Positions 1 through 64,000 of a stretch of 64,000 nt of DNA are shown piece by piece (position 1 is the first letter of the stretch; every line of letters begins with the position of its first letter). The position numbers were made by a program, and so were the translations under genes. Under the pieces are notes generated by a model. It was not told the DNA's origin, searched no databases, and saw nothing but the letters and a program-made list of their open reading frames with translations. The stretch is taken from contig OZ244999.1 in NCBI GenBank assembly GCA_965223265.1, forward strand, positions 6,144,001 through 6,208,000, in the 5' to 3' direction. The DNA comes from Planctomycetota bacterium (GTDB lineage Bacteria > Planctomycetota > UBA8108 > SXIK01).

Positions 1-1
1 A

Positions 2-322
2 GGGTTTCTGGTAAACCACTGCTCATCGAGCATCGTCCCCTCATTCCGACAATTCGACTCCCCACCATCGCCGCTTGTGTATAATATGCGGGCTGTTTCG
101 ACGCTGGCAGTTTCCAGGTTGGCACCTCACAGCATCGGATCTCAGGTGAACGGTTTCGGTACCGCGGGGTACAGGGAGATCGGAGAGTGGACTGACCGCA
201 CCGCGCCGGGTCGCGCCTGGGTTCTGGCCCGGCTTGCGACGAACCCAGTAGAGAAACATGATAGGCTGGATCTGCCGATCCATGACTACGAGGACTCGAT
301 ACCAGTTCAAGTTGGGTCTTGA
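2..322 (+). CDS. 3' end of an unidentified gene entering from the left edge
   Basis: Frame 2 is open from base 2 to TGA at 320-322 and stops 10 nt before the next ATG (operon-like); no family recognised. Confidence 0.5.
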   Translation, partial: GFLVNHCSSSIVPSFRQFDSPPSPLVYNMRAVSTLAVSRLAPHSIGSQVNGFGTAGYREIGEWTDRTAPGRAWVLARLATNPVEKHDRLDLPIHDYEDSIPVQVGS

Positions 323-332
323 CGAGGTGGCT

Positions 333-3146
333 ATGCAGGCAGCAGTGTTCGACCTCGACGGTGTAATCGTAGACAGTGAACGCATTCACTCGCGAGCATT
401 CGAAACAGTGTTGCGCGGTTATATTACCGAGCTGCCCTCTGGGAAAAGAGGACTGATTCACGAGATTGGTATAAGCGAAAAGGAAAACTGGCGTCAATTG
501 GTGAGAGATTACCAGTTGGACGTGGACGTTGACGAGTTAGTCCAGGAACGGCGCAAAATTTACCCGGACCTGATGCGCGAAGCGGAATTGCTGCCTGGGG
601 TGCGGGAACTGCTGATGGAGATTATAGGCCAGGATGTCGCACTCGCGATTGCTTCGTCCACGTCTCTCGAAAACATAGAGACCGTGTTGAAGACGCACGA
701 GCTTCGCACGTTCTTTGACGCCATCGTATCAGCAGACCAAGTATCGAGCGGGAAGCCGGATCCAAAGATCTATCTCGAGGCCGCGCAAAGACTGAACGCT
801 TCTCCGCAGCTATGTGTCGCGTTCGAAGATTCCGCTACTGGAGTACGTGCGGCTGTCGAGGCAGGTATGTTTGTCGTAGCCGTCCCAGTTTACGTATCTG
901 AGAATGACGTCGAAGAGGCCGACGTTGTGCTCAAGTCGCTGAAAGGTGTCCGGTGGGGAGATCTGTGTGAAAAGGCTCGCTTCTCGGGAGTTCTGAACCG
1001 AAAGGAGACCCCCTTTCTCGTGGCTCCGTACGCTAAGAGAGTTGGGCAGGAGTTCGTCTTCGCAGTCCAGCGGAGGAAAAAGACACCACGAGTTTTCGTC
1101 GTCGGGGATACCCCTTGGGATCAGTTTTGGATTGGCCGCCCCGCGCAAACCTATCAGTCACACAGCAAGAGTGGTCTGGAGTATCCGCAATTGCGGATTT
1201 CCGAGAAGACCAAGCAGTACGGTCGGCCGGGTACCGTTTTCGCCGTAGCGAAAGTTCTTCGGGAGTTCGGTGCGGAGGTCGTCGTCCTTACATGGACAGG
1301 ACACGATGACCACGGAGAGAGTATTAGGCGTGAGTACATCGACCTCGGCGTCAAATTGGTCGATATTCGGCTCGACTGTCCGACCTGCGTGCACCATTTC
1401 ATTTTGAGAGCGGTCCCGGGTGAGACGAGGGACGGCGGAGGTCTCGAAGTGATCTTGCGGATGAACTATGAAGATGAGGCGGTCGGAGTTCGTTTTCAGG
1501 GCAATGGGTCCTCCGCCGACTGGAAGCCGCGTGTGTGCGCTGCCCTGCAGAGCAGTGACTACGTAGTGATCAACGACATTCATCGAGGAACACTGTCGTG
1601 GATCGCGGATAGTGGATCAGCCGATTCGTCCGAGGCGCTTCAACTGATTCGCGAGCAGTACGACCATCTGGGATACGATCGCCCTGTCACTATTTTGGAC
1701 GTGCGAAAGTCACTCACACCCTATGCGTCGTTGCCCATCGACGTTCTTGCCGCCTCGGGCTACGAAATCGCGGGTTTTTTGAATCCGAGATGGATTCAGC
1801 GGTCCGACATAGACGATGTCGCTGGATACGGACTCGATGAAGAGGAGTTTATCAAGCTGATCGAGCGTTTCCCACAGATCGGTATGGTATCTTTGACGCG
1901 CGGTTGGAAGGGGGTGCAGCTCGGAGTGAAAACTAACCGCGGTATGATTTGTGTGTCGGACATCGAGGCATTCACTTCAGAGTCCCAGAGCGTTACCCCG
2001 CACGCTGGCGACTTCTTCGACGCTGGTCTTGTTCTCGGCCATTGGACCTCACAGCGATTCCAAGACGCCGTACTTCTCGCTCAGACGCTGGCGAGTTGTC
2101 AGGTTGAGTTTGGAGGGGTCGAGATTGTCAATTTCGAGACGGCTCTTTCCCAACTCGAGAACAACGTGTTTCCGCGCAAAGACTCCCGAGTGATTAGCAA
2201 ATTCGAGATCGAGGAGTCACGGTCAAACCGAGTTCTCGCTGTGTTGGAGCATGTTCGAAGCGAGTCGGTGATCGACCTCGAGCGAAACCAACTAGGGAAC
2301 CTGTTTGCATGCTTTCATCTCGGTGAGATGTATAGACGACTGAAGACGCTTACCCAGTCTTATGGAGAAGGGGAGAAGACGTTGTTAGTGGTGTCTGGGG
2401 AAACCGGCGCGTGCAAGACTGACTTCGCGCAGGCTCTCGGAGTAGAGATCCTTGCGAGCCGAGAATTGACGCTGGAACAGGCGAAAATCGCTGTGGTTGA
2501 CAAGTGCACCAAGAAATGGTCCGACGTGTTCGGTGATCCCGATCCTCGCGAATCTCTCTCCCAGATGTTGAGCGAGACGGCCGAATACGGCGTGTTACTC
2601 ATCGATGAATTCCGAGAGAATCAAGAAGCTGGGCAGGCTCTTCTCGAACTGATCGATTCCCCAAAGTTTTTCGGCAAAGCAAAGTTGATCGTCGTCGGCT
2701 CAGCACTGGTGGGAATGTCCAAGGCGAGCGAGAACCCCTGGGCGGACCTCGTAAGCCGAGCGCACGATTTTGTTGAGATGCCGGCGTGGAAAGGCGACGC
2801 AATCGAAGACTTTCCGTATTGGTTTGCGAAAGCGTGCGAGTGGAGTCTTGCAGACGGCCAACCAGGACTGAAACCGGAGATTCAGTTAACGGTGGAACTG
2901 AGTGCATTGCACCATCTGATGATTCAATTCGAGGCAATCGAGAACGCGGTGAAGAAAAAGAACTATCGCGTGCTGGATACCCTGCTGTCGCCGGACGGAG
3001 TCCAGTGGCGAAACGGCTTGACTCTCAAAGCAGTACGACAATTCACAGAACGATTGGGGATTCCGAGTCCCTCGGCTTCGGTCGAACCGCCGTCCGGATT
3101 CTCCGTACGTGTACCCGTCCGACTTCCGCCGCCGAACTCAGCGTAG
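333..3146 (+). CDS. HAD phosphatase / PfkB(HldE)-like kinase / degenerate AAA+ fusion protein
   Basis: GAGGTGG RBS before ATG 333; HAD motifs DLDGV, ASS, KPDP, FEDS; PfkB-like VFVVGD...HAGDFFDAG; Walker-like GETGACKT and LLIDE. Confidence 0.75.
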   Translation: MQAAVFDLDGVIVDSERIHSRAFETVLRGYITELPSGKRGLIHEIGISEKENWRQLVRDYQLDVDVDELVQERRKIYPDLMREAELLPGVRELLMEIIGQDVALAIASSTSLENIETVLKTHELRTFFDAIVSADQVSSGKPDPKIYLEAAQRLNASPQLCVAFEDSATGVRAAVEAGMFVVAVPVYVSENDVEEADVVLKSLKGVRWGDLCEKARFSGVLNRKETPFLVAPYAKRVGQEFVFAVQRRKKTPRVFVVGDTPWDQFWIGRPAQTYQSHSKSGLEYPQLRISEKTKQYGRPGTVFAVAKVLREFGAEVVVLTWTGHDDHGESIRREYIDLGVKLVDIRLDCPTCVHHFILRAVPGETRDGGGLEVILRMNYEDEAVGVRFQGNGSSADWKPRVCAALQSSDYVVINDIHRGTLSWIADSGSADSSEALQLIREQYDHLGYDRPVTILDVRKSLTPYASLPIDVLAASGYEIAGFLNPRWIQRSDIDDVAGYGLDEEEFIKLIERFPQIGMVSLTRGWKGVQLGVKTNRGMICVSDIEAFTSESQSVTPHAGDFFDAGLVLGHWTSQRFQDAVLLAQTLASCQVEFGGVEIVNFETALSQLENNVFPRKDSRVISKFEIEESRSNRVLAVLEHVRSESVIDLERNQLGNLFACFHLGEMYRRLKTLTQSYGEGEKTLLVVSGETGACKTDFAQALGVEILASRELTLEQAKIAVVDKCTKKWSDVFGDPDPRESLSQMLSETAEYGVLLIDEFRENQEAGQALLELIDSPKFFGKAKLIVVGSALVGMSKASENPWADLVSRAHDFVEMPAWKGDAIEDFPYWFAKACEWSLADGQPGLKPEIQLTVELSALHHLMIQFEAIENAVKKKNYRVLDTLLSPDGVQWRNGLTLKAVRQFTERLGIPSPSASVEPPSGFSVRVPVRLPPPNSA

Positions 3147-3432
3147 AAGAATGTCGGTGAGTTGATCACGGTTCTACCGCGCAGCATCTGACTTTTCGTA
3201 AGCCTCCGACCGTCCACGTGGCCTGATGTTGTGTTGCCAGCGCACACGACGATCGTATACCGGTATACGAAACGATACAAAATCACCGTGAATCGAGCAC
3301 GATTGTTGCAACCAGGGGTGCATCGAGGTACATTGCTACGCAACGAGTTGCGACTTCCAAGCAAGCCCTCTGAGAGTCTTACAAGGTGGAAGTTCCCAGT
3401 TCGAGTCTGGGCATGTCCACCACCGATAAACG

Positions 3433-3466
3433 GCCCCGCAACAGGTTGTTGCGGGGCTCTTCCTTT
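3433..3466 (+). terminator. Probable intrinsic terminator between convergent genes
   Basis: GCCCCGCAACA-ggt-TGTTGCGGGGC stem followed by TCTTCCTTT. Confidence 0.55.
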
Positions 3467-3563
3467 GATAGCGCGAGCGGCTGCATGAGTCCACGCACTG
3501 GGTTCACTCAACGAAGCAGCGCAAGAGCACGCTACTGATCGTCGACCCCACGCGCCCTACGAA

Positions 3564-3749
3564 CTATTCCCTCGTCGCCGCCGCCAGGATCAACCGCCGC
3601 ATCCACTCCGCCACGGTGAGTCCCTCGCGCTCGGCGACGCGCGTGATCAATCGGTGCTCCGCATCGGTGACGCGAAGGTTGACGATCTTGCCTTTGTACT
3701 TTGATCTCGCGATCTTGGGTCGTCCTCTTTTCTTCTTTTTCTTTGTCAT
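3564..3749 (-). CDS. Small ribbon-helix-helix (MobC/CopG-like) DNA-binding protein
   Basis: 61 aa, KRGRPK hook then IVNLRVTDAEHRLITRVAEREGLTVAEWMRR (beta-alpha-alpha pattern). Confidence 0.7.
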   Translation of the reverse strand: MTKKKKKRGRPKIARSKYKGKIVNLRVTDAEHRLITRVAEREGLTVAEWMRRLILAAATRE

Positions 3750-3830
3750 TATTAGATTCTATAGTAAAGTTTCTGATGTACAAAATATTTTGTTGAAATA
3801 TGTTCGTTAGAACTTAAAGTTATAGTAGTG
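3750..3830. promoter_or_regulatory. AT-rich divergent promoter/operator region
   Basis: Abruptly AT-rich stretch between divergent genes, with perfect palindrome ACAAAATATTTTGT at 3780-3793. Confidence 0.55.
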
Positions 3831-4122
3831 CAGTTGATCGTGCGCTGAAGAGATGCTCGCGGTGATTGATCCGTGCTTTCTCTTCTTCGCACACTGACGT
3901 GTGAGCGTCGGCGGCACAGTGGGATGCTTCTTCGGAAGAGCGCAGATGTGGTTCGTTTGCCCTTCTCGACGAAGCCAGCATCACGCAGTGCTGCGCGTGC
4001 TCAACTGCGACCACAACGGCGTTCTCCTTGGACGGTCCGGGAGAACAAGAAAGCGGAGCTCCGCCAAACGTCTTGGCGGACAAGCAGAGCTCCAATCACC
4101 ACCACCTTTTCAGGAGGCAGCT

Positions 4123-5127
4123 ATGCCAAACTCTACCGTCGCTTCTACCCGTCCCGCAACTTTTGCATCGGAACGATTCGATGTGGGAGGCGCTTCAGGC
4201 GCTTCACCCCTACCGGATGCAGAAGCGACAGCTCGCACGGCGGCGACCGTCGGCGGCAATGAAGATCGCCTCGGTGCCAACGCCACCGGCGCCTACAGAC
4301 CGGCTTCCATCACCGACGCCGACCTTGCCGCTTTCGAAGCCGCCCTTCCCAACGTCGTTCGGCTCCGCCGCCTTGCCCTCAGCGCGACGGCGCGAAGCGA
4401 CTGGACAAGCGTTGGGGGCCAGCCCTATCTTGGCACAGCCGGCTGCATGAAGATTGCCGCGCTTTTCGGCGTCAGCCTCACCGGCACACGCGTTCAGGCT
4501 GCACGCGACGACGCTGGCGTAAGCGACGTCATCCGCTACGTCGCCCGCACAACCGCCCGCTTCCTTGGCCGCCGAGTTGAAGTTGAAGGCGTGGCCAGCT
4601 CGAGCGAGAGCTTCTTCTCACGCCGCCGCGGCAAGAGATTGCCGCTCTCGGAGATCGATCTGAGCGCGGTGCGCAAGAAGGCCGTCACGAACGCCCAAAT
4701 CCGCGCCGTCAAATGCATCCTCGGGCTTGGCGGCATCACCTGGGACGAAGTGCGCGCCGCCGGCGTCACGAAGGACGGGGTTGCCGCCGTCGACTTCGGT
4801 CGCCGCGGCGAGCGTGAATCCCGCGCGGCAGCACACCAACCGGCCGGCGCTGTCACGAAACGACAGCCACGTCGGCTCGACCCAGCCCGACGGCGCCTCT
4901 ATAACATCCTCCTTGAGCTCGGCACCCACCAGCAGGTGCGCTTCGATGAATCCTTACGCCACTACTCACGCCGCCGCGGCGCCCATGGCGAGAGCCAGTG
5001 CGCCGAGCGGATCAGCGATCTGGACGCGGCCTGGCTGCAGGAGACCCTCGAGCGCGCCGAGCACGACTGGCGCGAGATCCCCGTGGGGCAGCTTGCCAGC
5101 CGCATCAAACTGGAGCAAGGCGACTGA
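4123..5127 (+). CDS. Phage-type protein, putative single-strand annealing (Rad52/Sak-like) recombinase
   Basis: CAGGAGG RBS before ATG 4123; DW..GGQPYL..AG..KIA.LFGVS and KKAVTNA..RAV..ILGL motifs resemble phage recombination proteins. Confidence 0.5.
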   Translation: MPNSTVASTRPATFASERFDVGGASGASPLPDAEATARTAATVGGNEDRLGANATGAYRPASITDADLAAFEAALPNVVRLRRLALSATARSDWTSVGGQPYLGTAGCMKIAALFGVSLTGTRVQAARDDAGVSDVIRYVARTTARFLGRRVEVEGVASSSESFFSRRRGKRLPLSEIDLSAVRKKAVTNAQIRAVKCILGLGGITWDEVRAAGVTKDGVAAVDFGRRGERESRAAAHQPAGAVTKRQPRRLDPARRRLYNILLELGTHQQVRFDESLRHYSRRRGAHGESQCAERISDLDAAWLQETLERAEHDWREIPVGQLASRIKLEQGD

Positions 5128-5187
5128 CCACGCCCTTGGCGACGGCCACATGAACTGAGAGCTGCGCGTGGTGAGCCGGAGCACCAC

Positions 5188-5356
5188 GCGCCCTCTCCCC
5201 CGGCGCTGCGCGCTGCTGGTGGCGAGGCCGCATCCGCGGGCGTAGCGCAGCGGCGTCTGAGCGAACGACGCCTCGCGGCGTTCGCGGCTCGCCGCGGAGC
5301 GAAGACCGAGGACGGCCCGAGCCGCCAGCGGCGCGCAGCGCCGGGGGAGAGGGCGC
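5188..5356. repeat. Long intergenic inverted repeat (36-bp arms)
   Basis: Arms 5188-5223 and 5321-5356 are complementary with two mismatches, both G-T. Confidence 0.85.
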
Positions 5357-5588
5357 TCGTTCGTCGTTCAACCCATCTCGTTTGATCAACTGGGTTTCGC
5401 TCTGACCCACTCGGCTACCAATCGTCACGTCGAAAAAAACTTCCCAGATTCCGTTTCGCACATCCGCCGTTTGCGGCAACTAAGAGGTGGAAGCGTGCAT
5501 CGCGCACGCTCGCGTCACTCTTTCGACACTCTCTCGCACTCTTCAGGAGGCTTCTTTGCTCAGCGTACCTTTTCCGACCCGCTCGCTC

Positions 5589-6032
5589 ATGACAATCTCC
5601 GTGACGCTCACGGCGCTGCTCTTCATCGCCATCTCCGCTTCATGCATCTCGCTCTTTCGACCCGCGGCCCGGAGCCCCCACCAGCTCCATCGACCCGACG
5701 GCACCACCGTCGTCTGCTATGAACCGCCGGCCGAGGTCGTGCCTAGCGCCGTGAGAGCGCGAATCGACGCCAAGATTCCCGACGTCATCGAGGTCCTCGA
5801 AGCGCAGCTTGAGATCGAGGAGACGTTCGTTCGCATCCGCTCGGAGGTTCACAATCTGCAGGCTGTCGAAGCGCTCGAGTTTCGTCTCTGCGCCGCCTGG
5901 GCACAGGGGGTTCTCAGTGAGGAGCTCTACCGCGAGTTCCTGTTTGAGGTGTTGCCGCTTCTGCGAGAAGCGTGTCGCGACGAAGACGCGACGGCAACGA
6001 CGGTGCTGTTCGTGGAGGGTTCAGAACGGTGA
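5589..6032 (+). CDS. Hypothetical protein with N-terminal hydrophobic anchor
   Basis: MTISVTLTALLFIAISASC hydrophobic segment; stop overlaps the next GTG start (GTGA). Confidence 0.55.
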   Translation: MTISVTLTALLFIAISASCISLFRPAARSPHQLHRPDGTTVVCYEPPAEVVPSAVRARIDAKIPDVIEVLEAQLEIEETFVRIRSEVHNLQAVEALEFRLCAAWAQGVLSEELYREFLFEVLPLLREACRDEDATATTVLFVEGSER

Positions 6033-6301
6033 CTACCCAGCACAACGACGCGCAAATCGAACTTCCCGACGCTTTCCGGCTCTTCTCCGTGCAGCAAGTC
6101 GCTCACATTCTGCAGGTGCGCGAATCCGTCGTTCGCAAACTCATCTTCGAGGGCAAGCTCAGCGCCACCCGCGTTGGCGTGCTGATCCGTGTGTCGCAAG
6201 CTGCCCTCGAACGATTTCTCGTAGAAAACCCCTGCACTGCGCCGGACGCGCGCCGAGATCCCTGGCGGCATCGACGGGCACTCACCAAGCGCACGAAATA
6301 G
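6029..6301 (+). CDS. Excisionase-like helix-turn-helix (HTH_17) protein
   Basis: GGAGGG RBS; LFSVQQVAHILQVRESVVRKLIFEGKLSATRVG..IRV motif. Confidence 0.75.
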   Translation: MTTQHNDAQIELPDAFRLFSVQQVAHILQVRESVVRKLIFEGKLSATRVGVLIRVSQAALERFLVENPCTAPDARRDPWRHRRALTKRTK

Positions 6302-6511
6302 CACCAAAGCACGTGGCGTCGCTCCCACATCCGAGGCTGACAACAGACGCTCGACGCACCTACGCGTCACTAGCTCCTCGCTCGCGGTCCGAATTCGAGC
6401 GCGCTGACGCACAGCTCAGCCCCCACGCCGAGCCGCAGATCCACCGTCGCCACCCGAATCGGCCACGCCCCAACCCCAGCCGCCGAAGGCGAAATTCACA
6501 GACAACATACA

Positions 6512-6558
6512 GACAAACAAAGAAACAAGGACCTACGGTCGATGCCGTAAGTCCTTGT
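6512..6558 (-). terminator. Hairpin/terminator downstream of tRNA-Pro
   Basis: ACAAGGAC-CTACGG...CCGTAA-GTCCTTGT stem (6525-6558) followed on the minus strand by TTCTTTGTTTG. Confidence 0.55.
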
Positions 6559-6564
6559 AGCGAT

Positions 6565-6642
6565 TGGTCGGGGTGACTGGATTCGAACCAACGACCTCCT
6601 GCTCCCAAAGCAGGCGCTCTAGCCAAGCTGAGCTACACCCCG
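6565..6642 (-). tRNA. tRNA-Pro (anticodon UGG)
   Basis: Reverse complement CGGGGTGTAGCTCAGC...CCTGCTTTGGGAGCAGG...GGTTCGAATCC...CCCCGACCA; cloverleaf with encoded CCA. Confidence 0.97.
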
Positions 6643-7056
6643 AGAGTGCGGCAGACGAGAATCTTGGCGCGACGTGTCGGCGCCGTCAAGCCCCTTCCTT
6701 TGATGTTGTCATGCCGTCGGTGCGGCCGGAAGCACGACGGCCGACACGCGTCGCTGATCGAGCGCGGCCTGCCATGATGCTTGACGAGAACTTCTCCGGC
6801 TGGCCGAGCTCGTGGTTCTTCTACGACGAGACTGGCCTCGGGCTGACGGAGCGCATGACTCCTTCTGCGACGCGGCGGCCGCGTCGTATCTGGCGCAAGT
6901 CGGCGCAACCCGCGTGCTGCAGCCGGGCGTCGCACCCGCGGCGCGGGCAAGGCAGAAACACTTAGAGACGCGTGTCGCACACGGGCACTCCCCGCGATCG
7001 ACACAGCCGCGCCTCGCCCAAACTGCGCGCCGCAAGCGCGCAGCACGCCCGCCGAC

Positions 7057-9129
7057 TCACTCCACGCAGACGTCGAACTCGTCGGGCGACGGATCAAACC
7101 CAGGCGATGGATACGGCGGCAGCGGCGGTGGGCCGCCGACGAACAGGAAATTGAGCGACGCGATCGGGTCGCTGATGTCGACCTGGCCTCCGTCGTCGAA
7201 GTCCACCGAATCTCGGCACGGCGGATCTTCGGCATTCGCTACGAAGAGGAAGTTCAGCGTCGCGATCGGGTCCGCGATGTCGAGCTGCAAGTCGCCGTCG
7301 AAGTCGCCGCGCAGGAAGCGCTTCAGGAACGGCGGACCGTCACCCAAGATCATCACCTCGGCGCTCTTCAGCGCCGGTACTCGCTTTTGGCCATCGACGA
7401 TAAAGATGTTGTTGATGCGGCTGATCTTTGGATCGTTCACAAGCGCCAGAGTTGTACTCTGACCCGCTGGCGCATCCTCAGCGATGTCGAAGACTGCGTG
7501 CACCAGCGACACATCGCGTCCTGGAGGCAAACGCGTGCCGTCAAACGGCTCCCTCGTCTCAAAGACCACACCGATCTCAACATGCGTCCCCTGATCCACG
7601 GTCACCGACAAATCGGGCGTGATGCGCGCTGCTGCAACTGCCCCGAGACTAAAGTCCGAACGTACGAACTGCAGGAAGTCAGAGTCGTACGTCATCATGG
7701 TTTGGAATCCCTGGATCGGCTCGTTCGTCGTCGCGATGACGGGAAACCAGACCTCTGAGTCTCCGGGCTGCACGAGTTGATCGGTCAGGTGCATCGAGAA
7801 GAGAGGATCCTGGACGACGACGAATTCTTCGAACTCGATAAAACTCGTCACGCCACCCGGGCCACTCACGGTGAGGCTCACGGTGTAAGCTCCCGGGTCG
7901 TTGTACACATGCAGTGGATTCTGGACGTTCGACACCTGCCCATCGCCGAAGTCCCACAACCAACTGTCAACAGCCCCCGTCGACGTATCCGAGAATTGCA
8001 CCTCAAGCGGCACTCGACCAGACGTCACATCTGTCTCGAATGATGCGGCCGGCGTACACGCATCGCTGGCGTAAATCACCTCGTCGTCGTTGCGCACAAA
8101 CGTCACGTGGAGGCCGCCGAAAGAGTCACTGTCGACACTCGGAAGCGACTCTCCTGCGGCGGTTTCCGTCACCCGCAGTGGAGCATCGAACGCCGTGCCA
8201 TCGCCGCGCAGCACGTACACGTCGCCATCGTTCACATAAGCGAGAAGAACGGTGCCGTCAAGTTTCACCCGCATCTCCGAGTCGACGACGCCGCCGATGG
8301 CAATCAGCTCCGGCGTCAAGAATCCTGATCCGACCATCCTCGAGAGATAGAGCGCGCTGATCGTGTCGAAACTCACGAGCACGACGCCATCTGGTGTCAC
8401 TCCAACCGACACGGACGTCTCCCCGATCGACGGCGTGTTGGTCACCGGTGTTCCCGGAGGGAACGACAACGTGTGACTACTTGTATACTTCACGTCATTT
8501 CCGTCAACGTAAGCGACGTGAACTTCGCCATCGTCGTCGACGAAAATCGCCGGACAATCGCCGCTCGGCGAAACAACCACTGGCTCACTCATTGAACTTG
8601 AGCGATACATGACTCGCGGCACATCGCCAACGCGCTGCGCCCAAACGACGTGTGGTTCGCCGGCAAGATCGAGCGCCAACTGCGGCGCGTAATCGTCGAC
8701 GCGGTTGTTCGAAAGATTCTCCGGTGGCAAGAAAGAGCCACCAGTATTGTTACCCAGCAGAATCTCTCGGCCGAGCAGCGGGTCGGACCCAACCTGACTA
8801 AAGGCCAGGTGAGTCACACCACTGGAGTTGGTCGATAAGCTGGGGTCGCCAGTCGCACCAGCACCGACGTTCAGCGGCAAGTCCTGCGTTCCGATCGAGG
8901 TGATGATCGTGAGCGTCAATTCATCGTCGACGACGCTCGCCGCATAGGCGTTGTTAGCGGTGTCGAGCGCCAACTGTGTTTGAGTTGCCTGAACGACCGC
9001 CGAATCGAGAGGCCGTTCGTTCCAACCTTCGCAATCTTCTTGAGCGAACGAGGAACCCGCCGAGAAAAGAACGACGGCGCACCACATGGCCATCGCGCAA
9101 ATCCTACTTCGTTCGGATCTCTGAGGCAT
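7057..9129 (-). CDS. Secreted beta-repeat + PKD + cohesin-like + dockerin-like protein
   Basis: Signal peptide; PKD motif WLWDFGDG..S..QNP.H.Y..PG.YTVSLTV; C-terminal FLRGDFDGD...DIADP...DFDDGG.VDISD. Confidence 0.8.
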   Translation of the reverse strand: MPQRSERSRICAMAMWCAVVLFSAGSSFAQEDCEGWNERPLDSAVVQATQTQLALDTANNAYAASVVDDELTLTIITSIGTQDLPLNVGAGATGDPSLSTNSSGVTHLAFSQVGSDPLLGREILLGNNTGGSFLPPENLSNNRVDDYAPQLALDLAGEPHVVWAQRVGDVPRVMYRSSSMSEPVVVSPSGDCPAIFVDDDGEVHVAYVDGNDVKYTSSHTLSFPPGTPVTNTPSIGETSVSVGVTPDGVVLVSFDTISALYLSRMVGSGFLTPELIAIGGVVDSEMRVKLDGTVLLAYVNDGDVYVLRGDGTAFDAPLRVTETAAGESLPSVDSDSFGGLHVTFVRNDDEVIYASDACTPAASFETDVTSGRVPLEVQFSDTSTGAVDSWLWDFGDGQVSNVQNPLHVYNDPGAYTVSLTVSGPGGVTSFIEFEEFVVVQDPLFSMHLTDQLVQPGDSEVWFPVIATTNEPIQGFQTMMTYDSDFLQFVRSDFSLGAVAAARITPDLSVTVDQGTHVEIGVVFETREPFDGTRLPPGRDVSLVHAVFDIAEDAPAGQSTTLALVNDPKISRINNIFIVDGQKRVPALKSAEVMILGDGPPFLKRFLRGDFDGDLQLDIADPIATLNFLFVANAEDPPCRDSVDFDDGGQVDISDPIASLNFLFVGGPPPLPPYPSPGFDPSPDEFDVCVE

Positions 9130-9222
9130 TGACTCATCCTCCTGCCGTCTCGTCGGCACAGATTATCATTCTTTGGTCTTCGGTGTTGAAGCTACACAGC
9201 ACTCTTCAACAGGCTGCTCGAG

Positions 9223-11289
9223 CTATTCACAGTCCAGAAGCTCATCATCCGTCGGATCCAATCCGGGACTCGGATACGGAACAGCCGGGGCGTTGCCGCC
9301 AATGAACAGAAAGTTGAGAAGTGAAATCGCCGAACTGATGTCGACCGTCCCGACATCGTTGACGTCTGCTGCGTCGAAGCAGACGGGCTCATCCGAGTTG
9401 GCGATAAACAGAAAATTCAAAATCGCGATTGGGTCTGACAAATCAATCGTTGAATTGTGATCGAAATCGCCACGGATAAAAAAGCTCAGTCTTTCCTGTT
9501 CAGCGGTTGCGATCCGAACTTCTGACGCCTCGAGAACCGGGCGCACAGAGATTCCGTCAATCGCAAACGTGCTGAGAATCCTGCTACCAGTATCGTCGAC
9601 GAGTAACTCCACAGATGTCGAGCTGCCGCGCGGCGCCGACGCGTCCACGTCGAAGACAAGATGCGTCAATCGACGATCAAGACCGGGCGCCAAGACTCGC
9701 CCGTCAATAGGTGTCAGAATATCGAAGACGCAGCCGATCTCGATCAAGTCTCCGTTATTTGACGATTCGTAGAACTCGGGATTGAGAAACTCCACCGACG
9801 TGCGAGCCAGATCCGAACGCTTGAACGACAAGATCGCAGGGTCAAAATGTGCAAGGATCTGAAATCCCTCGAGCGGCTCGGCGAAATCGCCCTGCACTGG
9901 AAACCAGACGCCGTCCTGCCCGGCGCGCACCAACTGATCCGGTATCCGCATTCTGAAAAGTGGCGGAGCCACAGTGACGAGCCCGGAGGAAGAGACACTG
10001 TGTGACCACCCGCCTGGGGCATAAACCGTGAGCTCGACAGTGAAAGTACCGCCAACATTGAACGTGTGGAGAGGACTCGCGAGGGACGATCCAGATCCGT
10101 CGCCAAAATCCCACTTCCAGCGTGCGATCGTTCCCGTCGACACACTCGTAAAACGAACGTCGAATGGCGCGGTGCCTTCTGTCGGCCCAGAGAAGAACGA
10201 AGCTTGGGGAGGACACACGTCAGAGGCGTAAATCACATCCGAGCCACGCACAAAAATCCCATGCGCATTACCGAAACTATCGAGCGCGAAACGCGGATGC
10301 TCCTCAACCTCAGGCGTGTTCGTCACCGGTTCCGGATCACCAAGGCTCGCCGCTGGGCCGCGCACCAGTTGAATGTCTCCGCCTGTGACGAACGCGATCA
10401 GCGTTTCACCGCCCGCTGCCACGTCGAGACTGGGTGCTGTCGCCTCACTCGCTACCGGCCGCGGCGCACCGAACTGACTATTTCCAGCCCCGCGTTCGAC
10501 GACATATATGGTTTCCCCACTCTCGAAGACGCCGACCAAATCGCCGGAGAACGTCCCCTCAAGACTCAGGGACCCTGGAGTCACACCGCTGACCCCATTG
10601 ATCGTCGTCGGCGTCGTGAAGGAGCCTCCGCTTCGCGAAGACTGCAAGAGTGAGCCGGATCGCAAACACAAGATGTGAGGAACGTCGTTCGCGTCGACCG
10701 CGAGCGCGGGCGACACCGCATTCGCGACCGCTTCCATCGGTCTGCTCAATCCCGGATTCCAGTACATCACATGAGGCTGGCCGGAGATCTGTTCGACCCA
10801 CGCGACGTGTGGCACGCCAAGAGAATCGATCACAAGCGGGGCGTGCCCACTCAGGGCAACAAAGGATAACGTGTCGGCCTGCGAAAACTGGCCGCCGCCG
10901 TTACTCGACAGAAGGACCCTTTGACCTCCCGTACCCGACTCCGTGTAGACCAGGTAGGTCGCTCCGAGTGCCGTACTCGCAAACGACGGGTGGCTCTGGT
11001 CGGACGACGGACTGATGGGAACGTCGACCTCGAACGTCGGTCCCAAGATTCTTGCGGCCAACTGGCCGTCACCGACCCAACCGACGTAGGCATTGTCGGC
11101 AACGTCGAATGAGAAAGCCGTGTCTCCGATCGTGTTCCCTTGCTGCAGGGCGAACGGCCGCTCGCGCCAAGCGCACTGCGCCGACAAAGGTCGCTCGGCG
11201 AAGACGCTCCCAATCAGCAACGTTAGGAACGTGGCACCGAAGACAAAGCGCCCACGAGCCAGCCCTTCGAAAGAGCGAGCACTCATCAT
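9223..11289 (-). CDS. Tandem paralog: secreted beta-repeat + PKD + cohesin-like + dockerin-like protein
   Basis: Same architecture: WKWDFGDG PKD, FIRGDFDHN...DAADVNDVG.VDIS dockerin-like tail. Confidence 0.8.
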   Translation of the reverse strand: MMSARSFEGLARGRFVFGATFLTLLIGSVFAERPLSAQCAWRERPFALQQGNTIGDTAFSFDVADNAYVGWVGDGQLAARILGPTFEVDVPISPSSDQSHPSFASTALGATYLVYTESGTGGQRVLLSSNGGGQFSQADTLSFVALSGHAPLVIDSLGVPHVAWVEQISGQPHVMYWNPGLSRPMEAVANAVSPALAVDANDVPHILCLRSGSLLQSSRSGGSFTTPTTINGVSGVTPGSLSLEGTFSGDLVGVFESGETIYVVERGAGNSQFGAPRPVASEATAPSLDVAAGGETLIAFVTGGDIQLVRGPAASLGDPEPVTNTPEVEEHPRFALDSFGNAHGIFVRGSDVIYASDVCPPQASFFSGPTEGTAPFDVRFTSVSTGTIARWKWDFGDGSGSSLASPLHTFNVGGTFTVELTVYAPGGWSHSVSSSGLVTVAPPLFRMRIPDQLVRAGQDGVWFPVQGDFAEPLEGFQILAHFDPAILSFKRSDLARTSVEFLNPEFYESSNNGDLIEIGCVFDILTPIDGRVLAPGLDRRLTHLVFDVDASAPRGSSTSVELLVDDTGSRILSTFAIDGISVRPVLEASEVRIATAEQERLSFFIRGDFDHNSTIDLSDPIAILNFLFIANSDEPVCFDAADVNDVGTVDISSAISLLNFLFIGGNAPAVPYPSPGLDPTDDELLDCE

Positions 11290-11678
11290 TCTCCTCGCGT
11301 GTTGGTACGGTCGCTGACGGGACGCTGATTCGTGGCTCGAACCCCAATGCCACATCGACAGCGCTGTTCACACCGAACACGAGTCGAATCGGGCAGCACC
11401 GGTCTCAAGAACAGAGACTCAACGGCGCGAATTTGGACCCTGCGCCGGCATCGCCACAAACGAGAACCACTCGCCGCGATCCGACCTTTACCCTACCTTC
11501 GCCTCATCTCGGTGACTTGGTAGAAGATAGATTCTACGGTGCGGCGACAGCTGGTGGAACGAAAAACTCGCCCCCGATCCGTGACTTGGACGAGCGCGCA
11601 GCTTGAGCTGACACTGTCTACAGCCGCAAGCACCCCCACCCTAACGGGTTGGGTAAGTCTTCGTTAACGCCTTGCCCC

Positions 11679-12377
11679 TCAATCGAAAATCTCTAGCGAC
11701 TCGATGAAATCGGTGCGAGGCGGCGGCTTACCGCCCGAGAGAACGGCCCGCGGTGTGTCGTAGATGTCGTAGAACCAAGAGCTGAATAAATAGGTGACAC
11801 CGATTCCTGCCGCGATCCCCCCGGCGCCATAGAGAGTGTAGGCGACCGGGTCAGTGAAATCTGCCCCAAGGACGTCACTGTCGTCTTTGTCGAGAAAATA
11901 GCCTCCAACGATGGCACCGCCGCCCACTGCAGTGAGGACGTAGCCGAACTGACCGAGACGGCTGAGGCGACGCGCGGTCGTCTTGTCGCCCGCATACCAG
12001 TGCCCGATCCCGTGCACGAAGATGCCGGGAAAGATGGCCAGGGCGACGCCGCCCGCGGCCGACCACTTCGATGGCTTCTTCGCCTCGAACTCTTCAGGAT
12101 CGTCGTCTTCGCCGTAACGATAGATGTCGCGCTCTGTCTGCTCAGACGCGCGAAGCGCCAGACTGAGACGTGCACTTTGGATCGCCGACATGTCAATCGA
12201 CCGCGGCTGCAGCGCACAGCCGATCGATGCAAGCGCGAAAACTACAGGAGCGCCCCATCGAAATGCAGCATGTGGCAGCCGACGACGCGCAACTCCCTGC
12301 GGACGGCAGCACGCGTTGAGGGAGCCGGAAAACTGCCTGCCGAATGAGTGTCGAAGGGAGTGCCGAAACGACCGCAT
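11679..12377 (-). CDS. Hypothetical lipoprotein/membrane protein
   Basis: Lipobox-like LASIGC; hydrophobic helices including LAIFPGIFVHGIGHWYAG (TM2-like). Confidence 0.6.
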   Translation of the reverse strand: MRSFRHSLRHSFGRQFSGSLNACCRPQGVARRRLPHAAFRWGAPVVFALASIGCALQPRSIDMSAIQSARLSLALRASEQTERDIYRYGEDDDPEEFEAKKPSKWSAAGGVALAIFPGIFVHGIGHWYAGDKTTARRLSRLGQFGYVLTAVGGGAIVGGYFLDKDDSDVLGADFTDPVAYTLYGAGGIAAGIGVTYLFSSWFYDIYDTPRAVLSGGKPPPRTDFIESLEIFD

Positions 12378-12589
12378 GGATCACCTTCTGTGCCGAGGGG
12401 GAAGTTCAACTCCAGAGAACTCTTGTGAGTTATATCGGCACTTTTCGCGAACTCCTCGACCCCGACGCACGATTTTCTCAAGATCCATGCTCCGACGATC
12501 GCCGTCAGTTCGCGGTGGCCTGAGCGCAAAGCTTCAACCCTCTCGGCTTCGCAGGAGCATCCTGCAGCAGGCGGACGCCGCGGAGACAC

Positions 12590-12648
12590 AAAAAAAAACG
12601 CCACCCCTCTGCCAGCGGGCTCGCGAGTGCGCCGGCGAAGGGGTGGCG
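12590..12648 (-). terminator. Intrinsic terminator
   Basis: CGCCACCCCT...AGGGGTGGCG stem followed by T9 on the minus strand. Confidence 0.65.
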
Positions 12649-12672
12649 AACGATCCGACATGATCTCGGCTT

Positions 12673-12806
12673 AGCCTGAAAAAGTCATTCGGCCGAAGAA
12701 ACTGGCCTCTTCACGCCCAGCTCGACCGCGTCAATACTCGTTTGCCGCAGCCGATCTGGACGCGAAGAGACCAGTTTTCGGCTCGAAGCACTTTTTCAAC
12801 AGGCTG
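12673..12806 (-). repeat. MITE-like palindromic repeat, copy 1 (internal deletion)
   Basis: Near-identical to 35944-36102 and 52473-52632; ends in CTTTTTCAACAGGCTG. Confidence 0.85.
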
Positions 12807-12807
12807 G

Positions 12808-13770
12808 TTAGGGCAAGAACTCGAGCGTAGCGAAGGCCTCGTCAACCGCTGCCATGGTCGCGTCCAGATCGTCCTCCTCGCCTGGAGCGAAGACCGAAAA
12901 GAGCCAGACGCGGTCCTGGTCGACACAGATCGTCTGTTTGACCAAGACGGAGTCGCCGCCGCGCGTGCCGCGGCTGACGATTTCATAGCCGGTCCGGCCG
13001 GCAATCTCGGCCGATCCTTCGCTGAGCACCTCGAGACTCTCGAAACTATCCTTTTGCTCTTCGCGAAGCAGGTCGACGTACTGCTCCGGGCTGAGCGGCC
13101 CCTTCTCAAGCGACACAACGCTGAAGCTCGACGCGCCGCCTTCGTCGGCAGAACCGCGAAAAGCCAAGATCTGAGAATTGCTTTGGTCCACCCAATCGCT
13201 CGGCGGCCGAACGCGCACACCAAGATCGGAGCGCTCGATCGCCTCCTCAGCAAGTGCAGGACGGCTATCGACACGGACGACCGGCGTCTGCGTGACGTCG
13301 CCTGCGTCCCGACCCGTGTTCATCAATCCCCCGCCATCAACATCGCCGTCCGCGCCGTCTGCGAGACCCGCGGCTTGAGCGAGATAGTCCAAGCGACCGC
13401 CAGACTCTCGGGACATCTTCGAGATCAGCAGGTCAAGGCTGGCCGGCAACTCTTCTGCGTCTGCCGTCTCCGACAGCAACGAAATCTGCCCCGAGCCGTC
13501 GTCGTCGCTCGCGGCGGCTTGACGCGCCTCCTCAAGAAGAGTGAGTCGCTCTTCTTCGCCGACCTCGAAGTTGACCGAGTCAACGAAACGGTGGGCGATC
13601 GTCATCTTGCCGTGAGGCCAGCCGAGGATCAGCCCGTCGTCGTTGCGGTCGACGATCCGACCTTCGATGATGTATCCGTTCTTCATGAAGATACTACCGG
13701 CGTCGCCGGTATCGCTCACGAAGACAAGTGCGCTAGTCAAAAGCGCGACGGCGATAGTCTTGCCGTTCAT
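12808..13770 (-). CDS. Secreted protein, N-terminal small beta domain and C-terminal PsbP/DcrB-like domain
   Basis: Signal peptide; IFMKNG..IEGRIV motif; GVRVRPPSDW...FATLEF C-terminal pattern. Confidence 0.6.
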   Translation of the reverse strand: MNGKTIAVALLTSALVFVSDTGDAGSIFMKNGYIIEGRIVDRNDDGLILGWPHGKMTIAHRFVDSVNFEVGEEERLTLLEEARQAAASDDDGSGQISLLSETADAEELPASLDLLISKMSRESGGRLDYLAQAAGLADGADGDVDGGGLMNTGRDAGDVTQTPVVRVDSRPALAEEAIERSDLGVRVRPPSDWVDQSNSQILAFRGSADEGGASSFSVVSLEKGPLSPEQYVDLLREEQKDSFESLEVLSEGSAEIAGRTGYEIVSRGTRGGDSVLVKQTICVDQDRVWLFSVFAPGEEDDLDATMAAVDEAFATLEFLP

Positions 13771-14645
13771 TTGTTCACCTCACCGGCAAAAGCTGTTTTG
13801 ATCGCGAGACTGAATTTGGCCCGAAAGGCCTCTTCGGAAGCCGCTGCGAGAGCGTCGGCGTCCACGGCAGGCGTCTTCTCGGATCCTGTTTGTTTGGGGG
13901 GAGTTTTCGCCGGAATCACGCGCGCGGGCTTCTCAGTGCGACTGCTGGCCACGGCGATGCGGTTGAACGGGTCAAGTCCCAGTTTGTCGGGAAAGAAGTA
14001 GAGCCCCGCGGCCGCAATCGCCGCCAACGCCGCCATGGAAACAAGCGCCTTCCAGGCACCGCCGCCGCCGCGACGAGCGGGTTTCTTTCGCGAGCTCTGC
14101 TCAGGCTCGTCAGCAAGCTCAGACTCCAGATCGTCGTGGAAGTAATCTTCGTCAAACGGCGCGTCTTCGTCGTCATCCAACATCAGGTCGTCAGCAACCT
14201 GTGTCGCGAGCCCGTCCAGGTCGCCGACAGGATCCGTCGGCTCCTCAGCGATCAGACACTCTTCGGTGGCATCAAGGAGGTCCGTTTCAGTTGGATTGGA
14301 CGCCCGCAGTCCGACCTGCGTCGCCGTCGGGCTCGGAGCCATCTGCTCGGTGACGTCGATCGCCTCGGTTTCCACCATCGGAATGGCCCCTTCTTCGTCC
14401 GGGAGGAGGACGAAGACGTCGTCAGAACCCACTTGGGTCGGGACCGTCTCAGTGACGTCGATCGCATCGTCCACCGTCTCGGTGGCGTCGAGCTGATCGG
14501 TGAGCGCCTCCGTCATGCCCTCGGTGAGGCCTTCGGTGGGGCCGTCAGCGGCAGCCATCTCCTCGGGGAGGAGAACGGTCAGATCGCCCTCGGCGTCGAA
14601 CGCCTCGGCTTCTTCATTGGGTTGATCGGGCTTCTTATCGGTCAT
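13767..14645 (-). CDS. Acidic low-complexity single-pass membrane protein
   Basis: About 180 aa D/E/T-rich N-terminus, basic patch, one TM helix; overlaps the next gene by 4 nt. Confidence 0.7.
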   Translation of the reverse strand: MTDKKPDQPNEEAEAFDAEGDLTVLLPEEMAAADGPTEGLTEGMTEALTDQLDATETVDDAIDVTETVPTQVGSDDVFVLLPDEEGAIPMVETEAIDVTEQMAPSPTATQVGLRASNPTETDLLDATEECLIAEEPTDPVGDLDGLATQVADDLMLDDDEDAPFDEDYFHDDLESELADEPEQSSRKKPARRGGGGAWKALVSMAALAAIAAAGLYFFPDKLGLDPFNRIAVASSRTEKPARVIPAKTPPKQTGSEKTPAVDADALAAASEEAFRAKFSLAIKTAFAGEVNK

Positions 14646-14862
14646 AGGAAACGCTCTCCGCGGCCAGACTCTCTACTGCAAACTATTTATTAGCAATGAT
14701 TTAAAGCATCTCGGCAGGCCATCGGCCTAAGAAGAATACTTTGGCCAGAGAATGTTGTCAAACCGGGCGAAGCCTCATAATGACCTCGGAACAACGCAAC
14801 AACTCTTTGCCGCGACACGTCTTACTGGTAGAGATTGGGTGAACCGCAAACTCCAAGAGCCG

Positions 14863-15486
14863 ATGGATTCGAAGGCGCAGGGCTCGACCCCCAGGCAGAG
14901 CTACGAGGACGACTCCCGGTCGATCGAAGTCATTCGCCGAGCCGGGCAAAGTCGCGAGGCGGAGGAGGCGTATCGTCACCTGGTCGAAAAATACTGGGAG
15001 ACGGTCATGCTTCTTGCAGCCAGTAAGATACGAGACGTCAGAGAAGCGGAAGATGTCGCGCAAGAGTCGTTTGCACGGGCCTTTCGGTCCCTCGACCGCT
15101 TGCAGGAACCGTCAGCGTTCCTCGGCTGGCTGCTTCGCATCACCCGAAACATCGCTACTGATCATTTGCGGACGCGAAGATCAGAGCTACCGCTCAGCGG
15201 TCTCAATCCAGCAACGATCGAGAGCGGTCGCAAACGCGCCACCGAAAGCGAAGATACCGACCACCGGGAGAGGAGCGAACGAGCCGAAGAAGTTGAAGCC
15301 GTTCTTCAAGCTCTTCAAGAGTTACCGGACGCTTATCGCGAAGTGATCACGCTGAAGTACCTGCACCAGATGGATGGAAGAACGATGGCTCGGAAACTAG
15401 GTGAACCTGAGGGCACAATTCGCAACCGACTCTTTCGAGCTTTGCGCAAACTGCGGCAAACCCTCGAACCGAGGACAATGTCATGA
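14863..15486 (+). CDS. ECF (sigma-70 group 4) sigma factor
   Basis: AEDVAQESF, FLGWLLRITRN..TDHLR (region 2), GTIRNRLFRA (region 4). Confidence 0.9.
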   Translation: MDSKAQGSTPRQSYEDDSRSIEVIRRAGQSREAEEAYRHLVEKYWETVMLLAASKIRDVREAEDVAQESFARAFRSLDRLQEPSAFLGWLLRITRNIATDHLRTRRSELPLSGLNPATIESGRKRATESEDTDHRERSERAEEVEAVLQALQELPDAYREVITLKYLHQMDGRTMARKLGEPEGTIRNRLFRALRKLRQTLEPRTMS

Positions 15487-15980
15487 CGGGGCCGAGCCCA
15501 CGAAATCCTGACGTTTGCATCCACACTCAAGAAGCCCTGAATCAGATGTGGCTCGACGGCAATCTACCGGCACCGCAAACGGTCTCAGCTGGCGGGGACC
15601 CGCTTGCGGCCTGGCTGCAGTCGCTGCCGACTCCGGCGCTTACCGATCGCGAAGCGGACGACCGGCACGGTAAAGAGACGCAGAACTCGCTGATCGAGCA
15701 CTGGAAGTCTTGCGCGGTTTGCCGGCAAGAAGTGACCGAAATGCTTCAACTCGACCAGACACTCCACGCGGGAGTGGTGGGGATTCGTGACACGCTAGAG
15801 CCTCGAAGTGCCGAGGGCATCGATGCGACTCTGCGCCGTATCCGCGGTACGCCGCAGGCAGAGTTTCTTCGCCACTCGAATCGAGCGCTACGACTGATCC
15901 TATGGGTTGCGCTGATCTCGCTCGGATTCATCGCTAGCGCCGGGCTTGCCGTGGCATTGTTCCATGCGCTCGCCGGCTAG
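15483..15980 (+). CDS. Putative zinc-binding membrane anti-sigma factor
   Basis: ATGA overlap with the sigma gene; HWKSCAVC (HxxxCxxC) and C-terminal TM helix. Confidence 0.65.
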   Translation: MTGPSPRNPDVCIHTQEALNQMWLDGNLPAPQTVSAGGDPLAAWLQSLPTPALTDREADDRHGKETQNSLIEHWKSCAVCRQEVTEMLQLDQTLHAGVVGIRDTLEPRSAEGIDATLRRIRGTPQAEFLRHSNRALRLILWVALISLGFIASAGLAVALFHALAG

Positions 15981-16021
15981 ATGGTCTCGATCTCGATGGT
16001 CTCGCCGTCGCACCTGACAGC

Positions 16022-17122
16022 TCAGCGCTGCATGCGGCGCAGGAGTGCCATCTCGACGTCGATCTCCTCGCGCGTGAGGATTTTCTTCTTCACGAGCAGA
16101 CTGCAAGCGGCTTCCCACTGCAGCGCGAGCTGCGAGTCGACGGCTGCAGCCTGAGCGCTCGGGACAATTTCTTCGAGCAGGCGGCGATCCGTATCCTGCG
16201 TGGAGGAATCCTCGGCGACGCCAGAATCGGCCCGAGGAGGCACCGCCTCCGAAGGGGCAGGTGGCGGCGAGACGAGTGGAATCGCGACGGAGCCCTCGCG
16301 CTTGGCAACGACCGATGTGACAGCCGGTCCAACATCAACGGACTCGGCGTCGCTTACCGATGCTGGCGCCTCCGCGGTCTCGGCAGGCTTTTCGTCTACC
16401 GTCGGGGCCGCTTCGGGAACTGGAGTGGAGGCGGGAGCGGTGGCTTCGGCCTCGTCGTCGTCACCCAGATCCAGCGTCACCTCGTGCTCACTCGTCATCC
16501 GAGGTTTGGGTTCAGCCTGCGGTTCCGTTTCCTGAGCAGCGAGCTCCAGAAGGGAATCGGGAACATCCTTTCGAGCGCGACGAATGTACTCAACAAGCCA
16601 ACGCGCGGCGCGCGGTGCGTCCAAGCTGAGCGAGTAAATCTCGACCCCCAGAATCGACTGCACCTTCGTGATTACAGCTTCGGGAGTCTCGCGCCCGTGC
16701 CCAAGAATCAGCCGGCGTGAATCGTGTTCGCGGCAAGGAAAGAACACGACCATGAGGTATTTGTGTACGAACTCGGAAGGAACCTTGTCGAGGACGCGAT
16801 GGTGGATCTTCAGCGCACTCGCGTCAAGGCTGTCGAGCGTCAGAGCCGCAACGCCGCGGCGTTCGACATTCGGAATGACCTCGCTTCCTTCGGCCACCGT
16901 TTTCTGTATCTGCTCGACCTCGTACGCGCGCAGCATTCCCAGCTTCAGGAAGATGTCGGTGATCGATCCGCCGACAGACCTCTGGTAATCGTAGGCCGCT
17001 TTGATCTGCGCCTCTGTCAGCACACCGTTCTTAATGATGAGCTGTACAAGTTGAACGTCGTCTGCAGTTAGATCCTGTGTTCCTGCCATACCGCCGGGCT
17101 CCGAGACACACTCCTGATTCAA
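16022..17122 (-). CDS. GspE/MshE N-terminal-like domain protein with acidic linker
   Basis: LIIKNGVLTEAQIKAA..YQ, FLKLGML, LDKVPSEFVHKY.VV motifs; no ATPase domain. Confidence 0.6.
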   Translation of the reverse strand: MNQECVSEPGGMAGTQDLTADDVQLVQLIIKNGVLTEAQIKAAYDYQRSVGGSITDIFLKLGMLRAYEVEQIQKTVAEGSEVIPNVERRGVAALTLDSLDASALKIHHRVLDKVPSEFVHKYLMVVFFPCREHDSRRLILGHGRETPEAVITKVQSILGVEIYSLSLDAPRAARWLVEYIRRARKDVPDSLLELAAQETEPQAEPKPRMTSEHEVTLDLGDDDEAEATAPASTPVPEAAPTVDEKPAETAEAPASVSDAESVDVGPAVTSVVAKREGSVAIPLVSPPPAPSEAVPPRADSGVAEDSSTQDTDRRLLEEIVPSAQAAAVDSQLALQWEAACSLLVKKKILTREEIDVEMALLRRMQR

Positions 17123-17685
17123 ATGATGGCGTCGACAGCGACTGTGTCGAGGTAGTTCGGTTCGCTAAGTTGAGATTCGCACTTCGTGCACTGGTACGTG
17201 CGTTCGGCCTCGAAATCTGCGACGTTGAAGTGGCAGTCGCAAACTGGGCAGACGAGGATTCGTTTACCCTGCTCAGAGAGCACTTCGAGAACCTGTTGCA
17301 CTGTCATCAGTTTCTTCGAAACCAGGATTTCGCCGAGCCGAAACCGAAGATTGACTCGCTGCAACCGTTCTTGCTCCAGCAAGGCGTCCTCCAGAGCATC
17401 GGGCGTGATGAAACCTGCAGCAATGGCCACTTGCCCAAATCCTTTGTCGCCCGCACGCGCTTCTTTGGCGCTGCGCAGGTACTTCCGAATCTTCTTGCGG
17501 CGGACGCTCAAAATCGTGTCAAGTTGCTCCTGGGTCAGATACCCACGCTGGAGCAAGAGATCGCCAAGCGGCAACCCAGATTCACCGGCTCGCTGCTCGT
17601 TCAGACACTCACCAAGTTGCTCCTTGGTCACGTAGTTGTTGAATAGAGCGATTCGCGAGAACAGGTTTTCGTCGAACTTTGACAT
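17119..17685 (-). CDS. MshEN-repeat protein with C-terminal zinc ribbon
   Basis: LGDLLLQRGYLT, FGQVAIAAGFIT, RLGEILVSKKLMT; CPVC...CTKC. Confidence 0.7.
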   Translation of the reverse strand: MSKFDENLFSRIALFNNYVTKEQLGECLNEQRAGESGLPLGDLLLQRGYLTQEQLDTILSVRRKKIRKYLRSAKEARAGDKGFGQVAIAAGFITPDALEDALLEQERLQRVNLRFRLGEILVSKKLMTVQQVLEVLSEQGKRILVCPVCDCHFNVADFEAERTYQCTKCESQLSEPNYLDTVAVDAII

Positions 17686-17834
17686 GATTCGGGCTCTGCG
17701 CTCGATTTCTGTTGTCGGCGCGACCAACCCAGAATGCCTGGGCGATTGTCGACGGTCTGAGTGCCGTGACCTCCCACACCGACAATTGAAAGTACGATGC
17801 ACGTCCGCGCGGCGGCAAATCGACGCGTCGTCGA

Positions 17835-18953
17835 TTATCGGCTCCCCAGCAGCTGGCCGATCACCGTGTCAGCGACGCACATCCCGCTCATCGTCAGGCG
17901 AACCCGTTCACCGTCGTCAGTCACAAATCCCATATCGACCAGCCGCTGAAGCGCACCACCGGAAAACGCCTCGAGGTCGACCTCCGCACGACCCACAAAT
18001 TCGGCGTGTGAGAGTCCGTTCACTGTCCGTAATCGGAGCATGATCATCTCGCGCACAAGCTTATCGGTCGTCAATTCCTCCTCGTCGCACGGGACGCCCG
18101 AGCCACCGCGGAGCGACTCGATGTAGGCGGCAAGGTCGGGGAGGTTACGGATTCGACGTCCTCGGTACGTCGAACATGCGGCGGGACCGACACCAATGTA
18201 GTCCTTCTGCAGCCAATACGACTCGTTGTGAATAGAGCGGCGCCCCTCGCGAGCGAAACTCGACACTTCATACTGCTCGAAGTCGTTGGCGCGAAGAAAC
18301 TCGACGCACGAAAGAAACATCGTACGCTCGACTTCCTCGTCGATCCGCGATAGCTGCCCCGTGTTGACGGCATTCGTCAAGGGAGTTCCAGACTCGTAGA
18401 TGAGCGAGTAGATCGACAGGTGATCTGGACGGAGGGTTGTTGCTCGCTCGAGATCGCGCTTCCAGGCGCTCAGAGTTTGTCCCGGATGCGCGAAAATAAG
18501 ATCGAAGCTCACGTTGCTAACACGTTCACGAATGAGCTGGAAGGCCGTGGGAATGTCGCGGGCCCGATGGCGACGCCCCATCAGTTCCAACGCACGATCA
18601 TCAAACGATTGAGCCCCAAAGCTGACGCGCTGGACGCCGGCGGCCGCCAGGGCGTCGATCTTTTCTGCGGTCGCTGACTTCGGGTTCACCTCGAAGGTGT
18701 ACTCGACGGCCCGAGAAGAGAATCGCGCGAGCAGTCCGAGAAGTCTCGACAGCTGTCCTGCTGACAAAGCCGAGGGTGTGCCCCCACCCACATAGACGGT
18801 GTCGGCAACAAAGTCTACCGGTAACTCAGAGAGCTCGATCTCGAGCGCGTCGAGAAACGCCCATGCAACTTCCGATCGATACGATCGCCGATAAAAATCG
18901 CAGTACGTGCACTCGGAGTGGCAAAAGGGGATATGGACGTAGAGTCCTGCCAT
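17835..18953 (-). CDS. hemW: Radical SAM heme chaperone HemW
   Basis: LYVHIPFC...CTYCDF, GGGTPS, YEVSSF, HNESYW (HNxxYW is HemW-typical). Confidence 0.9.
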   Translation of the reverse strand: MAGLYVHIPFCHSECTYCDFYRRSYRSEVAWAFLDALEIELSELPVDFVADTVYVGGGTPSALSAGQLSRLLGLLARFSSRAVEYTFEVNPKSATAEKIDALAAAGVQRVSFGAQSFDDRALELMGRRHRARDIPTAFQLIRERVSNVSFDLIFAHPGQTLSAWKRDLERATTLRPDHLSIYSLIYESGTPLTNAVNTGQLSRIDEEVERTMFLSCVEFLRANDFEQYEVSSFAREGRRSIHNESYWLQKDYIGVGPAACSTYRGRRIRNLPDLAAYIESLRGGSGVPCDEEELTTDKLVREMIMLRLRTVNGLSHAEFVGRAEVDLEAFSGGALQRLVDMGFVTDDGERVRLTMSGMCVADTVIGQLLGSR

Positions 18954-19115
18954 GAACCAAAACACCGAAGATCGCCCGAGTTCGCGTCGATACTCGAAGG
19001 AGTCGGAAGAAAAAGCGAGACGAGTGTAACCGCACGTGGCGCAGCGTTCCAATAGCGTCTTCACTCGACCGCAAGGAAGCACATCGCTGGCGCCAGCTCA
19101 TGAGTGAGTTTCCCC

Positions 19116-22100
19116 ATGCTCAAAGGTGATCTCTCCAGTTTTAGCCTGGGAGAAATCTTTCAGTCTCTCGCGATCAACAACCATACGGGCACGTTGTCTA
19201 TCTCTGCACGGGCGCGCGGTGAGCGTCATGTCTACTTCGTCGATGGAGCGATTCGCTGCGTCTCTCGAGGCAAAGCGGTCGAGCTTGGCATTGGCGAGGT
19301 CTTCGTGAGGATGGGACGCATCACGGTCGAAGATCTCGACGAAGCTCGAGCGACGCAGTCCGTCGGCATGACCCTCCTACGGCGCGGCTTGGTCACGAAG
19401 GAGGATGTAGTCTCTGCCCTAAAACGAAAAATCTGTGAAGAGCTCTATGATCTCTTCCTTTGGGAGGCTGGTCACTTCGAGTTCGCGATGAACAGCTGCC
19501 CTGAGGGTCTGTTTGACGATCTCCAGACGAACGCTCCAATCAACGTCAACACCAACAGCGTCATCATGGAGGGGCTGCGCCGCGTCGACGAATGGGGCAT
19601 CCTACGCACCAAGATTGCGACACTCGACGAAATCTTCGAACGTACGGAAGCGCGTAACACCGGCGACCTGGAAGAACTCGACGCCAACTTTCTCCAGCGC
19701 ATCGATGGCACGACTCCGGTCCAAGAACTCGCAAAGAGTTACTTCGGAACTCGGTTCGAACTTTGCAAATTCCTCTACGACTTGCTCGAAGCAGGAACGA
19801 TCCGACCGATCTCATCGGACGCTTGTATAGAGCGTGCAGAGCGCTTCAAAAACGAGAAGCAACCAGCTGTTGCGATTCACCTCCTCCGGTTCGCTGCGCA
19901 GCAGAACCCGACTGACCCACGGCTGCACGAACGAATTGGCGAGCTGCAGAACGCGTCGTATCAAGAAGAAGGCGCGCGGGCGTCGTTTGTTGAGGCGATT
20001 CGCCTCTACGTAGAAGCCCAAGACTTCGAGTCAGCGGCCGCGACCTCCGACCACTTAATGGGTTCTCTTCACCATCTGAATGAGTCGGAGTTGCAACTCC
20101 TACTCGACGCGAAGATCGGCTCGCACGAGATTCGAAACGCCGTGCAGATCGCAGGTCAGTTGTCGGCGAATCTGAGTCGCTCTGGGGACATCGATGGTGC
20201 GGCGGCAGTCCTAGGCCGGGTCGTCGAACTCGCTCCTGACGACCTGAATCTGCAGATTGAGCTCGGCACGCTGTTTCAGAAAGCCAACGACAAAGATCGA
20301 GCGACAGCGTACTTCGAAAAAGTCGCCACGTCGCTCGCGCGAGAAGAGAGACACCGCGACCTCCTGAAGATCCTCAGGATCCTCGTGAATCTCGACCCGA
20401 AGAGCGTTGACCTCAAACAGAGGCTCGCGTCGACACAGTCGACGATCGAGAAACTGGAGCGACAGCGTCGCCGCCGCATCACGTTCGCGGGCATCGCTGC
20501 GTTTGGCGCGCTCGCGGTCCTGTTGACGCCTGTCATCTACGAAATCAAGGCGCGAGAGCTGTTCAATCGTGCGAATCGCATGGAGCAGGTGTCGATGGTT
20601 TCCATGGACTTCACGGAGGCAAAGTCGGCGTACGAAGAGCTGCTCAGAAGCTTCAGCTTCAGCACGAAGGTTGCTGAAGCTCAGGCAGCTCTGGATCGCA
20701 TCGCAGTTCAAGAGAAAGCTCACTTCTCAGAGATCAGTCGCGCGTCGTCAGAAAACCTGGCGAGTCAAAAACGAGCGATGACACGCCGACGGGACGAACT
20801 GAAAATAGCGCTACTGGAAGCTCACGAGAGCGAGAAGGGCGGAGAAATCGCCAAAGCGCACGATCTCTACAGCAAAATTCGCGTCGAGTTCAAAGACTTG
20901 CCCGAGACGCGAGAAATCCTTCTGCCGGTGGAAATCAAAGCGTTACCGGCAGACGCTGTGCTGGTCCTTCGTGTCAAAGCAAGCGACGAGGAGATCGCTC
21001 AAGGGAAAAAGTATGTCGCGAAACGAATTCACCTGCCTCATGTTTACCACTACGAGATCGGCGAGACTCTCACTTTCGAAATCGAACGACGCGGTTGCAA
21101 GACGCTTTCGCAGGAACTCACTCTGGAGGATCAGTCGGAGCTCTTCTTCGAACTAGATCGCACGCCGACGGCAACCTTCCAGCCTACGGTTGGTACCCAT
21201 CAACGAATTCTTCCAATCGGCAAGCGCATCCTCGTCCCCGCGCGGGACGGATTCCTCTACGCGATAGACGCCACCAAACACGACATCGAATGGAAGCGGC
21301 GCGTGGGTCGATTCGGCGACCGCGCGTCGGACATCGCGGCGTACTCCGTTGAGGTCTACGTCGGCACCCTTACCGGCGAGGTCACTGCGATCTCAACGTT
21401 GAACGGAAAATCTCGATGGCTCCGCAAAGTGGACGGGCCGGTCTACGCGGCACCTGCAGTAGCCCCTAATGGCTCTCTGGTTGCGGTCGTAACTCTGGAG
21501 GGGAGCGTACACGTCATCGATAACCGTGAAGGGGAAGAACTAGCGAAGTTCGAAACGGAGAATAGCAACGTAGCGCGACCCGTGTTCTCCGAGAAGGAGC
21601 TCGTGGTCGCCAGCACAGACAACAACGTCTATGTCTACTCGCTTGCCGACCGAAAGGTCGCGTTCGAGCTCGACCTACACGACGACATTCGGTCCGATCC
21701 TGCCCTGATCGACTCGAGACTTGTGGTAGCAACCAACAGCGGCCGCATCCACGGTATCGATCTCAGACGTCGGACGCTGGTCTGGTCGTTGAATTCAGGG
21801 GAAACCCCGTCCACAGGAATCGTTGCAAGCGGCTCTTCAGTCGCGCACGTTGGGACGGTGTCTGGCAAGCTCATCACCCTGAACATAAAAAATGGCGAAG
21901 TCGAACACGAGCGCATCCTCGGTAGCGAGCCGGTGAGCGGAATTCTTCCTCACAGCGGCACGGTCTACGCCACCACTGCGGCAGGCGCCTTGTTCGCCCT
22001 CCACGGCAAGACCAACGAGACGACCTGGTACTACAACACCGACGCGATGACACTGACAAACCCAACGATCATCGGAAACAACCTTCTGGTCATCAACGCA

Positions 22101-22139
22101 AACGGTCGCATCGTCCAGTTCGAGGTCATAGCCCCATGA
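19116..22139 (+). CDS. DUF4388 + TPR + TM + PQQ-type beta-propeller protein
   Basis: LKGDLSSFSLGEIFQ...TGTL and EGLRRVDEW (DUF4388); TPR helices; TM helix; W-ended PQQ-like blades. Confidence 0.8.
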   Translation: MLKGDLSSFSLGEIFQSLAINNHTGTLSISARARGERHVYFVDGAIRCVSRGKAVELGIGEVFVRMGRITVEDLDEARATQSVGMTLLRRGLVTKEDVVSALKRKICEELYDLFLWEAGHFEFAMNSCPEGLFDDLQTNAPINVNTNSVIMEGLRRVDEWGILRTKIATLDEIFERTEARNTGDLEELDANFLQRIDGTTPVQELAKSYFGTRFELCKFLYDLLEAGTIRPISSDACIERAERFKNEKQPAVAIHLLRFAAQQNPTDPRLHERIGELQNASYQEEGARASFVEAIRLYVEAQDFESAAATSDHLMGSLHHLNESELQLLLDAKIGSHEIRNAVQIAGQLSANLSRSGDIDGAAAVLGRVVELAPDDLNLQIELGTLFQKANDKDRATAYFEKVATSLAREERHRDLLKILRILVNLDPKSVDLKQRLASTQSTIEKLERQRRRRITFAGIAAFGALAVLLTPVIYEIKARELFNRANRMEQVSMVSMDFTEAKSAYEELLRSFSFSTKVAEAQAALDRIAVQEKAHFSEISRASSENLASQKRAMTRRRDELKIALLEAHESEKGGEIAKAHDLYSKIRVEFKDLPETREILLPVEIKALPADAVLVLRVKASDEEIAQGKKYVAKRIHLPHVYHYEIGETLTFEIERRGCKTLSQELTLEDQSELFFELDRTPTATFQPTVGTHQRILPIGKRILVPARDGFLYAIDATKHDIEWKRRVGRFGDRASDIAAYSVEVYVGTLTGEVTAISTLNGKSRWLRKVDGPVYAAPAVAPNGSLVAVVTLEGSVHVIDNREGEELAKFETENSNVARPVFSEKELVVASTDNNVYVYSLADRKVAFELDLHDDIRSDPALIDSRLVVATNSGRIHGIDLRRRTLVWSLNSGETPSTGIVASGSSVAHVGTVSGKLITLNIKNGEVEHERILGSEPVSGILPHSGTVYATTAAGALFALHGKTNETTWYYNTDAMTLTNPTIIGNNLLVINANGRIVQFEVIAP

Positions 22140-23230
22140 AGTCGCGATCAATCGACTCACGGCTCCCGCGCGAAGCCTTCACGCAGATGCGACGCTGGAC
22201 TCTGTGCGTCCTGTTAGCCGTCAGCACTTCTGACGGGTTACTCGTCGGAGCAGATCAGCCAGACTACTGGAGCCCGGAAAGGTTGTCGGCAAAACGGCGA
22301 TCACTCCGCGAAGGTCAAGAGATCGCCGTGCTGGGAAAATACAAGGAGCTCGTCGACACGCGGCTCCATCTCTACGACTGCGACGTGTCCTTCCTCGTCG
22401 AAGACGACATGATCTTTCGACAGCTTCTCGGACTTCGCGCCAAGCGGGACAATATCTTGCTTCGCGGTGTCGTCAAGAGCGTCGATGGGGAGACCGTCGT
22501 CGAAGTCCAAAAACTAGAGAAAGCCCCTACCGACCTTGAACTGTTGGCAGCTCAGCTCGATCAATTGGAGGCTGACAACGCCAGCGACAAAGGCGACGCA
22601 GTGTTTGAACTCGCGCTCAAGATGCAGCGTGCAGGGAGCGACCAAAACGAACCAGAACTGCTAACGCTCGCACGTCGAGCGTTCACGCAATCTCTGACCG
22701 CGGAAGTCTCTGCCGACGCGCTCGAGGCTCGACTCCGCCGCGTGCGAAAAATGCACGACCTCGTCCGCGACGATGCCTTCACGCGCGACATCTTGGTCGC
22801 ACTCATGAACGATCGCAGCACCGCGGCGGTGACTGCCGCCCTCCAAGCGATCGAGTGCCGAGAGTACTTGGGTGAATGGGTCACGTATTCGGAATTCAAA
22901 CGCAAGGAAGGGCTCTTCGAGCACGACGGGCGGTGGGTCTCGCGTCACGAGCGGCATCTCCTTGAGACGATTGCCTCGATCCCCAAAGACTCGCTGCTCA
23001 ACGTCCAGCTCGTGAGACGGCGGACGCAAAAGGAATACATCCTGATGGCAGAGAAGGGTAAGACCGAGGTCGGGATGGGGCGCGAGGAAGTCTGCTTAGC
23101 CCTGGGATTCCCGACCTACGTGCTGCGCCGAGCCCACCTCGGAAAAGAGTTTGACCAATGGCGTTACCCGTCGCTCTACTGCTATTTCTTTGACGGCACG
23201 CTGATCCATGTCGCCAGTTCCAAGAAGTAG
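22136..23230 (+). CDS. Hypothetical exported protein
   Basis: Coupled to the upstream gene (ATGA); GMGREEV.LALG.P...QWRY C-terminal motif (BamE-like fold possible). Confidence 0.6.
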   Translation: MKSRSIDSRLPREAFTQMRRWTLCVLLAVSTSDGLLVGADQPDYWSPERLSAKRRSLREGQEIAVLGKYKELVDTRLHLYDCDVSFLVEDDMIFRQLLGLRAKRDNILLRGVVKSVDGETVVEVQKLEKAPTDLELLAAQLDQLEADNASDKGDAVFELALKMQRAGSDQNEPELLTLARRAFTQSLTAEVSADALEARLRRVRKMHDLVRDDAFTRDILVALMNDRSTAAVTAALQAIECREYLGEWVTYSEFKRKEGLFEHDGRWVSRHERHLLETIASIPKDSLLNVQLVRRRTQKEYILMAEKGKTEVGMGREEVCLALGFPTYVLRRAHLGKEFDQWRYPSLYCYFFDGTLIHVASSKK

Positions 23231-23309
23231 AAACAGTTCGGCGACAAGTCCGAAGAAGACTCTCCCCGGCGGACCGGTTCAACCCGTCCGCTGACTCGAG
23301 AACGCAGGC

Positions 23310-24437
23310 TCAACGCCCGACCGGGTGGTCCAGCCTCGGGTCGCCTCGCGGACGAGTTCGCGGCGGTGGGCCCGCCGCTGGAAGATCCTCCGCCGGGAGA
23401 TCGCGTGCCGAAGAATCCGGCACACGCCCGTCACCCCCGCGCAACTCGTGGTGAGGAGGCGGCGCCTCAGTCGCCGTCGGCGCGACCGCCTCAGCAGCGT
23501 TGGGCACATCCTCTTGGGCAGCGCCGCTCTCGCCGCCAGCCCCCTCTGAGCGCCTCGGCCGCACGTCCGCCGCGCTGACGGACCAACTACCGCTCTCTGG
23601 ACCAACGAACACTTCGTGGCCTCCAGCGCGCGCCTGCAACGTCACCCGACCCTGCTGCACCTTCAGCGCGGTCACCCCTTCAACCTGTGCATCAACGACA
23701 AACCGCGTGCCGACGACGCGCACAATCGCCTCAGGCGTCGACACGATAAACGGCGCTTCCGCGGCACGACCCGGCCGTACACTTGCCGTCAACATCCCCT
23801 CGACGAGCTCACACGAAAAAGCATGCCGGCTGCTCTCGAGACTCAGACGCAGCACTGCCGGCCCCTCGACCTCGATCCGATCGCTCCGCGGACCAAGCGG
23901 TGAGTGCAGGTCCAAATTCAGCGTCGCACCATCCGCCACATCAAATTCTGCCCCAGGCCAACAGTCGCCACGGTCGACAAGCACTCCCTCTCTTCCCGAT
24001 GACTCAGAGGCGTACATCACGACCTCACCCGCGGCGCGGAATTGCCCGAGGTAGTGGCGCGAACCCTGCGTGCTCCATAAGCCATAAAAGAGCGCGCCAG
24101 CAGCACACAAGAAGACTGCAGCCGCCGAAGCGTAACGCCGCCACGAAGGATGTCGAGCCGTCCACGTCCAGAAGCGCTGCCAAGTCGGCGGCCGCTCGAT
24201 CAGCGAAGCCGCCTCCATCTCGCGAACGACACTCTCCGCGAGCCCCTCGTCCGTCGCCACCTCGGACAGCGCAACCCGCAAGAGATTCGCGTCGCGTGCG
24301 TAATCGTAGTAGAGAGCACGGCAGGTCGCACAGCGCGCCAAATGATCGCTCACCTCAGCGACCTCGGCAGCGCCCAGTTCACGATCAACGTAGCGCCAAA
24401 GGCGCGTTTCCATATTGCTGCAGCTCGAATCGATCAC
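23310..24437 (-). CDS. Anti-sigma factor, zf-HC2 + TM + FecR domain
   Basis: HLARCATC; TM helix; FIVSTPEAIVRVVGTRF...VQQGRV FecR motif. Confidence 0.85.
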   Translation of the reverse strand: MIDSSCSNMETRLWRYVDRELGAAEVAEVSDHLARCATCRALYYDYARDANLLRVALSEVATDEGLAESVVREMEAASLIERPPTWQRFWTWTARHPSWRRYASAAAVFLCAAGALFYGLWSTQGSRHYLGQFRAAGEVVMYASESSGREGVLVDRGDCWPGAEFDVADGATLNLDLHSPLGPRSDRIEVEGPAVLRLSLESSRHAFSCELVEGMLTASVRPGRAAEAPFIVSTPEAIVRVVGTRFVVDAQVEGVTALKVQQGRVTLQARAGGHEVFVGPESGSWSVSAADVRPRRSEGAGGESGAAQEDVPNAAEAVAPTATEAPPPHHELRGGDGRVPDSSARDLPAEDLPAAGPPPRTRPRGDPRLDHPVGR

Positions 24438-24541
24438 GTCTGCATCCTGCTCAAAGGCCTTCCACGAGTCTGTTCCACGGTGTTTCTGTTCTCTCTTTCG
24501 TGGCGCTTTCTCTCATCGGCATCCCGATCATGACCCAAGTT

Positions 24542-25099
24542 CTACGACTCCTCACGATCGAGTTTGGAGCGCAGTGCCTTGCGCGCACGAAACAGTCGCG
24601 ATTCGACTGCGCTCGTTGTGGTCTCTGTGATCTCCGCGATCTCTTTGTACGAAAGCCCTTCCATGTGCTTAAGAACAAGGACGAGTCGATCCTCCGCGGG
24701 GAGATCGTCCAAACATTCCGCCACCGCTTGGCAATCTTCCCGACGGACCAGCTCGAGCTCCTGCTGAGAGCTGCCGCCAATTGTCGGTGGAGAGCCAACC
24801 TCACGCGGAATGCTTTCGAGGCGTGCGACAACGCGCCGCTTGCGACGCATGTCGAGTGCCGCCGCACGAACGATACCGACGAACCATGACTTGAACTTGC
24901 TGTGATCTTTGAGTGTCGAGAGCGATTTGAACGCTTTGAAAAACGCCTCTTGTACCGCGTCGTCGCGCAGGCCGCGATCGCCCAAGATACCAAAAGCAAT
25001 GGCGCCGGCAAGTCGCGCATAACGGTGAACAAGCTCTTCGAAAACGCTCGTGTCGCCGGACAACACGCGCCCGACACACTCTGCATCATCATGTGCCAT
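24542..25099 (-). CDS. ECF sigma factor
   Basis: DDAVQEAFFKAF, FKSWF, EGLSYKEIAE...VESRLFRAR. Confidence 0.9.
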   Translation of the reverse strand: MAHDDAECVGRVLSGDTSVFEELVHRYARLAGAIAFGILGDRGLRDDAVQEAFFKAFKSLSTLKDHSKFKSWFVGIVRAAALDMRRKRRVVARLESIPREVGSPPTIGGSSQQELELVRREDCQAVAECLDDLPAEDRLVLVLKHMEGLSYKEIAEITETTTSAVESRLFRARKALRSKLDREES

Positions 25100-25344
25100 G
25101 GCGCTGCGTCCGGAAACGGATGAATTCGGCAGATCGTTGCTCCTTCGCAAACTGATTCCGGACAAAGAGAGCAGCGCGCTGCGAAATGCAGCGCCGGAAG
25201 CACGGGTGGCGACGAACTCCACGGAGGGAGGTGGGGCGAAGGCCCTTTTCGCGAGGCCCACCCACCGCGGCGCCCAACTCTCGCAACCATATAAAGAGAC
25301 GCGGCGGCCGCCGAAATCCTGCGCGCGTCGTTCCAGAATCCCTG

Positions 25345-26259
25345 CTACGCCTCTGCCACAATCTGTAAATAACCATCATAACGAGACTTAGAAATCTCTC
25401 CGCGATCAACAGCAGCTAGCACTTGGCACCCCGGCTCCGACACATGAAGGCAGTTTCGAAAGCGGCAAGCGCCGATGAACGGACGAAACTCCGGGAAGAA
25501 CCGGCCGACCTCCGCCGCCTCGACACCAGCGAGAGCGAATTCACGAAAGCCTGGAGTGTCAGCGACAAAGCCAGGAAACGGCATAGGAAAGAGGGTGACC
25601 GCGGTGGTGGTGTGGCGCCCTTTGCCTGTGCGCTGGCTGACGTCTCCTGTGACAAGCTCAAGGTCTGGGCTCAGAGCGTTGAGCAGGGTCGACTTGCCGA
25701 CGCCCGAATGGCCGGTGAGCACGGTGATGCTGTCTCGCAGCCAATCGCGCAGCGCATCCAGCCCCTCCCCGCTCAGAGCGCTGCCGGCGAACGCCGGGTA
25801 GCCCAACTGACGATAAACTTCCAAAAGGCGCTCGAGCTCACGCACCTCTTCGGGGCTCTCGACGAGCCGATCAAGCTTGTTCACAAACACGGCAGGATCC
25901 AGATTCTGGCGATGAGCCGCGACAAAGACTCTGTCGACGAGCGCCCAGCGCGGACTCGGCTCCCTGGCAGAAAGGACGAGAAGAACCTGGTCAATGTTTG
26001 CCGCGATGGCGACGGGTCTACCGCCAGCGGTGCTCCGCGTCAACTCCGTGGTGCGTGGCGACACGGCCTCGACGACCCCCTCTCCGTCTCCCAGCGCGGT
26101 GACCGTGACGAGATCGCCGACAAGGATGGAGGCGCCGCGGCGCCGTTGACGAAACTTCCCACGCAGCGAGCAGCGCAGCCGCCCGGCCGCCGTCTCAACT
26201 TCGAGATGGCGACTCGACTTGCGGACAACCTGCCCCTGCAGCTGCTTCTCAATGCTCAA
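25345..26259 (-). CDS. rsgA: Ribosome small subunit-dependent GTPase A
   Basis: Circularly permuted GTPase NKLD, GHSGVGKS, GRHTTT, DTPG; CRFRNC.H..EPGC zinc motif; start approximate. Confidence 0.93.
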   Translation of the reverse strand: MSIEKQLQGQVVRKSSRHLEVETAAGRLRCSLRGKFRQRRRGASILVGDLVTVTALGDGEGVVEAVSPRTTELTRSTAGGRPVAIAANIDQVLLVLSAREPSPRWALVDRVFVAAHRQNLDPAVFVNKLDRLVESPEEVRELERLLEVYRQLGYPAFAGSALSGEGLDALRDWLRDSITVLTGHSGVGKSTLLNALSPDLELVTGDVSQRTGKGRHTTTAVTLFPMPFPGFVADTPGFREFALAGVEAAEVGRFFPEFRPFIGACRFRNCLHVSEPGCQVLAAVDRGEISKSRYDGYLQIVAEA

Positions 26260-26539
26260 CGAAGACTCTCGGATGCGGCGTCGGTCAAAAGTAGGGTTCA
26301 CGGCGCAAGCGATCCGCGCCCGCCAACGTCCGAGGTCGGCTCGGCACGCACGCAGCGCGCGGCCCCGCCGGCAAGGAGTTACCGGAAGATTCACACGCAT
26401 TCTGAGAAGAATCGTTCCACCAAGTCAAGCTCGGCGTTGGCGTCGGCGATAAAGATGGCGACGGATTCTCGGAAAGCAGCCCGCAGCTGGTTCCGGCGCG
26501 GACGCCAGTCGACGGCGCTCTGTTCCTACGAGGTGTCAC

Positions 26540-28345
26540 GTGTCGCAGAGAGAGACGACCGGAGAAACAGTGAAACAGGCATGCTCACGACCGCTCACGT
26601 TTGGTGCCCTCGTGCTCACCTTCGTCACCTGCGGCCTCCTCGCCGACGTCGTCCATCTCAAGAATGGCAACCAGATCCAAGGTGAGATTCTCCGGGATGA
26701 CGGCGCCAACATCGTCATTCGATTCCCCGGCGGTACACTGCGGCTACGCCGCCGGGACATTCTCAAGGTCGAACGCCAGCAGCGGTCCGACTATCTCGTC
26801 GAGGAAGGCGAAAAACAGCTCAGGCGCGGCAGCCACGACGCGGCCATCGACAGCTTCGAAGCCGCGCTACGCGAGGACCCTGGCGCACCACGCGTTGCGG
26901 CACTCCTCTATTCAGCGAAAAAGGCCAAGCTGAGCAGTTTGTTTCGCAGCGGGCAGTTCGCGGAGTCGAAGGCGCAGGCGGAACGGCTGCTGCAGGCCAA
27001 CCCAGAGGACGACGAAGTCAAAGACCATGTGCAACTCGTAGAACGCACGCTGAAGGAGGCGTCCGAGGAAGAAGCGCGCGCGCGCGTCGACCTCGGAGCA
27101 GGCGCCTTTGATCAAGCGATTCAGCGACTCCATCACCTCTACGACCGGTTCCCTGATCGACGCGATCGTGTCGGCGAGATGCTCGGAAGGGCTCTCATGG
27201 GAAAGGCTCATCAGCTGTTTCGAGACAAAGAGTGGGATGCCGCAGCGGAGCGCTATTACGCTGCTGTGCGAGCCTCTCCGTCGATGCTCGTTGACGCCCA
27301 AGCCCGGTACGTGATCAGCAGAACGATCACGCTCCGCCACGCCGCTGAAGCCAACGACCTCGAGCGGCTTGAAGATCTCGCGCTCCAGGGACTGGAAATC
27401 GCGCCGGGCGACGATGTCCTGCGTTACTACTACGGCCTCGCCCTTGAAGGAAAGGGCGAGCCAGGGGACGCTGCCGCTGAGTACGCCGCGATCTTGGCGC
27501 GCCCACCGCGACGTGGCGACGACCCCGCGAAGCTCAGAAAACAAGTCGAGGCAAAGCTGGCAGGAAGTCCGAATCGCCGCGACTCGAAACCGTCAACACG
27601 TTCAAGCGCTATCTCGGGGCTCGTCGCCTTCGATTCGCCACGCTTCACAGTGAGCGCGACGACTCCGGCGCTAGCAACGGAACTATCCGCGGCATCGGAA
27701 CAGCACTATCGCACCATCTTTCGGCGTCTTGGCTGCGTTGACCACCCTCGTTCGAGGATCCAAGTGATTGCGTATCGCGACCGACGTCGTTACGCGGCGG
27801 CGACGAGGTACGGTGCTTGGTCAGCCGGCACGCATCAGCTCAAGCGCCACGTTCTGCGAGCTCTCAGCGAGCATCGAATCCTTTGCCATCAGGACCAAGA
27901 CGACCTCCTAACCGGCGTCCTGCCACATGAGATCGCTCACGTCCTCCTCCCCCACCGTCTGAACTACCCGGACGCGATCCCGCTATGGGCAAACGAAGGC
28001 TTCGCGGTTGTCATGCAGCCGACGTTCTATCACTCCCGCTTTCGCCAACTCTTACGCCACCAAATCAAGGCGCAGGGCCTGATCCCCTTTGAGGACCTAT
28101 TGACGAAGTCGACCTATCCTGCACGGTCCCTCAGACTCTTCTATGCGCAGTCGTACTCGCTCGTGGAGTTCTTGATCCGGCTCAAAGGTCTCGATCGCTT
28201 TCTCGAGTTCACGCGCAGCGTCTCCAAGGAAGACGCGACGCTCGAAGAGGCACTCGAAAAGAGCTTTCGCATCGCAGGTATCGCGGCACTTCAGAATCGC
28301 TGGATCGCCTGGTTCGAACACCAGTACGGTCGCGAAGCGCTCTGA
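26540..28345 (+). CDS. Secreted TPR protein with C-terminal MA-clan metallopeptidase domain
   Basis: Signal peptide; TPRs; HEIAH...PLWANEGFA...FYAQS. Confidence 0.85.
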   Translation: MSQRETTGETVKQACSRPLTFGALVLTFVTCGLLADVVHLKNGNQIQGEILRDDGANIVIRFPGGTLRLRRRDILKVERQQRSDYLVEEGEKQLRRGSHDAAIDSFEAALREDPGAPRVAALLYSAKKAKLSSLFRSGQFAESKAQAERLLQANPEDDEVKDHVQLVERTLKEASEEEARARVDLGAGAFDQAIQRLHHLYDRFPDRRDRVGEMLGRALMGKAHQLFRDKEWDAAAERYYAAVRASPSMLVDAQARYVISRTITLRHAAEANDLERLEDLALQGLEIAPGDDVLRYYYGLALEGKGEPGDAAAEYAAILARPPRRGDDPAKLRKQVEAKLAGSPNRRDSKPSTRSSAISGLVAFDSPRFTVSATTPALATELSAASEQHYRTIFRRLGCVDHPRSRIQVIAYRDRRRYAAATRYGAWSAGTHQLKRHVLRALSEHRILCHQDQDDLLTGVLPHEIAHVLLPHRLNYPDAIPLWANEGFAVVMQPTFYHSRFRQLLRHQIKAQGLIPFEDLLTKSTYPARSLRLFYAQSYSLVEFLIRLKGLDRFLEFTRSVSKEDATLEEALEKSFRIAGIAALQNRWIAWFEHQYGREAL

Positions 28346-28433
28346 GTCGTTAGCGCCTCGACCGCACCGAAAAGCGTCAGCGTCTGTATCGCCGTGCGTT
28401 CCGATTGCGACGGCGCGGCGGCTCAGGCGCACC

Positions 28434-28700
28434 CGTGTGCGTGTGCGTGTGCTGAAAGTAGCAGGCACACTCCCGTGTGCCGTCCGGTCTTGTGCGTGTG
28501 CGTGTGCGTGTGCGTGTGCGTGTGCTGAAAGTAGCAGGCACACTCCCGTGTGCCGTCCGGTCTTGTGTGTGAGCGTGAGCGTGTGCGTGTGCGTGTGCGT
28601 GAGCGTGTGCGTGTGCGTGTGCGTGTGCGTGTGCGTGTGCGTGTGGGTCTTCCAAAGTAGCAGGCACACGCCTGTGTGCCGTCCGGACCGTGTGCGTGTA
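28434..28700 (+). repeat. Three 33-bp GTAG-hairpin (REP-like) units separated by (GTGTGC)n tracts
   Basis: AAAGTAGCAGGCACACTCCCGTGTGCCGTCCGG at 28455, 28528 and 28654 (variant); hexamer tracts between. Confidence 0.9.
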
Positions 28701-28891
28701 CGTGCGAGCTATGACACGAGTAACCGTACGGCGGCGGTTAGGTCGATGGTGCGCGGTGCTCGGGACTGGCAAGAGTGCCCTCGCTGCGCTCGGCGCTTCG
28801 CGCTCTTGACAGTCCCTCCGCGCCGCGTTGGGGGGGGTACCGCCGCCCGGATGCGGCGGGCTCTTGATTCACCTTCCTTCGGAGGCCTTCT

Positions 28892-29215
28892 ATGCGTTTC
28901 ATCGCTCTCGACGTCAGTCTCGGTTTGATCGGCGACTTGCGAGTTCCTTTAGCGCGGCTTCGGCGTCTCGATCCGGACCTGCACCGGCAGATTCGGCGCG
29001 CTGCTTCTTCGGTGGCGCTCAATCTCTCAGAGGGAGCTGAACGCGCCGGCAAAGATCGCCAGCACCTCTTTCGCGTAGCGCGCGGCAGCGCGCGCGAGGT
29101 CGAGACGGCGCTGCGCGTCGCCCAGTCCTGGGGCGACCTGAAGCACGACGACGTCGCGAGCGCTCTCAAGACGCTCGATCGACTGCTGGCGCTTCTTGGC
29201 GGGCTGACTCGCTGA
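28892..29215 (+). CDS. Four-helix-bundle protein (23S rRNA IVS protein / TIGR02436-like)
   Basis: GGAGG RBS; QIRRAASSVALNLSEG...F..ARGSAREV signature. Confidence 0.9.
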   Translation: MRFIALDVSLGLIGDLRVPLARLRRLDPDLHRQIRRAASSVALNLSEGAERAGKDRQHLFRVARGSAREVETALRVAQSWGDLKHDDVASALKTLDRLLALLGGLTR

Positions 29216-29280
29216 GCGTTACGTCTTGTGCGCCCGCGGCGGGCGCAATCGCCTGCGTTCGAGGGGTGCGTGAGCGTCTC

Positions 29281-29398
29281 TCCAAAGTAGCAGGCACACT
29301 CCGTGAGCGTGGGCGTGGGCGTGTCGGTACTCTCCTTCTGGCTCTGACTCCGTACCCGTATCTGACTCTGTCTCTGTCTGTCTGTATCCGTATCGACT
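29281..29398 (+). repeat. Fourth (partial) REP-like unit plus degenerate hexamer tracts
   Basis: TCCAAAGTAGCAGGCACACTCCGTG then GTGAGC/GTGGGC and TCTGAC/CCCGTA/TCTGTC hexamers. Confidence 0.75.
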
Positions 29399-30981
29399 CA
29401 CAAGTCGACCCACCGTGCCTTCGTCGCGCCGCGCACCGCCTCGACGCGCACAACCCGCTGCGTCTCTTGGGTGCAGCAAGCGGCCGCGCCAATGCGGTGC
29501 CCGACGACCCACACGATGGTGTCGCCCGCCATCACCAGTGGCACGGCATCGCGGGCGCCGGGAAGGACCCGACGCTGCCGGAAGAACTCCTTGAGCTTCT
29601 GACGCCCTGCCGCCCCGAGCGGCTGGAACCGATCGCCGCGCGAGCGCGAACGCACGGCGAGAGGCCCCAAAGCTTCGAGTCGATCCGCATCGAAAAGCTC
29701 GACGAGAGGATTCGCTTCGTGCTCCCGCCACGGTGGGCGCAGAGCAGTTCTCTGGGAATCTGAGGCCGCGCTCCTCTCGTCGCAGCGAAACCGCCAATCC
29801 CGCCAGACCACTCGGCTCGTTGCCGCCGTGCTCCTTGCCGCCGACGACGCAGACTCAAACAGTGACAGACGCGGCGCCGGGGACGCGCCGCGGCGACCGG
29901 TGGGCTCCTCAAGTGCCACGTGCAGGCGCCCGTAACGCAGGTCAAGGCCGACATCAGCCCCGAGTGCGAAGCGCCTGGGTGAACTCTCCGCAGCCCCGAC
30001 ACGCCCCTCGGCCCTGCAGCTCTGCAGCCAAACCATCACTTCATCGATGGTCGGCTGGGTCAAACGAAGTGAGCAGACAGACTCAGGCTGAGCGCCGCCG
30101 CGCTCCAGGATGCCCTGTGCCGCGAGCAGAATCGCTTCACGCACCAGGGTCGAAGGCCATCGCACCAGCTGCCGAGCACATAGGGTGACTCCCTGAGGAG
30201 AGCTTTCGATCGTGGCGGCTCGGAGCACTTCTCCCGCCACCGCGACGAGGTCGCTCTGCAGCTTCTGCATCCGCGCGCCGAGGCGACCGAGCGACACCGT
30301 CGCACCAGGCTGGGCGGACTCGAGCGCCGGCAAGACGTCGCGGCGCAAACGGTTTCTCGTCATCAGGACATCGTCGTTCGATGAATCATGGCGCGCCGTC
30401 AACCCGAAGTCATCCAGACAAGCCTTGATCTCGTCGCGGCGCCACGACAGGAGCGGACGCGCGATCGCAGTCACGCCCGCCGCATGGCTCAGTACCCGAT
30501 GAGTCGGAACACCCCCGAGACCGCGAGGGCCGCCGCCTCGAATCGCGCGCATGAGCACCGTCTCTGCCTGGTCGTCGAAGTGATGCGCGAGAACGACCGC
30601 GTCCAGACGGTGCTCCGCGGCCCAGGAACGAAACGCCGCATATCGAACCTGCCGTGCCGCCGCTTCTGGGGAAAGGCGCTGCTGTCGTGCCACTGCGGGC
30701 ACATCGACGCGCGACAACAGGAACTCGAATCCACGCTGCTGCGCGAGCACGCGAACAAACTCCGCGTCGACGTCGGCCTCAGCCCCCCTCAGTCCGTGGT
30801 GCACGTGCCCGACGAAGACCACAGGCGGATCGGCGCGCTCCCGTCGCCAGCGGGTAACCAACTCCAGCAAGCATACCGAATCCGGACCGCCCGACACCGC
30901 GACCAGAAGGCGCGCGCACGGCACCGGCAGCCGCGCTGTCGCGAGCCCCTCGCGAAACGTCTCCAGCCAGTCACGCTGCAT
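29398..30981 (-). CDS. tilS: tRNA(Ile)-lysidine synthetase
   Basis: AVSGGPDS, HHGLRG, AHHFDDQAET, RPLL, RNRLR; C-terminal GDRFQPLG...KLKEFF. Confidence 0.93.
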   Translation of the reverse strand: MQRDWLETFREGLATARLPVPCARLLVAVSGGPDSVCLLELVTRWRRERADPPVVFVGHVHHGLRGAEADVDAEFVRVLAQQRGFEFLLSRVDVPAVARQQRLSPEAAARQVRYAAFRSWAAEHRLDAVVLAHHFDDQAETVLMRAIRGGGPRGLGGVPTHRVLSHAAGVTAIARPLLSWRRDEIKACLDDFGLTARHDSSNDDVLMTRNRLRRDVLPALESAQPGATVSLGRLGARMQKLQSDLVAVAGEVLRAATIESSPQGVTLCARQLVRWPSTLVREAILLAAQGILERGGAQPESVCSLRLTQPTIDEVMVWLQSCRAEGRVGAAESSPRRFALGADVGLDLRYGRLHVALEEPTGRRGASPAPRLSLFESASSAARSTAATSRVVWRDWRFRCDERSAASDSQRTALRPPWREHEANPLVELFDADRLEALGPLAVRSRSRGDRFQPLGAAGRQKLKEFFRQRRVLPGARDAVPLVMAGDTIVWVVGHRIGAAACCTQETQRVVRVEAVRGATKARWVDL

Positions 30982-31028
30982 GGCTCGCCTCCCGCGCACT
31001 CCTCACGACGCAGGCGAGTTCGTTCGAT

Positions 31029-32267
31029 CTACTTTTCGGTGATCGCCTGAATCGTTCCGTCCCCTGCGACGAGGTAGATCTTTCCACGTTCCGAACGATC
31101 ACGACCATTCGTCGCGAGGTTGGTGGGAACCCAGCGAAAATCGTCACCGATCGGCAAGCGAACTCGCTCCTTACCGTCCTCGACGCCAAGGCCTGCGATG
31201 GTGTGGCCACCTGCCTGCTTGGGGTCGAGAAGCACGTAGAGGAGGTCACGTCCAAGCGAAATAACCTTGAGTACATCATCGGCGATCCACTGTGGCTCGC
31301 CATCGCGCATGCGGATACAGAAGAGTCGGTGTTGCTGCTCTCCGCCCCGGTTCTCGGAGGCTATCGCGAGCGCCAGTTCACGTCCAGCGCGATGGCTGTA
31401 GACGACCGGTGGCTGAGCAACCGGCGCTTCGACAAGGTGCTCCCAAACTTTGAGCCCGGTCGCAGCGTTTAGACAGTAGAGCTTGTAGTCGTGGGAACCG
31501 ACGAGCACCCACTGCGAGAAGAGCGCCGGCGTCGCGGTGATCTGACCGCCAGTCTCGAATAGCCACGAGAACCCGTTCTGATAACCGGCGCTGTTAGAGA
31601 AACGGTAAAGCAAGCCGTCGGTCGATCCCACATAGCAAGCGGTCGTCGTGTTGACCGGACTAGCGGCGATGAACTTGCCGGTGCGATACTCCCAGGCGAC
31701 GCCGCGAGTGTCCTTACGAATTCCGTAGACACGACTGCTGTCCGAGCCTATGAAGACGCGTTCGGCATCGGCTGCGACCGCGGTCGACACCGAGAATGGT
31801 GCTTGATGTCTCCAGAGGAGCTCGCCATGGTCGAGCCCAAGGCAGTAGATGGTGTCGTTGAGAGTTATGAAGACTTCGTCGAGCTGGTCGCGCTGCGATT
31901 CGGGATACTTAAACGTACCGGGCGCGTACTTCAGCGCAGACTCCAACCCGAAGTACCACTTTGGCATGCCGTCGCGCCGATTGAGCAACTTGAGGCGTCC
32001 ATCCTTCCCGTCTTGCGGCAGTGTCGCGACAAACAGGCCGGACGGTCGCAGATAGACTGCGTTGACTGGATGGTCCGTCGGATCGGGCTCGTTGTGCCAA
32101 AGCGTCTCGAAGCCGCTCTCGGCGAGAACCTCTTCCGGAATGCGAGCGGGAGCGGCTCTTTTTCCGACTCCGGCCTGCGCGGAACTCCCACTCTCATGGG
32201 TTTGGCAGCCGATGCTGGCGAGGCCGGTCACGCTGACCAGTGTCAAGTAGGCAACCCAGAGTCTCAT
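31029..32267 (-). CDS. PQQ-type beta-propeller lipoprotein (BamB-like)
   Basis: Lipobox LASIGC; repeated GS.D..LY...G...W blades. Confidence 0.75.
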   Translation of the reverse strand: MRLWVAYLTLVSVTGLASIGCQTHESGSSAQAGVGKRAAPARIPEEVLAESGFETLWHNEPDPTDHPVNAVYLRPSGLFVATLPQDGKDGRLKLLNRRDGMPKWYFGLESALKYAPGTFKYPESQRDQLDEVFITLNDTIYCLGLDHGELLWRHQAPFSVSTAVAADAERVFIGSDSSRVYGIRKDTRGVAWEYRTGKFIAASPVNTTTACYVGSTDGLLYRFSNSAGYQNGFSWLFETGGQITATPALFSQWVLVGSHDYKLYCLNAATGLKVWEHLVEAPVAQPPVVYSHRAGRELALAIASENRGGEQQHRLFCIRMRDGEPQWIADDVLKVISLGRDLLYVLLDPKQAGGHTIAGLGVEDGKERVRLPIGDDFRWVPTNLATNGRDRSERGKIYLVAGDGTIQAITEK

Positions 32268-32392
32268 CCATTTCTCCTTAAGCAATCTGCGGCTTTGAGT
32301 GAAGCCGCATCTACGTCGCAATTTCAATTCGTTTCGATTTTTCGAGTCATCGTCGCGGTTCGTTCCCACTCCGGAACGACTCTCTACAACCG

Positions 32393-32689
32393 TTAGCTGG
32401 TCTCGGATTCTTGTCTTTCGGCCCGCGACTCTTGAGCCGGCTGGTCGGCAGGCACGAATTCCGAGAGGTCCACGCCGTGTTCGGTCTCGTACGCCTTGAG
32501 CTTCCGAATCCTATCGAGATCTTCGTCAATTCGGCTCTGAAGCTTAAAAATAAAGGGTTTACCATCGCGGCGCGCAGTGAGATCGGCCTCCATCTCCTCC
32601 CAGAGCCCCTCGTAGAGGATCTTTCTGATCACGAGAAGCTGGAATTCTTCCGGGGGCAAGCCACGGACGAACTCGCGGTGCGGATCCAT
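32393..32689 (-). CDS. Small hypothetical protein
   Basis: Natural-looking helical ORF (LYEGLWEEMEADL..R.DGKPFIFKL); co-oriented with neighbours. Confidence 0.6.
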   Translation of the reverse strand: MDPHREFVRGLPPEEFQLLVIRKILYEGLWEEMEADLTARRDGKPFIFKLQSRIDEDLDRIRKLKAYETEHGVDLSEFVPADQPAQESRAERQESETS

Positions 32690-32849
32690 GCAACGTTCCG
32701 AATAAGCAAAACCCAAGAGGCGGGGAGACACGACGGGCCCAACAGCTTACACAAACGCACGAACCTCGGGCAGGGAGAACTTGTCATTTCGCCTCGAGCC
32801 TGGCGCCTCAACACCCCCCACAGGCTCCCGGGTCGTCGTTCGTAGTCGC

Positions 32850-33560
32850 CTATTTCGAGTCGCGCGCCACCGCAGTGAGCGGCGTCTCGACTTTCGTCCA
32901 AGTCGCCCGCTGCCGATCAAATTTGTCCTTGAGGATCTCGAACTCGTCACCGACCCGATGAAACGTCACCTCATAGACGCGCGACACGATCACTTCCGTG
33001 CCGTCGTCGCGTGTCTCAACGCGAATGTCGTTCGACAGTCCAGCCAGGCGCACCCTGACCCGCGTCGCCGCGGGGTCGAACCGGTTGAACACCGCGATAC
33101 ACTCGCGCTGCTGGTCAGCGCCAAGTGGGAAGTACTGATACACAGGGCTCTTTGGGTCACGCTTTGCTAACTCACGATTCTCGTCGGTCTTGCCCCAGAG
33201 CGAGCGCCCTTCCTTTCTCTCAGCAGCAAGTTCGACATTCGGGAGGTACATGTCGCTGTAATGCCGTTTGTTGTCGGTGGTCGCGGTGACGTTGACGTAG
33301 ATCTCTCGATCTTCGCCAGTCTTGTTCCTGAGCGAATAGACGAGATACCAGTACACGCGCCCGGAGCCGAAACCCGTACGCGGCGAGATGAGTTTGAGAC
33401 GCGTGATCTCTGGATCGATGATCCAAGAGTCTCCCGCAACCGACGTGGGACGAGAATCACTCGGACTCTCCTCTTCCTGAGCCGACACCGGTGTCGCGAT
33501 GCCGACGAAGAGCAGAGCGGCGAAGCAGTAAATGAGTGATGGGCGACGAGATGCAGGCAT
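32850..33560 (-). CDS. Hypothetical secreted protein
   Basis: Signal peptide; VYWYLVYSLRN...LAGLSN...F.RVGDE pattern. Confidence 0.65.
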   Translation of the reverse strand: MPASRRPSLIYCFAALLFVGIATPVSAQEEESPSDSRPTSVAGDSWIIDPEITRLKLISPRTGFGSGRVYWYLVYSLRNKTGEDREIYVNVTATTDNKRHYSDMYLPNVELAAERKEGRSLWGKTDENRELAKRDPKSPVYQYFPLGADQQRECIAVFNRFDPAATRVRVRLAGLSNDIRVETRDDGTEVIVSRVYEVTFHRVGDEFEILKDKFDRQRATWTKVETPLTAVARDSK

Positions 33561-33720
33561 GATCCGATCAACCTTTCTCAGAAGAGTCAACGCGACGCAT
33601 TCCCCTGGGTGGAAATCGAGCCAGACGGAGGCTTCCACCCGGATCTCCCTTTGCTGCGTATTTTAGTATTCGGTAGACGTGAAGATAGGCTTGGGCAAAA
33701 GCCCGAAATGCAGGCACGTC

Positions 33721-33803
33721 ACGGTGCCTCAAAGACGGTGCCTCAAAGACGGGGCCTCAAAGACGGGGCTTCAAGACGATCGCTTCAAGACGGTGTGTTC
33801 AAG
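33721..33803 (+). repeat. Degenerate 13-14 bp tandem repeat, about 6 units
   Basis: (GACGGTGCCTCAAA) units drifting to GACGGGGCTTCAA and GACGATCGCTTCAA. Confidence 0.8.
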
Positions 33804-34525
33804 CCCAACTGGCGCTCGTGATCGACCGGCCGCTACAGTTAAAAGTCGCCCCAGAAGGATTATCCGACAGCGCCGGGACGCGGCGGCGGACGCTCCGAGG
33901 CAGCGACCCAACGGCGAGTGAAGACGGTTTCTCTGCAGGCCTTCTCACCTGCCGGGAGACGAGACCACCAGCCGGGCTGGAACAGCGCCAGACATGGCTC
34001 AAAGAGGGAATTCTATTCACTTTATCGATCCTTGTCAAAAACGACGCCGAGAGCGCGGCGGCGACCGGGCCAGCATCGCAGTTGCCAACCGGGGGTCGTT
34101 CCCGGCCAGCGCGCTAACTCCAGCAGGCAAGCGCGAAATCTTTCGCCACCACGGCATCCGCGGCGCGCCCGGACGGCATCCGAATGGAAGCCAGCACAAC
34201 GACGTGGGAGATCACTCGCGGCTCGATCAAAGGACGGCTGCGCCGCGAGCAGGGGTCAGACGGGCTATTGTTGGCAGGCGCGCGAGCTGCTACCATAAGC
34301 GGGTGGGGTTGAAGTGCCCCCGAAAAATCTCGCTAACTGCAACAGTTGGCGGCCGCAGGACGTCCTGCGGATGAGAGACGTCCTGCGGATGAGAGGACGG
34401 GCGGCAACACGGTCGTGGCGTGGGGAGAATCCAAGAGGATCGCTCGACGGTGAATCGCCGTTGTCTGCGTGAAATCACATAGAAAGCTTTCCCGAACAGA
34501 ATTGCCCGAACTACTGGAGGTTTCG

Positions 34526-35110
34526 ATGAACTCTCGCAAGCAAGGATTTACCCTGATTGAGCTGCTGGTCGTGATCGCGATCATCGGCATCATCGCCGGC
34601 GTCTTGTTGCCGTCGCTCTCAAGTGGCCGCGAACGCGCCTACGTCGTCTCGTGCTCAAGCAACCTGAAGAACATCTACACGTTCGCGATGATGTATTCTG
34701 ACGACGACAAGAGCAAAGCGTTCCCGATCGCCAAAGGCAAGAAGAGGCCCAAAGCGCACGAGTCGCTTCAGCGCCTCGTTGATTTCTACCCGGATGACTT
34801 CAAGCCGCAGACCTTCATGTGCCCGGTGTACTTCGGCACGCAGGCCGAGGCGGATGCAGACGGCAAGTTCGTTTTGGATGACGAAACGAACGCCTACGCC
34901 TGGACCGGCAAGCGCCTCAAGAGTACAGCGAAAAACAAGGCTCTCGCCTCCGACAAGTATCACAAGAACTCGAAGATCAGCGGCAGGCCGGACGAGACGA
35001 GTGGGCACCCACGTGGGTTGAACGTCGTTTACACCGACGGTTCCGTTTCTTTCGTCAATGCGGTCGACCTCGACAAAGACACGGACCTGCCTCCGGGCCT
35101 CGTTCGCTAA
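34526..35110 (+). CDS. Prepilin-type N-terminal cleavage/methylation protein with H-X9-DG motif
   Basis: [14 protein letters not shown]; [12 protein letters not shown]. Confidence 0.9.
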
Positions 35111-35162
35111 GTTAGACAAAAGAGTTTCATCGGGGGAGGAAGCCCCCAGTCGAGTTGTAGAT

Positions 35163-35198
35163 GGCCTGCCTTCCATAGCTGGAAGGCAGGCCTTTTTT
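35163..35198 (+). terminator. Intrinsic terminator
   Basis: GGCCTGCCTTCCA-tagc-TGGAAGGCAGGCC followed by T6. Confidence 0.85.
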
Positions 35199-35364
35199 CA
35201 TCGACCTCTGTGGAGACCGCTGCAACGCAGAGTGCACAGCCATCGTCCTCAGGTGCGAATTCTTGACCAGGCGATGCCTCAGCTCCCAGGGCCCAAGGGG
35301 CGCATAGAGCATCGCGACAGAACGTCCCCGACCCATTTCTCAACTGTTTTGGCGGAGGTTCTCT

Positions 35365-35943
35365 ATGCACCGGCGTAGCGACGGTTTCACGTTGATCGAG
35401 CTGCTCGTTGTCATTGCGATCATTGGCACGCTTGCTGGCGTCCTGCTGCCCTCGATCCAGGAAGGCCTAGCGCGCGGCGAGGTCGTCACGTGCGCGAACA
35501 ATCTGAAGAACATCTATGCGTTCTCCCTCCTCTACGCGGAAGACCATAAGAGTTCGGCGTATCCATTGGCCAGTGGCAAATCGAAACCAAAGGCCCACGA
35601 GTCCCTGCAAGCGCTAGTCGACGTCTACCCGGAAGACTTACCGCCCGAGCTCTTCGTCTGTCCCGCTGCAGACAGCTCCCCGGCCGAGCGCGGGCCAGAT
35701 GGCAGGCTCGTGCTGAGCGCAGAGTCAAACTCCTACGCCTGGACTAGCCGCAGGCTGAAGAGCACCGCGCGCAACAAGCCACTCGCAGCTGACAAATACT
35801 ATGACGGCTATCGAGACGGAGGCGAAGAACAGGCCGGCCATCGGCGAGGAGTCAACGTCGCGCGAACCGATGGCTCCGTGAGCTTCATGCCGAAGTCCGA
35901 ACTGGACGAAAGTCTCGGGTTGCCACCGGGTCTCGTGCGTTAA
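35365..35943 (+). CDS. Prepilin-type / H-X9-DG protein, tandem paralog
   Basis: [14 protein letters not shown]; HRRGVNVARTDG; identical LPPGLVR C-terminus. Confidence 0.9.
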   Translation: MHRRSDGFTLIELLVVIAIIGTLAGVLLPSIQEGLARGEVVTCANNLKNIYAFSLLYAEDHKSSAYPLASGKSKPKAHESLQALVDVYPEDLPPELFVCPAADSSPAERGPDGRLVLSAESNSYAWTSRRLKSTARNKPLAADKYYDGYRDGGEEQAGHRRGVNVARTDGSVSFMPKSELDESLGLPPGLVR

Positions 35944-36102
35944 CAGCCTGTTGAAGAAGTGCTTCGAGCCGAAAACTGGTCTCTTCGCGTCCAGATCGGC
36001 TGCGGCAAACGCAGGTAATCTCCGAGATTTTTGAGTATTGACGCCGTCGAGCTGGGCGTGAAGAGGCCAGTTTCTCGGCCGAATGACTTTTTCAACGGGC
36101 TG
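35944..36102 (+). repeat. MITE-like palindromic repeat, copy 2 (most complete)
   Basis: TIRs CAGCCTGTTGAAGAAGT / ACTTTTTCAACGGGCTG; internal arms also complementary. Confidence 0.9.
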
Positions 36103-36220
36103 GTAAGGCGTCCGGTGGGCGCCTTGTGAGGCCAAGCCGCTCGCGCGCTGGCACCGAAAGCGATGACCGGCGCGTGAGCAGGACGCGGCAGGTCAGAACG
36201 CCTGACGCGCCAAGGCAGGC

Positions 36221-36445
36221 TCACTCGTTGTCGAGGTGCGTCTCGTCATCCTGGAAGTTCGCGAAATCGCGCCCGAGCTCCTCCTCGAGAGCCGGCCACA
36301 GCGACGTCGAGACCTTGTAGTCGCCCTCGAACCAGCGCCCCAGGTCGACCAGACGGCAGCGCTCGGAGCAAAACGGAAAAAACTCTCCCGACGCAACGAT
36401 GCGCCGACGACAAGTGCGACAAGCAAATGACTCTGGTTCGTTCAT
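36221..36445 (-). CDS. yacG: DNA gyrase inhibitor YacG
   Basis: CRTC...[21 protein letters not shown]. Confidence 0.9.
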
Positions 36446-36484
36446 CGCGTGAGGCCTCTCGTCGAGTCAGAAAAACGCGAGCTG

Positions 36485-36868
36485 TTACTCCTTTGAGCCC
36501 TTCGACGAGCTCGACGCCGAGGAGCCCCCACTCGATGCGTCGCCGCCTGACTTCGCTCCCCCGCTATCCGAGGTCGAGCTTCCACTGGAGGAGTCGCCAG
36601 AGCTCTTCGATTCCGATCCAGACTTGCCACTCTCCGATTTGGAGCCGCCCTCTTTCTCCGCTTTCGCCTGCTTCTGGTAGTCGCTGCTGCGGTAGTCGGT
36701 GATGTAGAACCCATCGCCCTTGAAGAGAAAACCGCCCCCTGCGCTGATCAAGCGCTTGAGCTTGAGTTCTCCACACTTAGGGCACTTCCTCTTCGGGTTC
36801 TCCTTGATGGACTGAAAAATCTCGAAGAGCTCTTCACAAGCTGAACATTGATACTCGTAAGTCGGCAC
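36485..36868 (-). CDS. FmdB-family zinc ribbon protein
   Basis: PTYEYQC..C...CPKC...FKGDGFYITDY with Ser-rich tail. Confidence 0.9.
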   Translation of the reverse strand: MPTYEYQCSACEELFEIFQSIKENPKRKCPKCGELKLKRLISAGGGFLFKGDGFYITDYRSSDYQKQAKAEKEGGSKSESGKSGSESKSSGDSSSGSSTSDSGGAKSGGDASSGGSSASSSSKGSKE

Positions 36869-37067
36869 CAGAGTCTCTCCAATGATCACCGTCAAGCGGC
36901 TGGCGCGGGCACTCTTCCGAACGCTCGCTCCGCAACACGACATGACCCGAACCGCACCGGTTCGCGTCGAGAACAAGATCTCACGATTGTAACCGCGCAC
37001 TGCCACCCAAGAGGAACAGAAAGGTCATACCCTCCCGAGCCGCAGGCGCCACCGCGACCGCCCATTC

Positions 37068-37763
37068 TCACGATGACTCTTCGGAGGCGTCGGGAGGCGC
37101 ATCCTCCGCGCCCTCCTGCGGTTCGCTGTCGCCGCGGACATTGCGGGAGACCTGCACCTTCGTCGGGCGCATCACGACGCCGCGGTGGGTGTAGCCTTTT
37201 TGCAGCACCCCGACCACTTCCCCGGTCGGTCGGTCATCAACCTCCACCTGCAGCATGGCTTCGTGAAACTCGGGATTGAAGGCTGTCCCCACAGCCTCGA
37301 TCTCTTCAACACCGTGATCGGTCAGAAGCTGCAAAAGTTGCTGGTGGATCAGCTCGACTCCCTGACGAAAACCTGAATCGTCCACCGCGGCTTCGCCTTC
37401 GACGCTGGCGAGAGCGCGTTCGAAGTTGTCGACCACCGCAAGCATGTCGGTCAGGACAGCGCGTGCGCCGTATTCTTCAAGCTGCGGCCGCTCACGATGC
37501 ATACGCTTGCGCAGATTCTCAAAGTCGGCCTTAGCGCGACGGAGTTCGTCGAGAAACGTATCACGCTCGTCGGCGCGTACCTTCAAATCCTGGAACTCGG
37601 CCGCCGTCACCTCACTGGTTTGTTCGCAGTCACCGTCGGAATCGTTGCCGGCCTCGCCGTCGGCATTGGCGCTAGCGTCGATCGGAGCGCTGTCGCAACC
37701 AGAATCTTCGGCGGCGTTTTGGCCCTGCACGGAAAGCTTACTCTCTTCTCGTTCGGTGTTCAT
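37068..37763 (-). CDS. grpE: Nucleotide exchange factor GrpE
   Basis: ADFENLRKR, VVDNFERAL, FNPEFHEA, QKGY...RP. Confidence 0.95.
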   Translation of the reverse strand: MNTEREESKLSVQGQNAAEDSGCDSAPIDASANADGEAGNDSDGDCEQTSEVTAAEFQDLKVRADERDTFLDELRRAKADFENLRKRMHRERPQLEEYGARAVLTDMLAVVDNFERALASVEGEAAVDDSGFRQGVELIHQQLLQLLTDHGVEEIEAVGTAFNPEFHEAMLQVEVDDRPTGEVVGVLQKGYTHRGVVMRPTKVQVSRNVRGDSEPQEGAEDAPPDASEESS

Positions 37764-37814
37764 AGCAGTTGACGAATAGGTGCTGTGTCGCGCGACCACA
37801 ACCGCGCCGCACGA

Positions 37815-38948
37815 TCACGCGTCTCGGTTCTTGAAATACTGAGTCAACTTCTTGAAGAAGCCGCTACGCTCGGGGTGAGCACTCGCGGTGGCTTCCTCCT
37901 CGCGAAGCTCGTCCAAGAGTTCCTTCATGCGGGGCGTCAAGCGTTTCGGAGTCTCGACGACAACCCGGATCAGCTGGTTTCCGACGGCCGAACCATTGAG
38001 GCTTGGTAGGCCTTGACCGCGCAGCCGCAGAACATCTCCGCTCTGCGTGCCAGCCGGAATGGACACCTTCGCCCGATCGCGCAGCGTCGGCACTTCGATC
38101 TTGGCGCCGAGGGCAACGTCGGTGTAGCTAACAGGAATCTCGCAAAGAATGTCGTCCTCGTAGCGCTCGAAGAAATCGTGATTCTTGACGCGCACGCGGC
38201 AGTAGAGGTTACCGGCGGGCGCGCCGCGCAGGCCGGCGTCACCTTGCTGCGCCACACGGATCTGGACACCACTGTGGATTCCTGGAGGTATGTCGACCTC
38301 AACGCTCGAACCTGCGGGGCGTCGTCCCTCGCCGTCGCACTTCGGGCACGCATCTGCGACCACAGCCCCCTCACCGCGGCAACGACTACAAGGTCGACGG
38401 ATCGAGAAGAACCCCTGCACGCTTTCGACTTCACCGTAGCCGTCGCACTGTGTACAAGTCGCGAGTTCGCCGCTCTCGCTTCCCGACCCAGCACATGCCT
38501 CACATGGAGCTTGCCGACGCAACTCGAGAGTGCGCTTCGTACCCGTTGCGACCTCTTCGAGTGTCAGTTCAATCTCTACACGCAGGTCACTGCCGGCTTG
38601 ACGCCCCGAACTCGAACGCCGACCGCTGCCGAAAAAGCCATCGAAAACCGAATCCGAAAAAATATCACCGAAGTGACGAAAGATATCTTCGACGTGCGTA
38701 AAATTCGGTTGGCTATAACCCCGAGCCTTGAGGCCCTCATGCCCGTAGCGGTCGTACAGCTGACGCCGCTCCGAGTCATTCAAAACCTCGTACGCTTCCG
38801 CGACTTCTTTGAATCGTTTCGCCGCGTCGGGGTCGTCGGGATTCTTGTCCGGATGATATTGGATCGCCAGACGACGGTAGGCTTTCTTGAGCTCGGCTTC
38901 GCTCGCCTCGCGCGTCACCCCCAAGACGTCGTAGTAGTCTTTCTGCAT
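37815..38948 (-). CDS. dnaJ: Chaperone DnaJ
   Basis: J domain with HPD; CxxCxGxG zinc repeats; C-terminal domain. Confidence 0.96.
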   Translation of the reverse strand: MQKDYYDVLGVTREASEAELKKAYRRLAIQYHPDKNPDDPDAAKRFKEVAEAYEVLNDSERRQLYDRYGHEGLKARGYSQPNFTHVEDIFRHFGDIFSDSVFDGFFGSGRRSSSGRQAGSDLRVEIELTLEEVATGTKRTLELRRQAPCEACAGSGSESGELATCTQCDGYGEVESVQGFFSIRRPCSRCRGEGAVVADACPKCDGEGRRPAGSSVEVDIPPGIHSGVQIRVAQQGDAGLRGAPAGNLYCRVRVKNHDFFERYEDDILCEIPVSYTDVALGAKIEVPTLRDRAKVSIPAGTQSGDVLRLRGQGLPSLNGSAVGNQLIRVVVETPKRLTPRMKELLDELREEEATASAHPERSGFFKKLTQYFKNRDA

Positions 38949-39240
38949 GGAAGCGGTCAACTCTCAACCTCTCGCTTCGGGCTCCATCGGGCGTGGTTCC
39001 GCACGCCACCGACTTGGCGCTTCGACTCGTCACGGTCTGCGGCTGGTGTTGCTCCCGCGCCCCAGAAGAACGCAACCAACGCCGAGCAGCAGCTCTCGCA
39101 TCAACTTGGCTCACTACCGACTCTTCGGCAAAAACACCTCAACTTCCGTCGCGCCGGCATGCCAGTCGGACGACGAGAGCCGCGGAGCCGCCCGGGTCGC
39201 CGCTCCCAAAGAGGGGTCTCGCAGGATAGAGAACACTCGC

Positions 39241-40845
39241 TTACGAAACAGTGCCCTGCTGGGGCTCCTTTTCTTTGTCGACTTCCGTTATCAGTACGTC
39301 GGCGGTGAGACTCAGCGAGGCGGCACTCACGGCGTTCTGCAGCGACGTCATCGCCACTTTGGCGGGATCGATGACCCCTGCCTTCACCAGATCCGTGTAC
39401 TCACGGGCTTTCGCGTCGTAGCCATTGTTGCCCTTGCGGTCGTAAACCTCTGCGACCACTTCGCCGCCGTCGAGCCCGCCATTCTCGGCGATTCTCCGCA
39501 GCGGCTCCTCGAGAGCAGCCTTGACGACTTCGACGCCGAACTGCTCGTCGCCGCGCGCCTTGAAATCCTCAAGCTCACGGCAAGCACGCAAATACGCGGT
39601 ACCACCGCCGGCGACGACTCCCTCTTCCACGGCCGCGCGCGTGGCGTGGAGAGCGTCGGTGGCGCGGTCCTTGCGCTCCTTCATTTCGATCTCGGTGTGA
39701 CCACCGATGTAAAGCACACCGATGCCTTCCGACAGCTTGGCTTTACGTTCGATGAACTTTTCCTTGTCGTATGTCGACGTGGTCTGCTCGATCTGAGCGT
39801 TGATCTGATCGATGCGGTCTTGTACGGCTGACTTCTTACCAGCGCCGTTGAGAATCGTCGTCTTGTCCTTGGTGACGACGATTTTCTTCGCACTGCCAAG
39901 ATGAGAGAGCTCAATGTTTTGGAGCGTCAGACCCAGATCCTCGGAAATCAATGAACCACCGGTCAGAATCGCCATATCCTCGAGAAGGTTACGGCGACGA
40001 TCTCCGAACCCAGGCGACTTCACCGCAACGACTGGCAAAACGCCCTGAAGCTTGTTGATCACGAGTGCCGTGAGAACATCGCCTTCAACGTCCTCGGCGA
40101 CGATCACTAGTGGGCGATTCGACATCGCGATTTGCTCGAGAAACGGCACGAATTCCTGCAAGCTCGAGAGTTTCTTCTCGTAGAAGAGAATGTTCGGATT
40201 CTCGTACTCGACACTCATCGTGGCGGGCTCGGTGATGAAATACGGCGAGATGTACCCCTTGTCGAACTGTAGCCCTTGAACCAGCTCGAGATAAGTTTCC
40301 GTTCCAGTGCTCTCTTCGATCGTGATGACGCCGTCGTTACCAACCTTCTCCATGGCTTCCGCCAAGTGGTCAGCGACGACTTCGTCGGAATTCGATGAGA
40401 TATATGCCACGTTGCGGACGTCGGTGTAGTTCTTGATCGGAATGCTGAGCCCTTCAATCACGCCAAGAGCCTTCTTCAGCGCGCGCTCCATGCCGCGCCG
40501 CAGGTCCGTGGGGTGGACTCCGCCAGCGAGATACTTCTGACCTTCCGAGAGCATGCGGTCCGCGAGGACAACGGCGGTCGTCGTGCCGTCGCCAACCTGG
40601 TCGTTCGTGCGCGATGCGACTTCATTGAGGAGCTTCGCACCCATGTGCTCAAACGGATCGGGCAGCTCCACCTCCTTCGACACGGTGATGCCGTCTTTCG
40701 TCGTCACCGGCTTGCCGAAACTCTTCTCCAAAATGACGTTCTTGCCCGTCGGTCCGAGTGTCGAGCGAACGGTCTTCGCCAGGATACTCATACCCGCGGT
40801 GAGTTTTTCACGCCCCCGCGCTTCGTACAGCAGCTGTTTCGCCAT
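39241..40845 (-). CDS. groEL: Chaperonin GroEL (copy without GGM tail)
   Basis: TLGPTGKNV, GDGTTTA, FDKGYISPYF, PGFGDRR. Confidence 0.95.
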   Translation of the reverse strand: MAKQLLYEARGREKLTAGMSILAKTVRSTLGPTGKNVILEKSFGKPVTTKDGITVSKEVELPDPFEHMGAKLLNEVASRTNDQVGDGTTTAVVLADRMLSEGQKYLAGGVHPTDLRRGMERALKKALGVIEGLSIPIKNYTDVRNVAYISSNSDEVVADHLAEAMEKVGNDGVITIEESTGTETYLELVQGLQFDKGYISPYFITEPATMSVEYENPNILFYEKKLSSLQEFVPFLEQIAMSNRPLVIVAEDVEGDVLTALVINKLQGVLPVVAVKSPGFGDRRRNLLEDMAILTGGSLISEDLGLTLQNIELSHLGSAKKIVVTKDKTTILNGAGKKSAVQDRIDQINAQIEQTTSTYDKEKFIERKAKLSEGIGVLYIGGHTEIEMKERKDRATDALHATRAAVEEGVVAGGGTAYLRACRELEDFKARGDEQFGVEVVKAALEEPLRRIAENGGLDGGEVVAEVYDRKGNNGYDAKAREYTDLVKAGVIDPAKVAMTSLQNAVSAASLSLTADVLITEVDKEKEPQQGTVS

Positions 40846-40990
40846 GCTTTGACTCTCTCCTTCCCTCGACCGGCCTCGTGCCGACCAGGGTCGCTATTTG
40901 AATGATTCGTTTTTCTGACGGACTTTCGTGATACGCGCGCAGACGCGATCGAATGCGCCGCGGCGGTTCATGCCAGACGGCTCGGGCACG

Positions 40991-42748
40991 TCACATGCCC
41001 ATTCCCATTCCGCCCATGCCTCCCATTCCACCCATGCCTCCCATTCCACCCATGCCTCCCATTCCGCCCATGCCACCCATTCCGCCCATGCCACCCATTC
41101 CGCCCATGCCACCCATTTCGTCGTGGTGATGGTGGTGGTGGTCATCGTCATCGTCTTCTTCTTGCGGGATATTCGCCACAAGGGTGTCCGACGTCAAAAG
41201 CACGGTCGCAACGCTCAAGGCGTTCTCAAAGGCGGAGCGGACAACCTTCGTGGCGTCAATCACGCCTTCTTTGACGAGATCACAAAACTCGTCGCGCACG
41301 ATGTCGTAGCCGATGCGGCGGTTCTTGCCGCCTCGGATGTTCCGCGTCACGGTTGCTGGCTCGATCCCGCCATTAGCACACAGCTGCCGAATCGGGGCTT
41401 CAAGCGCCTTGCGAACAATCTCAAGGCCATGAGCATCTTCAACGCCCTTACCTTTGACCGCAGCGAGGTCTTCAGCGGCTCGAAAGAGAGCCACACCGCC
41501 GCCCGGCAAAATGCCCTCTGCGACGGCAGCACGTGTCGCGTTGAGTGCGGACTCGTAGCGCGACTTCTTTTCCTTCATGTCGCTCTCGGTCGGCGCACCA
41601 ACGCGGATGACCGCGACGCCTCCCGCCAGCTTGGCGAGCCGCTCTTGCAGTTTCTCCTGGTCGTACTCGCTGGTCGTATCCTCGAGCTCCCGGCGAATCT
41701 CGTTGGCCCGCGCTTCAATATCGCGCTTTTTGCCGCCGCCCTGCACCACCGTCGTTGCCTCTGACGTGATGCGAACCTTCTTCGCGGACCCAAGATCGGC
41801 GATCTCGACCTTGTCCAGCTCGATCCCCAAGTCCTTGAAGATCGCGCGGCCGCCCGTGAGCGCAGCAAGATCTTGCAGCATCGCTTTGCGCCGATCGCCG
41901 TACGCGGGCGCCTTGACGGCAGCACACTTGAGGACGCCTTTAAGCGTGTTGACGACAAGCGTCGCCAGCACCTCGCCCTCGATATCCTCTGCGACGATCA
42001 GAAGCGGCCGTTTTTTCTGCAGCACCTTCTCGAGAAGCGGCAACACTTTCGGCAGGGTTGTGATCTTCTCTTCGAAGATGAGGATCAACGGATCGTTGAG
42101 CTCGCAAACCATCTTGTCGGGATTGGTGACGAAGTGCGGCGACAGATAGCCGCGGTCAAATTCCATTCCCTCAACGACTTCTACAGTCGTGTCGAGCTCC
42201 TTACCTTCCTCGATCGTGACGACGCCATCGCGTCCGACCTTCTCGAGGGCTTCCGCAAGTCGCGAACCGATGTTCTTGTCATTGTTGCTTGCGATCGTTG
42301 CCACGGCTCGAATCTGGTCGTGCGACGACACCGAGCTCGAGAGACTCCGCAGCGATTTGACAACGTGCTCGGCACCGCGCCGCATGCCGCGCGCCAGGAG
42401 CATCGGATTGAATCCCGCGGTGACCAGTTTGAGCCCCTGCAGGTAGAGGGCTTCCGCAAGCACCGTGCTGGTGGTGCTGCCGTCTCCCGCTGCGTCGCTC
42501 GTCTTCTCCGCCGATTCGCGGACCAAGCGAGCCGCTAAGTTCTCGTAGGCATCAATGAGTTCGATCTCGTCTGCGACGCTGGCGCCGTCCTTGGTTACCA
42601 GCGGCTCGCCCCAGCCACGATCGATGCAGGCGTTCCGCCCCGATGGCCCGAGCGTGGTTTTCACGGCCTTGGCCAGCTTCGTGACCCCCTGGCGGAGGCT
42701 CGCATTGGCCTCGTCGCCGAATGCCAGTTGCTTCGGATTCTGCGGCAT
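40991..42748 (-). CDS. groEL: Chaperonin GroEL (copy with acidic/His6/GGM tail)
   Basis: TLGPSGRN, GDGSTTS, FDRGYLSPHF; tail EEDDDDDHHHHHHDE then about 12 MGG repeats. Confidence 0.95.
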   Translation of the reverse strand: MPQNPKQLAFGDEANASLRQGVTKLAKAVKTTLGPSGRNACIDRGWGEPLVTKDGASVADEIELIDAYENLAARLVRESAEKTSDAAGDGSTTSTVLAEALYLQGLKLVTAGFNPMLLARGMRRGAEHVVKSLRSLSSSVSSHDQIRAVATIASNNDKNIGSRLAEALEKVGRDGVVTIEEGKELDTTVEVVEGMEFDRGYLSPHFVTNPDKMVCELNDPLILIFEEKITTLPKVLPLLEKVLQKKRPLLIVAEDIEGEVLATLVVNTLKGVLKCAAVKAPAYGDRRKAMLQDLAALTGGRAIFKDLGIELDKVEIADLGSAKKVRITSEATTVVQGGGKKRDIEARANEIRRELEDTTSEYDQEKLQERLAKLAGGVAVIRVGAPTESDMKEKKSRYESALNATRAAVAEGILPGGGVALFRAAEDLAAVKGKGVEDAHGLEIVRKALEAPIRQLCANGGIEPATVTRNIRGGKNRRIGYDIVRDEFCDLVKEGVIDATKVVRSAFENALSVATVLLTSDTLVANIPQEEDDDDDHHHHHHDEMGGMGGMGGMGGMGGMGGMGGMGGMGGMGGMGGMGGMGMGM

Positions 42749-43144
42749 GGAAAGGATTTCCTCTTCTAATAAGGAGACGTCTTGTAAGTTGCCGTGTGGC
42801 GTCCGCCGAAAGAGCCGAGTGTCGCGGCAAGCTGGAGGAACCTGCCGCCGAGCGCACGGCGCGGTTTTTCGGACTCGTTAAACTACCAAGTCCGACCGAT
42901 TATGCAAACGCGTAGCCAACAGAACGCGGACGCCAACGTGTTACTGTCAGAAAGGTTATGGCTGACGCCACATCTGCCAACTTGGCAGCAAGGGCGAACA
43001 AACGCCGCCGCACTCTGCCAGAGTGACACACGGAAGTTCCGGTAGCTGCGGTTGACCGGTCTCAATTTCGTCGCAGGTTGAACCGATACAAGAGAGAGAC
43101 TGGGACCATGTATAGAAACCAGCGCCTACTTCAGCGAGCGGACA

Positions 43145-43360
43145 GTGAACGACCGTTACAAATTCTTCGGTGAGATTGCTCTCGAAAAGCGGTTCGTCAC
43201 CCCAGACCAACTCTACGAAGCGCTCACCACGCAGGCGCGGACCAAGGTCGACGGCGGACAAGAAAAGCTTCTTGGACAGATCCTCCTCGAGCTCGGATAC
43301 ATCACCGAGGAAGAGGTGCAGCAAGTCCTCGATATCCTCTACCCGGTCAACGACACGTAG
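43145..43360 (+). CDS. Stand-alone MshEN-motif small protein
   Basis: FGEIALEKRFVTPDQLYEALTTQ...LLGQILLELGYITEEEVQQVL. Confidence 0.75.
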   Translation: MNDRYKFFGEIALEKRFVTPDQLYEALTTQARTKVDGGQEKLLGQILLELGYITEEEVQQVLDILYPVNDT

Positions 43361-43556
43361 AGGCCTTCTCACGGCGGGAACCTCGGCCCACGCTGGCGTG
43401 AGCGCTCTCAGTATGTCCCGGGGTACAACCGGCTCATGTCTCGGCTCGTCTGACCCTGAAACGAGCTCTCTCGGCCGAGTGGCTCAACTCGGGACCGGCG
43501 CGCCCAGATCATCCGCTTTGCCGACGGCAGCCCGATCTTCCCCAGGTGGGCTCTAT

Positions 43557-44357
43557 CTATCGCCACAGCGCCGTCACCGGGGCGCCCCTCCCGACGCCGA
43601 GCTCACGAGCAGCGCTGCCGCCGTTGACCGCGACCTCCACAAAGCCGCTCGAGCCGACGAGAGCCAGCGCCCGTCCCACGGGCGCCGAGCCGTAGGTGCG
43701 ACGCAGCCGCCGCGCTGCGAACCCGGCGCAGTGCAGCTCGGCGAGTTTCTCTCCGGCACGCGGCCGGAGGTTCGAGATCAAATTGCCGAATCGGTCAACA
43801 CAAATGATCTCTCCGCGTTCCTGGGCACCGCCTTCAACCCGTCGCCGCCGTGGCCGCGGCAAACGGCTGGCGAGAAATCGTTTCGTACGTGGCCCTAGAT
43901 CCTTCACGGTTGCGGCGCCAGACGCCAAATGCGCGGCAACTGGCGCAAAGATGTCGCGGCCGTGAAACGTAGCACTCACCTGCGGCAAGAAGAAACGTCG
44001 ACGCCGAACCTCGACGACACGGTCGATGGCGGCGGCCGGCAGTACGTAGCCGATGAGCCCATTGTCCGGCGCCAGGAAAACAGATCCGCGCGACTCGAAG
44101 GCGAGGATGCGGCGTCCCGTCCCAACTCCCGGGTCCACGACGGCGACGTGGATCGTGCCCGGCGGGAAGTAAGGCGCCGCGGCACTCCATACGATGCCCG
44201 CCTGCTGCAGGTCCTGCGGCGCGATGCTGTGACAAATATCGACGACCGAGACGCCAGGTGCGATGCGCGAGAGCACCCCTTTCATCGCCGCAACGTACCC
44301 GTCCTGATCGCCGAAATCAGTCAGCAGCGACACTTGCGAGGATGGCGCCAAAGCCAT
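43557..44357 (-). CDS. SAM-dependent halogenase / SAM hydroxide adenosyltransferase (DUF62)
   Basis: LLTDFG, VVDPGVG, APDNG, TFHGRDIFAP, DRFGN. Confidence 0.92.
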   Translation of the reverse strand: MALAPSSQVSLLTDFGDQDGYVAAMKGVLSRIAPGVSVVDICHSIAPQDLQQAGIVWSAAAPYFPPGTIHVAVVDPGVGTGRRILAFESRGSVFLAPDNGLIGYVLPAAAIDRVVEVRRRRFFLPQVSATFHGRDIFAPVAAHLASGAATVKDLGPRTKRFLASRLPRPRRRRVEGGAQERGEIICVDRFGNLISNLRPRAGEKLAELHCAGFAARRLRRTYGSAPVGRALALVGSSGFVEVAVNGGSAARELGVGRGAPVTALWR

Positions 44358-44362
44358 TGGCG

Positions 44363-45415
44363 CTACCGAGGTTCGCCCAGCGAATGGAGTGGTCCGGACG
44401 ACGGCACTGGTGCTGCCGTGTTGCCGCCGTCCTCCGACGTGTCGAAGGTGCGGCGCGGTTGCCGCCGCACGCCGGTCATTTCAAGTCGGTGCAAGTGAAT
44501 CTCGGCGTACTCACCGAAACGCTCCGGGCGCGCGACGATGTAACGAAGGTGCTGGAGTACGCGATCGTCACCGATCGTGCGCGGCGCTATCGAGAGAGGA
44601 GAGCGCCCCCAAGCGACGCGACAGCCCTGCCAGTAGAGGGCGACTTCGCTGCGGCTTGGATCTCGACGACCATCAACGTTGCCGACGTCGATCCGCTCGA
44701 TCGGGTGATCTAAAAAGCGCCCGAGAAATCCGTGTTCGGACAGAATCTTGGCGACAGCCAGACCGCTCAAAACGTCGTAATCAGACCAGTGCTCGCCCGC
44801 GGGCGGCACCCGGGCCGCGGTCGCTGAGGCGTGCGTGATCGCCGGCACGCCAAACCAATCTGTCGGTGCGTCAGCGTAAGCATCTCCGACGCGGCGGCCC
44901 TCGGCATCGATGAGGTAGAAGCTCCCTTCGACATCCACCAGCGCGGCGGGACGTCGCAGTTCCACCTCGAGCAAGAGCGCACCTTTTTTCTGCGCGGTCG
45001 GATAGACGACATCTACGGATTCGACCCTCTCAACCCACGCGTTCGTCTCGAAGCGCTCGCGGACCACATCGAGGACGCCCCGATTGAAGAGTGTCAATCC
45101 AACTCCAGAGAGGTCCGTCGATTCCACTTGGCTTTGAATCTCCGGCGTCACCCAATCGGGGAGCTCCGAGAGGCCGACCTGCCAGTCCTCGATCGAATAG
45201 CGCGGCTGCGAACCGACGTGCCGCCGGACCTCCACCGAACCCCAAACCGCCGCAATCACACTCGCCACCGCCAAAACGGCAAGGAGAATGCGCGCTGCAC
45301 TACGCAAAATGCCGCCGGAGTCGGCTCCGGTCCCCGATCTTTTGGCTCGTCTCGTTTTCGCCACGTTGTCTGCGTTTCTTTCCTTCGTACCGCTGCTCTG
45401 GCGTTGCGTGCTCAA
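44363..45415 (-). CDS. ftsQ: FtsQ/DivIB-like protein
   Basis: Basic N-terminus, single TM, POTRA-like segment ending WVERV...LRRP.A; positioned after murB. Confidence 0.65.
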   Translation of the reverse strand: MSTQRQSSGTKERNADNVAKTRRAKRSGTGADSGGILRSAARILLAVLAVASVIAAVWGSVEVRRHVGSQPRYSIEDWQVGLSELPDWVTPEIQSQVESTDLSGVGLTLFNRGVLDVVRERFETNAWVERVESVDVVYPTAQKKGALLLEVELRRPAALVDVEGSFYLIDAEGRRVGDAYADAPTDWFGVPAITHASATAARVPPAGEHWSDYDVLSGLAVAKILSEHGFLGRFLDHPIERIDVGNVDGRRDPSRSEVALYWQGCRVAWGRSPLSIAPRTIGDDRVLQHLRYIVARPERFGEYAEIHLHRLEMTGVRRQPRRTFDTSEDGGNTAAPVPSSGPLHSLGEPR

Positions 45416-45418
45416 TTC

Positions 45419-46327
45419 TCAGGCAAGCACGACTTCCGTCTCGAGCTCGATTCCAGTCCTGCTCGCGACGCGCTCGATGACATCGGCCACAAGCGCCTTG
45501 ACGTCAGCGGCTGTCGCCTCACCGCTAGCGTTGACGATAAAGTTCGCGTGTCGCTGCGAGATGGCAGCACCTCCGCGGCGAACGCCTTTGAGCCCAAGTC
45601 TTTCGATCAACTGCCCCGCAGCGCCACCGTTTGGGTTACGGAAGATACACCCGGCACTCGGCGAGTGGAGGGGCTGCGTCGCGACCTTGCGGCGCATCAG
45701 GCGGCTGGCGCGCTCCTTCAGCCGAGCGCGCTGGTCGCGGCACAGCTGCAGTCGTGCCCACGCGACCACGCAGTCGTCCAGACCTGACGTCCGATAGGCC
45801 CAGGGTACGTCGCTGCCCTTAAGGCGTTGGAGGCCACCGCCGCGCAGAGGTACGACGCCAAGCTCAACGACGCGCTCGCCAAACGCCCACCCGGCGCCGC
45901 CGGCGTTCATACTGACGGCACCACCGCACGTGCCCGGGATGCCGACAAAGCCCTCAAGACCGCCCAACCCCGCCTGAATCGACGACCGGATCAATGCGTT
46001 GAGACGTGCCCCAGCGCTCACCGTCATCAACTCGCCGCGGATTTCGAAATCGCGCAAGCCGCCGGTCGAAATCACCGGACGGTCATAGTCGCCGTCTGGA
46101 AAAAGAACGTTCGCCCCACCACCCAGTACAAAGGGGTCCTTCCCCTCACCTGCCAGGCGCGTCAAAAGCGAGTCGAGCTCGTCGACGCCGCGCGGAGCAT
46201 AGAATTCCCGAGCGCGACCGCCAATGCGAAACGTCGTGAGCGGACCCAGCTCAACGAACCGGCCCCGCGCGCCGGGGGCGACAGAACGATCGTCTCTGGG
46301 TTGTCGACTTGCCAGCTTGGGTCTCAT
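45419..46327 (-). CDS. murB: UDP-N-acetylenolpyruvoylglucosamine reductase
   Basis: TTFRIGG, IPGTCGGA..MNAG, SAGCIFRNP, HANFIVN, LETEV. Confidence 0.95.
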   Translation of the reverse strand: MRPKLASRQPRDDRSVAPGARGRFVELGPLTTFRIGGRAREFYAPRGVDELDSLLTRLAGEGKDPFVLGGGANVLFPDGDYDRPVISTGGLRDFEIRGELMTVSAGARLNALIRSSIQAGLGGLEGFVGIPGTCGGAVSMNAGGAGWAFGERVVELGVVPLRGGGLQRLKGSDVPWAYRTSGLDDCVVAWARLQLCRDQRARLKERASRLMRRKVATQPLHSPSAGCIFRNPNGGAAGQLIERLGLKGVRRGGAAISQRHANFIVNASGEATAADVKALVADVIERVASRTGIELETEVVLA

Positions 46328-46401
46328 CGTCTTCCTGCGTGCTGCGGCGACTTCAGCCACCACTTCAACGAGTCTGAGCGTTGGTCCAGGGACTCGATCA
46401 G

Positions 46402-47883
46402 TCACGCGATCAGAAGACGTGGATCCGACCTCTGTCGCGACGCTTCCGGCTCGAGCGGCTGAGATCCGATGCGCTCGCGGAGACTCGCCGCATAGTATTT
46501 TGCCAGATCGGTGATGTCCCCAGCGCCTAAGAAAAGGATTGCCGCTTCGTCGGAGACCTCTTCGATCTCCGCGAGAGCGTGGTGAAACTTCGGCGCCAGA
46601 CATGCATCAACACCGCGGGCTCGCAGTCGGTCGACCAGTTGTCCGGAGCGGACGCTGCTCGCGTCTTGATCGGAATCTCGAGCTCGATAGACGTCGACAA
46701 CGATGACTTGGTCAAAGCCGACGAGAGCCGCCGCAAACTCTTCCATGAAATGCTTCAAGCGCGAATGCTGGTGTGGTTGAAAGACGGCGATGCGGCGCTT
46801 GTGGGGAAACCGCGACCGCGCCGCTTCCGCTAGCGACTCGACCTCAGCGGGGTGGTGAGCGTAGTCGTCTACGACCGTCACCGCCCCCGAAGCCAGGACG
46901 TCAAAACGACGTCGCACTCCGGCGAACGCCGCGAGGCCGTGGACAATGGCATCCAATGACACTCCAAGCTGTTGGCAGGTCACGAGCGCCGCCATGGCGT
47001 TCTTGACGTTGTGGACTCCTGGAACGCGGAGCTGCACCCTGGCCTCCGAGCCGCCGCGATGGCGGGCAACGAATTGACAGCCTTCGCCGCGGTGAGTGAT
47101 TTCCTCAGCCCACCATTCGGCCGTGCCGCGCCGCAAACTGAAGGAAGTCACCGGACAACGACACCGGTCCCAGAGGTAGCTTGAGTTCGGATCGTCACGG
47201 TTCAGCACCAGGACGCCATCGGCGGGAAGCAGGCCAACGAATTCGCCAAATGCCGTCTGGATATCAGCCACTGACTCAAAGTAGTCGAGGTGGTCCTGAT
47301 CGATGTTCGTGACGACCGCGATGTTCGGCTTCAAGTTGAGAAAACTGCGGTCGTACTCGCACGCTTCAGCGACGAAGTGAGGGCCACTGCCCCAGCGGGC
47401 TCCGCCGCCGAGAGCGGGGTAATCGCCTCCGATGAGAAACGACGGGTCTAGGTTTGCAGCGTGCAGAATCTGTGACACCATCGCCGTGGTGGTCGTCTTG
47501 CCATGCGTGCCGGCAACGGCAACGCCTGTCTTCTCAGACATCAGATAGCCGAGACACTGCGAGTACTTCCACACCGGAATGCTACGGCTCTGTGCGGCCT
47601 TGACCTCGGGGTTGTCGGAGTCGATCGCCGCCGACACAACCACCAGCTGCGTGCCCTCGTCGACGTTCGTCTCGTTGTGGCCGACGCGGCAGTCGATATT
47701 CTTGCTGCGGAGTCGCTCGAGGACCGGACTGTCGGTCATCTCCGACCCAGACACGGTCGCGCCGCGCTGGTTCAGGAGCATGACCATGCCACGCAGCCCC
47801 GCACCGCCGATACCGACCACGTGCACACGATCAGCGTCATGCGGTGACGCCTCGCGGGAGAGGACAGGTACGTCTCTCTTCAC
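46402..47883 (-). CDS. murC: UDP-N-acetylmuramate--L-alanine ligase
   Basis: GIGGAG, AGTHGKTTT, EACEYD, DDYAHHP, FQPH. Confidence 0.95.
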   Translation of the reverse strand: MKRDVPVLSREASPHDADRVHVVGIGGAGLRGMVMLLNQRGATVSGSEMTDSPVLERLRSKNIDCRVGHNETNVDEGTQLVVVSAAIDSDNPEVKAAQSRSIPVWKYSQCLGYLMSEKTGVAVAGTHGKTTTTAMVSQILHAANLDPSFLIGGDYPALGGGARWGSGPHFVAEACEYDRSFLNLKPNIAVVTNIDQDHLDYFESVADIQTAFGEFVGLLPADGVLVLNRDDPNSSYLWDRCRCPVTSFSLRRGTAEWWAEEITHRGEGCQFVARHRGGSEARVQLRVPGVHNVKNAMAALVTCQQLGVSLDAIVHGLAAFAGVRRRFDVLASGAVTVVDDYAHHPAEVESLAEAARSRFPHKRRIAVFQPHQHSRLKHFMEEFAAALVGFDQVIVVDVYRARDSDQDASSVRSGQLVDRLRARGVDACLAPKFHHALAEIEEVSDEAAILFLGAGDITDLAKYYAASLRERIGSQPLEPEASRQRSDPRLLIA

Positions 47884-48012
47884 CTTCAACTTCCTCTCTA
47901 ACTTCTTCTCACAAAGCTGTACGCATCGAATCAGAAAACCCTTGCCGCTGCCACCCAAAAGTGTGCAGCGAATCACCTCGGCCGCTCAGCAGAGCGCTCA
48001 AGCTCAAAGCCG

Positions 48013-48906
48013 TCACCCACCCTCGCGTGGCGGAATCACCAAGACTTGTCCCTCACGAATTCGGTCTGGCGACGACACTTGGTCGCGGTTCGCCTCGAAG
48101 ATCAGATCGGCCCCGCGTGGATCACCGGGAAAGTATCGTCGAGCGATTTTAGTCAGAGTCTCGCGTGCGGCGACCCGGTGTGTCCGGCGCGCTGGCCTGC
48201 TTCCGTTCAGATCAGACGAAGGCTCAACGGTAGTATCGTTTTCTTCGCGCTCGAACTTTAGCCTGTCTGGAATTTTCTCGGCGCCCTTCGGCTCGCCGGT
48301 GCCGAAGGGAATCCTCAGCACCATGCCAGCGCGTAGATCATGCTCGCTTTCGAGTTGGTCGCGGTTCAGCGCGATCAACTCGGGGTAACGGTCGCCGCGC
48401 CCAAGGAACTGCTCCGCAAGCGTCCACAGGCGGTCGTCCTGCTCGACCTTGTAGACCCCGAGACGCCGTGGTTCGACGAGCCCGTCGCCGGTGGCTCTCT
48501 CCCCCTCGAGGTCGGCTCCTTCGATGAGGTCAGGATCCGCCTCGTGTCGCTCCGTCGGCTCCGGGACGGCGTCCGGCACGTCATCGACGAGCTCCGAGCC
48601 ACCAAAGGCGACCCCGTCGTCGCCGTCCCATGGGATCAGCTCCAGTTGGGATTCGGGTCTCCAGACTCCCTCACGCCAGCGGCTCGGGCCCTCGTCCGCC
48701 AGCTGCAGCGGCTCGGCGAATGGATTCTCGGCCGGCGGCCTCGCCGCACCGCGCGCGCGGTCCGTCGACGTTGACGTCGCTCCGGCGTCGACGTGGGGCG
48801 TGATGCCGTAAAGGATTTGGTCGAGCTCCGGCCGCCGAAATCGGTACATGGCAATGGCACCGGAGGCCAACAGAATCAGGAGAAAGATACGGAAGCCGTT
48901 GGACAT
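48013..48906 (-). CDS. Membrane-anchored tandem LysM protein
   Basis: N-terminal TM; YKVEQDDRLWTLA...LRIP and HRVAARETLTKIA...GQVLVIP. Confidence 0.88.
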   Translation of the reverse strand: MSNGFRIFLLILLASGAIAMYRFRRPELDQILYGITPHVDAGATSTSTDRARGAARPPAENPFAEPLQLADEGPSRWREGVWRPESQLELIPWDGDDGVAFGGSELVDDVPDAVPEPTERHEADPDLIEGADLEGERATGDGLVEPRRLGVYKVEQDDRLWTLAEQFLGRGDRYPELIALNRDQLESEHDLRAGMVLRIPFGTGEPKGAEKIPDRLKFEREENDTTVEPSSDLNGSRPARRTHRVAARETLTKIARRYFPGDPRGADLIFEANRDQVSSPDRIREGQVLVIPPREGG

Positions 48907-50015
48907 GAGCGCCTCAATTCCAGTGCAAGGTCAACTACTCTGTCCGCCGCCATGGGGCGAGCGAGCCGCCGTGCAGCAGCGGACATCGACGCGAGCCGAG
49001 CCGGACTCGCGATCAATTGTTCCAGCTCGTCATGAAGCCTTTCGCCGTCGAGCTCTTCGTCCTCGATCACCACCCCAGCGCCCGCAGCGGCGAACGCCTC
49101 GGCGTTACGCAGCTGGTGTTGATCACGGTGATGCGGATATGGCACGAGCAAGGCGGGGACGCCGACAACGGCCAACTCCGAAAGCGTCGTGCCGCCCGCG
49201 CGCGTGACGACGACGTCGGCGTCGGCCATGAGGTCGGGCAGGCGCTGCGCGAAGCGGAGCACCTGAGCGCGCCAACCACCTTGGACATACGCCCGGTTGA
49301 GTTCGTCGAAGTCCGCCTCGCCGGTGACGTGGATCCAGCGCAAGCGTTCGCGCCACGGCGTCGCAGCCGGAGCGAGCTCGAGCAGACGCGCGATCGCAGA
49401 GTTCAGGGATCGCGCCCCTTGGCTGCCGCCGACGACAAGCACCGTCAGCGGGTCGTCCATGGCGCTGCGACGGCAGCGCCGGCGCATGCCGGCTTCCACG
49501 ACCGTCCTGCGCACCGGGTTCCCCGTCACAGCGCGCCGCATTCCGGCACCCAAAGAGACGTCAGGGTAGGGGCACGAGACCGCATCGGCGAATCGCCCGA
49601 GCCAGCGATTCACACGGCCGGCGACGAGATTCTGCTCAAGGAGAATGACCGGCAGATGCAGCGCTTTGGCGGCGAGGATCCCCGGCACAGAGGCATACCC
49701 GCCGAGCCCGAAGACGACGTCGAAGTCTCGCGCCAGCAGCTTTCGATGCCGCCGCACCGCGTCAGCCACCTCAAAGGAATAGCGCACCCAGTTAGTCGGC
49801 CGGCGGCCGGGTGGCAGCAGCTCGAGCGATCGCACGTCGAACCCGCCAGTGGCAAAGATCCGCTGCTCGACGTCGCGCCCCGATGTAAAGAAGACGATGC
49901 GCGCCGCCGGAAAACGTTCCCGGAGCTTCTCTGCAACGGCGATCCCGGGAAAGAGGTGCCCGCCGGAACCGCCGCCAAAAAATGCCGCCCCTCTGAGATG
50001 GCCCGGCGCAATCAT
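48876..50015 (-). CDS. murG: Lipid II GlcNAc transferase MurG
   Basis: GGGSGGHLFPG, GGYAS, GNPVR, GGSQGA, HQ..NA; ATGA overlap with ftsW. Confidence 0.95.
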   Translation of the reverse strand: MIAPGHLRGAAFFGGGSGGHLFPGIAVAEKLRERFPAARIVFFTSGRDVEQRIFATGGFDVRSLELLPPGRRPTNWVRYSFEVADAVRRHRKLLARDFDVVFGLGGYASVPGILAAKALHLPVILLEQNLVAGRVNRWLGRFADAVSCPYPDVSLGAGMRRAVTGNPVRRTVVEAGMRRRCRRSAMDDPLTVLVVGGSQGARSLNSAIARLLELAPAATPWRERLRWIHVTGEADFDELNRAYVQGGWRAQVLRFAQRLPDLMADADVVVTRAGGTTLSELAVVGVPALLVPYPHHRDQHQLRNAEAFAAAGAGVVIEDEELDGERLHDELEQLIASPARLASMSAAARRLARPMAADRVVDLALELRRSCPTASVSFS

Positions 50016-51226
50016 GAGGTTCCTCCCTGGAGCGGCTGGGCCGCTGCACCCGGCGCGGAATCTGCGGCGAGCACTTCTAGGGCGCGTTCCTCGCGCCAGA
50101 CGCGGTCGATCGAGAGAAGAATTCCCACCTGACAAAGACTCATGAGCAGGCCAGAGCCGCCAAAGGTGACGAACGGCAGTGCGATCCCCTTCGTCGGCGC
50201 GCTCGCCGTGACGACAGCGACGTTCAATACCGCCTGGACGCAGAGCCCGATCACGATTCCGGAGCCGAGCAAGAAACCGAAGAGGTCCCGGGCGTTCCAA
50301 AGTATTCCGACACCGCCCCAGAGGAGCCCGACGTAGAGAAGGACGATCAGAATTGAGCCGACCAGACCGAGTTCCTCCCCGATCACCGCCAAGATGAAAT
50401 CGGTGTGCGGCTCAGGCAAGAAGTTCAACTTTTGCCCGCTGGCCCCAAGCCCCTTGCCGAACCAGCTGCCGGCGCCGAGAGCCGTGAGCGAATGTCGCAC
50501 CTGATACACCTTGTCGGGATCGAGAAAACCCATGAGCCGTACGGTGACCTGCTCCCAGCGTGAGTGCACCGCGAGGGCCATGAGCGGGACAAAGATGAGA
50601 GACGACACCAGCAGGTAGTGAAGCTTGACGCCACCGAGCACAAGCAACATCAATGCCAAGCCGAGCACGAAGACCGACGTGCCGAAATCGGGCTCAAGAA
50701 GAATCAACACAAAGATGGGCAGCACTGCAAAACATGCCGCCACGAAACCACCGAGGAAGCGGTGACGCCGGCTCGGATCGCCGGCGAGAAAAGCACTCAC
50801 GAAGATGATCACCGCCAACTTGCCCAACTCGGACGGCTGAAATTGAAGTCCGCCACCGAGGCGCAGCCAACGCCGCGACTTATTGACGACGGTCCCAAAC
50901 TGTGGAATCAGCACAAGAATGAGAAGGATCGTCGCGATGATGAGAATGTACCAGTACCACCGCTGCAGTAGTCGGTAGTCGACTTGATAGAAAAAGAGCG
51001 CCCCGAGGGCCCCGATCGCCACCCAAGCGATCTGCTTACGCAGAAACAGATAACTGTCATCCTCTACAGTCCAGTGAAACGCGGTAGCGCTGAACACCAT
51101 GACCGTTCCTATGCTGACCAGCAGGAAGACACACGTAAGAAAGACGTTCCGTGCCACGTCAGAATCGCGATGCGGCAGCAGCCATCCAAGCCAAGAGCGC
51201 GGTTGGAACACGTTTCGAGCCTTCAT
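50012..51226 (-). CDS. ftsW: SEDS peptidoglycan polymerase FtsW
   Basis: RRW, QPSE, EPDFG, PEPHTDFI, GEELG, PTKG..LPF. Confidence 0.93.
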   Translation of the reverse strand: MKARNVFQPRSWLGWLLPHRDSDVARNVFLTCVFLLVSIGTVMVFSATAFHWTVEDDSYLFLRKQIAWVAIGALGALFFYQVDYRLLQRWYWYILIIATILLILVLIPQFGTVVNKSRRWLRLGGGLQFQPSELGKLAVIIFVSAFLAGDPSRRHRFLGGFVAACFAVLPIFVLILLEPDFGTSVFVLGLALMLLVLGGVKLHYLLVSSLIFVPLMALAVHSRWEQVTVRLMGFLDPDKVYQVRHSLTALGAGSWFGKGLGASGQKLNFLPEPHTDFILAVIGEELGLVGSILIVLLYVGLLWGGVGILWNARDLFGFLLGSGIVIGLCVQAVLNVAVVTASAPTKGIALPFVTFGGSGLLMSLCQVGILLSIDRVWREERALEVLAADSAPGAAAQPLQGGTS

Positions 51227-51311
51227 GCGGCGGGTCAGACTCCGACGATCTCAGTTTCTCTCCGACAGATCTGCATATCAGCCGACGTGCAGACCTTCGA
51301 AGGCCAATCGA

Positions 51312-52430
51312 TCAGTACAGCAGGACGACGATGGAAAAAAACGCGCAGATGGCACCGGCGATCCAAAATCGGACGGTAATCCGCGTCTCTCTGAGCCCTT
51401 TGAATTGAAAGTGATGATGCAGCGGCGCGATTAAAAAGATGCGCCGCCGCCACAGCTTGAAACTCGACACTTGGAGGACGACCGAGAGGACTTCGGCGAC
51501 GAGCACAGCGGCGACCATGACGAGGAGAACCTCTTGACGCAACATCACGCCTGCAAGGCCGAGGCAGGCGCCCAGCGGCAGCGCACCCGTATCGCCCATA
51601 AAAATCTGCGCCGGATGGCAGTTGAACCAAAGAAACCCGAGCCCACCGCCAATGAGCGCTGCCAACACAACACCGATCTCTGCGGCGCCGTGCACATGAG
51701 CAAGCGACAGACGCTCACTCAGCGCTGGATCGCCAGTGATGAGCGCAACCGCAAGGAAGGCGCCGGCGACCAAGAGGCTGCAGCCGACCGCGAGGCCATC
51801 GAGCCCATCGGTGAGGTTGACGGCGTTCGACATGCCGGCGATCGCCAGCAGTGCAAGCGGTACAAACATGACGCCGAGCGGCACGTAGACGCCACGCCAA
51901 AAGGGCAGCAAAAGCGGTGTGTTCTCCGAAGTGCCTCCCCACGCAGGCTTCAGGCCGCCCAGCTCGATTGTCGGCGGGAAGGAGTAGAGGCAAAGCGCCA
52001 CGGCCGCGGCGATGAGAAGCTGCCACGCCAGCTTGTGACGCGCCAAGATGCCCTTGCGCCCGCTGCGCAACTTCGTGAGATCGTCCGCTAGCCCGAGTAG
52101 ACCGAACGCCAAGATCGTGCCCGCGAAGAGCCAAACCTCAAGGCGATCTGGACGCGCCACCAAAACGAGCGCGCCCAGCACCCCGCCGAAGAGAAGGAGA
52201 CCGCCGAGCGTCGGTGTCGACTCTTTGCTCACGCTCAAAGCGTCGAGGCGTCTCGAGTCGCCTTTCGCCACCTGATCGGTGACGCGGCGTCCTCTGAGCC
52301 ATGGAATCATGAGGCGACCGGAGATGAGCACCAAAGAAAACGCCACTAGCGCTGCGAGCGCGGCTCGCACCGCCGGGGCGAGTGCCCAAGTCGGCGACGA
52401 AATGGACTGCTCAACGACCAGGACCAGCAC
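51312..52430 (-). CDS. mraY: Phospho-N-acetylmuramoyl-pentapeptide transferase
   Basis: TPTLGG, DD.TK, NAVNLTDGLDGL, FMGDTG, APLHHHF. Confidence 0.95.
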   Translation of the reverse strand: MLVLVVEQSISSPTWALAPAVRAALAALVAFSLVLISGRLMIPWLRGRRVTDQVAKGDSRRLDALSVSKESTPTLGGLLLFGGVLGALVLVARPDRLEVWLFAGTILAFGLLGLADDLTKLRSGRKGILARHKLAWQLLIAAAVALCLYSFPPTIELGGLKPAWGGTSENTPLLLPFWRGVYVPLGVMFVPLALLAIAGMSNAVNLTDGLDGLAVGCSLLVAGAFLAVALITGDPALSERLSLAHVHGAAEIGVVLAALIGGGLGFLWFNCHPAQIFMGDTGALPLGACLGLAGVMLRQEVLLVMVAAVLVAEVLSVVLQVSSFKLWRRRIFLIAPLHHHFQFKGLRETRITVRFWIAGAICAFFSIVVLLY

Positions 52431-52472
52431 GGTGAGTGCCTCCTAACAATACCAACATTCCGCCACCGTTAG

Positions 52473-52632
52473 CAGCCCGCCTGAAAAAGTCATTCGGCCG
52501 AAGAAATTGGCCTCTTCACGCCCAGACGGGCCGCGTCAATACTCGAATCCCGAAGATTGCCTGCGTTTGCCGCGGCCGATCTGGACGCGAAGAGAGCCAG
52601 TTTTCGGCTCGAGGCACCTCTTCAACAGGCTG
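52473..52632 (-). repeat. MITE-like palindromic repeat, copy 3 (inside dcw operon)
   Basis: Same family; begins immediately after the murF TGA. Confidence 0.88.
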
Positions 52633-54183
52633 TCAGCCGTAGTTGGTGATCGACGCACCTAACTGTGCTGGCGTTTCCCCCACCTGCACATGAAGCGATG
52701 GTAGGCGTGGGCCGAACAGCTTCGTCCAGCGCGCCAGATCCTTGAAACAAGACTCGACGCCGATCCGGCGCGACCCCTTAAAGAGAAGAACGTCGCCGGG
52801 GTAAATCTGGCCACGCAGAAACCTTGTCACGTCTTCGACGCGCGGGAAGTGGCGTCCGATGGCCTTGCCGCCGGCGGCACGGTAACCGTCTTGAATCGCA
52901 CGACTCTCATCGCCGACGGTGACGAGCAGACGCAAGTTCTGCTTGGCGAGCCGGCGCCCGATCTGCTCATGCAAAAGCCTCGACTTGCTGCCAAGCTCGA
53001 GCATGTCGCCAAGAACGACGATGCCGCTGCGCGGGGCAACGTCGCCAGAGCTCAATCGCGTCGAGATGCTGCCACCGATGGGCTCCTGCGTCAACTCGAT
53101 CCACTCCTCGATCGCCGACTCGACACTGCGCGGGTTGGCGTTGTAGCTATCGTTGATCATGACGATGCCCTTGACTTCAACCACTTCCAAACGCAGCGGT
53201 GGGAGTCGGCACGTGGTCAATGCCGCGCGCAGCTCGTTCGTCGTCAGGCCGAACTCGCGCGCGACCGCCATCGCAGCGACCGCGTTGATCACGTTGTGGC
53301 GCCCGGGAAGCGGCAGCAGAAAGTTCTCACTCTCATTAAGCGTAAAGTGATAGCCGTACGCCTTGGCTCCGGTCGTCGAGCGGACGTCTCCAAGTGAGAC
53401 ACGCTGGCAGCTGCTGACTCGCAGGTCTCCCTCGCCCCAGCCGAACGTGCGCACCTCCCCTTTTGCCAGGCTGCAAAGGGTGTTGAAACCAAAGACGCCG
53501 TGGCGCAGGAACGTCGTGCCGCCCGGTTTCAGGCCCGTGAAGATCTCCGACTTAGCGGCCAAGACGCCAGCTAGGTCGTTCAAGCCGTCGAGATGCGCCG
53601 GCGCGATCTCCGTCACAACGACATGGTCAGGTCGCACGAGACGCGACAGAGCTGCGAGCTCGCCCGGACCCGACGTTCCGAGCTCCGTGACGAGCACCTC
53701 GGTGTGAGCTCCCGCAGAGAGCAACGTCAGGGCGACGCCAAGGCGGTTGTTGTAACTCTTCGGTGCCTGCGAGACCTGGAAACGCTCGCGCAAGACGCTG
53801 GCGACGAACTCCTTCGTGCTTGTCTTGCCGACGCTACCGGTGATGGCAACCACCTTCATGTCGAGTCGATCGCGATTCCAGCGCGCCAAACGCTCAAGCG
53901 CGTCGAGAGGATCCGGTACGGACACGTAGGGACCGGAGTCTCGCGGCAGCCGCGACAGTTCGCTGCTGGCAACGACACATGCCACCGCGCCGTTTTTCCG
54001 TGCAGCTTCGACGTAGCGGTGCCCGTCAAACCGCTCACCCTTGAGCGCGAAGAAGAGCGGCTGTCCGGTGAGACCACGTGAGTCGGTGCTCACTTCTGCA
54101 ACGAGCGTCTTCGGAGGCGTCGCGGTCCCAACCCACTGCCCACCCATCTGTTCGACGATCCGGCTGAGTTCAACGGGTTCCAT
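52633..54183 (-). CDS. murF: UDP-MurNAc-tripeptide--D-Ala-D-Ala ligase
   Basis: TGSVGKTSTK, NDSYNANP, LGDMLELG, KGSR. Confidence 0.95.
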   Translation of the reverse strand: MEPVELSRIVEQMGGQWVGTATPPKTLVAEVSTDSRGLTGQPLFFALKGERFDGHRYVEAARKNGAVACVVASSELSRLPRDSGPYVSVPDPLDALERLARWNRDRLDMKVVAITGSVGKTSTKEFVASVLRERFQVSQAPKSYNNRLGVALTLLSAGAHTEVLVTELGTSGPGELAALSRLVRPDHVVVTEIAPAHLDGLNDLAGVLAAKSEIFTGLKPGGTTFLRHGVFGFNTLCSLAKGEVRTFGWGEGDLRVSSCQRVSLGDVRSTTGAKAYGYHFTLNESENFLLPLPGRHNVINAVAAMAVAREFGLTTNELRAALTTCRLPPLRLEVVEVKGIVMINDSYNANPRSVESAIEEWIELTQEPIGGSISTRLSSGDVAPRSGIVVLGDMLELGSKSRLLHEQIGRRLAKQNLRLLVTVGDESRAIQDGYRAAGGKAIGRHFPRVEDVTRFLRGQIYPGDVLLFKGSRRIGVESCFKDLARWTKLFGPRLPSLHVQVGETPAQLGASITNYG

Positions 54184-54189
54184 CGAGTC

Positions 54190-55719
54190 TCAATTCCCTC
54201 CGATACCTTCGCTCAAAAACTCCGCCGCCACTTCGCGATCGTCAAAGTGCAGTTTGCTGCCGTCGAACTCCTGGTACGTCTCATGTCCCTTCCCCGCTAT
54301 GAGCACCGTGTCTCCAGCGCGTGCCATACGAATCGCGAGTGCAATTGCATCGCGCCGATTGGGCTCCAAGACGACATCGTCGGGGCGCGCCAGTCCGCAG
54401 CGAATGTCCGACAGGATCGACTCTGGATTCTCAGAGCGTGGGTTGTCAGAAGTGACGACGATGTGATCGGAGCCGCGTTCCGCCACGCGGCCCATGCGCG
54501 GTCGCTTCTCGCGATCGCGGTCGCCGCCGCAGCCAAAGACCGTGATGACCCGCCCCGTCGTCACGCCGCGAACTGCACTGAGCACGGTCTCGAGCGCACC
54601 GTCGGTGTGGGCGTAGTCGACGAAGACGCGGACATTGCGGCGATTCGGCACCTCCTGCAGCCGCCCAGGAGGTGCTGCCGCCACTTCGACGCCGGCAGCG
54701 ATCTCGGCCGCCGTCAAGCCGAGGCAATCCGCCGCCGTCACCGCCGCCAGGATGTTGAGCAGATTGTGCTCGCCCCAAAGACGCGTTCGCATCGGCTCGC
54801 CCCGCCAGACAAACGAAGTTCCATCCGGCGCCATGCGCACGTCTTCGACGCCATCTTGAGGCTCTGTTCCGTACCATACGACCTCGGCCGGAGTCGCACT
54901 GCGGAGCACCGCTGCGTACTCGTCCTCACGCGGCAAAATGGCGTGCGCGTCGGGTCGAAGATCGCAGAAAAGCTGCTTCTTGGTGGCGAAGTAGTTCTCG
55001 AACGTGCCGTGATAGTCGAGGTGCTCAGGCGCAATGTTCGTGAAGATCGCGGACGAGAGGTCGAAACCGGCGGTTCTCTTTTGCGCGATGCCGTGTGAAG
55101 AGACCTCCATGACGACGTGCGAGCCACCGGAGTCGACCAGCTGTCGGAACGCCTCATGCAATTCAAGGCTTGACGGTGTCGTGTTGTGCGCCGGCGTCGC
55201 GGTCATGCCAACGCGATTGTGCACGGTACCGAACAGCCCCGTGATCCGCCCACTCGTGCGCAGGATCGCCTCCAAAATCCAGGCCGTCGTCGTTTTCCCC
55301 TTGGTGCCAGTAATGCCGACGATCTCGAGGGCACCATGCGCGTGGCCATAAAACGTGGCTCCGAGCGCACCGAGGGCGGTGCGCGCGTCGTCGACGCGGA
55401 AGTACGGCACGGGAAAGGGCGCCGTCTCGCAGCGACCATTGGCCCCACCGCGCGTCGCGTTCGGCTGCGCCGCCTCGGACCTGCCGGCACCCACCGTCGA
55501 AACGAGGCGCCGCACGGGCTGCTCCCCGACAATCGCAACGGCGCCTGCAGCGACCGCCTGCCTCACAAAACCGTGTCCGTCCACTTGCTCGCCGGGCACC
55601 GCAACGAACAGCGAACCAGGTCTCACCTGACGTGAATCGCACGTCAGATGTTCGACTTCGACGTCGCGACGAGCTGCCGAAACCTTCAAGCAGCCCTCGC
55701 CCAATTCCTCGAGTCGCAT
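54190..55719 (-). CDS. murE: UDP-MurNAc-dipeptide--meso-DAP ligase
   Basis: GTKGKTTT, EVSSH, DYAHT, DNPR (DAP-type), GKGHE. Confidence 0.95.
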   Translation of the reverse strand: MRLEELGEGCLKVSAARRDVEVEHLTCDSRQVRPGSLFVAVPGEQVDGHGFVRQAVAAGAVAIVGEQPVRRLVSTVGAGRSEAAQPNATRGGANGRCETAPFPVPYFRVDDARTALGALGATFYGHAHGALEIVGITGTKGKTTTAWILEAILRTSGRITGLFGTVHNRVGMTATPAHNTTPSSLELHEAFRQLVDSGGSHVVMEVSSHGIAQKRTAGFDLSSAIFTNIAPEHLDYHGTFENYFATKKQLFCDLRPDAHAILPREDEYAAVLRSATPAEVVWYGTEPQDGVEDVRMAPDGTSFVWRGEPMRTRLWGEHNLLNILAAVTAADCLGLTAAEIAAGVEVAAAPPGRLQEVPNRRNVRVFVDYAHTDGALETVLSAVRGVTTGRVITVFGCGGDRDREKRPRMGRVAERGSDHIVVTSDNPRSENPESILSDIRCGLARPDDVVLEPNRRDAIALAIRMARAGDTVLIAGKGHETYQEFDGSKLHFDDREVAAEFLSEGIGGN

Positions 55720-55994
55720 GTTCACCTCTCCACTCCGTTGACTCTCGTTACGCGTCGCTGCAACCGCACCACCGTAGGTCAACCGCTCTTCTTGCCGTCG
55801 AGCGCTCCACGGATCCGTGCTCGCAGACGCCGCCGAGCCTCCTCTGCTCGTTAGTCGCGGCACGTGTCTTCGCGAAGACACCCGCGGCGCCGGGTCCACA
55901 GCGGTCGCTATCGTACTGAAAACCTCTCTGCCTCGAGCGAGAAATTCAGTTCATTTCACTCGATCTGCTGACATTCAGACTCCAAGCTCCAAGA

Positions 55995-57839
55995 CTACTG
56001 TTCATTCCCCTTCCAAACTGCGAAACTCGCCAGATGGCACTCCTCGGCGACGTTGAAAATCCCACGTAGCACCTCAACGACCACCGGTCCGGCGACCATC
56101 GCGCCGTAGATGCTCTTCTTCGGCCGCTCGACCATGCAAACCACGACGACCTGGGGATCATCGTGTGGTGCGAACGCCTCGAACGATGCTAGGTAGTAGC
56201 GCCCGTAGGATCCGCCGCGTGCCATCCTCGCGGTGCCCGTTTTGGCGCCGAACCGAAAGCCCTCGACGCGGAGCCACTTCGCGGTTCCTGTCTCGACGAC
56301 TTCGGTCAAGAGCTCCCGCATGGTGGCGGACGTCGCCGGCGAGATCGGGTGCCCGATGACCTCCGCCTTCGGCGCCCTGTAGTTGCCGCCGGCATGCTCG
56401 ATGCGTTTGACGATGTACGGCTTGAGAAGCTTGCCGCCGTTGACGACGGCCGCGAAGGCACGCGCCAGTTGAATGGGCGTCACACGAATGGCGTAACCGA
56501 ACGAGACGGACACCGTCGCAAGGAACGGCTTCCATCTCTCGGGGCTACGATGTTCGCCGTTCACCTCGGCGGGCAGCGCCAGCCCGGTACGACGACAGAA
56601 CTGAAAACGTTCGATCATGTCGAGAATGCGATCCTTACCGAGTCGCAACCCGAGCACTGACATGCCGATGTTGGAGGACCTCGTCAATGCATCGCGAACT
56701 CGCATGTCGGGTGTCGGCTTCACATCGCGCACCGTTCGAGAACCAAATTTCGCGCGCTCGCTCCCGTCCCAAGTCACGCCGGGCGGCATGAGGGAGCGAA
56801 TCGACTGATCGAGGCTCGCAAGACCGTGCTCCAGCACACTCGCCATGAGAAACGGCTTCATAACCGAACCCGACTCGTAGGTGCTCTCCACGATCCGGTT
56901 GGTTCTTCGAAGCTCACGTTCAGCCTTCGGATAGTCGTGGAAACGGTTCGGGTTGAACGTGGGGAAATTCGCCAGCGCCAAGACCTCGCCGGTACGACAG
57001 TCGAGGACCACACAGGAACCCGCTTGCGCGTTCATGCGGCGAACGCCCCACTCGAGTTTCTCTTCGACGATCGCCTGGATCCGGCTATCAATCGTCGTGT
57101 AGACGACACCCCCATCGACCGGCAAGATCTGTGGGTTACCGGGGTTAAAAATCCGTAGCGGCCCGACGCGCTTGCCGCCGACCTGAACCTGTCTGACGCC
57201 ATCGCGCGGCGATAGGTGCCGATCGAGCTGGCGTTCGACACCCTCGATGCCCTCCCCTTCTCGGTTCGTCACACCGATCACTGACGCGGCGAACGTGTCG
57301 CGGGGATACGTACGTCGCACGTACGACGACCTGCAAAAGCTGCGAGCGGCTGCTGGTAAGACCTCGGAGATCTGCTTCTGCAGAGAATCGACGACGTCGT
57401 AGTCGAGATCGCGGTCAAGTGCAACGTACTTGCGACCACTCGCGTGCGCCTCAAGGGCGACCCTGAGTCGGCGTCGCCGGTACTCATTCGACTTCCCAAG
57501 CTCCGCGCACACCAGTTGAATGACGCGGTGAATGTTCTCCGATGCGATCTTCGATGGATCTAGCCCAATCTCGTACTTTTTGACGTCCCGGGCCAAGAGG
57601 ACACCGTCTGATGTGAACACATCGCCGCGATATCCGTGCAGCGGATCATGTCGCGTCTGCATGCTTGCTGCGGAGAGGTCTCGACGTTCGTGATCGACGA
57701 CTTGCACGAAAAACAGGCGCCAGCCTAAAAGGCCAAAACCTAACGTCACGAAGCAGGCGATCATGATCAGACGCACACGCAATCCGAGTCTCGACACCTC
57801 CGCTCCTCGCGGCGCCCGTCGTTTCGTCTTAGTCTTCAC
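55995..57839 (-). CDS. ftsI: Class B penicillin-binding protein FtsI
   Basis: TM + RGD dimerisation motif, GIEGVE; SxxK (GSVMK), SxN (SSN), KTG. Confidence 0.9.
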   Translation of the reverse strand: MKTKTKRRAPRGAEVSRLGLRVRLIMIACFVTLGFGLLGWRLFFVQVVDHERRDLSAASMQTRHDPLHGYRGDVFTSDGVLLARDVKKYEIGLDPSKIASENIHRVIQLVCAELGKSNEYRRRRLRVALEAHASGRKYVALDRDLDYDVVDSLQKQISEVLPAAARSFCRSSYVRRTYPRDTFAASVIGVTNREGEGIEGVERQLDRHLSPRDGVRQVQVGGKRVGPLRIFNPGNPQILPVDGGVVYTTIDSRIQAIVEEKLEWGVRRMNAQAGSCVVLDCRTGEVLALANFPTFNPNRFHDYPKAERELRRTNRIVESTYESGSVMKPFLMASVLEHGLASLDQSIRSLMPPGVTWDGSERAKFGSRTVRDVKPTPDMRVRDALTRSSNIGMSVLGLRLGKDRILDMIERFQFCRRTGLALPAEVNGEHRSPERWKPFLATVSVSFGYAIRVTPIQLARAFAAVVNGGKLLKPYIVKRIEHAGGNYRAPKAEVIGHPISPATSATMRELLTEVVETGTAKWLRVEGFRFGAKTGTARMARGGSYGRYYLASFEAFAPHDDPQVVVVCMVERPKKSIYGAMVAGPVVVEVLRGIFNVAEECHLASFAVWKGNEQ

Positions 57840-58075
57840 CTCATCGACTCCCGGATTCGTCGCTCGAGCTGCCGCACCCGAAAAGGAGGGAGAAGGGGGA
57901 CAAAGTCCCCCTTCACGTTGGTAGGAAAGATGGGAGTTCCAAGGCACCGCCGCAGGGGCGACGGCAGCTGAATTCTCACGTTTCGATGTCGTCTCGAGCC
58001 GGCGTTCTCCCCACTGCTCCCAAAAACTGGCGAGCGAAGTGGTTTCTTACCGTCATGTGTTAGCAGGCATTCAGA

Positions 58076-58342
58076 TCACTCAAGGCGGTCGGAACCTTCC
58101 TGTTCGCCAGCGGTCGACCGCAATCGTTCTTCTGGCACTTCTTGCAGCAGCAGATCAGGACTGCAGAGGGTGAGTAAACGGGCTTCGAGGCGTCGCAGGC
58201 TCTCACGCCGCTCCTCCTCTTCGACGAGAAGCTCACGAAGCCTCACTCCACAGCGAACACGCTCCACCTGGAGATACACCGCAGCCAGGCCGATCGTCAC
58301 GATGGTGAGTGCGACGAGCAGCCCCCTGAGCCACGCAGACAT
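58076..58342 (-). CDS. FtsL-like small bitopic coiled-coil protein
   Basis: 88 aa, TM + leucine heptads, located between rsmH and ftsI. Confidence 0.6.
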   Translation of the reverse strand: MSAWLRGLLVALTIVTIGLAAVYLQVERVRCGVRLRELLVEEEERRESLRRLEARLLTLCSPDLLLQEVPEERLRSTAGEQEGSDRLE

Positions 58343-58569
58343 CAGTCCGCTCCTCCACCCAGGGGAACCACCGTCGACAACGTCGCTTCACTTCTCTTCA
58401 CGTCCTCTTGCCTCGTCACCCCTCAAGAGAGGCCACAGCATGAGGCGACCGCCGTAGCTGGCCGCCTCATGCCGCGCCCGAGCTTCTACCTTCACTTCGT
58501 TTCTAAGAGCGTCTCCTCCTCTGAGACTCCGTCCCTCTCCTCTTTCGTTTCAGATCATTCCGTCACGTC

Positions 58570-59496
58570 CTACTTCTCTTCCGAGTCGCCTCCAGCTGCG
58601 ACCCGAATCGCAAAGCGCAGTCGAGCGCTGCGCGCCCGTGGGTTCGCTTCGACCTCCTCAGCCGAAGGCCGAAGCGGCTGGTCACTAGGTACGGAAAAGA
58701 GCCCACTGCGACGCATTTGTGTGCACCACCTCTTGACGAGGCGGTCCTCGAGCGAGTGGTAGCTGAGAATCGCCACTCGGCCTCCCGGTCGCAGGACCCG
58801 GTCCAGTCGCGGCAAGAGTCGCTCAAGTTCGCCCAGCTCGTCGTTGACGGCGATGCGAATGGCTTGAAACACGCGCGTCGCTGGATGGATTCTTCCGCGC
58901 CGGCCTGGTACGACGTCCTCGACCAACCGCGCCAACTCGCTGCAATGTCGCAAGGGAGCACGCTGACGCGTGGCGTCGATGCGTTCGGCAATGCGGCGCG
59001 CTGCCGGCTCCTCTCCGAAGCGCCGCAGGACCTGCTCGATCTCTCGGCGGGTGGCCGTGCGCAAGAAATCCGCAGCGCGCTGGCCGGAACCTCGGTCCAT
59101 GCGCATATCGAGCGGCCCCTCACGCGCGAAGCTGAAGCCGCGTTCGGCGCGGTCGAGCTGCATCGACGAAACTCCCAGGTCGAGTAATAGACCATCAACC
59201 GCGCCCTCCGCTGGCAGCCCGACCTGCCGCAGGCATTCCTGTAGCTGCGAGAAACGCCCCTGAGCGACATGGAACGTGCCGCCACCTGTCTCGAGGCGGC
59301 TGGCGGCAAGCTCGAGAGCGTCCTCGTCGCGATCGACTCCTAGCAGAAACCCAGACGGAGCGACCCGCTGCGAAAGCGCGACCGCGTGCCCCCCGGCGCC
59401 GAGCGTCGCGTCGACAAACGTCTCCCCGGGCGCCGGCCGCAAGACCGCCAGCACTTCGGTCAGCATCACTGGCTGGTGAGGCAGTCTTTTGGTCAT
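58570..59496 (-). CDS. rsmH: 16S rRNA m4C1402 methyltransferase
   Basis: HQPVM, DATLGAGGH, DLGVSSMQLD, LDMRM, YHSLEDR, NPRARSA. Confidence 0.96.
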   Translation of the reverse strand: MTKRLPHQPVMLTEVLAVLRPAPGETFVDATLGAGGHAVALSQRVAPSGFLLGVDRDEDALELAASRLETGGGTFHVAQGRFSQLQECLRQVGLPAEGAVDGLLLDLGVSSMQLDRAERGFSFAREGPLDMRMDRGSGQRAADFLRTATRREIEQVLRRFGEEPAARRIAERIDATRQRAPLRHCSELARLVEDVVPGRRGRIHPATRVFQAIRIAVNDELGELERLLPRLDRVLRPGGRVAILSYHSLEDRLVKRWCTQMRRSGLFSVPSDQPLRPSAEEVEANPRARSARLRFAIRVAAGGDSEEK

Positions 59497-59571
59497 AGCG
59501 GCCGTGGGGTCGAAGGTCGAAGTACATTCTCGGCACTACCAACTCTCGTTGAATACAGAATTCTTGAACGA

Positions 59572-59952
59572 CTACCAGGGAAACGGTGGATGGTGACTCG
59601 GGCGAAGAGGACGCTGCGCGTGCAGATCGAGGCCGGTCCGGCCCCCCTCGTCCGCCTCTCGATCGTCGCCGAGGTCGAGCGCGGGATTTAGCTCCACCCG
59701 AGAGGCGATGCGCGGAGCCAGCTGGCACAAGCTGTGCAGTCGGCGACGAAACTCCGAGGCTTCCGCGTCCGTCAGACGGAGATTGACAACGGCGCAGGCG
59801 GGGCTCTCGTCATCAGACGCGCCGACCGGCGACGGCTCGGAATCGATCTGTTCACCGTGCCGCAGGCTCTGCGCACGTTCACTAGCGTCCAGCCGGCGAA
59901 GTGCGTTGGCGACTACGGAACCCCGACTCAGCGGCGGCTCACGTCGATCCAT
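59572..59952 (-). CDS. Hypothetical protein between mraZ and rsmH
   Basis: GAGGAG RBS before ATG; co-oriented with and inside the operon. Confidence 0.55.
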   Translation of the reverse strand: MDRREPPLSRGSVVANALRRLDASERAQSLRHGEQIDSEPSPVGASDDESPACAVVNLRLTDAEASEFRRRLHSLCQLAPRIASRVELNPALDLGDDREADEGGRTGLDLHAQRPLRPSHHPPFPW

Positions 59953-60049
59953 GGAAAGCTCTCCTCATACTGTGCGGCAGAGATCCACGCTTCAGCCCCA
60001 AGCGGGGCCCGAATTTCGCGTGCCGTATTTCGATCTCGCTGTCCCCCTC

Positions 60050-60475
60050 TCAAAGCGGCGGATTCGGCGTCTTCGACTCGAGCCGCCTGCGCCAAGACTC
60101 CCGCGGCCAGATTTCGACGAAGTCGACAAGGCCGACGAACTGTACGTCCCGTTCGATGCCGACGGCTTGCCGGCAGCTCTCCGGGACGAGGAAACGGCCT
60201 TGGTTGTCACACTGCACGCGTGTCGCGCGGCCTGCGTAGTCACGCAGGAACTCGCGCGCGGCGCTGCTGCGGTGTGGATCGTGGGTCGCCTTGAGTTCTT
60301 GGATGCGAGCCTCGAAGGCGCGCCAGGGATGGAGTTCGAGGCACTCGCCAGTATCCTTGGGGACGAGAACGAACCCTTGCTCGACTTCGGACTCGTGCAT
60401 CCAGCGCCGAATTGCCGAAGGTAAGACGACACGCGATTTGTCGTCGAGGGCGTGCTCGAATTCACCGAGAAACAT
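60050..60475 (-). CDS. mraZ: Division/cell wall cluster regulator MraZ
   Basis: MFLGEFEHALDDKSRV.LP, D.QGRF..P, EIW. Confidence 0.95.
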   Translation of the reverse strand: MFLGEFEHALDDKSRVVLPSAIRRWMHESEVEQGFVLVPKDTGECLELHPWRAFEARIQELKATHDPHRSSAAREFLRDYAGRATRVQCDNQGRFLVPESCRQAVGIERDVQFVGLVDFVEIWPRESWRRRLESKTPNPPL

Positions 60476-60513
60476 GCGTCTGATCGCGACCCGAAAGCCA
60501 TCTTGAGGTCCAA

Positions 60514-60618
60514 CCCACCAGAGAGGCGCTCAAAACCACTCAGCCCCACCAACGAGTTTTAGTCTCCCACTCTCTACCACCAAGGCCCCGAGTTTAACCA
60601 CCCGGGGAACCGTGTCAA
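60514..60618 (-). promoter_or_regulatory. dcw promoter with MraZ-type GTGG(G/T) boxes
   Basis: Minus-strand TTGACA(60618-60613)-N16-TAAACT(60596-60591); six GTGGG/GTGGT boxes. Confidence 0.7.
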
Positions 60619-60847
60619 CCTGGGTGTTCGTTTTTTTTACGGCGCACGAAAACACTACTATATGTCGCGCCACTGGCTGCAACGACACCACCACAAAAGC
60701 TGCCGACCCTGGCTCCGCCGGAGGCCTCGACTCCTCCGACGAGGTGCGATGTCGCATTTCGGGACGTCTAGCGCGCACCACTGCATTCCACCCACCCCCA
60801 CGCAGGGCGCGCGCCCCGGTTCGCTGCGCGCGGGCTTCGATCGCGTT

Positions 60848-61987
60848 TCAGCGATTGCAGGTGAGAGAGTCCTCGGTCGGATCGACTCCAGCGGTCGGGA
60901 ACGGGGCCGGGACCGGATCTTTTTCGCCTGGCTCGAAGAGAAAATTCAGGATCGAGATCGGATCCGAAATATCGACCGAACCGCTGTCATCGAAGTCTCC
61001 CGCGTCCTCGCAGTCGATCGTCACGTTGGCGACGAAGAGATGGTCCAAAACTGCGATCGCGTCGGAGATATTCACGTCGTTGTCGTCATTCGCATCGCCA
61101 CGGAGGAAGACCGGACCGGTACGAGACACGACGCAGCGCACGCGACACCCCTCAGAGCCGCCGTCAAGAAGCGGCGCCACTTCGTAGACGATGTCACCCG
61201 CAGGCGGCGTTTCGTCGATGAACGATTGCACGCTCGGGATCGGAAAACTCGCCAAGCGTTCACCGTCGCGGTAGATCACCGAACCGCGGACCGCGCCGCC
61301 GTCCGGAATCAGCCATTGAAGCTCGACCGTCGCGTCACGATCGATGCAAGTGACCGCCTCGATCTGCGCTCCGGCGTCGGCGACCGTCACGATCGACGGC
61401 GACGAGAGTGAGGTGTTGAGCGCCAATCCATCGGCGCCGAACACTTTGGAGACCTGATCGATCGGGGGATGACAAGATTCGCTGTTGAACGCAAAACTGG
61501 CTTCGCCGCTCATCGCGCCACGGACACGAAAGACCAGGCGTCCGACGTCAACGGCGTCGCTTTCAAACGGTTGTCCTCCCAGCTCACCAAAACTCGACCC
61601 AATGACCGCAACCACATCGTCAAGACTCCCGTCGTCCCATAAATCCGACACCGTGATCGTGCAATCGGCGAAACCGGAGCCGAAGGGTCGAGCCCCCGCG
61701 GTAGCGACAAACGCATCCACCGCGAGCGATTCGAAACGCACTGGTTCGAAGATCTCTGCCGGATAGCTCACGAAGGCCTGATATCCAGTGACGGACGCCA
61801 CGCTAGGGTTCGTCAGCTGGACCATGACTGCGAGCTCTTCGCCGGCACAGCCGCCGAGGCTCTCCACGCCTGCGATGAGGGACAGGCCCGCGTCCTGAGC
61901 TGAGGCGGTCCTTGCGAGCGTTAGGGACACCACAAGAAAAAGTGCGATCGCGCGGACAAACGGCACGCTTCGACGTCGAGGGAACAT
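60848..61987 (-). CDS. Secreted cohesin-like + Ig-like + dockerin-like protein
   Basis: Signal peptide; GYQAFVSYP cohesin-like strand; IYRDG Ig/FN3 motif; FLRGDANDD..VNISD tail. Confidence 0.78.
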   Translation of the reverse strand: MFPRRRSVPFVRAIALFLVVSLTLARTASAQDAGLSLIAGVESLGGCAGEELAVMVQLTNPSVASVTGYQAFVSYPAEIFEPVRFESLAVDAFVATAGARPFGSGFADCTITVSDLWDDGSLDDVVAVIGSSFGELGGQPFESDAVDVGRLVFRVRGAMSGEASFAFNSESCHPPIDQVSKVFGADGLALNTSLSSPSIVTVADAGAQIEAVTCIDRDATVELQWLIPDGGAVRGSVIYRDGERLASFPIPSVQSFIDETPPAGDIVYEVAPLLDGGSEGCRVRCVVSRTGPVFLRGDANDDNDVNISDAIAVLDHLFVANVTIDCEDAGDFDDSGSVDISDPISILNFLFEPGEKDPVPAPFPTAGVDPTEDSLTCNR

Positions 61988-62266
61988 GATGCCTCGCGAG
62001 GGGAAAACGGTCCAAGGTCGCGCCGCAGCTACGACTCCACAGCAGCCTACACAAGAGCTACCTACACCGAAGAGATGCGACGCCCGACAACTGACGCGCG
62101 TTTCTCGTGAGCGTGAAGCTCCCGCCTTGCCTGCGACCATTCGAAGTCTGGCGACAAAGCCAAGAAAACGCGTTGGCTCAACGTTACCACACGCAAACCG
62201 CCGCCAAGAGGCTAAAAAAAAGGCGAACGTGAACGCTTGAGCTGAACAGCGGCGCTGTCGGTTGAA

Positions 62267-62381
62267 CAGCCGCCTGAAAGATCATTCGGCCGAGGAAACT
62301 GGCCTCTTCACGCCCAGACGGACTGCGTCAATACTCGAGAATCCCGATTGCCTGCGTTTGTCGCGGCGAATCTGGACGCGA
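62267..62381 (-). repeat. MITE-like repeat, copy 4 (truncated)
   Basis: CATTCGGCCGAGGAAACTGGCCTCTTCACGCCCAG...GTCAATACTCG matches the other copies; one TIR lost. Confidence 0.8.
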
Positions 62382-62394
62382 CCCGAACTCGAGG

Positions 62395-63219
62395 TTAGAG
62401 GTCCAGGCCCTGCTTGCAATCAAGCCGGCTGAAGTAATCGAGGCTGCCGGGTGCGGGAAACGGGTGCGGCGGAGGCGGCATCGACGGCTCGAACAGGAAC
62501 CTAAGGAGATAGATCGCGTCGGAGATGTCGACCCAATCGTCTAGATTCACATCGCACGCAACCAGACACGAAGGCGGTTCGAATCCGTATGAAAACTGGT
62601 AGTTCAGCACCGCGATCGGATCGGCAATGTCGACCAAAACATCGGAGTTCGCGTCGCCGCGGATAAACATTGTCTTGCGCAGAAGCGTAATCGAACCACC
62701 GCCAAGCTCGTCGACAGGGACGGAAACATCGTCAACGACAAAGAGATTCTGCACGGGTGGTTGAAAGAGGCCGTCGCGAAACTCGAGCTGAATGTCCTCG
62801 GACGCGTCGCTGGAGACTTCCACCAACATGCGCGCCAGGGCCAACGGTTGGCCGATCGCAGGAATCAACTCGCTTTCAAAGGGTGGTTTCACGTCGACAA
62901 GAGCCGCGAGAAAGACGTGACCTTGCTCGCGATCGACTTCGCTGACGAGGAAGTCCGCGCCGATAGCACCGAGGATGGTCTGCGTGAAGTCGATGTTGAC
63001 GATCTCGAGAGCGTCGACGGGATAACTGAACGCAAGCGAGAAGCCCTGGACCGAAACCGCATAGTCGCCTTCGACCGTCAGCTCGATCTGTTGGCCCGGA
63101 AACGCCTCCGCTTCGGGTATCAAGAAACGGAATCCTTCAGCCCGCAATTGAGCCGCACCCAAGACGACCGCGAGAACTGCGGAGACACTGACACTCGTGT
63201 TTCTCACCGCTCTGCACAT
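62395..63219 (-). CDS. Secreted cohesin-like + dockerin-like protein
   Basis: Signal peptide; VQGFSLAFSYP; FIRGDANSD..VDIAD...DVNLD..VDISD. Confidence 0.8.
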   Translation of the reverse strand: MCRAVRNTSVSVSAVLAVVLGAAQLRAEGFRFLIPEAEAFPGQQIELTVEGDYAVSVQGFSLAFSYPVDALEIVNIDFTQTILGAIGADFLVSEVDREQGHVFLAALVDVKPPFESELIPAIGQPLALARMLVEVSSDASEDIQLEFRDGLFQPPVQNLFVVDDVSVPVDELGGGSITLLRKTMFIRGDANSDVLVDIADPIAVLNYQFSYGFEPPSCLVACDVNLDDWVDISDAIYLLRFLFEPSMPPPPHPFPAPGSLDYFSRLDCKQGLDL

Positions 63220-63648
63220 GAATCCTCCCCGTTCGACGTCGTAGCCAGACGGTTACGTCAGCAGCCTGTTAGATCAAGAGCGAGACCAAGAACCCGCGCG
63301 TGTCACGGCAGCGGTCACCCGACCGCAGTGGCGCGCCACACACCTAAAGATAAGGTGTTTGGGACGCGAACCGTCCGTAACCAAACCCTTTCGATCATCC
63401 ACGCGACGAAACGATCCAAAACCAGACGGCCCAAAACCAGACGGCCTGTCGTCAGCAAGCCAAATGGCGCTCAAGAGGCCGAGCTAGGTGCGTGATCGGA
63501 CCCAGTGTCGATGTAGCGGATGGACCCTTAGTGTACTGGGACTCCCGGGAGTTGAAAAACTCTAAATCCCCGAAAAGCCACCGTACAACGAGGGCTGGCG
63601 GTCGAATGGCGCGTGAAACCGTTCAGCTAGGCCAAGCTAGGCCAAGCT

Positions 63649-64000
63649 CATAGATTGGGAGGTTAGCCGTAACCGATTATGGGATCGATGTCTACGGTCT
63701 CGAAGGCGTTCTTCGTTTGCGGATTCGTTCGTCCGGCTGTCGATCGCAAGAGGAGAAGAACGCGTTTGAGCATCGCGACAAGGGAGCGCGGCTTCGAGAT
63801 GCAAGCTCGCCCGACGTCCCTGAAGAATGTCCAGCTCAGGTCGGCGGCGATGAACGGTGCGGCATGCTTCCCTGTGTTTCGAAACGCTGAATAGAGTAGG
63901 AACCTTCGGACAAGCACGGCGAGCATGCTCGCCCAGACGAGTCCCTCGACGATGTGAGGATCCTTTGTCTGGAACTTCCGCAAGTTGGTGAACGACTTGC
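63649..64000 (-). mobile_element. IS4-family element: transposase C-terminus (63663 to window edge) and terminal sequence
   Basis: KSFTNLRKFQTKDPHIVEGLVWAS resembles IS4 DDE transposase C-terminus; candidate end CATAGATTGG at 63649. Confidence 0.7.

Follow-up and report, generated by a model that had tools for sequence, protein, structure and literature searches.

Close to the start of the 64,000-nt window (the whole stretch of Planctomycetota DNA that was analysed), positions 333-3146 of the forward strand form one uninterrupted open reading frame that runs from an ATG at 333 to a stop codon at 3144-3146 and, according to the ORF list and its translation, encodes a 937-aa protein, P0001. A GAGG-type ribosome site can be read 5-11 nt ahead of the ATG, and the exact 937-aa product is already recorded in the protein collection, with NCBI/ENA as its source. 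The features of the gene and its surroundings are as follows.

2..322, forward strand: ORF P0042, 118 aa, with a GTG start outside the window and its end 10 nt before the P0001 start (ORF list)
333..3146, forward strand: complete coding sequence of P0001, predicted to encode a HAD phosphatase followed by a ribokinase-fold kinase and an AAA+-like NTPase (ORF list, translation)
333..950, forward strand: phosphatase domain of HAD subfamily IA, beta-phosphoglucomutase/YqaB-like, residues 1 to ~206 (Pfam, NCBIfam, motifs I-IV)
1065..2162, forward strand: divergent kinase domain with the ribokinase/PfkB fold, residues ~245-610, which is the core conserved in a seven-member family (Pfam, NCBIfam, AlphaFold, Foldseek)
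2205..3143, forward strand: C-terminal P-loop/AAA+-like module, residues 625-937 (Walker motifs, Pfam, hhalign)
3432..3458, forward strand: candidate terminator-like hairpin, 12-bp stem with 8 G-C pairs (consensus scan)
3564..3749, reverse strand: 61-aa ribbon-helix-helix protein, NikA-like mobilisation accessory or antitoxin-like (Pfam NikA-like 1e-08, RHH_7 2.9e-4)
5972..6301, forward strand: HTH_17 (excisionase-type) DNA-binding protein, adjoining the tRNA gene (Pfam HTH_17 2.4e-08)
6565..6642, reverse strand: tRNA-Pro(TGG), whose 3' 48 nt (6565-6612) are the proximal direct repeat copy (ARAGORN; Rfam tRNA 65.3 bits)

The gene and its tRNA-Pro island

The unusual combination of domains could in principle have arisen from a misassembled junction, a concern raised in an earlier, sequence-only reading of this locus. 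Logan contigs from runs X1 and X2 span positions 1-3400 of the window with 0 differences, and pieces from a second sample (X4), covering 1-1122 and 1676-2538, bridge both domain junctions; the four runs belong to a single study, and the assembly itself may have been made from them. There is no sign of misassembly. Codon-position GC is gene-like (~0.6/0.4/0.6) in all three domains, and the GC content of the gene, 54.7% compared with 60.85% for the genome, falls in the lowest 0.8% of 3-kb windows. The terminator-like hairpin lies ~290 nt past the stop codon; since the consensus scan found 6 sites where 3.9 were expected in shuffles, we treat it as a candidate only.

P0001 had been described as following another gene by 10 nt, a description that could not be confirmed. 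The ORF in question, P0042, is probably not a gene: its codon-position GC (0.62/0.51/0.61) is unlike that of a gene, it has no match in Pfam or in PADLOC (the comparison that had been proposed for it), neither of the two start variants looked up is present in the protein collection, and its recognition by a protein language model (atlas) is low (1275), with no usable match. What does lie upstream, ~600 nt away, is a frameshifted tyrosine recombinase (integrase), and a 198-aa upstream ORF, P0041, was rejected as a gene as it is an out-of-frame reading of this broken integrase. A glycosidase-like/PRTase gene of the island is itself split by a frameshift, its homologs being single fusion proteins; because the broken integrase sits between it and P0001, the two need not cooperate. 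A further neighbour, P0039, matched a PADLOC 'Effector TIR' model (7.3e-10), but it has no Pfam TIR match and its motifs resemble those of nucleoside deoxyribosyltransferase-type glycosidases, and for these reasons we do not call it a TIR protein.

The location of the gene in a tRNA-Pro island was borne out. The island is 82.7 kb long and its ends are exact 48-bp direct repeats, one formed by the 3' end of the tRNA gene and the second lying 82.7 kb upstream (G000:C1:6067815-6067862). No internal att copies were detected when up to 3 mismatches per 20-mer were allowed, and the proposal that the 7.7 kb nearest the tRNA form a separate mini-element is unproven. The GC content of the island is 56.9%, against 60.85% for the genome, and its mobility genes include transposases/IS elements, a serine recombinase, a primase-helicase (DUF3854/DUF927), and the NikA-like and HTH_17 proteins. 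Thus, by its repeats, mobility genes and composition, the island is an integrated element at a tRNA gene. The repeats enclose no intact tyrosine integrase: a frameshifted one lies between them, and another is located 240 nt beyond the distal repeat. The cargo includes conflict-type genes, namely a Rhs/Ntox44 toxin and a 1178-aa SIR2 protein (PADLOC SIR2 models, 1.8e-13), as well as several glycosyltransferases, a sulfotransferase and a pyruvyl transferase, with the glycosyltransferase cluster ~60 kb from the P0001 gene and past several IS elements. In our best explanation the P0001 gene is real and horizontally acquired, and its product is a predicted enzyme in one chain, centred on a new and very rare group of ribokinase-fold kinases.

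Three domains in a single chain

All four HAD motifs, which are defined as DxDG[TV] (I), S/T (II), K (III) and ED (IV), are intact in the N-terminal domain, as had been noted: FDLDGV at residues 6-11, ASSTS at 107-111, SGKPDP at 139-144 and FEDSATG at 164-170. Together with the strong matches to Pfam HAD_2 (7.8e-31; 108 bits, cut-off 23.8) and Hydrolase (1.2e-27), these motifs assign the domain, at the level of sequence, to subfamily IA of the HAD superfamily. Its scores with the NCBIfam PGMB-YQAB-SF models (TIGR02009 and TIGR01990 tested) were 139.5 bits against 153.35 and 115.6 against 189.4, both below cut-off, so that we place it near the beta-phosphoglucomutase/YqaB subfamily without calling it a member. 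The closest solved structures by sequence are the sugar phosphatase 3kbb (3.5e-25) and a pseudouridine-5'-phosphatase (9m7l, 1.4e-22).

The central domain is more divergent. Pfam PfkB (PF00294) aligns to residues 304-596 with 25.5 bits, just below the gathering cut-off of 25.8; among the relatives described below, P0038 passes with 31.3, and P0036 (12.8) and P0037 (22.2) fail. The sole kinase equivalog to match P0001, P0038 and P0036 is NCBIfam rfaE_dom_I (TIGR02198), with values of 2e-7 and 30.5 bits for P0001, 2e-8 and 33.8 bits over the full length for P0038, and 8e-4 and 18.6 bits for P0036. With the same model, a genuine HldE of the phylum reaches 321-364 bits, and all three proteins fall short of the at least 345 bits that would place them in HldE domain I. 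The fold is clearer in the structural predictions: the AlphaFold model of the kinase region is ribokinase-like, with pLDDT mostly 60-90 there (717-residue model, 5-sequence alignment), and Foldseek returned 416 PDB matches at E<=0.001, led by PsuK (7vtd, 2.8e-14), HldA (4e8y, 6.7e-14) and ribokinases, at TM (target) values of ~0.7 (0.69-0.74 with PsuK and HldA; 0.71-0.74 for the best matches, PsuK and other PfkB nucleoside/sugar kinases). On the strength of this model we assign the domain to the ribokinase fold of the PfkB/ribokinase superfamily. The sequence profile of the family matched no solved structure in the PDB at E<=0.01.

The kinase first described as PfkB/HldE-like with an AGD motif is present, the motif being TPHAGDFFDAG at residues 555-565. 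An alignment of seven sequences has 52 invariant columns, including GDTP.D, RPG, ND..GT, S..E and TPH.GD.FD.G, and a Gly-Asp (G559-D560) that probably belongs to the C-terminal PfkB signature is kept in all seven. S475..E478 is likewise invariant, at the position where N..E is expected; judging by the Pfam alignment range, these two sites may correspond to the PfkB G-[AG]-G-D signature, which holds the catalytic Asp, and to the N..E metal/phosphate motif, in which case the family would presumably have S..E in place of N..E and RPG in place of the GG motif. Also unlike typical PfkB proteins, the P0001 domain is ~60-100 residues longer.

The C-terminal module contains a Walker A motif, GETGACKT (residues 689-696; nt 2397-2420), in which Cys replaces the canonical Gly before the Lys of GxxxxGK[ST], a Walker B motif, LLIDE (755-759; nt 2595-2609; consensus hhhhDE), and the sequences MPAW (816-819), EDFP (825-828) and NYRVL (877-881). 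These elements, the altered Walker A and the lack of GAFTGA and of an HTH were all described correctly in the sequence-only reading: GAFTGA was sought in P0001 and is absent, and the domain scan matched no HTH family in the C-terminal part. Only P0035 shares the module (27% identity), and its Walker A is canonical (GAQGAGKT). The module had been said to echo NtrC-like sigma54 activators, a label that is not specifically supported. It does resemble NtrC/PspF-type proteins in its GE[ST]G..K Walker A and in a collinear 185-column profile alignment that takes in Walker A, Walker B and an E-D-[IF]-P lid motif. However, hhalign gave a probability of 44.8% for sigma54 activators compared with 95.1% for classic AAA proteins of the same genome (the latter spanning only 70 columns), 93.6% for AAA_16, 93.1% for AAA_22 and 16% for MoxR, with shuffled controls at most 1%. 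Residues 625-937 had no PF00158 match at E<=10, and a genome-wide six-frame scan with PF00158 gave 41 matches, with 0 at the P0001 locus. Pfam AAA_16 (0.016) and AAA_14 (0.017) were both below their cut-offs, and no paralog of the module was detected in the genome even at E<=1. Predicted structures of this region are too unreliable to use, with pLDDT <50 there in the 717-residue model and a mean of 38.5 when the domain was modelled by itself, and generic AAA clusters of the protein atlas (0.90-0.93) are leads only. From its sequence, then, the module is best described as AAA+-like in general and not demonstrably sigma54-activator-like.

A small kinase family with changing partners

The kinase family comprises seven proteins in total: P0001, P0035-P0038 and P0043-P0044. 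A HMMER scan of 1,835,955,588 representatives with residues 221-937 of P0001 returned 5 proteins at E<=0.001, including the query, and none of the four relatives found among these 1.84 billion representatives has a HAD domain. The six relatives are three stand-alone kinases, two fusions of an N-terminal TIR_2 domain to the kinase (P0036, 3.9e-27; P0037, 5.5e-23) and one kinase-ATPase, P0035, which has the same kinase-ATPase junction as P0001. As far as these sequences indicate, the HAD fusion occurs in P0001 alone and the three-domain architecture, which had gone unrecognised in the sequence-only reading, has no twin.

The family is also sparsely distributed. Searches of 40 relatives yielded nothing beyond weak PfkB-level matches. 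The family was likewise missing from a further 400 genomes of the phylum, of which 29 gave only weak matches (E 5.8e-13 to 9.8e-9), the one tested being an HldE. No confirmed relatives were recovered from genome, metagenome (including a second search with P0038 as lead) or viral contig collections, and tblastn against plasmids gave nothing. The only match of the family profile outside the family is an HldE (P0045), and two members carry JGI names in keeping with sugar metabolism, P0038 as ADP-heptose synthase and P0036 as sugar/nucleoside kinase. Taken together, these sequence comparisons define the kinase core as a very rare, patchy and divergent clade of ribokinase-fold kinases, which we describe as new. 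Judged by its own sequences and architectures, the family does not look like a set of ordinary housekeeping sugar genes, an outcome that would have spoken against the original proposal.

The TIR domains of P0036 and P0037 match PADLOC TIR effector models (1.4e-13 and 1.3e-11) and also NCBIfam retron-TIR/Thoeris models. In having an N-terminal TIR_2 followed by a second domain, and in matching their PADLOC models, these two proteins resemble TIR-SAVED, TIR-STING and TIR-APAZ fusions; they differ in that the partner is a ribokinase-fold kinase, and P0001 itself has a HAD domain and no TIR. Our literature search for a pairing of TIR with a ribokinase-fold kinase found no paper describing one, and neither 'kinase' nor 'PfkB' occurs (0 times) in the main-text passages of a systematic survey of TIR proteins from 2025. 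The phage module KKP (kinase-kinase-phosphatase), which surfaced because its kinases are named PfkA and PfkB, is unrelated.

Possible roles of the fusion protein

The reading that we tentatively prefer, at a little short of an even chance, is that P0001 is a putative conflict-system enzyme that acts on a phosphorylated sugar or a nucleotide-derived small molecule. The kinase would spend ATP to phosphorylate a hydroxyl of a phosphosugar or nucleotide-derived sugar, for which ribose-5-P-like or ADP-ribose-like compounds are candidate substrates; its nearest known relatives, HldA and HldE domain I, make the anomeric OH a likely target. The HAD phosphatase would then dephosphorylate that small molecule, or the product made from it, if flux runs in that direction, and the AAA+-like module, with its non-canonical Walker A, would probably serve in assembly (as an oligomer, for example) or regulation and not as a motor. 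In this way the protein may make, alter or destroy a phosphorylated sugar or nucleotide metabolite in defence, abortive infection or counter-defence. We consider a conflict role the most likely because TIR fills the N-terminal slot of HAD in relatives and because the gene lies in a GC-poor tRNA island rich in conflict genes. Conflict proteins typically keep a constant core and vary the domains at its ends, and the TIR_2 fusions (two of the six relatives), the rarity and patchiness of the family and the other conflict-type genes on the island all point the same way. The conflict role suggested earlier thus gains independent support. PADLOC-DB 2.0 models, on the other hand, gave 0 families at E<=1 for P0001, and the kinase and ATPase parts of P0035 and P0038 matched none besides a weak mad8 hit (0.0047) on the Walker A region of P0035. 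The association with defence islands stands on this one locus and the domain fusions. Counting against a conflict role, the nearest sequence families (HldE domain I and beta-PGM/YqaB-type HAD) are housekeeping sugar enzymes, and a kinase followed by a HAD phosphatase mimics the order of an ordinary biosynthetic pathway.

That order is the starting point for the main rival, an explanation in accessory carbohydrate metabolism, which we judge somewhat unlikely. In the ADP-heptose pathway an HldA-type D-glycero-beta-D-manno-heptose-7-phosphate kinase and then a HAD phosphatase act sequentially and not in opposition, and P0001 could work in the HldA/GmhB manner, the kinase phosphorylating the anomeric position and the HAD domain removing a distal phosphate, so as to supply a nucleotide-sugar or glycan-modification pathway of the island with a sugar-1-phosphate. 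The resemblance extends to the ribokinase fold, with HldA among the top fold matches, to rfaE_dom_I as the only equivalog with a sequence signal, to the HldE matched by the family profile, to a HAD domain nearest to sugar-phosphate phosphatases and beta-PGM, and to the JGI names; glycosyltransferases, a sulfotransferase and a pyruvyl transferase are also at hand on the island. Yet 30.5 bits is far under the 345-bit cut-off, and the HAD domain is of the capped IA/beta-PGM type, a different type from that of GmhB. P0001 has no adenylyltransferase, and no nucleotidyltransferase is fused or adjacent to it; the glycosyltransferases are distant, across IS elements; the parts are fused in a single chain and the gene has a mobile setting; an AAA+-like tail and the TIR fusions of relatives would be out of place for a biosynthetic kinase; and such extreme rarity is unlike a useful metabolic module.

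The sequence-only reading had instead proposed opposing kinase and phosphatase activities. Both domains are indeed present, and their catalytic centres look intact in a single chain; 'opposing' is an assumption, as it requires the two domains to share a substrate position, and the nearest known kinase family, HldA/HldE domain I, belongs to a pathway in which the pairing is sequential. If they did act at the same position, ATPase-triggered assembly might set off an ATP-draining futile cycle leading to abortive infection, or the protein might disable an immune signal for the benefit of its mobile element. The TIR-fused relatives, which tie the kinase to NAD/ADP-ribose chemistry, and the location of the gene on a mobile island would suit such a switch, whereas the non-canonical Walker A and the lack of any PADLOC defence or anti-defence match for P0001 argue against it, and we regard it as quite unlikely. 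Less probable again is a more specific proposal that combines these elements, in which the kinase core would be a new class that phosphorylates the anomeric position of ADP-ribose or of some other NAD-derived sugar nucleotide, much as HldA acts on a distally phosphorylated sugar. The TIR relatives would cleave NAD+, the kinase would turn the product into a phosphorylated immune signal or into a dead end that blocks NAD+ recycling, and P0001 would be a one-chain version that either removes such a signal or consumes ATP through regulated futile cycling. We think it very improbable, finally, that P0001 is a functionless relic, a chance fusion stranded in a degrading island and no longer under selection. 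With its decaying neighbours, the frameshifted integrase and glycosidase-like/PRTase gene, the island may be a graveyard, and the glycine-to-cysteine change in Walker A may be a first sign of decay in P0001 too; its architecture is, moreover, a singleton. Against this, 2,814 nt are open with no stop, codon-position GC is gene-like across the three domains, and P0001 keeps 52/52 of the family-invariant kinase columns and 4/4 HAD motifs. The kinase-ATPase part is not a chance fusion, as its junction is also present in P0035.

Were P0001 to prove metabolic, it would be a curiosity in which two phosphosugar steps are fused into one module and carried by a mobile island. The kinase family is directly testable, because it is small (seven proteins) and has clear catalytic residues. 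If P0001 does act in conflict, phosphorylated NAD-derived or sugar-nucleotide metabolites would be implicated as signals or targets, a chemistry not found in the literature searched, and TIR domains would gain a sugar-kinase fold among their enzyme partners in bacterial immunity.

Reading frame and domains of P0001

Window positions 333-3146 (+) form a single open frame of 937 codons, and its product, P0001, has three parts:

Residues 1 to about 206: HAD phosphatase domain (Pfam HAD_2, 7.8e-31)
Residues about 245-610: ribokinase-fold kinase domain (AlphaFold/Foldseek fold match, sub-cut-off Pfam PfkB)
Residues 625-937: P-loop module (Walker A GETGACKT, Walker B LLIDE)

An alternative in-frame ATG at 258 would give 25 extra residues. 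ATG 333 appears to be the better start because GAGG stands 5-11 nt upstream of it, HAD motif I then falls seven residues from the N-terminus, and NCBI/ENA records hold exactly the 937-aa product. The misassembled junction that the sequence-only reading had considered was not found: contigs of runs X1 and X2 in the Logan collection carry window 1-3400 in one piece with 0 differences, and both junctions between domains are spanned by contig pieces of a second sample (X4). An obvious misjoin is thereby excluded; the four sequencing runs all come from a single study, from which the assembly itself may have been made, so that the check is not independent confirmation. The GC content of the gene (54.7%) is within the lowest 0.8% of the genome's 3-kb windows.

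The HAD domain has all four catalytic motifs. Its closest NCBIfam model, the beta-phosphoglucomutase/YqaB subfamily, scores below cut-off (139.5 bits vs 153.35), and by sequence it is nearest, among solved structures, to phosphatases of sugar phosphates and of pseudouridine 5'-phosphate. There is no close paralog in the same genome (best match 31-35% identity).

The kinase domain scores 0.3 bit below the Pfam PfkB cut-off and is matched by rfaE_dom_I (heptose-7-phosphate kinase) at 2e-7; a sequence profile of the kinase family found no solved structure at E<=0.01. The AlphaFold model of this part (pLDDT mostly 60-90) matches pseudouridine kinase (PsuK), HldA and ribokinases (Foldseek E about 1e-14, TM (target) about 0.7). 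The seven-member kinase alignment has 52 invariant columns, among them G559-D560, which we take to be the Gly-Asp of the C-terminal PfkB signature, and an S..E pair that presumably stands in place of the N..E of PfkB kinases. Given these columns and the modelled fold, together with the weak family scores, the kinase looks catalytically competent yet remote from every characterised subfamily.

The P-loop module had been read as a degenerate NtrC-like sigma54 activator. Its only Pfam matches, AAA_16 and AAA_14, lie below threshold, and we compared profiles using hhalign.

Hhalign comparison of the P-loop module with alignments made from proteins of the same genome
Classic AAA (PF00004): probability 95.1%, 70 aligned columns
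AAA_16: 93.6%, 46 columns
AAA_22: 93.1%, 43 columns
Sigma54 activators: 44.8%, 185 columns, collinear
MoxR: 16%, 26 columns

Twenty column-shuffled control queries reached at most 1% against the sigma54-activator set. PF00158 had no match on the module in the domain scan or the genome-wide scan, and both GAFTGA and an HTH are missing from the C-terminal part. The echoing strings (GE.G..K, E-D-F-P) are therefore real but a specific relationship to sigma54 activators is unsupported; judged by its sequence, the domain appears AAA+-like, with the generic AAA sets scoring highest. Its Walker A has Cys at the conserved Gly, which is retained (GAQGAGKT) in P0035, the sole relative with this domain. 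Both structure models of this part were unusable, and the genome holds no paralog of the module.

Elsewhere in the genome there are about 33 strong Sigma54_activat matches, several of which belong to giant 1600-2079-aa open frames that also encode, a few kb further upstream, an AAA_16 domain (for example, G000:C1:4754650-4758822, 7560463-7564422 and 9021962-9025483), an unusual expansion of giant sigma54-activator fusions. Ten further places (e.g. G000:C1:603045-603416) share an identical AAA_22/AAA_16 score of 66.2 bits within 360-aa open frames and look like copies of a single element; this may be a multicopy insertion sequence, of which the frame would be the ATPase gene.

Relatives of the kinase

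A word-seeded search with the whole protein returned 34 proteins, all of which except the query match the HAD part alone (15-24% of the query). A full HMMER scan of residues 221-937 against 1.84 billion representatives returned five proteins including the query, and the combination of HAD, kinase and AAA domains, unfamiliar to the sequence-only reading, indeed stands alone. The four relatives are:

P0035: 700 aa, kinase followed by a C-terminal module as in P0001
P0036 and P0037: 548 and 547 aa, N-terminal TIR_2 (3.9e-27 and 5.5e-23), also matching PADLOC TIR-effector models
P0038: 407 aa

Two stand-alone kinases, P0043 and P0044, came from a profile search, which had one HldE (identity confirmed) as sole outgroup. 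Across the family the kinase core is constant and the ends vary: the N-terminus bears TIR, HAD or no further domain, and the C-terminus either the ATPase or none. Each of these proteins forms a one-member cluster found on one contig only. The family was not detected in 40 related genomes (two gave weak matches, 1e-4 and 3.8e-4) or in 400 sampled across the phylum, 29 of which had matches to the N-terminal half only (E 5.8e-13 to 9.8e-9; the one tested is HldE), nor by pattern scans of genome, metagenome and viral contig collections or tblastn against plasmids.

The individual folds of P0001 are familiar, but no earlier description seems to exist of the kinase clade, of its TIR fusions or of the HAD-kinase-ATPase architecture. 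In the part of the literature consulted, the sole match for TIR with ribokinase or PfkB was an unrelated jumbo-phage paper; no paper paired 'ribokinase' and 'Thoeris'. In a 2025 systematic survey of TIR systems, the words 'kinase', 'PfkB' and 'phosphatase' do not occur in the main text; its supplements might list such fusions. The suggested defence role drew no match from PADLOC, which has no model for P0001.

The tRNA-Pro island

The genome is a 9.18-Mb single contig, G000:C1, in which the window starts at 6144001. The last 48 nt of tRNA-Pro(TGG), at its 3' end (window 6565-6612), are repeated exactly at 6067815-6067862, and the repeats enclose 82.7 kb of GC-poor DNA (56.9% vs 60.85% for the genome) with mobility genes, bearing out the proposed island. 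Features in the island and just outside it include the following (L numbers denote stretches with their own numbering):

G000:C1:6141246-6142602 (L004:15246-16602), minus: split glycosidase-like/PRTase gene, two ORFs in different frames, about 1.7-3 kb upstream of P0001
G000:C1:6142868-6143728 (L004:16868-17728), plus: tyrosine recombinase pseudogene broken over three frames, about 600 nt before the P0001 start
Downstream of P0001: terminator-like hairpin, then NikA-like ribbon-helix-helix gene
Window 3901-5127, plus: 408-aa ORF, GC about 65-68%, no Pfam or PADLOC match
Downstream HTH_17 gene, adjoining tRNA-Pro
G000:C1:6088964-6093826 (L014:3964-8823), plus: 1620-aa toxin, Rhs repeats and C-terminal Ntox44, followed by transposase fragments
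G000:C1:6111674-6115213 (L015:7674-11210), minus: 1178-aa SIR2_2 protein matching PADLOC SIR2/pAgo-associated and ThsA models
Transposases of four families and a large serine recombinase; glycosyltransferases; DUF3854/DUF927 primase-helicase and DUF5677 protein
G000:C1:6066522-6067574 (L013:522-1571), minus: intact Phage_integrase (tyrosine) gene, 240 nt outside the distal repeat

The recombinase pseudogene retains, in order, a SAM-like N-domain (Phage_int_SAM_1, 1.7e-7) and the N- and C-parts of the catalytic domain (Phage_integrase, 0.0024 and 3e-14); an upstream 198-aa ORF was rejected as its out-of-frame artefact. The gene that had been claimed to precede P0001 by 10 nt is probably not one: the 118-aa ORF ending there does not look coding by GC at codon positions, neither of two start variants looked up has a protein record, and its language-model recognition score is low. 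In the split gene, the PRTase half matches Pfam at 9e-13, and the 217-aa half matches PADLOC 'Effector TIR' at 7.3e-10, with motifs (FVIMPSG...NPNVFFELG) that we take to be nucleoside deoxyribosyltransferase-like. It has no homologs other than P0046, P0047 and P0048 (343-368 aa), each of them a single fusion protein, and the two ORFs are therefore a frameshift-split copy of another very rare, conflict-like gene. The SIR2 protein is a candidate NAD-depleting defence gene, and the intact integrase just outside the distal repeat suggests that another island lies in tandem with this one at the tRNA-Pro site. A 740-aa island ORF at L004:10919-13141 (+) has no Pfam or PADLOC match.

A possible function

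P0001 lies in a mobile, conflict-gene-rich island. HldA-type kinases, the nearest known relatives, act on a sugar that already carries a distal phosphate and phosphorylate its anomeric OH; the P0001 kinase would phosphorylate a sugar hydroxyl, either on a phosphosugar or on a sugar derived from a nucleotide, the HAD domain would take phosphate off that compound or its product, and the ATPase-like tail may serve assembly or regulation. Because P0036 and P0037 carry TIR in the slot that HAD occupies in P0001, and TIR domains act on NAD+, we tentatively propose that the protein belongs to a conflict system that acts on a metabolite of the ribose or ADP-ribose type. The chief rival, a two-step module converting phosphosugar to sugar-1-phosphate, like HldA and the HAD phosphatase GmhB of the ADP-heptose pathway, would account well for the kinase-HAD pairing but leaves the TIR fusions, the ATPase tail and the rarity unexplained, and we regard it as rather unlikely. 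That the protein runs a regulated futile cycle or erases a signal seems improbable, and that it is a decaying relic, slightly more so. Drawn from one locus and the sequences of six distant relatives, the proposed conflict role is a concrete, testable lead.
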